A DNA stretch of 31,436 bases from Promethearchaeota archaeon (lineage in GTDB: Archaea; Asgardarchaeota; Lokiarchaeia; Sigyniarchaeales; SOKP01). A program made the translations under genes and the position numbers. Under the pieces are notes generated by a model. It did no database searches. It worked only from the letters and a program-made list of their open reading frames with translations, and was not told the DNA's origin. This document shows positions 1-31,436 of the stretch, one piece after another (position 1 is the first letter of the stretch; every line of letters starts with the position of its first letter). The stretch covers positions 1-31,436 of the forward strand of contig JABCSY010000047.1 of NCBI GenBank assembly GCA_018238625.1, written 5' to 3'.

Positions 1-823
1 CGCCGATATCTTGATTGAATGCTGATGCCCCACAGAACATCTCACCCATAGTAGTGACACTCGAGACATCCCACCCGCCGATATCTTGGTTGAAGGCAAA
101 TGCATCAAAGAACATCGAGCCCATATTGGTCACAGCAGACACATCCCACCCTCCGATATCGTGGTTGAAGGTCGATGCTCCATAGAACATACCATCCATA
201 TTAGTGACATTCGAGACATCCCACCCGCCGATATTTTGGTTGAAGGTAGATGCATGAGCGAACATACCATCCATACGAGTGACACTCGAGACATCCCAGC
301 CGCCGATATCTTGATTAAAGGAACCCGCAGAAAAGAACATACTCCACATATGGGCCACAGCGGACACATCCCACCCGCCGATATCTTGATTAAAGGAAAC
401 CGCACAATCGAACATATACCCCATATGGGTCACAGCGGACACATCCCACCCGCCGATATCTTGATCGAAGGCAAATGCAGAAAAGAACATCGAGTCCATA
501 TTGGTCACAGCAGACACATCCCACCCGCCAATATTTTGATTAAAAGAATTCGCAAAATAGAACATAAAACTCATATCTATGACACTTGACACATCCCACC
601 CGCCGATATCTTGATTAAAGGAATACGCATAAGCGAATATCCATCTCATATCGGTCACAGCGGACACATCCCACCCGCCGATATATTGGTTGAAAGCAAC
701 AGCATCCTGAAAAATCCATGCCATATTGGTTACTCTGGACACATCCCACCCGCCGATATCTTGATCGAAGGCAGATGCATAAAAGAACATCCAATCCATA
801 CGGGTTACTCTGGACACATCCCA
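1..823 (-). repeat. About 11 tandem 75-bp coding repeats (25 aa, DUF285-type)
   Basis: The core gacacatcccacccgccgatatc recurs with an exact 75-bp period; each unit encodes WDVSxVTxMxxMFxxAxxFNQDIGG on the minus strand. Confidence 0.95.
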
Positions 824-3043
824 GTCATTCATGCCTTCTACCTCAGCAATACTGGAGCAGCCCCTAAAGGCAGAAGCTAAACTCGTGGTTCCTGTTAAGT
901 TCAACATATCACTAGCTGTGATGTCAAGGTTAGCACACCCATAAAAATACCCTCCGGAATTTCCCAATCGTAAGTTCCCCCATTGCTGGATTTCAAGCAA
1001 CTTCTCTTTATCCCCTCCATTATTAAAGCTCCAGCCTATGAGAGTTCCGGTGATATTGATGGTATACACACCTTCTGAATCATATGTGTGAGTTACTTCA
1101 ACTTGATTCCAGCTTGTAATAGTATTGGTTGTCCCATCACCCCAATCAACTAGAAACGAATATGTTCCACCCGATTCCAACGGTAATGTAACTTGATTGC
1201 TTCCGCTAGACCCGGGTAATGTTGTATTCCATACAGATAAAAACGGATCATCATCAAATACGGTAACTAAGTCAGTAACAACATTATTTTCCACATAAGG
1301 TTCGCCGGGTACTGGTGTAGCATCGGCAGTGAAGTTATAGGTACCCGCAACTGTGGGAGTCCAAGTGTAGTTTATGGTTACGCTTTCTCCGACAAGAAGA
1401 TCTTGAATAGTGGTTGAATTAACGATCACACCATCAAGTAACAAGGCAAAGTCAACATTAGTTTCGTCGTTAAGCCCCCTATTGGTGACAGTGGCATTAA
1501 TCACTTGTGGTGACGCGATCTCAGGATAAGTTGGAGTTTCCAAGGTCGCGGATAAATCGTGATCCAATGGAGAAAAATGATTTTCGACATATCCAGGGGT
1601 AGTTTTAGGAACATCTTGTGATTCGGGTGTAATTTCTTCCAAACTTCCATCAATATATCTCTCGATCAGAAAAGAAGAAATGGTTCCGGCCGTGTTCGAT
1701 GTTCCAAGTTCCAAATAAAAATTTACTATATTATTGGCAATATATTCTGATTGGAATTCTGAGATATCCAAAGCCATAAACGAAGGAAATAGAGCAGTTG
1801 TATGTTCTTCATACTCAGGATTAAGTGTATTTAAAGGTGAACCATACGGTCCAACTCCCAAGGTGACTATATCATTCATCCTAGTGGGACAAGTACTAAA
1901 TTCCCAAGTGGCAACCAAACTCGGATGATAATCAATTCTATCATCATAATATCCTATTTGGATATAATTATCCCCAAGGGCTCCAATTTCTTTTAGTGTT
2001 TCGTAGGTCAGCCAGTAAAAACCGTCATCGGCCCAGCTATCTCCCCACGAATTTACGACTCTAAACGCTCCAACGTCACCATCCTCCGCTATAATATCAT
2101 CGAACCCAACAATGCATTGAGCGTGGTTGATTGTATTAGAAGAATATTCTTCAGAAGATAGAATATAATTATCAGTTAATCCCGGATTATATTCATTTGC
2201 ATCGATATTAAATGTCACTGGAGTTCCCCCCTCGACAAGATTTTTAATTGTGGTGATCGTCGGATCTCCCAAGTAGGAGAGCCAATTAAATTGGAGGGGT
2301 CTATGGAGTGGTGCTTCTCTCCATGCAGATTCATCACCCCAATTAGTGTAATCAGTGTCTGTATATGGTATTGTTTCCCAAGTGGCTGCGCCCCACTCTT
2401 CTAAAAGAAGCCCCGTCTCAATATGGTGAGTACCTGACCCCTCATCGGTGAGTTTATTATAGGACCAAGCTGGACTCAGCAGATAAGCATTATTTCCAGA
2501 ACTCGCATCCCACCCGTAATCTTTTGCTTCTAAATAACCCATTGAATAATAAACGCTTGCCCAAGAGGTGCAAGATCCTTGGCTACCTTGACTTCTTACA
2601 GGGGGGAAATATATTTCTGAAGAAAAATCATAAGATCCTTTCGAATCTACAGGATTTTTGGGGTCTTTAATCACATTCAAAATCATAATTTGCCCAATCG
2701 TTTTTTCCAACGCCTCTTCTGTTAGGGATTCAGCCCCAGTGCCCATCCCATTGATGATTTGGTCAAGATTTTTAGAGGAATCTGTGATTCTAATTTGTTT
2801 TTTCATTAATTCCACTTTCTCTTTTGTTATAAACTCAGCAAAATATTTCAAACCATTTTTAGTATAGGTAAAAATTCCATCATTTCCAACATTATTGGAT
2901 AGAGTAGATTCTTCAGAGGTAGGATCATTATCATAAAGATTCGTGATAAATAAACTTAGATTAAGAATTGAAATAATTCCTGTTAGTAATGTTAGTAATA
3001 TTAATATTTTTAACTTCTTTTTATCTTTAAACAACATTTTCAT
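1..3043 (-). CDS. Secreted/surface C1A (papain-family) cysteine peptidase with CARDB/Ig-like, PKD-like and DUF285 (BspA-like LRR) repeat domains; 3' end lies outside the window
   Basis: Manually translated from ATG at 3043 ([22 protein letters not shown]...); the frame is consistent through position 2 (>1014 aa). It is absent from the ORF track because no stop lies in the window. Papain motifs: [11 protein letters not shown] (Cys 2570-2572), [11 protein letters not shown] (His 2123-2125), [13 protein letters not shown] (Asn 2051-2053). These are followed by CARDB-like (INATVTNRG...[13 protein letters not shown]), PKD-like (VDWGDG...THTY) and [16 protein letters not shown] repeats. Confidence 0.93.
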
Positions 3044-3745
3044 AGTTCGCCTTATTATGATTTATTTATTTTTAATCAATTCAAGATAGATTGTCTTTAT
3101 TTATAAAATATACACTTTTGGAAAATGAGAGATAAAAATGTTAAATTATTCTTTAAATCATGATTTCTTAAATTCCGATAACAGATTCACCGAATTTTGC
3201 GAAATATAGTATATTTTTGTTCAAAATTCAAAATTGACTATTGCTAAATAGAGATACTTCGCTTCAAGGGTATCTTTCTCCTTTTTCAGTTGTTCTATCT
3301 CATTTTTAAAGGCGTAGTCCTTTTCTTGGAGTTCCGAGTCTTTAGCTTTTAATTGGACCACTTGACTCTTAATAACGCGCTCCAACTTTTTCCTTTTTTG
3401 TCTGAACATGCAATGCCAGAGAGTGGGTATTCCGACGACGAGAATTGAGAATAAGTGCCATAGACCCATATTATAACGAAGGCACTAGAAGATATAAATG
3501 TTATGGTTAGAAAAAGATAATTAAGGATCAAAAAACTTAGTATTTACAAAGATTTAAATAATAATCTGACAAAATTAAAAACAATTGTCCAAAATCAAAA
3601 TTCTAAGATAAATATGAAAAATGTCCATAAAATAAAAAATAAAAAAAAGTTAAGAATTTTAATATTATTAGCATTAGTTATTTTTAATCTAAACACTTTT
3701 ATCCTTAATCTCTATGATAATAATCCAACCTCTAAAGAATCTACT
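2903..3745. repeat. Imperfect inverted repeat formed by the homologous 5' ends of the two divergent surface-protein genes (2903-3025 vs 3638-3745)
   Basis: [10 protein letters not shown]...[13 protein letters not shown] vs KKKLRILILL...NLYDNNPTSKEST; 53/66 nt identical in the core and 35/39 in the last block by manual alignment. Confidence 0.85.
3221..3469 (-). CDS. Small hypothetical protein (hydrophobic N-terminus plus short coiled coil)
   Basis: 82-aa ORF: hydrophobic stretch, RQKRKK, then a K/E-rich heptad-like region; no recognised family. Confidence 0.4.
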   Translation of the reverse strand: MGLWHLFSILVVGIPTLWHCMFRQKRKKLERVIKSQVVQLKAKDSELQEKDYAFKNEIEQLKKEKDTLEAKYLYLAIVNFEF

Positions 3746-6700
3746 TGGTCTGATAAGAATATTAAAATGAGTACCAACCATGCCCCAATTCATATTAATG
3801 GGTATATTAGTGGGAATTGGTCCGCTGCAAAAGCCGCAGGAATTTGCACAGGTTCAGGAACATATAATGACCCTTATATAATTGAAAATTTTGAAATAGA
3901 TGGGGGAGGGTCGGGAAGTGGTATAATAATTGAAAACTCTGACGTCTATTTTAAAGTCGAGAACTGCACAGTTATCAATTCAGGATCACAATCTAATGAT
4001 GCGGGAATCTATTTATACAACATTGATAATGGACAATTGATTAATAATACCTGCTCAAATAATAATAATTATGGGATACTTTTAGATTGTTATAATAATA
4101 ATAACACTATTTCCGGAAACACCGTAAATAGTAACGCTCTTGTTGGGATATATTTAAATTATTGTAGTAATAATAACACAATTTTTAATAATACATGCTC
4201 AAATAACAGGATTTTCGGTATATATTTATGGTATAGTAATAATAACATAATTTCCGGAAACATCGCAAACAACAATGGTAGTGGGATACATTTAGCTTAT
4301 AGTAATAATAACACTATCTCTAGAAACATCGCAAATAACAATGATCATTATGGGATATATTTATATAATAGTAATAAAAACACTTTGAAAGGAAATTTAA
4401 TGATTGAGTGTGGAGTATATATCCAGGGTTCACTGGTAGAAACCTCTTCGCAAAATATTGATACTACAAATTTAGTGAATGGAAAACCATTATATTATTG
4501 CATCAATGAAACATTTTTAAAATCTAATAATTTTCCGAACGCAGGGCAGCTGATATTAGTTAATTGTAATGATTCATTAATAGTAGACTTAGATATCTCT
4601 AGTGGTTCATTAGGAATCTTATTATCTTATGGTAAAAATAACACAATTTCTAATAATACTTGCTCAAATAACAATTTTGGTGGGATAAAATTATATAATA
4701 GTAATAAGAACACTATTTCGGGAAATACCGTAAATAACAATTATGAGTATGGGATATGTTTAGATCATTATAGTAATAATAATACTATTTCCGGAAATAC
4801 CGCAAACAACAATTATTATGGGATAGAAATAAGTAATAGCGATATTAACACTATTTCCGGAAACACCGGAAACAACAATTCTGGGGGGATACGGTTATAC
4901 TATAGTAATAATAATACTATTTCTGAAAACACCGCAAACAACAATTCTAATGGGATATATTTAACTTATAGTAATAATAACACTATCTCTAGAAACATCG
5001 CAAACATAAATTTAGCTCATAGTAATAATAACACAATATATTTTAATAATCTCGTAAACAATACCAAAAATGTTTATTCTGTGGATTCAACCAATAAATG
5101 GAACTCTCCGGAAAAAATAGCTTACACCTACAGCAACAAAGATTACACGAATTATCTCGGCAATTATTGGGACAATTACACAGGAACTGATACAGATAAT
5201 GATGGAATTGGGGACACTCCCTACATCATTGAAGGAGATGAAAAAGACAATTTTCCATTGATGGAACCTTTTGAGAATTACCTAAAACCTTCAGCAGACA
5301 CTACGGCCCCAGCGGCAATAAATGATCTATCTATAAGCAATCCGACTGAGAATTCGATTACTTTGACATGGACTGCTCCGGGGGATGACGAAAATACAGG
5401 TACAGCTGCAGGTTATGTGGTAAAATACTCTATGTCGAGATCGATAAATGATTCCAACTGGGATTCGGCTACAACCTATGGTCAATCATGGACTCCGCTT
5501 ACTGCAGACAGTATCGAAACACATGTAGTTTCTGAATTTAGTCCCAATACACAATATTGGTTTGCCATCAAAGCCTATGATGAAATTCCAAATTATGGTA
5601 ACATCTCTAACAGCCCGAGCGGAAACACCTTACCATCGGAAGATAGCACTCCACCCGCGGCAGTTACAGATCTGTCTATAATAAATTCAACGAAAACTTC
5701 GATTACCTTATCATGGACGGCACCTGGCGATGATGGGAATATTGGTACATCAACTGGTTATATTATAAAATATTCGACCATAGGAACAATAAATGAATCA
5801 AATTGGGAAGAAATAACAGTTAATATATGGACAAAAGATAATGCGGTTGTTGCAGGTAATACTGAGATTTGTAAGGTTTTATTACTCAATTCTTATACTC
5901 ATTATTGGTTTGCTATAAAAGCCTACGATGAGGTTTTTAACTATGCTAATATTTCAAATAGTCCCAGTGGTAGTACTGTTCCTTGGTGGAGGCAAGATAT
6001 TCAAATAGGAGATATTTTATTACATAGAAGTTCTAATCCTCTGGGATGGGTCTTGAATTGGACTCATGCGGGTATATATGTTGGGAATTATTGTGTTGTA
6101 GAAGCCGAAAAGGATAAGGATGGAGGTATTAGATCTTATAATATATCTGATTGGGATTTTCCAAATGATACATACGTTTCACTGCTTCGCGTTGTATCGG
6201 CTTCGGTTGAGCAAAGAGAGGGTGCAGCCCAATGGGCTCTAGACCAAACAAAGAGGGTGCCCAAACCAAAATATTGGCTTGATTTTACAGGAAAAAGTTA
6301 TGATCCATCCACGGAGTCATGGTATTGTAGTGAGCTTGTGTGGGCGGCGTATATTAATCAACCAACAAACAATTATGTTTGGTGGGGCATTAATATTGAT
6401 ATGGGTGATGAAGGAGATGTTCCTATCACATGGGAACCCGTATCTCCTGATGATATATATAATGATAATGACACAAGAGTCATTAATGGACATTACGAAC
6501 ATTATCCTGAGGTTAAACCTTTTTTAATTATTAAAACTAATTGTCCAGTAGATCTGTTAATAATCGATCCAGATAATCTTCAGAGGGGTAAAGGGATATT
6601 CGAAATTCCAGACGCTTACTATTTAGAATATGATTTTAATCACGATGGTTCCCCTGACGATTTCATTCTTATACCCGACTTGAAAATAGGTAAATATTCA

Positions 6701-7012
6701 ATAACGGTAATTCCTGAATCTGGGGCACTCCCAACAGACACATATTCCCTTATAGTTTTATATGGTAACACAACGATCACATTAGCTCAAAATTTATCAA
6801 TTAACGATATTCCTAACGAACCCTATGTAATCAGATCAACAAGTGAGGGAATTTACTATGAACCACCGCAAAAATATGATGACTCCGTGAAATTATTATG
6901 GATTGATTCCATAATATTGACCATTATCATTACGGCTACTGCCTCCATTTCTGTAATAATTACGGTAATTATTATGAGGAAGAAAAAAAGGAACGATTTA
7001 GAAAAAAAATAG
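3614..7012 (+). CDS. Surface protein: NosD-like right-handed beta-helix, two fibronectin type III domains, permuted papain-like amidase (YiiX/YaeF, peptidase C92-like) and C-terminal TM anchor
   Basis: N-terminal signal/anchor. Many GIyL..SNNNTISGN.ANNN repeats ending in GNYWDNY...DNDGIGDTPY. Two FN3 units (ITLTWTAPGDD...YWFAIKAYDE) start at 5297 and 5642. GDILL...WTHAGIYVG...VVEA (His 6065-6067) precedes WYCSELVWAAY (Cys 6326-6328). Ends in a TM helix plus RKKKR. Confidence 0.9.
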   Translation: MKNVHKIKNKKKLRILILLALVIFNLNTFILNLYDNNPTSKESTWSDKNIKMSTNHAPIHINGYISGNWSAAKAAGICTGSGTYNDPYIIENFEIDGGGSGSGIIIENSDVYFKVENCTVINSGSQSNDAGIYLYNIDNGQLINNTCSNNNNYGILLDCYNNNNTISGNTVNSNALVGIYLNYCSNNNTIFNNTCSNNRIFGIYLWYSNNNIISGNIANNNGSGIHLAYSNNNTISRNIANNNDHYGIYLYNSNKNTLKGNLMIECGVYIQGSLVETSSQNIDTTNLVNGKPLYYCINETFLKSNNFPNAGQLILVNCNDSLIVDLDISSGSLGILLSYGKNNTISNNTCSNNNFGGIKLYNSNKNTISGNTVNNNYEYGICLDHYSNNNTISGNTANNNYYGIEISNSDINTISGNTGNNNSGGIRLYYSNNNTISENTANNNSNGIYLTYSNNNTISRNIANINLAHSNNNTIYFNNLVNNTKNVYSVDSTNKWNSPEKIAYTYSNKDYTNYLGNYWDNYTGTDTDNDGIGDTPYIIEGDEKDNFPLMEPFENYLKPSADTTAPAAINDLSISNPTENSITLTWTAPGDDENTGTAAGYVVKYSMSRSINDSNWDSATTYGQSWTPLTADSIETHVVSEFSPNTQYWFAIKAYDEIPNYGNISNSPSGNTLPSEDSTPPAAVTDLSIINSTKTSITLSWTAPGDDGNIGTSTGYIIKYSTIGTINESNWEEITVNIWTKDNAVVAGNTEICKVLLLNSYTHYWFAIKAYDEVFNYANISNSPSGSTVPWWRQDIQIGDILLHRSSNPLGWVLNWTHAGIYVGNYCVVEAEKDKDGGIRSYNISDWDFPNDTYVSLLRVVSASVEQREGAAQWALDQTKRVPKPKYWLDFTGKSYDPSTESWYCSELVWAAYINQPTNNYVWWGINIDMGDEGDVPITWEPVSPDDIYNDNDTRVINGHYEHYPEVKPFLIIKTNCPVDLLIIDPDNLQRGKGIFEIPDAYYLEYDFNHDGSPDDFILIPDLKIGKYSITVIPESGALPTDTYSLIVLYGNTTITLAQNLSINDIPNEPYVIRSTSEGIYYEPPQKYDDSVKLLWIDSIILTIIITATASISVIITVIIMRKKKRNDLEKK

Positions 7013-7366
7013 TAATAATTACTATTAATGAGATTACTAATTTCAACTTCTTTTTAATTTTAAACGTCATCTTCTATTTTTACGTTATAGTTTTAATTCT
7101 TGGAATATATATTTTTTTTTTCATATATTTTTAAACTAATCTTCATCCGACAAAAATGACACTTAAGGTCTATGGTTTTGTTTATGGTGTTTTTATGGAA
7201 CATAATTGGAGGGATTGTTGTAATGATCGCAATATAAAAAGCAAATTTAAGCCCTTTTAAATTTATTTCCTTTACTAATTCTGATAAAAAACTTTTTATG
7301 CCGAAATTAATTGAAGTACTTATAATATTATACTAACTAAATGAAAGAAGAAAAGTGGAAAAGAAT

Positions 7367-8134
7367 ATGGAAGATATTGTCTTATATGAAAAACAAGGGG
7401 ATATTGGAAAGATAACTCTAAATAAGCCAAAACAAAGGAATACAATAGACATACACGTTCTAAAGAAGTTAATAGGCTACTTCAAACTAAGCGCTGAAAA
7501 TGGCGATATATGCGTTATCTATGCTGCTAACGGGAAACACTTTACTGTTGGTGCGGATTTGAAATATGGCTATGATTTACTTACTAACAAAGAAAGATTG
7601 GCTGAGGCTGTTGAATTTCTTGAATCTTGGCAAATTCTCACTCGAGCAATGTTAGCACATCCGGGGATAATAATTGTTGGATATCACGGTTGGGTAATTG
7701 GGGGCGGTTTTGAGCATACTCTTATATGTGACTTGAAAATTGCCGCAACAGATACACGAATCATGTTGCCAGAAGTAGGAGTTGGACTTTTCTTCTCAAA
7801 CGCGTCCACAAAGTTATTGCCTAGAATTGTCGGGGAAACTCGAGCAAAACAGATTATGCTTCTTGGAAATGAGATCTCTGCCGAAGAAGCTCTAAATATA
7901 GGCTTAGTAAATCAAGTTTGTAAACCAGAAGGTCTAAATCGTATTCTTAAAAAAACTGCGAATATGATAGTTTCAAGAGGCCACCTTGCTCTTCAGTATA
8001 CAAAGAAGTTTATAAATGAAAACCAAGATTTAAGTATTGAATCCGTTTTAGCACGCGAATCAATAGCAATGATTACAACTGGGCAATCTGAAGAACTTAA
8101 AAAAAGACTTGAAAAGTTTGTTAAGAAAGAGTAA
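7367..8134 (+). CDS. Enoyl-CoA hydratase/isomerase (crotonase) family protein
   Basis: ITLNKP..RN, FTVGADL, GWVIGGGFE, DLKIAA...LPEVGVG, AEEALNIGLVNQV motifs. ATG at 7367; GTG at 7355 is an alternative start. Confidence 0.92.
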   Translation: MEDIVLYEKQGDIGKITLNKPKQRNTIDIHVLKKLIGYFKLSAENGDICVIYAANGKHFTVGADLKYGYDLLTNKERLAEAVEFLESWQILTRAMLAHPGIIIVGYHGWVIGGGFEHTLICDLKIAATDTRIMLPEVGVGLFFSNASTKLLPRIVGETRAKQIMLLGNEISAEEALNIGLVNQVCKPEGLNRILKKTANMIVSRGHLALQYTKKFINENQDLSIESVLARESIAMITTGQSEELKKRLEKFVKKE

Positions 8135-8151
8135 TGAACTGTAATTATTGA

Positions 8152-8598
8152 TTAAGAATCTCTGAAAAAATCAGTTATTTTGATTAATTTATTGTTGTTC
8201 ATATCCATAATTAACCTTACAATAATGCCTTTTACAAGGAGTGTATCTTTTGATTTATTGTTTTTATAACAATCCATCACAAAAGTTATAGAAGTGTTTC
8301 CTACTTTTGTAACTCGAGTGTGAATAAGAATTTTATCGCCGAAAGTAGCCGATCTTAAATATTCAATTTCAACCTTTCTAACTGGAAAAACGATCCCTTC
8401 TTTGTGTAACGCGCCACAATCTTTATTAAGCTTTTGCACAAAACTTATGAAGCCATCGTCAAAATAATTCAGATACTTGTTTGAGTGGACAACCTGCATC
8501 AAATCAGTATCATCGACTCTAACTTCAATTTCTTTAAAGTCTTCAATTCCAAGCAGTTTGTCTATTACTACTTTTTCTTTCTCATTAACTTCCTTCAT
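8152..8598 (-). CDS. Acyl-CoA thioesterase (4HBT/YbgC hotdog family)
   Basis: VRVDDTDLMQVVHSNKYLNYFD and VEIEYLRSATFGD...VTKVGNTSITF hotdog motifs. Confidence 0.88.
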   Translation of the reverse strand: MKEVNEKEKVVIDKLLGIEDFKEIEVRVDDTDLMQVVHSNKYLNYFDDGFISFVQKLNKDCGALHKEGIVFPVRKVEIEYLRSATFGDKILIHTRVTKVGNTSITFVMDCYKNNKSKDTLLVKGIIVRLIMDMNNNKLIKITDFFRDS

Positions 8599-8679
8599 AA
8601 TAATTTCATAAATTAGTAACTTAATAACTTAATAATTTTTAAAAAAATTAAAAAAAAAAAATAAACTAAAAGCAAGTAT

Positions 8680-10212
8680 TTATTTCTCTAATTTTTTTCC
8701 TTTCATAGCTTTTCGAAATTTCTCAAGTTGCTTTCGAGGAGTAACAGTCGGTCTTTCGTATCTTTTCAATTTGGACTTAATTCCAAAAAGGTACTTTGAG
8801 ATATTTTTCAGTTTCTCAAGATCATACCGCATCATCATAGTTATTGTTTCCATTGATGGCGATCCTCCACCATGTAAGCCCGCTACTTGTAATAGGCCCG
8901 CTATCTCGCTCACCGCGAAAGCTTCAATGCCTCTAAAACAGCGTAAAACATTTTCTGGTTTAACTCTTGGATTTCGCTTCATATATTTCATAGCAAGTTC
9001 CCCAACATCTTCAGAGAAGAACGAGCCTTCGTAAGGTAGTGTTGCAATAAGACCGCCAGAAATGTCTGCTAAAACTTTATATTCCTCGTAAATCATTTCT
9101 CCTGCAAGTCTCCTTCCAGCATTGGTTAAAATCTCGTCCGGAACTTGTGTTCCAGAAGGGGCTTTTTCAGAGTGTTTTGCACTAGATTCGCCGGCAGCAA
9201 AAACGAGTTCCGCAGTACCTATAAGGTGAGAAAGTTTGTCTTGAACATGAGACGTTTTTTCAATGCCGTTATATTCTGCAACTAATGCTGCAGCACTCGC
9301 TATAACTTCTGTTATGGCCGGCTTGCAACCAGTATAACTATGGCGGTGATAGTGAGCAAACATAAGTGCTAGAAAGCCAGCGTATGCCGTTTGCCTAGGA
9401 TCTCCATTACCATTTAAAAAAATCCTGTCGTTAGGAACAAAAACATCGTCAAATATAATAAAAGTCTCAGCGTCCCCAAAATTCCCAGCGGGAAATTCCA
9501 TGTGTTCACTTTTTCTAAAGCTAGCAGGTCTCGTTAGTAATTTAACTCCGTCCCAATCTGTAGGCAATGCAAATGCTACGGCGTAATCTTTATCTTTTGG
9601 ACCCATATACCTACAAGGGACTACAATCATCTCATCTGCGTATGGTGTGTTTGTAATGCTTTGTTTACACCCTCTAACAATGATTCCATCTTCTCTCGTT
9701 TCAATAACCCTTAGGTATTGATCTGGGTCTTCTTGTTCGTGTGGTCTCTTCAAACGATCTCCTTTAGCATCAGTTTGAGCCGCACTAGCGACCAAATCGT
9801 TCTCTTGAAAATATTCTAAATACTTCTTAAACCTTTCGTAGTGATCGGTTCCAAGCGCTTGGTCTAACTCGTATGTAATTACAGAAAGAGCGTTTAGAGC
9901 ATCAATACCCATACACCTCTGAATGCACCCCCCTACTCGATGACACAATAATCGCGTCATTAACTGTTTTTTCAAAAGATCCTCTTCGCTCTGATGGATG
10001 TGGCAAAACCGGTTAATCTTTTTTCCAGTTAAATGAGAGGTAACTACACATAAATCTTCATATTCCTCGCTATGAGCGCAGTCATAGGTAACTTTTATGA
10101 TATTTTGACCACCCTGTAATCGAGGGTCATCCCGACCTACTAATTTGTCACCAATGTAAATGTTTGGCTTCATTTTATATAATCGGGCTAAATAATCTTC
10201 AAATGTTTTCAA
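8680..10212 (-). CDS. abfD: 4-hydroxybutyryl-CoA dehydratase/vinylacetyl-CoA isomerase (AbfD/HpaB fold)
   Basis: INRF, CIQRCMG (two Fe-S Cys), AQTDAKGDR, HYHRHSYTGCK (His/Cys ligands), LHGGGSP; TTG start. Confidence 0.85.
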   Translation of the reverse strand: MKTFEDYLARLYKMKPNIYIGDKLVGRDDPRLQGGQNIIKVTYDCAHSEEYEDLCVVTSHLTGKKINRFCHIHQSEEDLLKKQLMTRLLCHRVGGCIQRCMGIDALNALSVITYELDQALGTDHYERFKKYLEYFQENDLVASAAQTDAKGDRLKRPHEQEDPDQYLRVIETREDGIIVRGCKQSITNTPYADEMIVVPCRYMGPKDKDYAVAFALPTDWDGVKLLTRPASFRKSEHMEFPAGNFGDAETFIIFDDVFVPNDRIFLNGNGDPRQTAYAGFLALMFAHYHRHSYTGCKPAITEVIASAAALVAEYNGIEKTSHVQDKLSHLIGTAELVFAAGESSAKHSEKAPSGTQVPDEILTNAGRRLAGEMIYEEYKVLADISGGLIATLPYEGSFFSEDVGELAMKYMKRNPRVKPENVLRCFRGIEAFAVSEIAGLLQVAGLHGGGSPSMETITMMMRYDLEKLKNISKYLFGIKSKLKRYERPTVTPRKQLEKFRKAMKGKKLEK

Positions 10213-10431
10213 TTTTATTTCCTCTTCCTCTTTATATAATATATTTTTAATATGTAAATAATGCTAATTTATAATAGATTGCTCTTCTATTTTAAAGGTT
10301 TCTCTATGGTTTCCTTGTTCTTTATTATATAAAAAACTCCAAAAAACTAATAAATTTTTTATTCAGAAATTCTTATACATTATTCGATGATATAACCTTA
10401 AATAGAAGCATTATATTATAAAAAAAAAGAT

Positions 10432-10821
10432 TTATGAATATTTTTCATAGCTCATACACAGGATAACAATGGCCAATACTACGGCCGCTCCAATGCCTAA
10501 GCCCAAAAATTCTAGGAAAGTACTCATGAATGATGTAGGAGCTAATATAGCAACCACCATGGTATATATTACAATCCCTAATAGAGTTACTGGGATTAAA
10601 GCATAATACCATACCTTTGCGCCAAAATGCTTTCCTAATAGACAAACAATTCCTGGAATTAAAAAAGCCGTCGAACAAAAAAGAAATAATTCCACTAAAA
10701 TAACTATTGCTATTTCTAAGTCAAGTTCTGCGTTTGTACCAAGTTCAGATGCTATAATAATCGACAAAATTATAAAAAACACAAAAAATACTATTCCTGC
10801 AATGCCATCTTTTTTTCCCAT
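10432..10821 (-). CDS. Hypothetical four-TM membrane protein
   Basis: 129 aa with four hydrophobic segments; GGTGA SD-like motif upstream of the ATG. Confidence 0.75.
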   Translation of the reverse strand: MGKKDGIAGIVFFVFFIILSIIIASELGTNAELDLEIAIVILVELFLFCSTAFLIPGIVCLLGKHFGAKVWYYALIPVTLLGIVIYTMVVAILAPTSFMSTFLEFLGLGIGAAVVLAIVILCMSYEKYS

Positions 10822-11033
10822 TTGATATCACCTTCAATTTTAGTTATATGATTAATAGTTATTATCTTCTCTTATCTTAAAAATGTTAAGAAATCGTAGC
10901 TTATGACAAATTAGTCAAATAAGGCTAAAAGATGGAATCCTTAGAAAAATCGAGAACCTTTGCGATTAATAAATTTTTTAATCAAAAAATCTTATTCAAT
11001 ATACAATAATAAATTATTTTTAGTGAAAAAATC

Positions 11034-12197
11034 ATGAATGATAAACCAAAAGGTATTACAGCACCACCAAATCTAGAGGAACTTTCCAATCGTTTAGGAA
11101 AAGTAAGAAACTTGATGTTACAAGAGAATTTGGATTACTATGTGTCATTTGATCCAATTAATATTTATTATTTAACTAATTTTGCTAATAATGTGCACGA
11201 ACGTCCGTTTCTCCTCGTAATAGAAAGGGAAGGAATACCTAAAATGGTGGTTCCCCTCTTAGAAAAAAGCCATGTTGAATCCAGATCTATAGGCGAACTT
11301 GAATTTCATAGTTATTACGAATTCCCAGCGCCCCAAGGAGAAAATTGGTACGATATATACCAAAAACTAATTGAAAAAGAGAAAAAAGTAGGAATTGAGG
11401 CTGCAATGCCATCTGGGATTGCTGAGAAAACGCCTGGAAATAAAGTAATTACAGATATTATTGACGAAGTGCGAATTGTAAAAACAGATTACGAAATCGG
11501 GAGGTCTGTCCATGCGTGTAAAATTATTAATAGAGGACATAAAGAATTGCTTAAAATTTGTCGTCCTGGAGTGCCTGAATTTGCTTTGTATCAGAAAGTC
11601 ACAGGATTCATGACTTCGAAGATTGTTACAGATATACCTGGCGCAAACTTCATCGTTTGTAAAACGGTTGGAGCAGTTTGGCCACCTTCTTTTTCTCACG
11701 ACCCGCATATAATTCCAAAGCTTTTTGCTGAAATGGAGGAGGGAGGTCCACATGTTTCCATAGTATACGCTCAAGTAGATGGTTATGGGGTTGAAATAGA
11801 AAGAACCTTCTTTTTAGAGCATGTTCCAGAAAAGGCTAAGAAACCTTTCGAAGCAATGTTCCAGGCCAGAGAGCTTGCGTATAGCCTTTTAAAACCAGGA
11901 GCAAACATGGGTGAAATAGATACTAAGGTAAGAAAGTTAATAATTAAAAAAGGATATGGCGATTACATAATTCACCGCACTGGACATGGGCTTGGAATCA
12001 CGGGTCACGAGGCGCCGTATTTAGCTGAGGGGTATGATAGACTTCTCGAACCAAATATGTTAATAAGCGTTGAACCTGGTATTTACATTCCCGGAATTGG
12101 AGGTTTTCGTCATTCTGACACTGTCTTAATAACCGATGATGGTTATGTTAAATTAACGAAAGCTCCAGAAGAACTTGATGACCTCATAATTACCTAA
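11034..12197 (+). CDS. Xaa-Pro aminopeptidase/prolidase (M24 family)
   Basis: Creatinase-like N-domain (NIYYLTNF...ERP), then RTF, HRTGHGLGITGHEAP, SVEPGIY..GIGGFRHSDTV. Confidence 0.92.
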   Translation: MNDKPKGITAPPNLEELSNRLGKVRNLMLQENLDYYVSFDPINIYYLTNFANNVHERPFLLVIEREGIPKMVVPLLEKSHVESRSIGELEFHSYYEFPAPQGENWYDIYQKLIEKEKKVGIEAAMPSGIAEKTPGNKVITDIIDEVRIVKTDYEIGRSVHACKIINRGHKELLKICRPGVPEFALYQKVTGFMTSKIVTDIPGANFIVCKTVGAVWPPSFSHDPHIIPKLFAEMEEGGPHVSIVYAQVDGYGVEIERTFFLEHVPEKAKKPFEAMFQARELAYSLLKPGANMGEIDTKVRKLIIKKGYGDYIIHRTGHGLGITGHEAPYLAEGYDRLLEPNMLISVEPGIYIPGIGGFRHSDTVLITDDGYVKLTKAPEELDDLIIT

Positions 12198-12216
12198 TAA
12201 AAAGGATTTTAAAAAA

Positions 12217-12720
12217 TTAAATTTCTTTTTTTATTTGTTCTATAGGTTTTCTTAGAGTCGGTTTTGGAATGTTTCCTTTAATATATCCAAAGGGTAAGAT
12301 TGTTAATAGAAAATCGTCTTTCCCAAGACTAAGTAATTCTTTAGCTTTTTCCCGATCCATTGAACCGATCCAACAAGTCCCTATTCCTAAAGACCAAGCC
12401 ATCAACATCATATTCATTGAAACTAATGTTGTGTCTTGAACGTACCAATTAGGGTTTTCTTTAATTTTTCCAACAATAGCTATGGCGACCGGAGCTCTTT
12501 TCATAAACTTACTATAAACAGCAGATTCTGAAATTTTCTTTAGAAATTCTTTATTTTTAATGATAATAAACTCCCAGGGTTGCTTATTAGACGCACTTGG
12601 TGTCCATCTCCCTGCCTCTAAAATCATTTCAAGATCCTTATCGACGATCATTTTATCGAGAAAGGTTCTGATGCTCCTTCTACTTTTTAAAAACTTTAAA
12701 AATTCTTCGGGATTAATCAT
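12217..12720 (-). CDS. Nitroreductase family protein
   Basis: RRSIRTF, AGRWTPSASNKQPWEF, LGIGTCWIG motifs. Confidence 0.93.
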   Translation of the reverse strand: MINPEEFLKFLKSRRSIRTFLDKMIVDKDLEMILEAGRWTPSASNKQPWEFIIIKNKEFLKKISESAVYSKFMKRAPVAIAIVGKIKENPNWYVQDTTLVSMNMMLMAWSLGIGTCWIGSMDREKAKELLSLGKDDFLLTILPFGYIKGNIPKPTLRKPIEQIKKEI

Positions 12721-12831
12721 TCAATATTTCAACATCTATTACTAATTCTAGTTAAAACTACAAAATCTAAATATCATTTAAATATAATCTTAATGAAATA
12801 TTAATTCTCTAAATGATTGGTTCAAAAATTG

Positions 12832-14091
12832 TTAGGAAGAATCTTCTTTCTTGTCAATGAAATAATCTGAATCAAGATTGGGAAATATCTTTTTTTTTCT
12901 TCCTTCGCTTTTGAAATGAACTAAATTAAGATCTAGTAGCTTTTTAACGTGATATTGGATGGTTTTGTGGTCAACTTTAAAGCGTTTTGTTATAATGCTA
13001 TTCCACAGACCAGGTTCTTTTTCGATCAATTGTAAGACTTCTAGCGTTAATTTGCTCTTACTTAATTGAAGGTCAAGGTTTGAGATGGGATTCTTCTGGT
13101 AATAAGGAAAATACGCTATAAAATTCCCAATGCGCTTTTTCCCAATAACCTTGTAAGTTTCTAATATATCGAGGTGCCACACGAGATTACCAGCCGCAAT
13201 TTCGATTTTTCTTAATAACTCGTTAAAGTGAATACCAGGTTCGTTTAGAATTAAATCAATAATTTTATTCCTATTTTCGTTCTCTAATACGTCTTTTAAG
13301 CTTAACCGATGAGCGCCCTTCTCAATTGGAATCGTTCTAGTTTTTAAGTATTGGAAATAATCTTTTTTGGATATTAAAATAGCAAGCGATGCAATCCCAA
13401 TAGCACCAACTATTAAAATAATTACCCAAAACCAATTATCAAAAACCTCGATAATCTCGAAAAAAGTAATGTAATATTCTGTGTCTGCTTGCAAGTTAAT
13501 AAGAGATCCCTCTAAAGAATATTCAGAATTGGACTCATTTAATTGTTCAATTGTACTGATAACTTCCCACGATTCTTGTGAAGGTTCGTATAAAGCTAAA
13601 GAATAACTATTACTTGGATTAAAACCGTATAGAGAATTTTTAAGACTACTAATAGTCATATTTTCTATCGTTGTGTTAGTATTTATTTGAAAGATGCAAT
13701 CGTACCTGTACTGAAATTGAGCATCTCCTTTTTTTGGTCCTTGAGGTGGTCTAGCCATCCCAAAACTTTGCATAGTTACTTTAGAGGTGATATTTAACGA
13801 AATTGGATTACTATTATTAATAAAAAATAAAGTTTGACGATTTTCAATTCTATTTTCATATTGGATTTCTAAGTCAATAAAAGAATCTGTCGAGATTTCA
13901 AAAATTATATTGTTAGAAAAAATATATTTCACAGATTCATTTGGATAGATTTGATCTTGAGTAGAAAAACCAGGTATATTTTCAGTTCTATGAGATAAAA
14001 CATTAGATATTAAGAAACTAAAATTAATGAAGATTAAAAGTAATATAAGAACGCTGAAAATTGATTTGATCCTTAATTTTAATTTTAACAT
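12832..14091 (-). CDS. Membrane-anchored transcriptional regulator: signal/TM, extracellular beta-rich domain, TM, tandem winged-HTH
   Basis: N-terminal hydrophobic helix; TM WFWVIILIVGAIGIASLAILIS; then ENENRNKIIDLILNEPGIHFNELLR...LVWHLDILE and a second wHTH EPGLWNSII...TIQYHVKKL. Confidence 0.85.
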   Translation of the reverse strand: MLKLKLRIKSIFSVLILLLIFINFSFLISNVLSHRTENIPGFSTQDQIYPNESVKYIFSNNIIFEISTDSFIDLEIQYENRIENRQTLFFINNSNPISLNITSKVTMQSFGMARPPQGPKKGDAQFQYRYDCIFQINTNTTIENMTISSLKNSLYGFNPSNSYSLALYEPSQESWEVISTIEQLNESNSEYSLEGSLINLQADTEYYITFFEIIEVFDNWFWVIILIVGAIGIASLAILISKKDYFQYLKTRTIPIEKGAHRLSLKDVLENENRNKIIDLILNEPGIHFNELLRKIEIAAGNLVWHLDILETYKVIGKKRIGNFIAYFPYYQKNPISNLDLQLSKSKLTLEVLQLIEKEPGLWNSIITKRFKVDHKTIQYHVKKLLDLNLVHFKSEGRKKKIFPNLDSDYFIDKKEDSS

Positions 14092-14177
14092 TTATATAGT
14101 CCATTTATTGATCGTTATAATATTTTAATTAAAAAATTAAAAAAAAATTTGGTTTATAGATATAATTATTTTATTGA

Positions 14178-14861
14178 TTATTTTCTCTTTTTCAAATAGA
14201 TTACTGATCCGATTACTATTAAAGCAACAACGCCACCAATGCTCAATCCAATGATTAAAACTGTGTAGTCAGGTATAAGGATAGTCCACGTTGAAAAATG
14301 AGTCACTTCAGCGGTTAGATAACCATCTTTTATGGATGTTGGAACGCTAACCCATTCTTCCGTTGCTTCGTCGAAATAAGCCCATTGACCTACACGATTT
14401 TCGTTAGTTGCCAATATACTTAATTTCGCTTTAGTGAAAGTACCATTGCATTCTAATTTAACAACAAATCCTTCTTGATATTGAACTCGATTACGATTTC
14501 TAATTTGGTAAGTATAGCCCATTAATAACCCTAATTCTTTTTGTTCCTCCGTACAAGTCATATTCATTAAAAGATCGCCGCTACCTTCAATTTCAAGAGC
14601 AAAATCTTTAGAACCGATTTTTGAAGCTTCACAATCAAAGTTTACATCTAAATTAACGTTAGCGTTAAGTCTTAACTGAGTTCCTGCTCTATATCGAAAC
14701 ATGGTCATAGTGTCAGCATGTACATGGTATTCATATGTATCCCCATTAACTTCAACAGTATCGTCTGGATCGCCAACGGCTACGACATTGAAAGATGTAA
14801 CCGTCGAAACAAGGATCATTAGAAAAATTGTGCCTAAGAGAATTTTACTTAATTTTTTCAT
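14178..14861 (-). CDS. Signal-peptide, single-TM surface protein, probably paralogous to the extracellular domain of 12832-14091
   Basis: Signal peptide; beta-rich domain ending WAYFDEATEEWVSVPT...VTHFSTWTIL; C-terminal TM plus KKRK. Confidence 0.8.
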   Translation of the reverse strand: MKKLSKILLGTIFLMILVSTVTSFNVVAVGDPDDTVEVNGDTYEYHVHADTMTMFRYRAGTQLRLNANVNLDVNFDCEASKIGSKDFALEIEGSGDLLMNMTCTEEQKELGLLMGYTYQIRNRNRVQYQEGFVVKLECNGTFTKAKLSILATNENRVGQWAYFDEATEEWVSVPTSIKDGYLTAEVTHFSTWTILIPDYTVLIIGLSIGGVVALIVIGSVIYLKKRK

Positions 14862-15315
14862 TTTTTTTTTTCACTAAATTGTTTTAATTAAAACAAGAAA
14901 AGGGCATATAAAAAGGATTGAGGAATAAAATTACCCAATTGAAAAGCATAAAAAGTACTTTTAAACTGAATAACTATTCATATATCTGGATGTGAATTAT
15001 TAGCGAGAACGACGCAAGCAAATTTTAAGGATTAAGTATAGTATCAATTACTAGTATTATCCCTTAATTTATTTTTAATCACCATAAATTTTTTTATTCA
15101 TCTTTTTGATTATCTTTAAACATAGTTTTAGGTACTGTACTAAAGTCTCAAAAAATGAAGCTTCTTAATCCTTAAGTTTTAATATTATCGTTTTGAAAAT
15201 ATTATTATATATAAAATATTATAAATAATATTAAAAAGAAATTCAGATTAAATTTATTTCAATTAAATTAATATGAATTTTATTAGATTTTAATTTTAGA
15301 AATGGAGAAAAGCTT

Positions 15316-17571
15316 ATGAGCTTAAAAGAATTTACGAAGGAAATATTCACGAGATATGGATTCTCTGAAGATCAAATTAATGTGTATATCGTCTATCTTA
15401 GAGTCCCAAGAGCAACTTCGTCGGAAGTTTATTTGACCTTAACAGAAAGTCACCCTGAATTGACCTATGAAAGCGTTATTGAGATTACTAATTGGTTGGT
15501 TGAAAAAGGATTTCTCAAAAAGGTAACTGGAATTATTGATAGGTTCATTCCATTAGAACCATACTTCGAACTATACATCGGGGAGTCTAAGATGTTTAGG
15601 GACGAAATTGCTAAAATAAAAGACTCAATTTTGACGGATCAATCAGATCGATTCGAAAGTTTGCAGGCTATTCAAGATAAAAGCATTAATGAAGTAGTAA
15701 CTGCTGTTGACGACCAAATAAAAGCTTTTTTTGAAGATTCAGACACTAAAAACAATAATAAAAGAGATAGAATTAATAGTTCAAGAAACCGGTTTACGGA
15801 TACATCTAAAACATTAGAAGAAAATCTTCATTCTATTATGAATACACTAAATTCAGATATCAAAAATATCTCAGATACTAGAGTAAGAGAAAACGAATCC
15901 ACGGTAAATAAAACAAAGGATAGTTTAACAGGATTAATCTCAGAGTTATTATCTGATTTTTCAAAAAGAGTAGAAGATTTAGAAAGAGAACTGAAAAGGG
16001 ATTTAGATGAACACGTAGATCGCCATAAAACTATCGCAAACGATCTTAAACCTAGAATGGAACAAATTCTTGAAAAATATTTGGAAAGAATGGACAAGAT
16101 AATCGTAGACCTTAAGGGAAGGATTTCAAATCTATTAAAAGAACACTTAAACCACCTTAAGGACACCACCGACACCCTTCAAACTAATCTGAAAGCAACA
16201 GTCGACGAAAGACATAGGACGTTAAATGACCAAACCAATGAATTTAAAGGTATGACGTTAACTTTAATAGATAATCTTTTAGAACACGCTAACAGGTTTA
16301 CAGATTTTTCGGCTGAAATGGGTAAAAAGGGATTTTTTTGGATGGGTAAAAAGAAAAAGTATAAAGCAAGACATGAAACTACGATTCAAAACATTCTCAA
16401 ATATACTGAACCTATGAAAGACGATTTTACAAACACAAGTGAGACATATATAAAAGATACTCGAAGTACTTCGGACAACATGAAAACTGACATCACAGAT
16501 ATTATCACATTAGAAAACGATAATGTCGTAAGCGAAACTAACGATTTAGATCATAAAGCACAAGAGACCATAAATGTACAATTAGAAACGCTTGCGAGCG
16601 ATATGTCGGGAGAGATCGATAGCACTTTACAAAGTGGCGTAAAAGATTGCTCCGATACAACTGTTAAGCTTAAAGATTCGTTAGAGAGCTCGCTTAAAAC
16701 TCACCATAAGCAATACGACGAAGCAATTAATCGACATAAAGAGGAATCATTAAGGCACTATACTGCTTATGACACCGATATTAAAAGAATAAAAGAGGAT
16801 TGGATTAGAGACCTTGATGATAAATTTACTGGCGGAAAAAGAGATAGTTCTGACAAAATTACTGCTGAAATTAACTTGTGGGGCGACGAATCAACAGACT
16901 TAGATAGAAACTTAAGTGAAATGCTTATTGATCATAAGTCTAAATACGAAGAAAATGCGAAAACTTTACAAAATAGTTTATCGAATACTACTCGGGATAC
17001 GACACAAAACGTTAAAGATGCGATCGCCGATTTCACGCTCCACTTTATGAACTCCATTGACGACGCCACAGAGTTAGCCGAAAAGAACGAAAGCAAGCTT
17101 AGTGATATACACAACACTTCAAGTTCAATTCCAGAAATAATGGACATTACGACGTGGCAGATTGTTGGACGAGAGGCTCTAGTTGCAGCTATGAAGGATG
17201 CTATATATAGGGTAAAATCTTCAATTATTATCGTAATGCCCTACGTGCTTCCAGAAATTTTACAAGTTATAAGTGAATACGCTTATCAGAAAAAGGCGGT
17301 AAGATTCATGCTAACCTCGAGATTTGATATGGCAACCTACGGCGATATCATAAAGAAGATGATTGCGCTAGGCAATATCCAATTCCGACAATTAAGTGGA
17401 GCTGGCGAATTCTTTGCGCTAACCAGAGACGCTGAAGAAGTCATCATTGGTCCTGCAACGGAAAAAGAAGGAGAAATGATAAGCGTGGTTTCCAATCAAA
17501 CCGCTTATTCGATTCTCTACTCCCAATTTATAGGTCCAATCTTCCAAGCTAACAGCCGCCCAATAAAGTAA
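15316..17571 (+). CDS. TrmB-like protein: N-terminal wHTH, ~520-aa helical/coiled-coil insert, C-terminal TrmB effector (PLD-like) domain
   Basis: YGFSEDQINVYIVYL...ATSSEV...WLVEKGFL...RFIPLEP (TrmB HTH-like); long Pro-poor charged helical region; TWQIVGREALVAAMKDAIYRVKSSIIIVMP...RDAEEVIIGP C-domain. Confidence 0.78.
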   Translation: MSLKEFTKEIFTRYGFSEDQINVYIVYLRVPRATSSEVYLTLTESHPELTYESVIEITNWLVEKGFLKKVTGIIDRFIPLEPYFELYIGESKMFRDEIAKIKDSILTDQSDRFESLQAIQDKSINEVVTAVDDQIKAFFEDSDTKNNNKRDRINSSRNRFTDTSKTLEENLHSIMNTLNSDIKNISDTRVRENESTVNKTKDSLTGLISELLSDFSKRVEDLERELKRDLDEHVDRHKTIANDLKPRMEQILEKYLERMDKIIVDLKGRISNLLKEHLNHLKDTTDTLQTNLKATVDERHRTLNDQTNEFKGMTLTLIDNLLEHANRFTDFSAEMGKKGFFWMGKKKKYKARHETTIQNILKYTEPMKDDFTNTSETYIKDTRSTSDNMKTDITDIITLENDNVVSETNDLDHKAQETINVQLETLASDMSGEIDSTLQSGVKDCSDTTVKLKDSLESSLKTHHKQYDEAINRHKEESLRHYTAYDTDIKRIKEDWIRDLDDKFTGGKRDSSDKITAEINLWGDESTDLDRNLSEMLIDHKSKYEENAKTLQNSLSNTTRDTTQNVKDAIADFTLHFMNSIDDATELAEKNESKLSDIHNTSSSIPEIMDITTWQIVGREALVAAMKDAIYRVKSSIIIVMPYVLPEILQVISEYAYQKKAVRFMLTSRFDMATYGDIIKKMIALGNIQFRQLSGAGEFFALTRDAEEVIIGPATEKEGEMISVVSNQTAYSILYSQFIGPIFQANSRPIK

Positions 17572-17815
17572 GAGGAGCTTAACCAAAATCCCAAACGGGA
17601 TAAAACTAATACAAGAATTATTTTTTATCTTTCTTTTTTAACATTTTGAATAGATTCTGAACACCTTATTAGTAAATCCTAATCTGGAAAAGAAATTTAA
17701 CAGATCATCAAGTCGATGTTAAAGAGATAGTGACTTGAAATAAGCTTTTCTCATTAAGTTAAGTTATAGTTGGGATAGTAGGTTAAGTAGAGCCTTCTTA
17801 TCTTAAATCGTTAAT

Positions 17816-18208
17816 TTAATCGTATACCCATCTCCTTGTAAAAGATTCTTTTTCTACAAGTTCGAAAAACTCTTTTTCAGATAAATAGGTTGCTTTCTTT
17901 ATTTTATAGCCATCTCCTGTGTCTTCAAGTTCCTTTCTGGCGATATCCCCTAAATAAATGTAATCATCAAAGTCAATAATTTTTTGATCAACCATTTCTC
18001 TTACTATTGATTCTCCATCAGATTGTGTTAATAGCGCCGGCGTTTTATCTGAGTCATTTCCATAGATAAAATAATTAGTCTCAATTGATCCATTTATTAT
18101 TACATGATGTCCGATAAAAATAAGGCACTCGTTTTTTTTACAAAATGATTTAATCTTTTCAGCAGTTTCTTTTGAATATACGAAAAAAATCCAAGACCGT
18201 CTCCCCAT
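17816..18208 (-). CDS. Hypothetical protein
   Basis: 130-aa ATG-started ORF filling the intergenic space; no recognised motif. Confidence 0.65.
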   Translation of the reverse strand: MGRRSWIFFVYSKETAEKIKSFCKKNECLIFIGHHVIINGSIETNYFIYGNDSDKTPALLTQSDGESIVREMVDQKIIDFDDYIYLGDIARKELEDTGDGYKIKKATYLSEKEFFELVEKESFTRRWVYD

Positions 18209-18393
18209 TTTGACTCAATGCCTAATTAATTGATCTGCCGATTTTATCATATATAAATAATTTTAAAAAACCAAAATTACTAATTAAAATTTACATCCAA
18301 AAGCCGTAAAAACCCTTAATGATCTTATTTTTAAGAGTTAGTGGATGTTTTAATATTATTATAGGAAATAAAAAGAGAAAGTAAAATTAAAGA

Positions 18394-19665
18394 TTATTTA
18401 GATTTTAAGCTGTTAATATCGTCGTCGTCTACATGTATACGCTTTAAGTCTATATCAGAGTATCCTGGCAAGATGTTAATGAATTGGCGAATGGAGTTCT
18501 TGATATCCTTGCTGGAAGTAATATACCTGCCAACTATTAAGATATCTGCTTTCATTTTTAGAGCGTAAACCGCTGTAGATGGTTCAATTCCTCCAGCAAC
18601 TGCTACTAACACGCGATCTTTTCCAGATGCTAATTTTTTATCAGCATATAATTCTTTTATTTTAGGAACGAATTGCCATTTTAGTTTTTGGGCGTCATCT
18701 GATCCTTCTACGGCGTTTTCTACGTCTATAGCTCTATGAAGAATTACAACATCTGGTATTTGTTTCAATTGTTTTAATTTCTCGATGGGATCAACCACTT
18801 CCATTGTGTCAACGAACCCATAAATTCCAAGCCGTCTTGCTTCTAATAAAAACTTATCAATTGATTTGGGAGACGCCAAACCACTTGCTACTACGGCGTC
18901 GGCAGTAGCATCAAAAGCAAAATCCACCTCTAATTTGCCGACATCAAGCGTTTTTAAATCAGCGACGATGAATTTCTCTGGAGCTACTTCCCGTATCTTT
19001 TCAATTGCCTCCATCCCATATTTCTTAAGAAACGGAGTTCCAATTTCTAAAATGATTCTATCGCTTTTTGGGAGTTGCTTAACAACTTTCAATTGGTGTT
19101 CCAAACTTGGCGCATCTAAAGCAACTTGTAAATAGGGCGGTCTCCAAAGTCTTGGAACTTTTATTCCAGCAACAGGATGTTTTGCGCGATCCTTATCGTA
19201 GAAAATTTTCTCAATTGGAGGATAATTTTTTAAAGCCCTTTGGATAGCTAACTTTGTAGCACCATAATTATACTGATATATTTTCCTGTAATCTTTTGCT
19301 TCGGGATGAATAAAAACGCTCACAATTAAAAGCCATTCATCAATTTTATTCATCGGAATGAGGTTTTCTTCGACAGCATCCGCTATTGCTTTAGCAACAG
19401 CGGCTTGAGCTGGCCCAAAAATTTTATTAGCATCTTCCATTTTTGAGACAGTTACTTTTGGAATTACCAAACTAACAGGTTTAGTTATTAAATTCGGCCT
19501 AATACACGCTAGAAGCCCTCCATGGCCTATTGAAGGGTTACTAAGGGCATTAGCAAAAGAGATTCCCACGGGGCCGTCTTTGGAGCCGATAATTAGATCA
19601 ATATGAGCTAACGAGTTCCCAGAACCTAGAAGTGCTTCTCCTATAAAATAGTCAGTTTTAGCCAT
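18394..19665 (-). CDS. fae-hps: Bifunctional formaldehyde-activating enzyme/3-hexulose-6-phosphate synthase
   Basis: Fae: IGEALLGSG...AHIDLIIG.KDGPVG, FGPAQAAVAKA, VFIHPEAKD..KIYQYNYGATKLA. Hps: PPYLQVALD, LEIGTP, VADLKTLDVG, LHRAID, VAVAGGI, ILIVGRYIT. Likely ATG at 19665. Confidence 0.93.
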   Translation of the reverse strand: MAKTDYFIGEALLGSGNSLAHIDLIIGSKDGPVGISFANALSNPSIGHGGLLACIRPNLITKPVSLVIPKVTVSKMEDANKIFGPAQAAVAKAIADAVEENLIPMNKIDEWLLIVSVFIHPEAKDYRKIYQYNYGATKLAIQRALKNYPPIEKIFYDKDRAKHPVAGIKVPRLWRPPYLQVALDAPSLEHQLKVVKQLPKSDRIILEIGTPFLKKYGMEAIEKIREVAPEKFIVADLKTLDVGKLEVDFAFDATADAVVASGLASPKSIDKFLLEARRLGIYGFVDTMEVVDPIEKLKQLKQIPDVVILHRAIDVENAVEGSDDAQKLKWQFVPKIKELYADKKLASGKDRVLVAVAGGIEPSTAVYALKMKADILIVGRYITSSKDIKNSIRQFINILPGYSDIDLKRIHVDDDDINSLKSK

Positions 19666-19910
19666 ATAAAACAACGCAATTATTATCTATTTAAAATTTT
19701 ATATTTTTTAGATATTATAAAATAATACTTTACTACATTAAATTAGAGTTAATTCTCCATTATTAAAATTATCTTTAATGAAATTGAAAAAAATGAGAGA
19801 GTAGATAATTATAAATATTAATATTGTTATGTATTTTAAAAGAATCGGTTTTGTAATTCAAAATAGGTTTAGTGACTATATAATTTATTACAAGAACTTA
19901 TTTAGTTTTT

Positions 19911-20732
19911 TCAAGTACCTTTGTCTAGGTTTTCTCCTTCCGTTGCTTCGACATCTGGTAACGAGTCAGGAATTTCAAAGGAAGTAATCAATTTTTCCAT
20001 ATCTCCTTCCTCACTTATTTTATCTTCGTGAATTATGGGCGTTTTAATGCGTAAAGAGGGCATTTCGTCGTAATTATGGACAAAAAGCTCAATTCCTTGA
20101 ATTACTCTATCCTTAACAACTATTCGCGTTGAATAGTTTCGATCATCGAACAGACTGAAGCCATTGTTCAATCTTCCCATTTTTACAAGGTTAACGGAAC
20201 TTTTTTCCTCAATGAGCATAGCTTCTGGAACTTCTTCTTCGGAATAAATAATACCGCCAACAATTATAAAGATTCTCTTAAGACCTTCTGGTTTAGGAGA
20301 GAGATTAATGTTTTCCATAGCTTTACCTAATCTGGGATTACGAATAATCATTTCTCTCGCTGTACTTTGCATACCTGAATCAGAGAAATCCTTTTTATCG
20401 ATAGATTTTGCTCTTCCAGGTCCAATGGGTTTATCCATTACTTCTTGAAACTCAGGACCATCTTTAGAATAAAGATTTAGCGAATATACTCTGTAGAACA
20501 ATCTTAATTGTTTACGGAACATTCCCGCCAAAATTCCTCCGAAAACTTGAAGCTTTAAAGAACTATTAAGCCCATTGTAGGTCCAAATCCTTTTAGTATC
20601 GTGATCTATAAGCAAATAAACTTTATGACTATTAAGATCATTGATTATATCACTAACTTTTTCTCCTTCCTCAACATCAACAGTCAAGAAATAAGGAAAT
20701 TCTCTCAGCTCAAGCGCTTCAAATATTTGCAA
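19911..20732 (-). CDS. Gelsolin/villin-like domain plus C-terminal unknown domain (Asgard 1DGelX-like)
   Basis: DLNSHKVYLLIDHDTKRIWTYNGLNSS resembles the gelsolin core LnS.dvFllD....iyvW.G..SS; followed by a linker and a second beta-rich domain; TTG start. Confidence 0.6.
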   Translation of the reverse strand: MQIFEALELREFPYFLTVDVEEGEKVSDIINDLNSHKVYLLIDHDTKRIWTYNGLNSSLKLQVFGGILAGMFRKQLRLFYRVYSLNLYSKDGPEFQEVMDKPIGPGRAKSIDKKDFSDSGMQSTAREMIIRNPRLGKAMENINLSPKPEGLKRIFIIVGGIIYSEEEVPEAMLIEEKSSVNLVKMGRLNNGFSLFDDRNYSTRIVVKDRVIQGIELFVHNYDEMPSLRIKTPIIHEDKISEEGDMEKLITSFEIPDSLPDVEATEGENLDKGT

Positions 20733-20898
20733 ATTTAGATAAACCCCATTTTATTTCTTTATTTTTTAATAAGTATTGATCTTTAAAATAAATTTTATTT
20801 TTAATATTCTGAAAAATTCTAAAACCCTAAAAATCAATAAAATATTTAAATTTTAGGACATTCTTCTTAGTAATTTCCTTTTGGTTAGTTCGATAATT

Positions 20899-21303
20899 AT
20901 GAGTTCAGAGAAAAGAGTATATAAGCTAAATATTTCCGGGGGAAGTGAAGGTCCGGGAAAGGGTTTATCTAAATTAATTGAGATCGACGAGAAGAAATTC
21001 CGCTTTGATGGGATGAAGATCGGAGAGATAATTAAAGGAGGTCTGATTGGTTTTCCAAACTACGAGTTCCAAATCATGGGTGGCTCAGACGCCAGTGGAT
21101 TTCCTATGAGAAAAGATGTTCACGGCCCCGTAAAAAAGAGAATTTTGGTTTCGAAAAGAGCTATTGGTTATAAACCTAAGAGAAAAGGAGAGAAAAAAAG
21201 GAAGATGGTGCGCGGAAATGAAGTTAGTTATGATATGACGTTGCTAAATCTTAAAGTTGTAAAATATGGAGAGACTGAACTCTTTAAAGTGAAAGAAGAA
21301 TAA
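20899..21303 (+). CDS. rps6e: 30S ribosomal protein S6e
   Basis: GMKIGE...FQIMGGSDASGFPMRKDVHG...RKGEKKRKMVRGN...LNLKVVKYG; ATG at 20899. Confidence 0.96.
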   Translation: MSSEKRVYKLNISGGSEGPGKGLSKLIEIDEKKFRFDGMKIGEIIKGGLIGFPNYEFQIMGGSDASGFPMRKDVHGPVKKRILVSKRAIGYKPKRKGEKKRKMVRGNEVSYDMTLLNLKVVKYGETELFKVKEE

Positions 21304-21332
21304 TCTAATTAACAGAGCGAGATGAATATTGG

Positions 21333-21515
21333 ATGGTTAAAGTAAAGAAATGCTCTTTTTGCCAGGGAGATGTTTTAATAGGAAGAGGACACATGTACAT
21401 TAAAAAAGATGGAACCATTCTAAATTTCTGTACGCATAAATGTCGTGTCGCTATGATAGTGCAGCGAAAAAATCCTCGACGTACTAGATGGACAAAAGTT
21501 TATGGTAAAGAGTAA
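21333..21515 (+). CDS. rpl24e: 50S ribosomal protein L24e
   Basis: CSFC...GRGHMYIKKDG...FCTHKC...NPRRTRWT. Confidence 0.96.
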   Translation: MVKVKKCSFCQGDVLIGRGHMYIKKDGTILNFCTHKCRVAMIVQRKNPRRTRWTKVYGKE

Positions 21516-21584
21516 AAATATTACCTTTTTAATTACTTTTTAACTCTAATTCTAAAAAACTATATTTAAGATAAGATTTATAGC

Positions 21585-21785
21585 TTATTGTAGCCTTGGG
21601 AACTTTAATAGCTCGTCTATCAAGTCTACATGGCCGACTATCATTCTTTTACAGCAGAAGCGTTCAATACCTAACTCTTTAAAAGCGTCTTCAGCGCTTT
21701 CTCCTTTTTCTATAAGCTCCAAATAGGGTTTATAGGTGTGGGCTAGAAGGCGTCCACATGAAAAGCATCTTATGGGAATAATCAT
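21585..21785 (-). CDS. rpo10: DNA-directed RNA polymerase subunit N (Rpo10)
   Basis: MIIPIRCFSCG...LGIERFCCKRM...HVDLID. Confidence 0.97.
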   Translation of the reverse strand: MIIPIRCFSCGRLLAHTYKPYLELIEKGESAEDAFKELGIERFCCKRMIVGHVDLIDELLKFPRLQ

Positions 21786-21979
21786 GATAAATAATTAAAA
21801 GTAGTATTCTAAAAAAATTTTACCTTTATTACATTTATATTCTAAAAATAGTTCATATTTTCGATATAAGCCTTATGTGTTTAAATCCAAAATTTTATTT
21901 TAAATCCTATATTTAATATTACATTAAAAATCGATGATTTGTGATGATATATTAAAAATATATATTGGAAAGAGAAAAA

Positions 21980-22351
21980 ATGAGTTATATAAAATTTAAA
22001 GTTCCTGATGCGTTAAAAGAAGATATCAAGAACGCGTTAAATACAATTGCCAGTACGCGGGATTCAAAAATTAGAAAAGGGATGAACGAGGTAACTAAGT
22101 CAATAGAACGAAGCTTAGCGAAGCTTGTTATTATGGCAGAGGATGTAAGTCCACCTGAAATATTGTTTCATGTGCCATTGCTCTGCGAAGAAAAATCTAT
22201 TCCCTATTGTTATGTTGCAACAAAAAAAGAATTGGGGAACGCCGCTCGAATTAACGTCGCGTCATCTGCTATAGCAATTGAAACTATTGGAACTGGAAGC
22301 GAAAAAGCTTTAGAAGATATAGTCAAAAAGTTAGAAGTCTTAAAAAAATAA
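21980..22351 (+). CDS. rpl7ae: 50S ribosomal protein L7Ae
   Basis: KIRKGMNEVTKSIER..AKLVIMAEDVSPPEILFHVPLLCEEKSIPY...KKELGNA; ATG at 21980. Confidence 0.97.
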   Translation: MSYIKFKVPDALKEDIKNALNTIASTRDSKIRKGMNEVTKSIERSLAKLVIMAEDVSPPEILFHVPLLCEEKSIPYCYVATKKELGNAARINVASSAIAIETIGTGSEKALEDIVKKLEVLKK

Positions 22352-22365
22352 TACGGTGATTATCC

Positions 22366-22611
22366 TTGGTAAAGATTGAGAAAAGAAAAGGAAAAACTGC
22401 GTATGATGCCTCTATTCCTGCCGAGGTTCTTCAAATTGTTGGTAGAACTGGTTTGACCGGCGAGATCAATCAAATTAAGGTTAGAATTCTTGAAGGGCCA
22501 GATAAAAATCGAATTCTTACGAGAAATGTTAAGGGGCCTGTACAAATTGCCGATATTGTTGTTTTAAGGGAAGTTGAAAGAGAAGCGCGAAAAATTCGTA
22601 AGCGAAGATAA
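22366..22611 (+). CDS. rps28e: 30S ribosomal protein S28e
   Basis: [25 protein letters not shown]...RNVKGPV...LREVEREAR; TTG start preceded by GGTGA. Confidence 0.96.
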
Positions 22612-22623
22612 TAATACTAATTT

Positions 22624-22748
22624 TTATTTTAATTCTACTTGGTCGAAGTATCCAAGCAGTTTCAGATTATCGTATTCCGTTTGTAAAAATTCTCGTACGG
22701 CAGTCCTTATAGCTTCAGATCTACTTGCTACTACTTTTTTTTTTATTA
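22624..22748 (-). pseudogene. Orphaned 3' half of the ribbon-helix-helix gene (IKKKVVASRSEAIRTAVREFLQTEYDNLKLLGYFDQVELK*)
   Basis: Collinear with the C-terminal half of 23544-23741 at a 905-bp offset; no start codon, and an in-frame TAA lies a few codons upstream. Confidence 0.85.
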
Positions 22749-22968
22749 TGTCATGGTAAGAACGTTAAGAATTGTTACCTATATAACTGCGAATAGGTTG
22801 ACAGTTCTCTATAATTCCGTTCCAACCACGCGTATTATAGCGTGTTAAAAAACACGAGTGCCACATAAAATTTTCCAGAATGCACTATCAAATAGAAAAA
22901 AAAAAGGATTAATTATAGATATTTATAATAGTTAGAAGAGTTGAATTTCTTGAAAATCTCGTAAACTC

Positions 22969-22997
22969 GCGGACTTTGCGGACTTTGCGGACTTTGC
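22969..22997 (+). repeat. Tandem 9-bp repeat (gcggacttt)x3
   Basis: gcggacttt gcggacttt gcggacttt gc, with a degenerate copy gcggatttt shortly downstream. Confidence 0.9.
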
Positions 22998-23092
22998 TCT
23001 GTTGATGAACCTTGACTGCGGATTTTGGGACCCCGAATTCTAAAATTCAATAAATTTACTAAGTGATTAAGTTTAAATACTAAAAAAGGTAC

Positions 23093-23473
23093 TTGATTAT
23101 CGTGAAAGATAAGAAAATTATCGCTTACAAAAACGAGCGGGTCAAGAAGTTTGCGTATAACCTAAGAAAACTCATTATCGATGTTGTCATGGGTGAGTGG
23201 AGTCGTTTAGGTGTTGTACAGAGGGGTAATCCTACTTCAGTATACCTTAAGATCGAGGACGAGCGCAGTGATCTGCTTAGAATGTTGAGAGCCTCCATCT
23301 ACGAATGCCCTTGCTGCCATCAAGCTGAGAGGGATATGTATTTCAACGGTCCCATGCAGGAATGGTTCTGTACCCAGTGCGTCCAAAAATATCGCGATTA
23401 TTACCAAAAACAAAAAGCTATTCACGGCGATCTTAAGGTGGATGACGACGATTTCTACGTAACTTTTTTGTGA
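23093..23473 (+). CDS. Hypothetical zinc-finger protein (CPCC...WFCTQC) carried by the putative mini-element
   Basis: 126-aa ORF with two CxxC knuckles; the exact start is uncertain (TTG at 23093 or GTG at 23102). Confidence 0.75.
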   Translation: MIIVKDKKIIAYKNERVKKFAYNLRKLIIDVVMGEWSRLGVVQRGNPTSVYLKIEDERSDLLRMLRASIYECPCCHQAERDMYFNGPMQEWFCTQCVQKYRDYYQKQKAIHGDLKVDDDDFYVTFL

Positions 23474-23543
23474 TTCATATGAGTTGCGTATGTTGAAGGG
23501 TCAATTTGAAAGAAGTGTGAAACTCGTTAGTTTTTCACGAGTG

Positions 23544-23741
23544 TTAGTCAAAGAACCCAAGCAGTTTCAAGTTTTCAACCTCTGCATGTAAGTATTCTCG
23601 TACGGCAGTCCTTATAGCTTCAGATCTGCTTGCTACTACCTTTTTTTTTATTAATTTTTGGATGTTATCATCGTATATCTCAGGTATGTTGATAGTTATG
23701 TTTTGCATTTTTGGTTTCTTCTCTTTTTTATCGTTTGGCAA
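23544..23741 (-). CDS. Ribbon-helix-helix (CopG/Arc/MetJ-like) DNA-binding protein
   Basis: MQNITINIPEIYDDNIQKLIKKKVVASRSEAIRTAVREYL fits the RHH consensus (beta strand, helix, SRSEaIR.A). Confidence 0.9.
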   Translation of the reverse strand: MPNDKKEKKPKMQNITINIPEIYDDNIQKLIKKKVVASRSEAIRTAVREYLHAEVENLKLLGFFD

Positions 23742-24006
23742 ATTAGATTAACCTAATCTTATTAATTATTAAAATCAAATTCAAAAGGAGGTATTATATA
23801 GATTACAATTGCTAAAGTATTATTAACCCTTAATAAATTCCAACTTTTTGATAATAATTTATAAGTTAAACTCGTATATAAAATTATCTCTCCGAATATG
23901 AAGGTATTTAAAGGGCTCTATATCAGATGTAAATAATTTTGATGTGTTTATCTTTATATTGAACAATTAATGTTAACAATTTAAGGTAGTGTGAAAAAAT
24001 TTTATA

Positions 24007-24681
24007 TTATTTTCTATCTTCCTTTCTGATGTAGCGACCTCTTGTTTCTATTGTAGTCATGTTTCTTATGATTTCTTTACTTTCATTTACTTTTGCTTTT
24101 CCATATTCAGTGCGATAACCGTCTAAAAAGGCATCAAAACAAATTTTATAATCAGTACCATGAGAAGAGAGTAAAACTCTTTTAAAAAGATGGAGATCAA
24201 CACTCTTATCTTCAATAGAATCGGAGTAATTGTGGAGTCCAAAATCAATTATGAAAATTTCTTGAATTGGGGTAATAATGATATTGCTTGTAGTAAGATC
24301 ACCATGAATATGGCCATTTTTGTGTAAAATAGCGATATATATACCGATCTCATGAAAAATTTGCTGTTTTTTATCGTCTTCTAATGAATTCATGAATTCT
24401 TTTAATTTTTTCCCTTTGATATACTTCATTACGATTGTAGAGTTCTCAGTATCAATTTCGTAAACCTGAGGAACATTTACCCCATAATTTTTAACTTTTA
24501 TCAGCGCTCTAGCCTCGCTAAGGGTTCGACTAATGCGTATTTTTTTATCGAGCTGTTCTATTCGATAATTTTTAGGGATACGGAGTTTAAATATAACTTC
24601 TTTACCAAACCAATGTCCGTAGAAAAGACTTGCTTCCGCACCCTTGTGAATAAGCTTTTCTATAACAATCTCATCAATCAA
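24007..24681 (-). CDS. bud32: KEOPS complex kinase/ATPase Bud32
   Basis: KGAEA, K.RIPKNYR...LD..IR..RT..EAR, HGDLTTSN, IDFGL, EDKSVDL, RGRY. Confidence 0.96.
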   Translation of the reverse strand: MIDEIVIEKLIHKGAEASLFYGHWFGKEVIFKLRIPKNYRIEQLDKKIRISRTLSEARALIKVKNYGVNVPQVYEIDTENSTIVMKYIKGKKLKEFMNSLEDDKKQQIFHEIGIYIAILHKNGHIHGDLTTSNIIITPIQEIFIIDFGLHNYSDSIEDKSVDLHLFKRVLLSSHGTDYKICFDAFLDGYRTEYGKAKVNESKEIIRNMTTIETRGRYIRKEDRK

Positions 24682-24694
24682 TCTCTTAAACCAC

Positions 24695-25702
24695 CTAATC
24701 TCTCCAAGGAATTGTGATTTGATCCATGCGTTCTTTAGGGTTTATTTGCGTTTCCAAAACTGTTTGACCGCCTTCGGCTTTATACCTTAGAAGGCCAGTC
24801 CATCCAATCATTGCGCCATTATCTCCCGAATATTTTAAAGGAACAACTTCAAACCTCGCGTCATGTTCTGCACTTATATATTTAATCATTTCTTGCAACC
24901 TTTTATTAGCGGCAACACCACCAGTTAATAAAACTTCCTTTTTTTCCGTGTGAGCTAAAGCTCTTTCAGTAACTTCAGTTAGCATAGCAAAAGCAGTTTC
25001 TTGCAATGAGTAAGCAACATCGTTTAAATTATATTGCTTATTGTAATCTTTGGACTCTATTAACCTCTTAGCGGCCGTATAGAGCCCTGAAAAAGATAAA
25101 TCCATACCTTTCACAACATAAGGCAAAGACAAATATCTATTTGATTTAATCGCTAATTTTTCTATTTTTGGACCTCCTGGATGGGATAATCCAACATCTC
25201 GTGCAAATGAATCTATTAAATTACCAATGGGGATATCGAGAGTCTCTCCAAAAATTTGATATCTGCCAGATTCATACGCACTAACAATCGTATTCCCGCC
25301 TGATACGTATAAAGTCAAAGGGTCCTCAATTTTACACATTAGCCGTCCAATCTCTATATGAGCAATGCAGTGATTTACCGCTACTATTGGAATGTCTAAC
25401 AGTTGAGCCAACATTCTAGCAGCTTGGGCTCCAATCTTTAATATAGGTCCTAAACCAGGGCTCTTACTAAACGCGACTAAATCAATATCATGTATTGAAA
25501 TATTTGCCTCTAATAACGCTTGATTTATAATATTCATAAAATTATTAAGATGTTGCTCTTTTACTAAAGCTGGATGAAGACCACCTTTTTCTGGAACATA
25601 CATATCGTTAACAAGACTAAATACAGTCCCATCAAAACCTATAATGCCCACACCCCAAGTGTGAGCCGTAGATTCAATACCTAAAACTTTTTTTAATTTC
25701 AT
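24695..25702 (-). CDS. kae1: KEOPS complex t6A synthase Kae1
   Basis: LGIESTAHT, PGLGP.L, VNHCIAHIEIG, LYVSGGNT, FGETLDI..GN..D, LTGGVAANKRL, GDNGAMI; ATG at 25702. Confidence 0.97.
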   Translation of the reverse strand: MKLKKVLGIESTAHTWGVGIIGFDGTVFSLVNDMYVPEKGGLHPALVKEQHLNNFMNIINQALLEANISIHDIDLVAFSKSPGLGPILKIGAQAARMLAQLLDIPIVAVNHCIAHIEIGRLMCKIEDPLTLYVSGGNTIVSAYESGRYQIFGETLDIPIGNLIDSFARDVGLSHPGGPKIEKLAIKSNRYLSLPYVVKGMDLSFSGLYTAAKRLIESKDYNKQYNLNDVAYSLQETAFAMLTEVTERALAHTEKKEVLLTGGVAANKRLQEMIKYISAEHDARFEVVPLKYSGDNGAMIGWTGLLRYKAEGGQTVLETQINPKERMDQITIPWRD

Positions 25703-25791
25703 CAGGATCACCTAATATAAATATAGCAATGTTAAAATGGTGTATTAAAAGGAGGTACTGAAAAAGATAGTTTGAAGTTTATTATTAGAGT

Positions 25792-26028
25792 TTAAGTTGA
25801 CTTAGTGCGTTTTCGAGGGGTTCTACTCCTAGTTTGTCTTGCAACTGTAGCAGCTCCCTTTTTACCTTTTCTTTTGAATATAGTGTATCCACACTTTCCG
25901 CACGACGATCTATCGTAGTGGTTCGCGAGAAATACCGTGGGGGCACACTTAGGACAAACTCTATGTGTTCTAATTAATTTACCATCTTCAATTTTATATA
26001 ATTTGGATGCGTTTGATTTATTTGGCAT
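25792..26028 (-). CDS. rps27ae: 30S ribosomal protein S27ae
   Basis: YKIEDGKL.R....CPKC...[15 protein letters not shown]. Confidence 0.96.
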
Positions 26029-26065
26029 AAATTCTTCAATTTATTTTTTTATTAATTTAATAATT

Positions 26066-26422
26066 TTATTCGTATTCAAATAAGTGATTGTAAGGTTCTT
26101 TTCTTTTCTTTAACTTATAAATTTCTTCTCGCGTATCTTTGGGTAAGTTTCGCACTTGAATATGGAAAGGCTCATAGAATTGAAGGTCTTTAGCGTTCTC
26201 GTAAATATTTACTACCCCTACATCGTATGAGCTACCGAAATGAGTTTTAATTTTACGAATTATTGTGTATTTTTCGTTTGCGTTTTTCAACGCTGCAATT
26301 TTCTTCTTCACATCTAACTTATTAGGTGTACCAGCACTAAAATGATCGATTCTGAATTTTATTTCCGTTCGATCGATTAATGGGTTTTTAATTTCTTCCA
26401 AAATTTCAATATTAAACGACAT
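26066..26422 (-). CDS. rps24e: 30S ribosomal protein S24e
   Basis: KNPLIDRTEI.F.IDH...GTP...IKTHFG...IY...EP.HI; adjacent to S27ae. Confidence 0.93.
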   Translation of the reverse strand: MSFNIEILEEIKNPLIDRTEIKFRIDHFSAGTPNKLDVKKKIAALKNANEKYTIIRKIKTHFGSSYDVGVVNIYENAKDLQFYEPFHIQVRNLPKDTREEIYKLKKRKEPYNHLFEYE

Positions 26423-26539
26423 TTCGAATCTTTTTATTACTCTTTTTCTCAGTTAATCAGTTAATTTAAAGATAATTCTGAGTTATAAAAAATTAAAGAT
26501 ATAATAAAAAATAAAATTTTGGTTTTTTGTAAGAAAAAT

Positions 26540-26755
26540 ATGTCAAAATCTAAAAATTACTTGTTGAAGACAAGAATAATGATAACCATTGAAGTGGCAT
26601 TAATTATTATTACGATGGTATTGTTTTTGCTTTTAAAAAATGTAGTCGCAGGAATATACGTTAGCATATTTGTTGGTTGCCTATTTTTATGGGTATTATT
26701 GTTTATTTTAACTTTTAATCTCCATAATAAAGTAAAAAATATAAAAGTGGAGTGA
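26540..26755 (+). CDS. Small two-TM hypothetical membrane protein
   Basis: Two hydrophobic helices; ATG at 26540; stops 6 bp before the DUF359 start. Confidence 0.6.
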   Translation: MSKSKNYLLKTRIMITIEVALIIITMVLFLLLKNVVAGIYVSIFVGCLFLWVLLFILTFNLHNKVKNIKVE

Positions 26756-26761
26756 TTTAAG

Positions 26762-27349
26762 ATGGATAAAAATCTAAAAATACCTACAACCGAAAGGCAT
26801 AAGTTTTCTCAGCCTTTGGGTAAATTAATTACAGGGACGCGAAAAGAAACTATCCTTGAAGTAGAAGAACGTATTAGAAGTTATAAAAACGCTAATTTTG
26901 AAGTCAAAATTTATTTAGTTGGAGATATCGTAACGAAGGACTTTCTCGCGAATGATTTTCTCAAATCTTTCGTTAAACTTTGCATCATTGACGAAAAGAC
27001 TCAAAGAAATCAAATTAAAATAGAGATTGAGGACTTTTTTGAAGAAATCATTGAATTTGAAAACCCTGAAGGAGGTATTAAAAAAGAAAGTTTTACTCTT
27101 TTAGATGAAATTGTAACATCTAATAAAAGAACGCTATTTAAAGTTATTAAGGGAGAAGAGGATTTATTAGTCTTACCGCTGGTTTTAAGCATCCCTCTTA
27201 ACGATACTATTAAAGATTTGGTGTTTTACGGCCAACCACCCATAACTGATTCAACGCACCAGATTCCCGAAGGTATCGTTATGGTAGATGTTGAAAAAAA
27301 GATAAAAAAAGTTGTAAAGAAATTCGTATCGCTAATGAATGAATTATGA
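26762..27349 (+). CDS. DUF359 protein, GTP-dependent dephospho-CoA kinase
   Basis: PLGKL, VGDIVT, IIDEKTQR, NPEGGI, GEEDLLVLP, YGQP...EGIV motifs. Confidence 0.92.
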   Translation: MDKNLKIPTTERHKFSQPLGKLITGTRKETILEVEERIRSYKNANFEVKIYLVGDIVTKDFLANDFLKSFVKLCIIDEKTQRNQIKIEIEDFFEEIIEFENPEGGIKKESFTLLDEIVTSNKRTLFKVIKGEEDLLVLPLVLSIPLNDTIKDLVFYGQPPITDSTHQIPEGIVMVDVEKKIKKVVKKFVSLMNEL

Positions 27350-27412
27350 TTTTTATAAATAAATTAATAAGAAAGATATGATACGACTTTATCGCTGAGG
27401 ATATGTACTTGA

Positions 27413-27601
27413 TTACCGTACTCTTAATGCGTACTTCCCAGGAAAATGGATCTTTAAATATTCTGCAAATCTAGATCCCGAAGGATTAATAATTATGACT
27501 TCCCCGGTATAGTCCTCGCTAAGACTATGGGTTTTGCATTTTGGACAAATTTGTTCTTTTTTAGTAATTAAATGGCAATTTTTACAAGCTTTTTCTTTCA
27601 A
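27413..27601 (-). CDS. spt4: Transcription elongation factor Spt4 (RpoE'')
   Basis: KACKNC...CPKC...LSEDYTG.VIIINP..S..A..L.I..PGKYALRVR. Confidence 0.96.
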   Translation of the reverse strand: MKEKACKNCHLITKKEQICPKCKTHSLSEDYTGEVIIINPSGSRFAEYLKIHFPGKYALRVR

Positions 27602-27642
27602 AAATATTTTCGCCTACTTTTACTTAGTAATAAAATTATTCT

Positions 27643-28245
27643 TTATTCTTCGCTGACTTCCTCTTCCGGTTGTTTCTTTTTCTTTGCTTCTTTTTCAGCG
27701 TACTCTTCCTCGACATCTTTTTCGATCCATTCTGGTCTCCCTAAAAACTTTTGACGCATCGTCAAACCTAGCTTACCGCTCCGTCCAGTACCTAGTGAAA
27801 CCGCAATGATTTTTGCCCTTACATCGTTGTTAACTTCAAGAATTTTTCCCGTTTCTTTACCAATAAATCGATTACCGACTTGTTCAAATGAAATGTAATC
27901 ATCGCATATCTGAGAAACGTGAACTAAGCCATCTAGCGGTCCTAGACGTACGAATGAGCCAAAATCTACTAACTCAACGACCTCTCCTTCAACAACCTCT
28001 CCGAGTTTAGGTCTAAAAGTTAAAATAGAGAATTCTACTTTATGAAAGGTGCTAGCATTTCCAGGAATAATAATACCGTGTCCCACATCAATTACTTCGA
28101 CAATAGCAATAATAAAACCGTAATCTCTAGTGATTATACCTTCGTAGTCGTCACTAAGGATAATTCTTGCGCTGTCTTCTTTAGGTTGACCAAAGAGAAA
28201 AGGAGGAATTTCCACCTTAGTTTGTAGGGAAACTAGCTTAAAAAT
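27643..28245 (-). CDS. rpo7: DNA-directed RNA polymerase subunit E' (Rpo7), probable ATT start
   Basis: (I)FKLVSLQTKVEIPP..., EVVEGEVVELVDFGSFVRLGPLDGLVHVSQI, LGLTMRQKFLG..EWI. The conserved N-terminus extends upstream of the GTG at 28215 to an ATT at 28245. Confidence 0.95.
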   Translation of the reverse strand: MFKLVSLQTKVEIPPFLFGQPKEDSARIILSDDYEGIITRDYGFIIAIVEVIDVGHGIIIPGNASTFHKVEFSILTFRPKLGEVVEGEVVELVDFGSFVRLGPLDGLVHVSQICDDYISFEQVGNRFIGKETGKILEVNNDVRAKIIAVSLGTGRSGKLGLTMRQKFLGRPEWIEKDVEEEYAEKEAKKKKQPEEEVSEE

Positions 28246-28400
28246 TTCAGAACACCAGTTATTATTGTTAAGAATAGTTAATATTGTTAAAACAAATTAA
28301 GCATAAAATTAATAATTTGTGATTTTTTCGTAATAACATATTAAATTTAAGTGATTTTATATTTTTAAAAAACTGTAAAATTAAGTAAATATCCTAATTA

Positions 28401-28772
28401 TTATATTAATTGGGCTATTTTTTCGCAAGTTCGTTTACAATCTAATAATATTAACCCGAGCCGAACTTCTTTAGTTGTAGAAACGGTCAAAACAGCGTTA
28501 GCGCCCGCCTGCATGACGAGTAAATATCCTGCACTCCCTTTTATATATAACTGATCAAAATCCCCTTTAGCCATCTCGATAATCGCTCTTTCAGATAATG
28601 ATAGAAGAGCAGCTGTCATTGCGGCAATTCTCGTCTCGTCTATGCCTTGTGGAAGTGCGGAAGCGATCGGAAGCCCTTCAGCGGATACTATTGCAGCAGA
28701 TTTCACTTCTGGAATTGCTCCAAGAAGTCTTTTTAGTATATCATCAAGGCTATCGGGGGTATTAGGGTCCAT
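28401..28772 (-). CDS. Roadblock/LC7 (MglB-like) domain protein
   Basis: VKSAAIVSAEGLPIASAL...RIAAMTAALLSLSERA...LYIKG..GY...AVLTV...RLGLI; ATG at 28772. Confidence 0.95.
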   Translation of the reverse strand: MDPNTPDSLDDILKRLLGAIPEVKSAAIVSAEGLPIASALPQGIDETRIAAMTAALLSLSERAIIEMAKGDFDQLYIKGSAGYLLVMQAGANAVLTVSTTKEVRLGLILLDCKRTCEKIAQLI

Positions 28773-29094
28773 TACTGACACTTTCTCCTTCACTAGATTT
28801 TTATTAGATAATGTTAATTATTAGAATAATATAAAGATAAATTATCACTTATATCTTAAATAGATTGTTTCTTTTTATTTTTTTTTTTTATTCGTTTATA
28901 TAAACATCTACTCTATTATGAGTTTATTAAACTTTATAATATGTAGATAAAGATATGTGCCTTGCTATAAGTATTATCCAAAATTACACTTATATTTCTA
29001 TCGTTTAGTAAAAAAAAACTATTCTCATTTAGTGTTTTTTTATCGTTAATCAGTTATTTCAATCAATATTTTGAATTTTTTCTGTTTTGAAAAG

Positions 29095-29445
29095 ATGAGG
29101 GGAATAGATAAACATAAAAGAAAATGGCCTTCATGGAAATCTATTAGTCTGGTTGTATTAGCTCCAAAAGAATATTTCGACAAATATGATGAGTCAGGTG
29201 AAAGAACTAATGAACTTTTCCAGCAAATTTCTGAGTCGCTTAATACATTTTGGGAAAACCATATGTGTACAGAAGATTACGGAATCGATTCTGTAAAGAT
29301 GGATATAAAAATTATAAAAAATCTGAATAAAAATGACTTTTGCAAAATAATTAAAAGAAATAAAGATGCAATTACTAAGAATAAGAAAGATGAAAACCCT
29401 TTCAGTTCACGTGATTCAGATCGTTTAAGAATTAATTTAGATTAA
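29095..29445 (+). CDS. Hypothetical protein, possibly a 5'-truncated gene at the edge of an acquired segment
   Basis: ATG at 29095 (TTG at 29071 as alternative); ends 23 bp before the MBL gene; no recognised family. Confidence 0.5.
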   Translation: MRGIDKHKRKWPSWKSISLVVLAPKEYFDKYDESGERTNELFQQISESLNTFWENHMCTEDYGIDSVKMDIKIIKNLNKNDFCKIIKRNKDAITKNKKDENPFSSRDSDRLRINLD

Positions 29446-29468
29446 ATGTAAATATGGTGTATAAATAA

Positions 29469-30773
29469 ATGAATTTCTGTATCCACCGCGGCACTCACGA
29501 GATCGGCGGCTCCTGCGTCGAAATATGGACTGATACAACACGGATTGTTGTTGATATTGGAATGCCGCTGGTCGGGAAAGACGGCAAAGATTTCAATTTT
29601 AAGAAGTACGAAACTTTCTCATCGTCAGAATTAGTTAAAAAGGGCGTTCTTCCGGATATTTCATGCTTTTACGAAAATTCTAAAGTATTAATTGATGGCG
29701 TTTTAATTTCCCACGCCCATCAGGATCATTATGGATTCAGCCGTTATCTCGACAAAAACATTCATTATTATCTTGGTGAGGCTACACTCAAAATCATAGA
29801 ACTAAGCTGTGATTTTACACCTCAAATTACTTATATCAAAAGATTTACACATTTTGAGCATGATGTGCCGTTTAGTATTGGCGATATCAGGATCACGCCA
29901 TTTTTAACCGATCATTCAGCATTTGACGCCTATTCATTTCTAATTGAATCCGGCGGCAAATCGTTATTTTACTCAGGCGATTTCAGGGGACACGGCAGGA
30001 AAGCGAAAATGTTTGAGTGGTTCTTAGATCATGCGCCTCAAAATGTCGATTATCTGCTTCTTGAAGGCACCCAGATCAGTCGTGGCGTCAATGTAAGTAA
30101 AACCGAACCCGAAATCGAAGATGAGCTACGGGAAATATTTAGTGAGCCGGGAAAGATAAACCTCGTTTATACTTCCGGACAAAACATTGATAGACTTGTG
30201 TCATTATACAAAGCGTGCGGAAAATCGAAAATATTTGTTGTTGACGTATATGTTGCAACGGTATTAAAATCATTATCAAAATTTGCCGCTATCCCATACC
30301 CGTCAAAAAGATGGCAAAATGTGAAAGTATTACACTCGTATTCCAAGAATACAAAGTTAGAAAAAGAAGGTAAGAGTAAAACATTCCGTCAGTTTGGCAG
30401 AACGTTGAAAATTACAAGCCAGGAAATAAACGAGAATCCCGGTAAAATTGTAATGATTGTAAGATATTCGATGCGGAAAGATTTAGAAAAGATTGATGGA
30501 ATAAAAAACGGAAATCTGATTTATTCATTGTGGGAAGGATATTTAAAAAAGCCGGATACGAAAAGGTTTGTAGATTGGCTTAAAAGCCGGGGATTTAAGT
30601 ATCGTTATATTCACACAAGCGGGCATGCAGATTTGAATACTTTAAAACAGTTAGTAAATGCTATCAATCCCAAGAATATCATTCCAATTCATACCGACGC
30701 GCCGGAGCAATATAAAAATCACTTCTGCTATCCGGTTCGAGAAATCGACGACGGTGAAGTAATTTCTCTATAA
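29469..30773 (+). CDS. MBL-fold beta-CASP metallo-hydrolase (RNase J-like)
   Basis: IHRG..EIGGSCVE, DIG, ISHAHQDHYG, DHSAFDAY, YSGDFRGHG, LEGT, NIDR, IHTSGHAD, IIPIHT motifs. Confidence 0.92.
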   Translation: MNFCIHRGTHEIGGSCVEIWTDTTRIVVDIGMPLVGKDGKDFNFKKYETFSSSELVKKGVLPDISCFYENSKVLIDGVLISHAHQDHYGFSRYLDKNIHYYLGEATLKIIELSCDFTPQITYIKRFTHFEHDVPFSIGDIRITPFLTDHSAFDAYSFLIESGGKSLFYSGDFRGHGRKAKMFEWFLDHAPQNVDYLLLEGTQISRGVNVSKTEPEIEDELREIFSEPGKINLVYTSGQNIDRLVSLYKACGKSKIFVVDVYVATVLKSLSKFAAIPYPSKRWQNVKVLHSYSKNTKLEKEGKSKTFRQFGRTLKITSQEINENPGKIVMIVRYSMRKDLEKIDGIKNGNLIYSLWEGYLKKPDTKRFVDWLKSRGFKYRYIHTSGHADLNTLKQLVNAINPKNIIPIHTDAPEQYKNHFCYPVREIDDGEVISL

Positions 30774-30851
30774 ACATTTTGAAATATTTTCAACGCGTCA
30801 TGTACATCAATGCACAATCGTTAATGAAACATTTAACATATTGCATTCCGA

Positions 30852-31170
30852 GACTTGACTTAAGACTGCCATATCAAAGAACATAAACCGATCTCCAAAC
30901 TTTGCCGGCAGGCTTGAGTTAAGTCGGATCACTATCGCCCTTAACTCAAGTCGTTTCGTAACCCAGCCGCAAACGTGTCGGGTTTTATAATTTCCTTTTG
31001 GAATCAACCCAACCTTCAGAAGGGTATATCAAGCATCCTGACCGGTCTGTAAATCTTCTATTAAACCTTCTGGTTTTTGACTTTACCACTCGGCTGACGC
31101 CGCCTTAATTCAAGGGCTGAAAAATATTCAACTTAATCATTGAACTTCCCCGGCAGGCTTGAGTTAAGTC
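30852..31170. repeat. Cluster of five quasi-palindromic CTTRANTYAAG sites, including a 21-bp direct repeat (30905-30925 and 31150-31170)
   Basis: ccggcaggcttgagttaagtc occurs twice exactly; 11-mer copies start at 30854, 30913, 30940, 31104 and 31158. Confidence 0.8.
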
Positions 31171-31273
31171 CTTTGCCTTAACCTTGATCAGTATTTTCCC
31201 ATATAATTTATCAAGTAAATCATGTCATTCCACAATCTTCAATCTAAAATCCAGCATCCATTTGATCAAATGC

Positions 31274-31338
31274 ACCTTGAAAAGGTAAAAAGAACAATTC
31301 TGAGTTGTGTCAATACATCAATTTCACCTTTTCAAGGT
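31274..31338. repeat. Perfect 13-bp inverted repeat (accttgaaaaggt / accttttcaaggt)
   Basis: Arms at 31274-31286 and 31326-31338; each arm is itself ACCTT-N3-AAGGT. Confidence 0.8.
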
Positions 31339-31359
31339 ATTCGCATTAAACTAATTCAA

Positions 31360-31433
31360 CCACAGTGAAATATGCTCCTTCCCTGGTGAAATATTTTCTT
31401 CACAGGGCAGACGTCGCATTTCACGTGGCAAGC
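31360..31433. repeat. Nested REP-like hairpins (GTGAA...TTCAC family)
   Basis: Outer arms ccacagtgaaatatgc (31360-31375) / gcatttcacgtgg (31416-31428) enclose the inner ccctggtgaa-atattttc-ttcacaggg (31381-31407); both hairpins end in a GGCARRC tail. Confidence 0.65.
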
Positions 31434-31436
31434 CCG

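Follow-up and report, generated by a model that had tools for sequence, protein, structure and literature searches.

In 2026 a class of domains that serve to release surface enzymes and adhesins was described under the name MAIN (Microbial Autoproteolysis INducing) (Brogan and Rudner, bioRxiv 10.64898/2026.05.12.724683). They are secreted beta domains placed right before a surface anchor; a Trp in them is conserved, and the turn that leads into the last strand carries an H-hydrophobic-S motif. They sit at the C-terminal ends of YfkN of B. subtilis and the IgA-Fc receptor of S. agalactiae. The proteins that carry them average 158 kDa and bear an adhesion or enzyme passenger. Cleavage of the bacterial domains at HF/S was shown, with nearly all, not all, tested domains being cut, and the pieces stay joined by the beta-sheet afterwards. 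The survey in the preprint is drawn from RefSeq Select, and its authors state that no signalling role has so far been associated with MAIN domains and that none is tied to the fragment retained by the cell (bioRxiv 10.64898/2026.05.12.724683).

Several other systems are comparable in part. A prokaryotic precedent is the SEAL domain of RsgI/SigI, a juxtamembrane ectodomain with constitutive self-cleavage that controls intramembrane proteolysis and transcription (Brogan et al., bioRxiv 10.1101/2023.06.27.546760); it is SEA-like and of a different family, it lies on one chain with the cytoplasmic regulator, and the output is an anti-sigma factor. Transmembrane transcription regulators are defined by a DNA-binding domain plus at least one transmembrane region (PMC10269533). 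As described there, ToxR/ToxS, TcpP/TcpH and VtrA/VtrC each combine a membrane DNA-binding protein with a membrane partner, encoded by the adjacent gene, that is almost without a cytoplasmic part. ArnR and ArnR1 of Sulfolobus acidocaldarius are archaeal membrane-bound one-component transcription regulators (PMC6396743).

Here we describe two genes, A and B, in the 31,436-nucleotide contig JABCSY010000047.1 (the window) of a Loki-type Asgard archaeon (Promethearchaeota archaeon, assembly GCA_018238625.1). The original prediction had proposed a receptor/co-receptor pair that would relay a signal to DNA, possibly via cleavage. The reading that we favour, as plausible and still tentative, is a transmembrane transcription regulator made of two proteins: a MAIN protein, probably self-cleaved, would gate a paralogue that cannot be cleaved. 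The two open reading frames form a co-oriented pair, and hydropathy and Pfam agree with the architectures proposed at the outset, signal-ectodomain-membrane helix for A and ectodomain-membrane helix-tandem winged helix-turn-helix (wHTH) for B (Table 1). No prior description of the pair was found in the literature searched; the supplementary tables of the MAIN preprint, which could list HTH-linked cases, lay outside that search.

Table 1. Positions of the A-B locus features in the window.
Feature	Position	Strand	Description	Basis
Gene B	12832..14091	-	419 aa: N-terminal anchor, ectodomain, membrane helix, two predicted cytoplasmic wHTH	ORF, Pfam
B wHTH 2	12877..13053	-	aa 347-405, HTH_24 / ArsR / MarR-like	
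B wHTH 1	13105..13281	-	aa 271-329, Pfam PF24266 HTH_HVO_0163_N	E 5.7e-15; same place via genome search
B juxtamembrane linker	13300..13368	-	aa 242-264, KKDYFQYLKTRTIPIEKGAHRL..., nearly invariant	Invariant columns; low pLDDT at 249-261
B second membrane helix	13369..13443	-	About aa 217-241	Hydropathy; helix 219-251 in model
B ectodomain	13444..13992	-	aa 34-216, copy of the A domain that lacks the motif	hhalign E 3.1e-20 to A family
B Y206-Y207-I208 codons	13468..13476	-	Aligned with H-F-S of A	hhalign alignment of B family and A family
A-B spacer	14092..14177	-	86 nt, AT-rich with a T run	
Gene A	14178..14861	-	227 aa: signal peptide, MAIN-like beta-rich ectodomain, C-terminal membrane helix, KKRK tail	ORF, hydropathy
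A membrane anchor	14181..14267	-	aa 199-227: PDYT (conserved), helix, KKRK	Hydropathy 193-225
A ectodomain	14268..14777	-	aa 29-198, putative MAIN/GAIN-B-like beta domain	hhalign to bacterial HF[ST] repeats
A H188-F189-S190 codons	14292..14300	-	Presumed autoproteolytic site, cut expected at F189/S190	Conserved in 53 relatives
A signal peptide	14778..14861	-	About aa 1-28	MKK start, hydrophobic 3-31
Promoter box	14906..14936	-	GGGTAATTTTATTCC, then TCAATCC, abutting TATA-like TTTTTATAT	About 45-75 nt before the ATG of A

A database search returned 290 relatives of gene A. Its product has hydrophobic stretches at residues 3-31 and 193-225; we read the signal peptide as being cut after VVA, and the second stretch with its basic tail places a surface anchor directly after the domain, as in MAIN proteins. 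Residues P197, D198 and T200 were unchanged across 36 orthologues. The anchor is a plain membrane helix and, in contrast to the typical large MAIN proteins, A is without a passenger domain. Neither GPS nor ZU5 nor any other Pfam family matched A at E values up to 1, and 53 A-family members had no Pfam family in common. PDB sequence searches with A profiles and with a fragment (P0358) gave nothing significant, the best matches being membrane-helix look-alikes at E 0.4-0.6. An AlphaFold model of A from 36 close orthologues had a mean pLDDT of 39.6, too poor for a fold search, and contained a single short helix within the ectodomain. In the ESM Atlas A matched unnamed archaeal clusters alone; a ZU5 cluster (0.78) and PGF-CTERM clusters (0.82-0.83) were taken as leads only.

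Gene B had 501 relatives in the database search, and its product is hydrophobic at residues 1-34 and 210-243. The AlphaFold model of the ectodomain was all-beta with 14 strands, with block pLDDT values mostly of 84-94 and of 55-71 at residues 111-130. The first wHTH scored 55.6 bits against HTH_HVO_0163_N (cut-off 31), and Pfam HTH_24 covered residues 347-391 of the second with 33 bits (cut-off 21.9). When the whole B model was searched with Foldseek and VIA-align, wHTH proteins filled both match lists. With a DNA-binding domain and transmembrane helices in one protein, B falls under the definition of a transmembrane transcription regulator. It could alternatively be no transcription factor at all, its tandem wHTH serving as a membrane scaffold or chromosome tether (ScpB-like or ESCRT-II-like) in a structural pair, and we hold this to be very improbable. 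Four of the first nine residues are K or R, and KK..K.R stands behind the second helix. Because of this positive-inside pattern at both ends, the wHTH domains are predicted to face the cytoplasm, in agreement with the topology first proposed. The ectodomain contains six N-x-S/T sequons, and the N-terminal anchor has a further one.

The resemblance of A and B to the ToxR/ToxS type lies in the membrane DNA-binding protein and the adjacent partner. In B, however, the tandem wHTH is C-terminal and matches the ArsR, MarR and HVO_0163 families, whereas the wHTH of ToxR/ToxS is N-terminal and OmpR-type, and here the partner A is a paralogue of the sensor domain. Given these differences in the kind and placement of the DNA-binding domain, we treat ToxR/ToxS as no more than an analogy. 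The NCBIfam ArnR model did not match B of the window at E values up to 1, and it matched a Heimdall-type relative weakly (E 0.0048, 16 bits, cut-off 400). ArnR is not known to us to have a MAIN-like ectodomain or a partner that is its paralogue.

The two ectodomains had been aligned by eye in the original prediction. Pairwise BLASTP did not relate A to B (best E 0.15, in a region that does not correspond). As shown by profile comparison with hhalign, the ectodomains are homologous: the B family aligned with close A orthologues at a probability of 95% and E 3.5e-8, recovering the two stretches paired by eye, and with 53 diverse A relatives at 99.3% and E 3.1e-20 over 189 columns, membrane helix included. 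A direct match (E 6.8e-10) was also obtained between A of the window and one distant B orthologue.

The THFSTW sequence of A occupies residues 187-192, just ahead of the membrane helix, and in the low-confidence model the motif falls in the turn that joins strand 181-186 to strand 191-197, the last one. Among the 53 diverse relatives (17-50% identity) the motif residues were found in 53 (H188), 48 (F189) and 52 (S190) sequences; the His was the sole invariant column, and W160, F189 and S190 were each conserved at 90% or more. Of the 121 cluster representatives with matches of E 0.001 or better, 93 had an H-x-S/T-type motif, which in one of them lay elsewhere in its sequence. At the aligned position of 39 B orthologues there was Y, then Y or F, then I, V, A or L in every case, and HFS was absent from five B orthologues of the sister family. 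The fact that Y-Y/F-I/V occupies this position in 39/39 B orthologues indicates that the B ectodomain is, to judge by its residues, a dead copy of the A domain. The early suggestion of a GPS/GAIN-like motif before the membrane helix of A was thus right, and it can be sharpened to a putative MAIN-domain motif that was lost in B.

The A family was aligned by hhalign with HF[ST] repeats of bacterial surface proteins, which had been preselected by the A-family profile, at 97.7% and E 2.2e-12 over 101 columns (A 86-198); four of these proteins have S-layer-homology domains. Single-sequence links of A to validated MAIN proteins were weak and ran via relatives. One A-family member (P0275) matched the S. 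agalactiae IgA-Fc receptor model at positions 993-1037 of 1127 (E 6.2e-5), another (P0265) matched it at E 0.01, and the A orthologue of a sister-family genome (G089) matched the YfkN model at positions 1213-1338 of 1411 (E 0.005). The two models were matched by just 4 and 1 of the 53 members, respectively, and A of the window matched neither. Judged by these profile and motif similarities, the A ectodomain probably belongs with the MAIN (microbial GAIN-B-like) domains. With the GAIN domain of adhesion GPCRs A shares an H-x-S/T autoproteolytic-type site that is separated from the membrane by a single beta strand, and one A relative (P0335) passed the Pfam GPS model at the motif site (27.8 bits, cut-off 22.5). 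Unlike those receptors, A has no helical GAIN-A part, GPS cysteine pattern or 7TM region, being held by one membrane helix, and the wHTH protein that would form the output is a second polypeptide.

By analogy with the bacterial domains, A is most likely self-cleaved at the F189/S190 bond. An unlikely alternative is that A and B are a regulator and its partner of the ToxR/ToxS or VtrA/VtrC kind, with A left uncut and H-F-S having a structural role. The same pairing and homology would be expected, A has no cargo to release, and not quite every MAIN domain tested was cut (bioRxiv 10.64898/2026.05.12.724683). However, structure alone hardly explains why, in a family that is otherwise 20% identical per column, the His never varies and the Phe and Ser almost never do, and B apparently retains the fold without the motif residues.

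Among 301 sampled genomes of the phylum, 68 carried A, all from one Asgard order. In 67 of these 68, A immediately preceded B on the same strand, with a gap of 60-134 nt in most sampled genomes, and order and spacing were kept down to about 30-40% protein identity. The conserved pairing anticipated in the original prediction was thus borne out across the order. In the family of the window, A and full-length B occurred together in 60 of 68 sampled genomes, both were missing from the other 8, and neither was ever found alone; in the sister family they occurred together in 7/7. The 225 sampled genomes from the other families of the phylum yielded no full-length B-type match that reached E 1e-25. 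In two other Asgard lineages a MAIN-like anchored protein adjoins a protein with a transmembrane helix and tandem wHTH, in one of them with a different gene order.

It is possible, and in our judgement rather unlikely, that the two proteins are not coupled: A would be a small MAIN-type surface protein and B a self-sufficient regulator sensing through its own ectodomain, the two being co-expressed neighbours by tandem duplication. Such a duplication leaves homology and adjacency behind, and adjacent paralogues can exist without interacting. At 5 of 8 further Asgard loci checked, the MAIN-like protein had no wHTH neighbour, and an A paralogue with a Cys-rich insert was unpaired in 12 genomes. 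A complex of the ectodomains (residues 33-216 of B and 29-199 of A), predicted from our own alignments and without controls, scored 0.00 in two runs; it gave no answer, which leaves room for uncoupled proteins and is evidence neither way. On the other hand, the genes are kept or lost jointly (60/8/0), their order and spacing persist at such low identity, and similar pairings with other gene orders are present in other lineages, all of which argues for coupling.

Fused forms with an intact motif were rare. In one protein (P0304, found on 2 contigs) an intact HFS, a membrane helix and a tandem wHTH lie in a single chain, and a search for relatives of its ectodomain returned only the protein itself. 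A second, doubtful case (P0254) was set aside as proof of a natural fusion: it is on a singleton 2.5 kb contig at the orthologous place and is a deletion variant or an assembly chimera.

The promoter box before A was the only conserved block among 11 aligned orthologous upstream regions. In 10 of the 11 it lay at -64 to -71 and deviated by no more than 2 mismatches. Genome-wide there were 5 sites versus 0 for a reversed control, and elsewhere in the genome the box precedes surface-protein genes. The box could belong to another regulator, e.g. the product of a divergently transcribed TrmB-like gene. A scan for sigma-70-type promoters and terminators was uninformative, the host being an archaeon.

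For the favoured reading, a co-component transmembrane transcription regulator, we infer the following steps. B would be a membrane-anchored protein whose two ArsR/MarR-like wHTH domains lie in the cytoplasm and whose outer part is a catalytically dead MAIN beta-sandwich. A, the intact paralogue, would consist of the domain alone seated on a membrane helix, self-cut between F189 and S190 with both pieces held by the beta-sheet. The two related ectodomains would act jointly at the cell surface. A force or ligand that displaces or removes the N-terminal piece of A would shift the state of B, which would then be opened to proteolysis freeing the wHTH part, or be altered in its association, and transcription would shift at promoters carrying the box, that of the pair included. 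A specific version is a force- or ligand-gated archaeal pathway, in which A is constitutively cut and, once its N-terminal piece is pulled away, the dead domain of B responds to the tethered strand STWTILIP now laid bare or to the vacated partner site, and B is clipped in the membrane (e.g. by an M50 protease) to send its wHTH part to the box promoters; we regard it as improbable. Compared with RsgI, the regulator B would have a dead domain of its own with the intact domain on the separate protein A, and the output would be a wHTH protein.

The A-B pair may link a microbial GAIN-like domain to signalling into the cell. MAIN proteins as described differ from A in being paired with no motif-less copy fused to a transcription regulator. 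An intact, domain-only MAIN-type protein strictly held together with a regulator bearing a dead copy offers a testable case for microbial GAIN-like transmembrane signalling. If the force- or ligand-gated pathway were true, it would be the first transmembrane signalling role of such a domain and would function in a manner analogous to adhesion-GPCR and Notch-type signalling. The Asgard archaea are the archaeal group closest to eukaryotes, so the presence of the pair in them bears on the age of GAIN-type, cleavage-primed signalling. A defined family with a candidate operator is also added to the poorly known archaeal membrane-bound regulators.

In the genome (97.9% complete) no archaeosortase was matched by PF09721 or TIGR04178, and no presenilin-type SPP was found. 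An M50-type (site-2 protease) gene is present, in likeness to the RsgI/SigI system. Loki-CTERM had 25 matches in the genome, none of them A, and was matched weakly by 7 of the 53 A-family members.

Two ORFs, both on the minus strand and separated by a gap of 86 nt, were found in the region 12832-14861. The wHTH domains of gene B are predicted to be cytoplasmic because positive charges occur at its N-terminus and after its second helix. Its second wHTH also matched ArsR and MarR models, more weakly than HTH_24. It seems highly improbable that the tandem winged helices are a scaffold that binds no DNA. The AlphaFold model of the B ectodomain was confident and all-beta, and its last hairpin (strands 190-200 and 205-213) leads directly into the membrane helix; the juxtamembrane linker is nearly invariant, yet disordered in the model. 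Six N-x-S/T sequons are located in the inter-helix ectodomain of B and a seventh in its N-terminal anchor. Database relatives of A and B were annotated as Lokiarchaeota or Promethearchaeota. Among PDB sequences, the A membrane helix (window 14181-14267, minus strand) best matched the helix of the amyloid precursor protein (E 0.56), most likely a chance similarity of Gly-rich helices.

Features of genes A and B and of the region upstream of A (aa, residue positions; other positions refer to the window)
Feature	Position	Strand	Evidence or remark
Gene A	14178-14861	-	227 aa
A N-terminus, signal-peptide-like	aa 3-31, hydrophobic	-	hydropathy
A ectodomain, beta-rich		-	between N-terminus and C-terminal helix
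A C-terminal hydrophobic helix, single	aa 193-225	-	hydropathy; tail KKRK
Gene B	12832-14091	-	419 aa
B basic N-terminus, then hydrophobic segment	aa 1-34	-	
B ectodomain		-	~180 residues, between the two helices
B second helix	aa ~217-241	-	
B wHTH 1	aa 271-329		Pfam HTH_HVO_0163_N, 55.6 bits (cut-off 31)
B wHTH 2	aa 347-391		HTH_24, 33 bits (cut-off 21.9)
Conserved promoter box	14906-14936		alignment of 11 upstream regions

Pairwise BLASTP detected no similarity between A and B. Comparison of 39 B orthologues with 36 close A orthologues by hhalign gave a probability of 95% (E 3.5e-8) and recovered both segment pairs that the original prediction had aligned by eye. When the 39-sequence B alignment was compared with 53 diverse A relatives (17-50% identity), the match rose to 99.3% (E 3.1e-20) over 189 columns that take in the membrane helix. 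Window A also matched a sister-family B orthologue directly (E 6.8e-10). The A profile retrieved 121 proteins at E 0.001 or better from 1.84 billion cluster representatives, and three of them (P0254, P0304 and P0346) carried the wHTH domains of B. A and B are therefore paralogous in their outer parts.

The B ectodomain is a dead copy of the A domain. In the profile alignment, H-F-S-T-W-T of A was aligned with Y206-Y207-I208-T209-F210-F211 of B, and all 39 B orthologues had Y, Y/F, I/V/A/L and T at the H-F-S-T positions. In the sister family the motif was missing in five B orthologues and retained in all six A orthologues. On locus L134 (3-1205, plus strand), an A-type ectodomain with intact HFS was joined in-frame to the cytoplasmic part of B. 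This hybrid lies in the orthologous place and has the nitroreductase-like gene of the window as its downstream neighbour; it is known from one 2.5 kb contig. The sample series concerned also yielded a normal A gene with 84% identity (L135). The hybrid represents either a deletion variant that arose naturally or a chimera produced by assembly.

The pairing was surveyed in 301 sampled genomes of the phylum. Full-length A-profile matches were confined to the window's family (60/68) and the sister family (7/7); other families gave weak matches only, to the C-terminal part of A. At E 1e-25 or better, the B profile matched 64/68 genomes of the window's family, 7/7 of the sister family and 0/225 of other families. 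Four of the 64 hold only a short paralogue without ectodomain; the 60 genomes of the window's family with full-length B are therefore the ones that have A. Adjacency was scored by a script from 87 A-type and 82 B-type rows, entered by hand from both profile searches; second pieces of split matches, weak other-family rows and short-paralogue rows were left out. In 67 of the 68 A-bearing genomes A immediately preceded B in the same orientation, mostly at 60-134 nt. The sole exception was G201, a sampled genome whose B sits on a short contig. Paralogues lying side by side may merely be neighbours through duplication, and we regard this reading as unlikely, though deserving of some weight.

MAIN (Microbial Autoproteolysis INducing) domains, which occur in bacteria and archaea, are GAIN-B-like beta-sandwiches located before a surface anchor; they are cleaved within an HFS motif, after its F, and the pieces remain associated. 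Examples are found in YfkN and in the IgA-Fc receptor of S. agalactiae (Brogan and Rudner 2026, bioRxiv 10.64898/2026.05.12.724683). The survey in that preprint was based on RefSeq Select; its main text mentions no DNA-binding or regulator proteins and states that signalling has not been linked to the domains. In the 53-sequence A alignment H188 was the sole invariant column, and W160, F189 and S190 were conserved at 90% or more. An H-x-S/T-type motif was found in 93 of the 121 representatives, in one of them elsewhere in the sequence; the 28 motif-less ones included 21 fragments of less than 170 aa and one B-type protein. In some family members the domain is repeated in tandem, in two or three copies that each end in the motif. 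Large surface proteins of bacteria were also reached by the A profile, at their HF[ST] sites; four of these proteins have S-layer-homology domains, and one of the large proteins passed the Pfam GPS model exactly at its HF[ST] site. An alignment of 12 bacterial HF[ST] repeats, themselves chosen by the A profile, gave an hhalign probability of 97.7% against the A family (E 2.2e-12, 101 columns). Family member P0275 matched the IgA-Fc receptor model at its C-terminal end (E 6.2e-5), and a sister-family A orthologue matched the YfkN model in the equivalent region (E 0.005); few A-family members gave such matches. On account of its motif, its position and the profile similarity, A is provisionally classed as MAIN-like. 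A paralogue some 300-320 aa long (P0241 type; 12 sampled genomes, e.g. G270:C47 and G195:C18) has a long Cys-rich CxCxC-type mid-domain insert, an intact HFS motif and no adjoining B gene, and is absent from the window's genome.

The best-supported reading, to which we give somewhat less than an even chance, is that A and B form a co-component transmembrane regulator: A, a MAIN protein that is probably self-cleaved, would work together with B, its uncleavable wHTH-bearing paralogue. The same pair acting without cleavage seems rather improbable.

In the alignment of upstream regions of 11 A orthologues one conserved block remained, composed of GGGnAA, a few bases and TTATTCCTCAATCC, directly abutting a TATA-like element. 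The 14-mer was present with at most two mismatches in 10 of the 11 regions, at positions -64 to -71 relative to the ATG; two orthologues have it as a perfect 14-nt palindrome, and the copy in the window is an imperfect one. A related form was found in 5/6 sister-family upstream regions. Genome-wide, the 22-nt pattern gave five sites versus none for the reversed control. Two of these sites each precede one member of a tandem trio of beta-helix surface-protein genes, another falls inside a gene, and a further one lies before a TATA-like element that is not directly followed by any ORF of at least 70 aa. The three tandem paralogous genes (L124, G000:C156; 3001-4866, 5050-6837 and 7691-9202) encode secreted parallel-beta-helix-repeat proteins, and the boxes at 4958-4979 and 7600-7621 are nearly as at gene A. 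The C-terminal anchors of these proteins (LDPFILGL... helix, RGRKK) resemble the PDYT-helix-KKRK tail of A.

The TM and tandem-wHTH module recurs in the order without ectodomain or with other, larger ectodomains. The window's genome encodes a 245-aa paralogue of the membrane and tandem-wHTH part of B, without ectodomain (L021, G000:C195, 1267-2004, minus strand), and most genomes of the window's family have comparable short forms. In a Heimdall-type genus, a TM-wHTH protein of 506-521 aa has a protein carrying two MAIN-like domains as its downstream neighbour; in another family, a TM-wHTH protein is preceded by a MAIN-like one. Five of eight further MAIN-like loci examined had no TM-wHTH neighbour. 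At the Heimdall-type locus L036 (4279-7974, minus strand), a row of three genes begins with a 521-aa TM-tandem-wHTH protein; the MAIN-like protein has a near-threshold Heimdall-CTERM signal and the third gene encodes a heimdallarchaeosortase (E 1.6e-77). No archaeosortase was found in the window's genome, and the 25 Loki-CTERM proteins of that genome do not include A; an M50 site-2 protease is present. Divergent from A, a 751-aa protein (15316-17571, plus strand) has a TrmB-like N-terminal wHTH (weak, E 0.13); a long coiled coil makes up its middle part, and its C-terminal domain is conserved. Its orthologue is not beside the pair at locus L032 or in the sister family, and adjoins it at loci L033, L034, L035 and L135; three of these orthologues are 61-73% identical over 751 aa.

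What the first reader, a model, noticed from the sequence alone, without database searches (positions are those of the whole stretch)
15316..17571. TrmB-like DNA-binding protein with a giant helical hairpin and a basic-aromatic tip: possible DNA-membrane tether
Seen: TrmB-type wHTH (aa ~1-85) and TrmB/PLD-like C-domain (aa ~610-751) separated by ~520 aa of helical sequence. Almost exactly at the midpoint (aa 335-350, nt 16318-16365) the pattern is broken by MGKKGFFWMGKKKKYK. Known: in ordinary TrmB proteins the two domains are joined by a short helix; TrmBL2 is a chromatin protein; basic-aromatic loops commonly insert into membranes. Inference: the insert folds back as an antiparallel rod of ~260 residues per arm (up to ~35-40 nm if unfolded), with a DNA-binding head and a lipid-binding tip. 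That would make it a candidate nucleoid-positioning or segregation factor in an Asgard-like cell.
Basis: partly seen in the sequence, partly recalled or inferred. Interest (0 to 1): 0.8.

Follow-up and report, generated by a model that had tools for sequence, protein, structure and literature searches.

The report
TrmB-like protein with giant helical hairpin
An Asgard-archaeal relative of the TrmB/TrmBL2 DNA-binding proteins carries a roughly 38 nm two-helix rod ending in a greasy, positively charged loop, so it looks like a fixed-length tether or spacer whose two binding partners are still unknown.

Summary
Window 15316-17571 (+) encodes a 751-aa protein with a TrmB-type winged helix (aa 1-82), two helices of about 255 residues, and a TrmB/TrmBL2-type PLD-like domain (aa 612-751; Z 18.2 to TrmB 2f5t).

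The hairpin inference is strongly supported:
- In 193 relatives the two arms fall into 12 length classes, and the C arm is always 29-30 residues longer than the N arm.
- Paired indels lie at aa 166-171 and 510-512, which mirror about residue 340.5, the FFW motif.
- The conservation profile and the AlphaFold confidence profile mirror about the same point.
- The model aligns with solved helical hairpins.
- A 323-aa relative lacks the rod between mirror-related positions.

The rod is built of hendecads (period 3.66). The apex motif is conserved in type: Gly, 2-4 aromatic or hydrophobic residues, Gly, then a Lys cluster. It is the only strongly basic patch (+8) in a protein of net charge -30.

The function is not shown. 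Membrane binding by the tip is plausible. DNA binding by the head is doubtful, because the winged helix and its recognition helix are acidic across the family. The family is confined to Asgard archaea, is near-universal there, and I found no description of it in print. I rate it a new variant of a known kind, of moderately high interest.

The parts
15316..17571 (+). Whole gene, 751 codons plus stop. It is monocistronic: the upstream gene is divergent and the downstream gene convergent.
15316..15561 (+). aa 1-82: TrmB-type winged helix-turn-helix. Net charge is -3 and the predicted recognition helix (aa 49-63) has net charge -3.
15562..16323 (+). aa 83-336: N arm, one continuous hendecad helix of 254 residues (about 38 nm).
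15811..15828 (+). aa 166-171: the N-arm site where relatives carry insertions of 40, 44, 62, 106 or 150 residues.
16012..16026 (+). aa 233-237: conserved H-x-x-x-H on the N arm. By the hairpin register it faces C445 and T448.
16318..16365 (+). aa 335-350: the midpoint motif. A Gly-bracketed FFWM is followed by a Lys cluster. The AlphaFold2 loop spans 337-346 with pLDDT below 50.
16354..17127 (+). aa 347-604: C arm, a 258-residue helix antiparallel to the N arm. Its last ~50 residues align with the TrmBL2 dimerisation helix.
16648..16650 (+). C445, the only cysteine of the protein, present in at least 90% of 56 aligned relatives.
16843..16851 (+). aa 510-512: the C-arm site of the matching insertions. 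It is the mirror of aa 166-171 about residue 340.5.
17149..17568 (+). aa 612-751: TrmB/TrmBL2-type PLD-like domain. It contains no histidine, so it has no HKD catalytic motif. K634, N687, D705 and E708 are invariant.

Best explanation
The gene encodes a cytoplasmic, Asgard-specific member of the TrmB/TrmBL2 lineage. The helix that normally joins the winged helix to the PLD-like domain has been extended into a roughly 38 nm antiparallel two-helix hairpin built of hendecad repeats.

Shown here:
- The two globular domains sit together at one end of the rod.
- The arms pair in the register i + j of about 681.
- The conserved loop (Gly, FFW(M), Gly, Lys cluster) is the apex.
- Arm length changes only in matched steps on both arms, mostly whole hendecads. 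The rod therefore behaves as a length-constrained spacer.

Inferred:
- The exposed aromatic and basic apex docks onto an anionic surface, most probably the cytoplasmic face of the membrane. The aromatic residues would insert at the interface and the lysines would bind lipid head groups.
- The strongly acidic rod (-35 over the two arms) is repelled from that surface and stands off it.
- The TrmBL2-like head is thereby held about 38 nm away, where it binds its own ligand. By homology the ligand is DNA; if not DNA, a protein or small molecule.

The most likely job is a fixed-length tether or spacer between the membrane and the nucleoid, or another head-bound partner.
For: Structure:
- There are 12 arm-length classes among the 193 proteins that carry all three anchor domains. 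N arms range from 218 to 368 residues and the C arm is always 29-30 residues longer (r = 0.99998 over classes).
- The same holds in 73 genome loci, where the difference is 29-31.
- The differences between N-arm lengths are mostly multiples of 11.
- Paired indels of equal length lie at aa 166-171 and 510-512. Paired 11-residue deletions lie at 180 and 486. Their midpoints fall at about 338.5-340.5.
- The conservation profile is mirror-symmetric, with its best centre at 341-343 out of 373 centres tried (r 0.66-0.78).
- AlphaFold2 on 56 sequences gives mean pLDDT 77.8, helices 83-336 and 347-604, and a loop at 337-346. All 26 pairs of 10-residue pLDDT blocks mirrored about 340/341 agree within 6 units.
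- Model residues 238-441 align with the helical-hairpin antifreeze protein 4ke2 (Z 9.8, rmsd 4.8 A, 196 aligned). Residues 84-606 align with PrgA 6z9l (Z 10.6, 508 aligned).
- A natural 323-aa relative, P0133, aligns to aa 1-123 and 536-751. It therefore lacks the rod between roughly mirror-related points.

Head: Z 18.2 to TrmB and Z 15.3 to TrmBL2.

Tip:
- FFWM is the best Wimley-White interfacial window of the whole protein (-4.3 against -2.7 kcal/mol for the next best).
- The tip carries +8, while the whole protein carries -30.
- The motif type is kept down to about 36% identity.

Importance:
- 318 of 332 genomes of the phylum at least 80% complete have a match at E <= 1e-10, and 117 of 117 in the window's own family do.
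- The window's genome holds one full-length copy.
- The rod is 36-50% identical in relatives whose globular domains are 39-63% identical.
Against: - No lipid, DNA or partner binding was tested.
- The winged helix has net negative charge in 20 of 20 family members (-2 to -11). Its predicted recognition helix has net charge -5 to 0. This is unlike what I would expect of a DNA-reading helix.
- Pfam TrmB is below threshold in this protein itself.
- The apex motif is not recognisable in the six relatives of 17-21% identity in the alignment, so the tip function may be specific to a subfamily.
- The tip is no better conserved than the rest of the rod: 2.66 against 2.74 bits per column.
- In 19 of the 193 relatives the best interfacial window of the rod is not at the apex. 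The 15 misses that were printed include long-form and short-form relatives.
- Matched arms are equally expected if two unfolded chains pair antiparallel. The hairpin, as opposed to that dimer, rests on AlphaFold2 and on the glycine-bracketed loop.
- pTM of the model is only 0.38.
- No conserved neighbour points to a membrane or chromosome process.
Confidence: 0.4

Rival explanations
1. The structure is the same, but the apex is a protein-binding or self-association site, like the tip of a chemoreceptor hairpin or the Rad50 hook. Two rods joined tip to tip would bridge two head-bound partners about 75 nm apart. Alternatively the tip plugs into an unidentified partner protein.
For: - A cluster of exposed aromatic residues bracketed by glycines suits a protein pocket as well as it suits a membrane.
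- The rod surface is unusually conserved: 72 of 356 surface columns keep the same residue in at least 80% of divergent relatives, and seven histidines are conserved. This hints at protein contacts along the rod.
- In chemoreceptors and SMC or Rad50 proteins the apex of a length-matched hairpin is a protein interface (recalled knowledge; PMC6681711 and PMC2141774 seen only as search listings).
Against: - No conserved neighbouring gene could supply a partner.
- The flanking +8 lysine cluster is more typical of binding to an anionic surface.
- No metal-binding hook motif is present at the apex.
Confidence: 0.25
2. The protein is a transcription regulator whose activity is gated by the rod. Tip binding to the membrane, or a metal or redox event at the H233/H237/C445 site, would sequester or release a TrmB-type head that regulates specific genes.
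For: - The TrmB family consists mainly of regulators; the domain order is described in PMC4877046 (passages read).
- A conserved HxxxH faces the only cysteine under the hairpin register.
- Some JGI records name relatives 'sugar-specific transcriptional regulator TrmB'.
Against: - The sugar-binding subdomain is absent: the protein ends with the PLD-like domain.
- The recognition helix is acidic and variable.
- A ruler-like rod conserved without a single indel in 118 of the 120 listed close homologues is not explained by simple gating.
- No conserved target operon lies next to the gene.
Confidence: 0.15
3. The rod is not an intramolecular hairpin. Two chains with continuous ~520-residue helices pair antiparallel, giving a rod of about 77 nm with one N domain and one C domain (from different chains) at each end, and the two midpoint motifs side by side at the centre.
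For: Matched arm lengths, mirrored indels and mirrored conservation are predicted equally well by this arrangement. TrmB-family proteins form dimers or tetramers (PMC4877046, passages read).
Against: - Glycines bracket the motif, and a 4-residue length polymorphism lies exactly there.
- AlphaFold2 breaks the helix at 337-346 and folds it back, and the model aligns with solved hairpins.
- The 323-aa natural relative keeps only the base of both arms joined by a short turn.
Confidence: 0.12
4. This is an apolipoprotein-like lipid-surface protein. The hendecad helices open and lie flat on a membrane or lipid particle, and the hairpin is only the lipid-free storage form.
For: - Weak matches to Pfam Apolipoprotein PF01442 (E 4.8e-7 here; 1e-13 to 1e-14 in some relatives) and to ApoA-I chains (E about 2e-4).
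- The 11/3 periodicity is the one used by lipid-surface helices (the rule itself is recalled).
Against: - Scores are far below the Pfam gathering score (30 bits against 90) and are explained by the shared periodicity.
- Only 24-28% of rod residues are strongly hydrophobic, and the rod carries -35 net charge.
- Strict matching of arm lengths is needed for pairing, not for lying flat.
Confidence: 0.05

Closest known systems
TrmBL2 (Thermococcales chromatin protein; PDB 5bpd, 5bpi, 5bqt) and TrmB (2f5t, 3qph)
   Same: - Same domain order: N-terminal TrmB-type winged helix, then a helix, then a PLD-like domain.
- The C domain superposes at Z 18.2 (TrmB), 17.4 (TrmB) and 15.3 (TrmBL2).
- Like TrmBL2, the protein lacks the sugar-binding subdomain and is highly conserved in its clade (PMC4877046 passages).
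   Different: - The single dimerisation helix is replaced by two ~255-residue helices forming a ~38 nm hairpin with a specialised apex.
- The winged helix is acidic.
- The protein has 751 residues, against roughly 260 in the solved TrmBL2 chains (target lengths).
- Oligomeric state and DNA binding are unknown.
Cytoplasmic hairpin of methyl-accepting chemoreceptors
   Same: A long antiparallel helical hairpin in which insertions and deletions occur in matched pairs on both arms in units of the helical repeat, and which has a specialised tip. The chemoreceptor rule is recalled (Alexander and Zhulin 2007, not seen here). Here the pairing is shown.
   Different: - The repeat is a hendecad, not a heptad.
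- Pfam scan of this protein listed no chemoreceptor signalling domain.
- The head is a TrmB module and the protein has no transmembrane segment: the best 19-residue Kyte-Doolittle window scores 1.6 and lies in the C domain.
SMC, MukB and Rad50 arms
   Same: Globular domains from the two chain ends meet at one end of a long antiparallel coiled coil, and a special element sits at the fold-back point. The model aligns with the cohesin arm 7ogt_B at Z 13.6 over 473 residues, though the rmsd is meaningless. PMC2141774 was seen only as a search listing.
   Different: There is no ABC ATPase head, no hinge domain and no zinc hook. The rod is about 38 nm long and made of hendecads.
Bacterial DNA-to-membrane tethers (Noc, RacA, RicO) and membrane-targeting sequences (MinD, FtsA)
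   Same: The proposed way of working is the same: a nucleic-acid-binding module coupled to a short basic and hydrophobic membrane-binding element. The long-form apex, R-G-S-A-F-K-A-L-F-x-G-K-H-K, resembles such amphipathic targeting sequences. The resemblance is recalled, not tested. RicO (10.64898/2026.03.06.710092) was seen as a search listing and abstract start only.
   Different: There is no sequence relationship. The membrane element here is internal, at the apex of a rod, not terminal. A rigid 38 nm spacer intervenes. Neither binding activity is shown.
Hyperactive type I antifreeze protein 'Maxi' (4ke2) and enterococcal PrgA (6z9l)
   Same: These are the best solved geometric matches for the folded rod: Z 9.8 with rmsd 4.8 A over 196 residues, and Z 10.6 over 508 residues.
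   Different: They are fold analogues only, at 6% identity. The Z values lie within the range the tool warns is common for long helices.

Membership tests
TrmB family (Pfam PF01978 winged helix plus TrmB-type C domain) | N-terminal TrmB-type extended winged helix-turn-helix | tested here: met
   - PF01978 gives E 0.13 (12.5 bits, cut-off 25.6) in this protein.
- It is above the cut-off in 6 of the 10 relatives scanned.
- The family profile hits TrmB 3qph residues 12-84 at E 0.045.
- Model residues 4-81 match winged-helix proteins at Z 10-12.
TrmB family | PLD-like domain following the linker helix | tested here: met
   - VIA-align: 2f5t_X Z 18.2 (rmsd 1.8 A, 131 aligned), 3qph_A Z 17.4, 5bpd_A Z 15.3.
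- The profile of C domains hits 3qph at E 0.012.
TrmB family | Single amphipathic dimerisation helix between the two domains | tested here: not met
   The single helix is replaced by helices 83-336 and 347-604. Only the last ~50 residues of the C arm align with the TrmBL2 helix (model 552-750 to chain 65-264). Dimerisation itself was not established.
TrmB and TrmBL1 subgroup | C-terminal sugar-binding subdomain | tested here: not met
   The protein ends at residue 751 with the PLD-like domain. The aligned range in TrmB stops at residue 242 of the chain. In this it is like TrmBL2 (PMC4877046 passages).
TrmBL2-type chromatin protein | Non-specific DNA binding, tetramer, high abundance | not testable with these tools
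   Charge counts argue for caution: N domain net -2 to -11 in 20 of 20 members, recognition helix -5 to 0. A 'TrmB family transcriptional regulator' ranks 10th in a P. syntrophicum proteome table (PMC11284389 passage), but its orthology to this protein was not tested.
Phospholipase D superfamily enzymes | HxK(x)4D catalytic motif | tested here: not met
   Residues 605-751 contain no histidine (read). The fold is shared with NucT, Nuc and Zucchini at Z 12-15.
Apolipoprotein A1/A4/E (PF01442) | Score above Pfam's gathering score | tested here: not met
   30.1 bits against a cut-off of 90. Relatives reach 41-52 bits. The match is explained by the shared 11-residue periodicity.
SMC, Rad50 and MukB | ABC ATPase head; hinge or zinc hook at the apex | tested here: not met
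   No such family appears in the Pfam or NCBIfam scans. The apex has no CxxC. Only the antiparallel, length-matched arms are shared.
Methyl-accepting chemoreceptor signalling hairpin | MCP signalling domain, heptad-based | tested here: not met
   No MCP family appears in the Pfam scan of this protein. The period is 3.66, not 3.5. The symmetric-indel rule is shared.

The most novel reading that the evidence does not exclude
An Asgard-specific, near-universal 'molecular ruler' anchors by its aromatic and basic tip to the inner face of the cell membrane and holds chromatin, or another head-bound structure, at a genetically fixed distance of about 38 nm. The distance would be tuned in whole hendecads in different lineages. 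This would be a prokaryotic functional analogue of a lamina-type chromatin-to-membrane tether in the closest archaeal relatives of eukaryotes. The conserved His-His-Cys site might act as an inter-arm metal or redox clamp.
Probability: 0.2. Interest if true: 0.9.

Novelty: new variant of a known kind. Interest (0 to 1): 0.68.

Why it matters
The cell biology of Asgard archaea is central to ideas on how eukaryotes arose, yet almost nothing is known about how their nucleoid is placed relative to the membrane.

This gene stands out on several counts:
- It is present in nearly every genome of the phylum that was searched.
- It is single-copy in the window's genome.
- It is about as conserved as neighbouring housekeeping genes: median identity 69%, against 77% for Fae-Hps and 78% for S6e in the same loci.
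- Its rod length changes only by matched steps on both arms.

That makes it a well-defined, testable candidate for a structural spacer or tether. The matched-arm rule also gives a precise residue-pairing register (i + j of about 681) that can guide cross-linking, mutagenesis and cryo-ET template matching in the cultured Lokiarchaea.

If the head does not bind DNA, the protein would instead be an example of a TrmB scaffold recruited for a non-transcriptional structural role.

Tried and rejected
**Steps that gave no usable result**
- Self-association of the rod. Complex prediction with two copies of aa 200-482 returned 'no answer' (median score 0.26, mark 0.42). It counts neither for nor against.
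These small shares are therefore not evidence of expression.
- Link to the cultured strain. A 'TrmB family transcriptional regulator' (DSAG12_03376) ranks 10th in a P. syntrophicum proteome table (PMC11284389 passage). I could not obtain its sequence, and neither homologue list carries that name. Orthology is untested, and the paper's supplements were not seen.
- Operon partner. The neighbours shared with this window (227-aa membrane protein, 419-aa membrane HTH protein, nitroreductase, Fae-Hps, 273-aa protein, S6e) are absent from the three loci at 36% identity (L060, L063, L067). The membrane pair is also absent from all seven loci at 46-49% identity. Among the 18 divergent loci clustered, only Fae-Hps, the 273-aa protein and S6e recur. 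I read this as inherited synteny, not functional linkage.
- Apolipoprotein homology. Rejected as an effect of shared periodicity.
- First AlphaFold2 model, on 25 close sequences. Mean pLDDT was 57.6 and pTM 0.27, too weak for the rod, so it was superseded.
- Parallel pairing of the arms. The best parallel offset of the conservation profile gave r 0.50-0.68, below the antiparallel optimum of 0.66-0.78 at each smoothing width. The separation is modest.

**Literature.** The terms combined TrmB, Asgard, Lokiarchae-, coiled-coil, apolipoprotein, winged helix, membrane, nucleoid, hendecad, antiparallel and hairpin. None of the listed papers that I looked at describes this architecture. Only search listings, abstract starts and the passages named above were read. 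The library lacks most subscription journals, so absence from print is not proven.

Full report
**What is there.** Window 15316-17571 (+) is a single ATG-started frame of 751 codons. It stands alone. The upstream genes, a 227-aa membrane protein and a 419-aa membrane-anchored HTH protein, are divergent. The downstream 130-aa ORF and the Fae-Hps fusion are convergent. The protein is acidic overall (net -30) and has one cysteine and five tryptophans.

**Domains.** Pfam finds the TrmB winged helix only weakly in this protein (E 0.13). It is above the gathering score in 6 of the 10 more distant relatives scanned. A profile of 20 N domains hits P. furiosus TrmB (3qph, residues 12-84) at E 0.045.

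A second AlphaFold2 model, built on 56 diverse sequences, has mean pLDDT 77.8 and pTM 0.38. It was searched against 48,161 solved chains with VIA-align:
- Residues 612-751 superpose on the N-terminal subdomain of the TrmB effector domain (2f5t_X: Z 18.2, rmsd 1.8 A, 131 residues; 3qph: Z 17.4).
- They also superpose on TrmBL2 (5bpd_A: Z 15.3, model 552-750 on chain 65-264).
- They match PLD-fold proteins (NucT Z 15.2, Nuc Z 14.1, Zucchini Z 12.5).
- Residues 4-81 match winged-helix proteins at Z 10-12.

The C domain contains no histidine, so the PLD catalytic HKD motif is absent. [quoted passage not shown] The head here is therefore of the TrmBL2 type.

**The rod.** AlphaFold2 predicts two uninterrupted helices, 83-336 and 347-604. 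A loop at 337-346 separates them and is the only internal stretch with pLDDT below 50. Hydrophobicity has a single dominant period of 3.66-3.68 residues, which is 11/3, a hendecad. Its power is 340, against a 95th percentile of 78 for shuffles. Written in rows of eleven, the hydrophobic positions form straight columns. The weak matches to apolipoproteins follow from this periodicity and are well below the family threshold.

**Is it a hairpin with the motif at the apex?** Five lines of evidence agree.

1. *Arm lengths.* I anchored relatives with HMMs of the N domain, the midpoint block and the C domain.
   - Among the 193 proteins carrying all three anchors there are 12 arm-length classes. N arms are 218, 240, 247, 258, 262, 269, 280, 291, 302, 324 or 368 residues; the 258-residue arm occurs with two C-arm lengths.
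   - The C arm is always 29 or 30 residues longer than the N arm.
   - Another 136 proteins had some but not all anchors and were not counted.
   - In 73 of 80 genome loci the same rule holds with a difference of 29-31, and there is a further class at 229/260.
   - Differences between N-arm lengths are mostly multiples of 11.
2. *Indel positions.* In the 56-sequence alignment the extra residues sit after aa 166-171 in the N arm and after aa 510-512 in the C arm.
   - The inserted lengths are equal on the two arms: 40/40, 44/44, 62/62, 106/106 and 150/150.
   - Paired 11-residue deletions sit at 180 and 486.
   - One lineage shows 22/26 with deletions of 11/15, which is a net +11 on both arms as the alignment places the gaps.
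   - The midpoints of the pairs fall at about 338.5-340.5, which is at the FFW triplet (340-342).
3. *Conservation.* The conservation profile of the N arm correlates best with the reversed C arm when the centre is placed at 341-343. This is the best of 373 centres tried, with r 0.66-0.78 depending on smoothing. The standard deviation across centres is 0.32-0.39, so this line is supportive rather than decisive.
4. *Model confidence.* The 10-residue pLDDT blocks printed for the model mirror about 340/341. All 26 block pairs agree within 6 units. This is expected if residues i and 681-i share an environment.
5. *Structural matches.* Model residues 238-441 align with the helical-hairpin antifreeze protein 4ke2 (Z 9.8, rmsd 4.8 A, 196 aligned). 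Residues 84-606 align with PrgA 6z9l (Z 10.6, 508 aligned) and with the cohesin arm 7ogt (Z 13.6, 473 aligned, rmsd meaningless). The tool warns that such Z values are common for long helices. I use them only to read the geometry of the model, for which no coordinates are available.

In addition, a natural 323-aa relative (P0133) aligns with aa 1-123 (51% identity) and aa 536-751 (45% identity). It therefore lacks the rod between roughly mirror-related points (123 + 558 = 681) and looks like an ordinary TrmBL2-sized protein.

Lines 1 to 3 and the P0133 comparison do not depend on AlphaFold. They establish antiparallel pairing of the arms in the register i + j of about 681. They do not distinguish an intramolecular hairpin from two extended chains paired head to tail. 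The fold-back rests on three things:
- the glycine-bracketed loop;
- a 4-residue length polymorphism exactly at residue 339;
- the AlphaFold model.

I put the hairpin at about 0.85. Each arm of 254-258 residues would be about 38 nm long at 0.15 nm per residue.

**The apex motif.**
- In 25 close homologues (72-95% identity, no indels) M335, K337, K338, F340, W342, G344, K345, K346, K348, Y349 and K350 are invariant. G339, F341 and K347 are nearly so.
- Across 56 sequences two forms occur.
  - The short form has Gly, two to four hydrophobic or aromatic residues (FFWM, FFWL, FFWA, FLWM, FFF, LFFT), usually a second Gly, then K-K-K-K-Y-K.
  - The long form reads R-G-[SA]-A-[FW]-K-x-L-[FL]-x-G-[KQH]-H-K-x-[YFW]. 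Its spacing of hydrophobic residues (i, i+3, i+4) suggests a short amphipathic helix.
- The six relatives of 17-21% identity in that alignment show no recognisable motif.
- The apex block is not better conserved than the rod average (2.66 against 2.74 bits).
- With Wimley-White interfacial values (recalled), FFWM is the most membrane-favourable 4- to 7-residue window of the entire protein, at -4.3 kcal/mol against -2.7 for the next best. It is the only such window flanked by +5 to +6 charge.
- In 174 of 193 relatives the best window of the rod is at the apex. The 15 misses that were printed include long-form and short-form relatives.
- Residues 335-353 carry +8. The N arm carries -11, the C arm -24 and the N domain -3.

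**What argues against the DNA end of the model.** The N domain is net negative in 20 of 20 family members (-2 to -11, median -3.5). The helix that aligns with the TrmB recognition helix is net -5 to 0 and is variable at its start. Conserved basic residues do exist in the wing (K64, K68, K69, R76), at R29 and R32, and at K4 and K8. DNA binding is therefore not excluded, but it cannot be assumed from family membership.

**Distribution and constraint.**
- The word-based search found 329 relatives. Of the 120 listed, 118 are exactly 751 aa long, and all 41 that carry an organism name are labelled as Asgard lineages.
- The exhaustive representative search found 181 clusters at E <= 1e-3. Full-length forms run from 755 to 1788 aa. 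There are also stand-alone and TPR-fused C domains.
- In one-genome-per-species collections, 109 loci were confirmed and 80 kept. None bears a non-archaeal label; most are labelled Promethearchaeota or another Asgard lineage, and 12 only 'uncultured archaeon'.
- Of 332 genomes of the phylum at least 80% complete, 318 have a match at E <= 1e-10, and 117 of 117 in the window's own family do. Many matches outside the order are weak (1e-11 to 1e-60) and may be domain-level only.
- The window's genome has one full-length copy. It has two paralogues of the C domain: a 753-aa protein with a different layout and a 321-aa ordinary TrmB-like protein.
- The rod is 36-50% identical in relatives whose globular domains are 39-63% identical. 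Seven rod histidines are conserved, along with the sole cysteine.
- Under the register above, H233 and H237 face T448 and C445 (233 + 448 = 681; 237 + 445 = 682). I note a possible metal or redox clamp between the arms, untested.

**Context.** The neighbours shared with this window fade as loci diverge. The membrane-protein pair is absent from all loci at 49% identity or below, and Fae-Hps and S6e are absent from the three loci at 36% identity. I read the shared neighbours as inherited synteny. No partner gene is indicated.

**Mechanism proposed.**
- *Shown:* a TrmBL2-like head, a length-matched antiparallel hendecad rod, and an aromatic and basic apex.
- *Inferred:* the apex docks on an anionic surface, most plausibly the membrane. 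The acidic rod stands off that surface. The head is held about 38 nm away and binds DNA or another ligand.
- *Rivals:* a protein-binding or self-associating tip; a gated regulator; an antiparallel dimer instead of a hairpin; an apolipoprotein-like opening on lipid.

**Comparison with known systems and novelty.**
- The head qualifies the protein as a divergent member of the TrmB lineage, closest to TrmBL2.
- The symmetric-indel rule of the rod is the one known from chemoreceptor hairpins (recalled), and matched arms are also known from SMC and Rad50.
- The proposed way of working resembles bacterial DNA-to-membrane tethers.
- None of the literature searches turned up a description of this architecture, within the limits of the library.
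- I classify it as a new variant of a known kind. The structural claim is strong and the functional claim is open.

**Limits.**
- No model coordinates were available.
- The complex prediction gave no verdict.
- Paper supplements were not seen.

Noticed in passing
window 12832-14091 (-): A 419-aa protein with an N-terminal membrane segment, a ~200-aa outside-looking domain, a second hydrophobic segment, and then two cytoplasmic HTH domains (HVO_0163-type PF24266 at E 5.7e-15; HTH_24 at E 4.3e-8). It looks like a membrane-anchored DNA-binding protein. A homologue lies on the upstream side of the rod gene in 43 of 80 related loci.
   Followed up: partly
window 14178-14861 (-): A 227-aa protein with a signal-peptide-like start and a C-terminal hydrophobic anchor followed by KKRK. 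It has no Pfam family. It is found in 46 of 80 related loci, in many of them 215-555 bp upstream of the rod gene and divergently transcribed.
   Followed up: partly
window 16012-16026 and 16648-16650: A conserved H233-x-x-x-H237 lies opposite the only cysteine (C445) and T448 under the hairpin register. Seven histidines are conserved along the rod. This may be an inter-arm metal or redox site.
   Followed up: partly
P0133 (323 aa): A natural relative without the rod. It aligns to aa 1-123 and 536-751 of the window protein at 51% and 45% identity. It could serve as a ready-made 'head-only' construct.
   Followed up: partly
L085 2503-4764 (-) (G000:C9) and G000:C82:18278-18721 (-): Two paralogues of the C domain occur in the same genome. 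One is a 753-aa protein with a Cys-pair N terminus, a TrmB-like region, a helical region, the PLD-like domain in mid-chain and a proline- and lysine-rich tail. The other is a 321-aa frame of ordinary TrmB-like size.
   Followed up: partly
P0143-P0195 and P0144, P0147, P0160: The PLD-like domain also occurs alone (about 140-230 aa), often with a long Lys-rich C-terminal tail, and also fused to TPR repeats and zinc-ribbon-like ends. The 'TrmB C domain' is thus a mobile module in these archaea.
   Followed up: no
P0164, P0178, P0192, P0225: Distant full-length relatives of 1100-1788 aa have the same head domains but no recognisable basic-aromatic midpoint. P0164 contains an internal direct duplication of about 120 residues within its rod.
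   Followed up: no
window 18394-19674 (-): A Fae-Hps fusion (formaldehyde-activating enzyme plus a domain of the OMP decarboxylase/HUMPS family, PF00215). It lies convergent with and close to the rod gene in many related loci, and is 70-83% identical across them.
   Followed up: partly
window 1-1000 and 9001-10000: GC content is 0.47 and 0.42, against 0.28-0.40 in the other 1-kb windows (most are 0.28-0.38).
   Followed up: no
PMC11284389, table in the section 'Protein diversity in P. syntrophicum': A 'TrmB family transcriptional regulator' (DSAG12_03376) is the 10th-ranked protein by identification score, with a low length-normalised abundance (NSAF 0.15). That pattern would fit a long protein. 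Whether it is the orthologue of this gene is untested.
   Followed up: partly

What the first reader, a model, noticed from the sequence alone, without database searches (positions are those of the whole stretch)
22624..23741. 905-bp mini-element integrated inside an RHH regulator gene and supplying a replacement C-terminus
Seen: the RHH gene's 3' half is present twice, 905 bp apart. A 60-bp block differs only at 2 synonymous sites, then the tails diverge but stay collinear (EYLHAEVENLKLLGFFD* in the intact gene vs EFLQTEYDNLKLLGYFDQVELK* in the orphan). Similarity stops abruptly at the A-tract ATAAAAAAAAA. Between the copies lie a Zn-finger ORF and repeats. Known: integrative elements that target coding genes carry a substitute 3' end. 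Inference: a protein-coding attB in an Asgard-like genome. The element lacks an integrase, so it is either a deletion remnant or a non-autonomous satellite; excision would swap the regulator's C-terminus.
Basis: partly seen in the sequence, partly recalled or inferred. Interest (0 to 1): 0.75.

Follow-up and report, generated by a model that had tools for sequence, protein, structure and literature searches.

The report
Leftover of a giant toxin island
This small insertion in an Asgard archaeon really does give a regulator gene a foreign tail, and it appears to be the shrunken remnant of a recombinase-less DNA island built around a giant surface protein tipped with a DNA-cutting domain, of which only the small partner gene, probably the antidote, has been kept.

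Summary
A 905-bp insert splits the RHH gene of a Promethearchaeota (Lokiarchaeia) genome: the intact gene carries a foreign tail, the orphan tail is the native one. An exact empty allele exists in a conspecific assembly, and the insert is assembled in other studies; 40 of 41 other genus genomes align unbroken across the site. No integrase is involved that I could find. The insert holds the last 18 codons of a left-end island gene, the last ~18 codons of a giant gene, and an intact Zn-ribbon gene with its own TATA box. In relatives this Zn gene sits directly behind 11,000-15,000-residue membrane-anchored proteins with a conserved body, a hypervariable last ~1,000 residues and an HNH-like fold, and it recurs alone in 0.5-0.9-kb inserts at unrelated gene ends. 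One complete 41-kb island has an 89-bp imperfect repeat, an empty site in relatives and no recognisable recombinase. Best reading (0.55): an orphan immunity cassette of an Asgard polymorphic-toxin system that moves by recombination through a carried gene end. Main rival (0.25): a decayed homing-endonuclease cassette. Toxicity, immunity and a circle are not shown.

The parts
22624..22748 (-). Orphan, native 3' end of the RHH gene (…REFLQTEYDNLKLLGYFDQVELK*), displaced by the insert; no start, no promoter
   Evidence: nearest relatives' single gene ends like this copy and abuts rps28e
22724..22734 (.). 11-bp stretch between the two synonymous differences; the exchange point lies here (copy at 23629-23639)
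   Evidence: X9 contig joins 22723 to 23629 with 11 letters fitting both sides
22749..22895 (.). Unique 147-bp left segment with an ~80-nt imperfect hairpin next to the A-tract joint; origin and role unexplained
   Evidence: no homologue in fetched loci or own genome; z about -3; 0-1 of 200 shuffles; no Rfam match
22913..22967 (-). Last 18 codons and stop of a 240-aa unknown gene ('p240') that lies at the left junction of related islands; followed by a T-run (likely terminator, inferred)
   Evidence: (86-88% over 71-78 nt)
22969..22997 (+). 9-bp unit x3.2 at the internal deletion joint between the p240 remnant and the giant-gene remnant
22990..23043 (+). Last ~18 codons and stop of the giant HNH-tipped gene (DFALLMNLDCGFWDPEF*)
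   Evidence: 76% over 54 nt to the remnant in G131, E 2.8e-4; 9 of 17 aa identical to the G141 tail, E 4.5e-4 against 20 tails
23072..23079 (+). TATA box TTTAAATA, 30 nt before the Zn gene
   Evidence: TATA-like word at -22 to -45 in 37 of 57 family members vs 64 of 600 control genes
23102..23473 (+). Intact 123-aa helical-hairpin + Zn-ribbon gene (CxxC…WxCxxC); cognate partner of the giant's HNH domain, putative immunity protein
   Evidence: pLDDT 92; dN/dS 0.05-0.28
23474..23543 (.). 70-bp spacer between the convergent Zn and RHH stops
   Evidence: sequence; no homologue
23544..23628 (-). Element-supplied RHH 3' end; foreign in its last 17 codons (YLHAEVENLKLLGFFD*), donor not found
   Evidence: best match 26 of 39 nt among 38 other sequence variants listed
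23544..23741 (-). Intact hybrid ribbon-helix-helix regulator gene, conserved in all relatives searched
   Evidence: 41 of 41 genomes have a match
22366..22611 (+). rps28e, convergent neighbour that defines the empty site

Best explanation
The 905 bp are an internally deleted derivative of a Lokiarchaeia giant-gene island. The full island encodes an 11,000-15,000-aa membrane-anchored adhesin-like protein whose variable tip is an HNH nuclease (a contact-dependent polymorphic toxin; inferred) and, right behind it, a small Zn-ribbon protein that neutralises it (inferred). Deletion fused the island's left end to the last codons of the giant gene (shown), leaving only the partner gene and its promoter, which is kept because it protects against neighbours that still carry that toxin type (inferred). 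The unit has no recombinase: it carries a piece of the target gene's 3' end from an earlier host and enters or leaves by one crossover inside that piece (exchange point shown; host RadA-type recombination and a circular intermediate inferred), so the target gene stays intact with a foreign tail. Confidence: anatomy and descent about 0.9, immunity role about 0.55, homology-driven mobility about 0.6.
For: Empty and filled alleles. Descent: both remnants; p240 lies at the left junction in 4 of 4 known places and [p240 remnant | partner gene] recurs in G016:C46 and G020:C94; two G020 contigs carry p240 and giant+Zn at the two sides of one G000 empty site. Linkage: 27 of 72 distinct Zn hits have a full HNH region within 1.2 kb upstream, 7 more a part; stop-to-start gap 32-118 nt in 17 pairs; all 15 pairs of loci with similar HNH regions also have similar Zn genes (Mantel rho 0.26, 8 of 5000). 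Giants; N-terminal TM clusters and hydrophobic segments 1,000-2,200 aa from the end; LamG domains over cut-off in 2 of 2 scanned; identity 41-74% until ~1,050 aa from the end, then mostly 14-39%; the cognate of the window's subtype is a giant fragment. Fold: top 13 VIA rows are Cap5, Cas9, IscB, McrA chains, best Z 6.0, rmsd 3.1, 94 aligned. Tandem Zn copies and an LRR alternative or fusion. Orphans arise at least 10 times on the tree, under purifying selection. Repeats: 7 of 34 orphans are flanked by a direct repeat (3 more are tandem gene copies) vs 7 of 300 controls; empty sites verified for 4 of the other 6. A 41-kb island with an 89-bp imperfect repeat is empty in G058 and G059 and has no recombinase hit.
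Against: No experiment shows toxicity or protection. The HNH Z-scores are middling and Foldseek's best E is 0.024; three of the four invariant catalytic-looking residues in my alignment were selected for, and the RHH motif was not found in 2 of 4 complete giants. One Zn subtype sits at the rps11 3' end in 7 of 7 cases beside a standalone ~550-aa HNH ORF that starts at the same point in two genera: hard to explain as a delivered toxin, natural for a homing nuclease. 24 of 34 orphans show no repeat, and some inserts replace host DNA instead, so one mechanism does not cover all. No secretion system was identified. The own genome has no intact giant (N-terminal part on C91, tip on C74). Loci were chosen by best hit and by hand, and kin are not independent. 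The first arrival at each new site is unexplained.
Confidence: 0.55

Rival explanations
1. Decayed homing cassette. The variable ~500-1,000-aa region plus HNH is a site-directed endonuclease that cuts the empty allele and is copied in with a recoded replacement gene end, as fungal mitochondrial mobile ORFs do; the Zn gene is its regulator or inhibitor. The window is a relic whose nuclease is gone.
For: Layout foreign tail / mobile ORF / native orphan tail is that described for Glomus and Allomyces (PMC3630166, passages). The 57-bp core in both copies and in the conspecific empty allele is more diverged from relatives (43-45 of 57) than relatives are from each other (49-51 of 57), like a conversion tract. 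rps11 subtype is site-faithful with a conserved standalone ORF and an HTH-looking N-terminus (by eye). Targets are conserved genes (rps11, rpoH, actin, RNase P RNA).
Against: The window's subtype occurs at 9 different sites in 11 loci, and two long proteins 59% identical over 1,188 aa sit at different sites. Its cognate nuclease is fused to a giant surface protein. No recoded 3' part or orphan copy of rps11 was seen. Homing does not explain why the partner gene alone is kept under purifying selection.
Confidence: 0.25
2. One reading: a protein-coding attB used by a tyrosine integrase; the insert is a remnant or satellite mobilised in trans.
For: Exact 905-bp empty site with an 11-bp exchange window; the genome has two tyrosine recombinases; RHH paralogues of this subfamily occur on virus-like contigs and could be the tail's source. 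An 11-bp att motif is reported for an Atabeyarchaeia element (PMC11529989, passages).
Against: The 11-bp window is only the gap between two SNPs in a 59-bp match. Repeats at other sites share no sequence and run from 31 to about 120 bp. No integrase in 96 island ORFs or in the complete 41-kb island. G016 has 9 Zn matches and 4 integrases, the nearest 16 kb away beyond host-conserved DNA. No viral contig with the Zn gene.
Confidence: 0.1
3. The Zn protein is itself the mobility factor of a single-gene selfish element (or inserts arise by retroposition with long target duplications).
For: It is often the only intact gene; upstream truncation points vary; repeats abut the gene in some cases.
Against: No conserved catalytic His or acidic residue (invariant columns S, 4 Cys, W); no shared termini; the window's repeat is a diverged foreign tail, not a copy of the target; tight coupling to HNH type.
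Confidence: 0.06
4. Local tandem duplication with decay, or an assembly artefact.
For: Genome contamination is put at 7.6%.
Against: Both alleles are assembled in independent runs; the functional copy, not the orphan, is the diverged one; the DNA between is foreign.
Confidence: 0.01

Closest known systems
Bacterial polymorphic toxin systems (CDI/Rhs type) and polyimmunity loci; Zhang et al. 2012, PMC3482391 (passages)
   Same: Long conserved body with a variable C-terminal nuclease, small adjacent partner gene, standalone tip cassettes, tandem and fused partner genes
   Different: Archaeal; 11,000-15,000 aa with multi-pass N-terminal anchor; variable part ~1,000 aa; tips sampled are all HNH-like; partner is an unnamed Zn-ribbon family; orphans are scattered singly at core-gene ends, not clustered beside a recombinase
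Fungal mitochondrial mobile ORFs with a foreign C-terminus (Allomyces atp6; Glomus atp6, atp9, cox2, nad3); PMC3630166 (passages)
   Same: Foreign tail in frame, mobile ORF, displaced native tail; donor unknown
   Different: There the ORF is the endonuclease; here the intact ORF is a Zn-ribbon gene and only 18 codons of an HNH gene remain; one subtype occupies many sites
Aloposons of Heimdallarchaeum; Wu et al. 2022, PMC8813620 (section 10 and passages)
   Same: Asgard mobile elements built on giant genes
   Different: Aloposons have two tandem 3,000-6,000-aa genes, tRNA sites and a MinD/ParA gene block; here one 11,000-15,000-aa gene, protein-coding or RNase P sites, nuclease tip plus partner gene. 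Homology not tested
Integrase elements that restore a split target gene (e.g. Yucahu-i and mini-Yucahu, PMC11529989, passages; e14/icd type, recalled)
   Same: Target end duplicated, gene restored, filled and empty alleles coexist
   Different: No integrase found, no common att core, repeats long and imperfect

Membership tests
Polymorphic toxin system | Conserved body, hypervariable C-terminal part | tested here: met
   four giants 41-74% identical until ~1,050 aa from the end, then mostly 14-39%
Polymorphic toxin system | C-terminal toxin domain | tested here: inconclusive
   HNH chains fill the top ranks but Z 6.0 at best; motif not seen in 2 of 4 giants (87); activity untested
Polymorphic toxin system | Export or surface display of the carrier | tested here: inconclusive
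   TM clusters, LamG and weak Ig-like hits; no delivery system identified
Polymorphic toxin system | Small cognate gene directly downstream | tested here: met
   Zn gene behind 3 of 4 complete giants (LRR gene behind the fourth); types coupled
Polymorphic toxin system | The downstream gene neutralises the toxin | not testable with these tools
   needs co-expression or binding assay
Polymorphic toxin system | Standalone tip cassettes and tandem or orphan partner genes | tested here: met
   (G114:C35, G006:C2, G016:C77, G060:C43)
Integrase-type integrative element | Integrase in the element or its full-length relatives | tested here: not met
   none in 96 ORFs at E <= 0.001, including the 7 non-giant ORFs of the complete 41-kb island (2 of them unannotated)
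Integrase-type integrative element | Shared att core across sites | tested here: not met
   unrelated repeats of 31 to about 120 bp
Integrase-type integrative element | Target end duplicated so that the gene is restored | tested here: met
Integrase-type integrative element | Free circle | tested here: inconclusive
   only contigs were available, and the 59-bp repeat hides a circle joint
Homing-endonuclease mobile ORF with replacement gene end | Foreign tail, mobile ORF, native orphan tail | tested here: met
Homing-endonuclease mobile ORF with replacement gene end | Intact endonuclease gene in the insert | tested here: not met
   only the last ~18 codons of the HNH-bearing gene remain; the Zn family has no conserved His (53)
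Homing-endonuclease mobile ORF with replacement gene end | One nuclease type, one site | tested here: inconclusive
   rps11 subtype 7 of 7 at one site; window's subtype 9 sites in 11 loci
Homing-endonuclease mobile ORF with replacement gene end | Cleavage of the empty allele | not testable with these tools
   needs in vitro cleavage
Aloposon | Two tandem giant genes of 3,000-6,000 aa | tested here: not met
   a single 11,220-14,832-aa gene in 4 of 4
Aloposon | Integration at tRNA genes | tested here: not met
   no tRNA in the window; neighbours of relatives are coding genes or RNase P RNA (relatives' loci not scanned for tRNA)
Aloposon | Upstream four-gene block with MinD/ParA ATPase | tested here: not met
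   none upstream of the four giants; one ParB-N protein 5 kb upstream in G090
Aloposon | Homology to Otus/Ephialtes | not tested
   sequences not in hand

The most novel reading that the evidence does not exclude
Lokiarchaeia giant proteins are contact-delivered nucleases that double as the mobility machine of their own island: the HNH tip breaks a neighbour's chromosome, and only cells that recombine in donor DNA carrying the Zn gene (with a replacement end of whatever gene it lands in) survive. That would be a recombinase-free gene drive between cells, joining toxin warfare and homing, that keeps swapping the tails of Asgard core genes.
Probability: 0.2. Interest if true: 0.9.

Novelty: new variant of a known kind. 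Interest (0 to 1): 0.72.

Why it matters
It points to an undescribed conflict system in the archaea closest to eukaryotes: some of the largest archaeal proteins, so far without a function, look like contact-dependent nuclease weapons with a dedicated partner gene present in 62 of 134 genomes of one family. It gives a small, expressible pair (250-aa tip, 123-aa partner) that makes Asgard cell-cell antagonism testable in a laboratory strain, and it shows a route of gene flow without integrase that exchanges the ends of conserved genes and can mislead gene trees.

Tried and rejected
Complex prediction of the G004 HNH region with its cognate Zn protein: score 0.00, 'no answer'; not evidence either way. 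Zn protein: no Pfam hit, weak PHROG and PADLOC hits only, no usable Atlas hit, no PDB sequence hit below E 0.068, fold searches gave only generic helical-hairpin matches, best Z 6.1 with rmsd 5.7; this does not show a new fold. HNH alignments found nothing in PDB by sequence. p240: no Pfam or Atlas hit. Viral contigs: 3 candidate stretches, none confirmed. Metagenome pattern for the core: 0; RHH scan: 35 loci, 12 close ones inspected, none with the insert. Donor of the tail not found. Recoding of rps11 in filled alleles: no clear GC3 step along the gene and no orphan copy in 7 larger loci, so my first impression from one GC-rich copy was dropped. Retroposition: one RT N-terminal fragment beside one locus only. 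Rfam: nothing in the insert. No hairpin at the exchange point. The parts of the insert not covered in runs X2 and X9 prove nothing. Two regex scripts printed no table (parts of 40, 98) and were redone. Makarova et al. 2019 on archaeal polymorphic toxins is not held; I know it only by recall and could not check whether it mentions these genes.

Full report
Setting. The window is contig C136 of a 4.29-Mb assembly. Two same-genus records are titled Promethearchaeota archaeon; 'Lokiarchaeia' is my recalled label for this group. The region is a ribosomal and tRNA-modification gene cluster.

Observation. The repeat, its spacing of 905, the two synonymous differences and both tails are as described. 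The three nearest relatives (G016, G020, G008) have one RHH gene abutting rps28e. Against them the 5' part matches at 83-86 of 90 nt, the orphan tail at 32-33 of 39, the intact gene's tail at 21-26 of 39. The orphan is therefore native and the working gene is a hybrid. Of 41 other genus genomes, 40 align in one piece across the RHH 3' end and rps28e; G003 gave two pieces and was not examined. Four runs from four studies were laid (contigs only, X1 may be the source and is set aside). X9 holds a 1,876-nt near-identical contig that skips exactly 905 bases, with the exchange point inside an 11-bp stretch. X2 covers the left junction, X3 the insert into the foreign tail; insert contigs have lower depth (3.4-6.7) than flanks (12-21), which suggests both alleles coexist, though depth is no share of cells. 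The 57-bp core, shared by both copies and the conspecific empty allele, is further from relatives (43-45 of 57) than they are from each other (49-51 of 57): a hint, not proof, of earlier conversion or in-out cycles.

Anatomy. From left to right the insert holds a unique 147-bp segment with a hairpin; the last 18 codons of a 240-aa unknown gene, p240, on the minus strand; a tripled 9-mer; the last ~18 codons of another gene on the plus strand; a TATA box; the intact Zn gene; a spacer; the foreign RHH tail. p240 was found in 2 of 154 genomes, three places, each at the left junction of an insertion relative to this genome's empty site. In G020 one contig carries whole p240 and cargo, another a giant-gene tip and a Zn gene, and the two abut the same empty site; that they are one island is inferred. 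G016:C46 and G020:C94 are further deletion derivatives with a p240 remnant.

The Zn family. It is found in 62 of 134 other genomes of the family and 0 of 19 in three other families, up to 10 matches per genome; 68 representatives at 50% clustering, unnamed or 'hypothetical' in the 10 looked up. Among 72 distinct hits in the loci I fetched (best hits plus hand-picked, some pseudogene pieces and tandem copies), 27 have a full and 7 a partial HNH-like region within 1.2 kb upstream. Of 34 without it and with enough flank, 7 lie between direct repeats, 3 more are tandem copies, 24 show none; controls 7 of 300. Empty sites were confirmed for four of the six others; two were not checked. Five members of the window's subtype keep 17-33 codons of the giant's tail. 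The gene has its own promoter (37 of 57 vs 64 of 600) and dN/dS of 0.05-0.28 in unsaturated pairs. The lone state needs at least 10 changes on well-supported branches (bootstrap not settled).

The parent gene. The upstream ORFs are pieces of giants: four complete ones of 11,220, 14,832, 12,736 and 11,373 aa, three followed by a Zn gene, one by an LRR gene. They have N-terminal transmembrane clusters, LamG domains in the two scanned, 41-74% mutual identity up to ~1,050 aa from the end and mostly 14-39% after. The cognate of the window's subtype (G004) is 34-36% identical to three of them over ~1,000 aa. A model of its last 253 aa has two strands and a helix around RHH…H and ranks HNH nucleases first (Cap5 Z 6.0, rmsd 3.1, 94 aligned; Foldseek best E 0.024). 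These scores are middling, my alignment was seeded on the RHH motif, and the motif was not seen in two of the four giants. HNH type and Zn type go together, which linkage alone also predicts.

Mobility. In G057 a 41-kb island (ABC exporter pair, two unknown ORFs, two winged-helix genes, giant, LRR) lies between 89-bp repeats at the rpoH 5' end; G058 and G059 are empty, and the island's copy resembles G058's allele. No integrase, transposase or relaxase was hit in 96 ORFs; host tyrosine recombinases are unlinked. Long, imperfect, site-specific repeats with one host-like and one foreign copy fit a single crossover through a carried gene end. How an island first reaches a new site is not explained, and several inserts have no repeat.

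Rival. An earlier unchecked note (e1-5573653) led me to homing cassettes. The window's layout matches the fungal mobile ORFs (PMC3630166, passages), and one subtype is faithful to rps11 with a conserved standalone HNH ORF. Against it, the window's subtype is at 9 sites in 11 loci, its nuclease is part of a giant, and rps11 shows no recoded end. I give toxin-immunity 0.55, homing 0.25, integrase in trans 0.1.

Literature. Ten searches returned no paper whose listing, or passages read, describe these giants as nuclease-tipped or this Zn family. Wu et al. 2022 (PMC8813620; section 10 and passages) describe aloposons and note unrelated Asgard giant genes; its Extended Data Fig. 7 and supplements, which I did not see, may list these proteins. 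PMC11573180 (passages) counts 12 Lokiarchaeota proteins over 5,000 aa and calls the LamG-type archaeal architecture not understood. PMC3482391 (passages) gave the defining features of polymorphic toxins. PMC11529989, PMC13700489, PMC6393860 and 10.64898/2026.08.12.739948 (passages only) describe nothing like it; supplements were not read and bioRxiv ones are closed. Subscription papers are largely outside the library.

Verdict. It works like an orphan immunity cassette of a polymorphic toxin system; membership is not established because toxicity and neutralisation are untested. New variant of a known kind; interest 0.72.

Noticed in passing
rps11 3' end in many family genomes (L105, L120-L124, L130, L235-L271): Hotspot: Zn gene with or without a 515-560-aa standalone HNH ORF and a divergent winged-helix gene; many 'empty' alleles keep short remnants; several rps11 genes are broken or at contig ends. 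Best candidate for a true homing nuclease.
   Followed up: partly
L231:3477-3718 and L229:3475-3623: Zn gene (with giant in G141, alone in G138) lies directly before the RNase P RNA gene.
   Followed up: partly
G000:C74:38572-40153, C200:6326-6550, C91:26012-35707: The same genome holds a 353-aa HNH tip plus Zn gene behind an actin-like gene, a Zn gene at rps11, and a 3,232-aa N-terminal piece of a giant.
   Followed up: partly
L109:6838-8301; L055:8557-10240; L144:13222-14898: Zn-LRR fusion, and LRR genes directly behind HNH tips: some Asgard LRR proteins may be immunity proteins.
   Followed up: no
L061 (G008:C431), L062, L194, L203, L204: RHH paralogues of this subfamily in clusters of three on contigs of many small co-oriented ORFs that look viral; possible source of the foreign tail.
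   Followed up: partly
L057:6643-7764 vs G000:C58 and L096: The G020 island sits at a gene's 5' end and the gene's first residues differ from the empty allele: a replacement 5' end; G140 has only a Zn gene at the same site.
   Followed up: partly
L094:7700-7900: Scrap that reads like an NAD-dependent DNA ligase fragment (recalled resemblance) upstream of an orphan Zn gene.
   Followed up: no
L107:3818-4243: Reverse-transcriptase N-terminal fragment (RVT_N) overlapping the start of a 1,403-aa giant tip.
   Followed up: no
window:2-3043 (-) and 3614-7012 (+): Divergent pair of large surface proteins: a papain-like protease with 75-bp (25-aa) repeats running off the contig, and a NosD/fn3/peptidase C92 protein.
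   Followed up: no
window:23998: Runs X1 and X2 carry 10 extra bases here relative to the window, just past the bud32 stop.
   Followed up: no
L132:2536-8254 (G016:C77): ThiF, JAB-like, ubiquitin-like and UFC1-like genes with TPR and LRR genes lie upstream of the giant gene.
   Followed up: no
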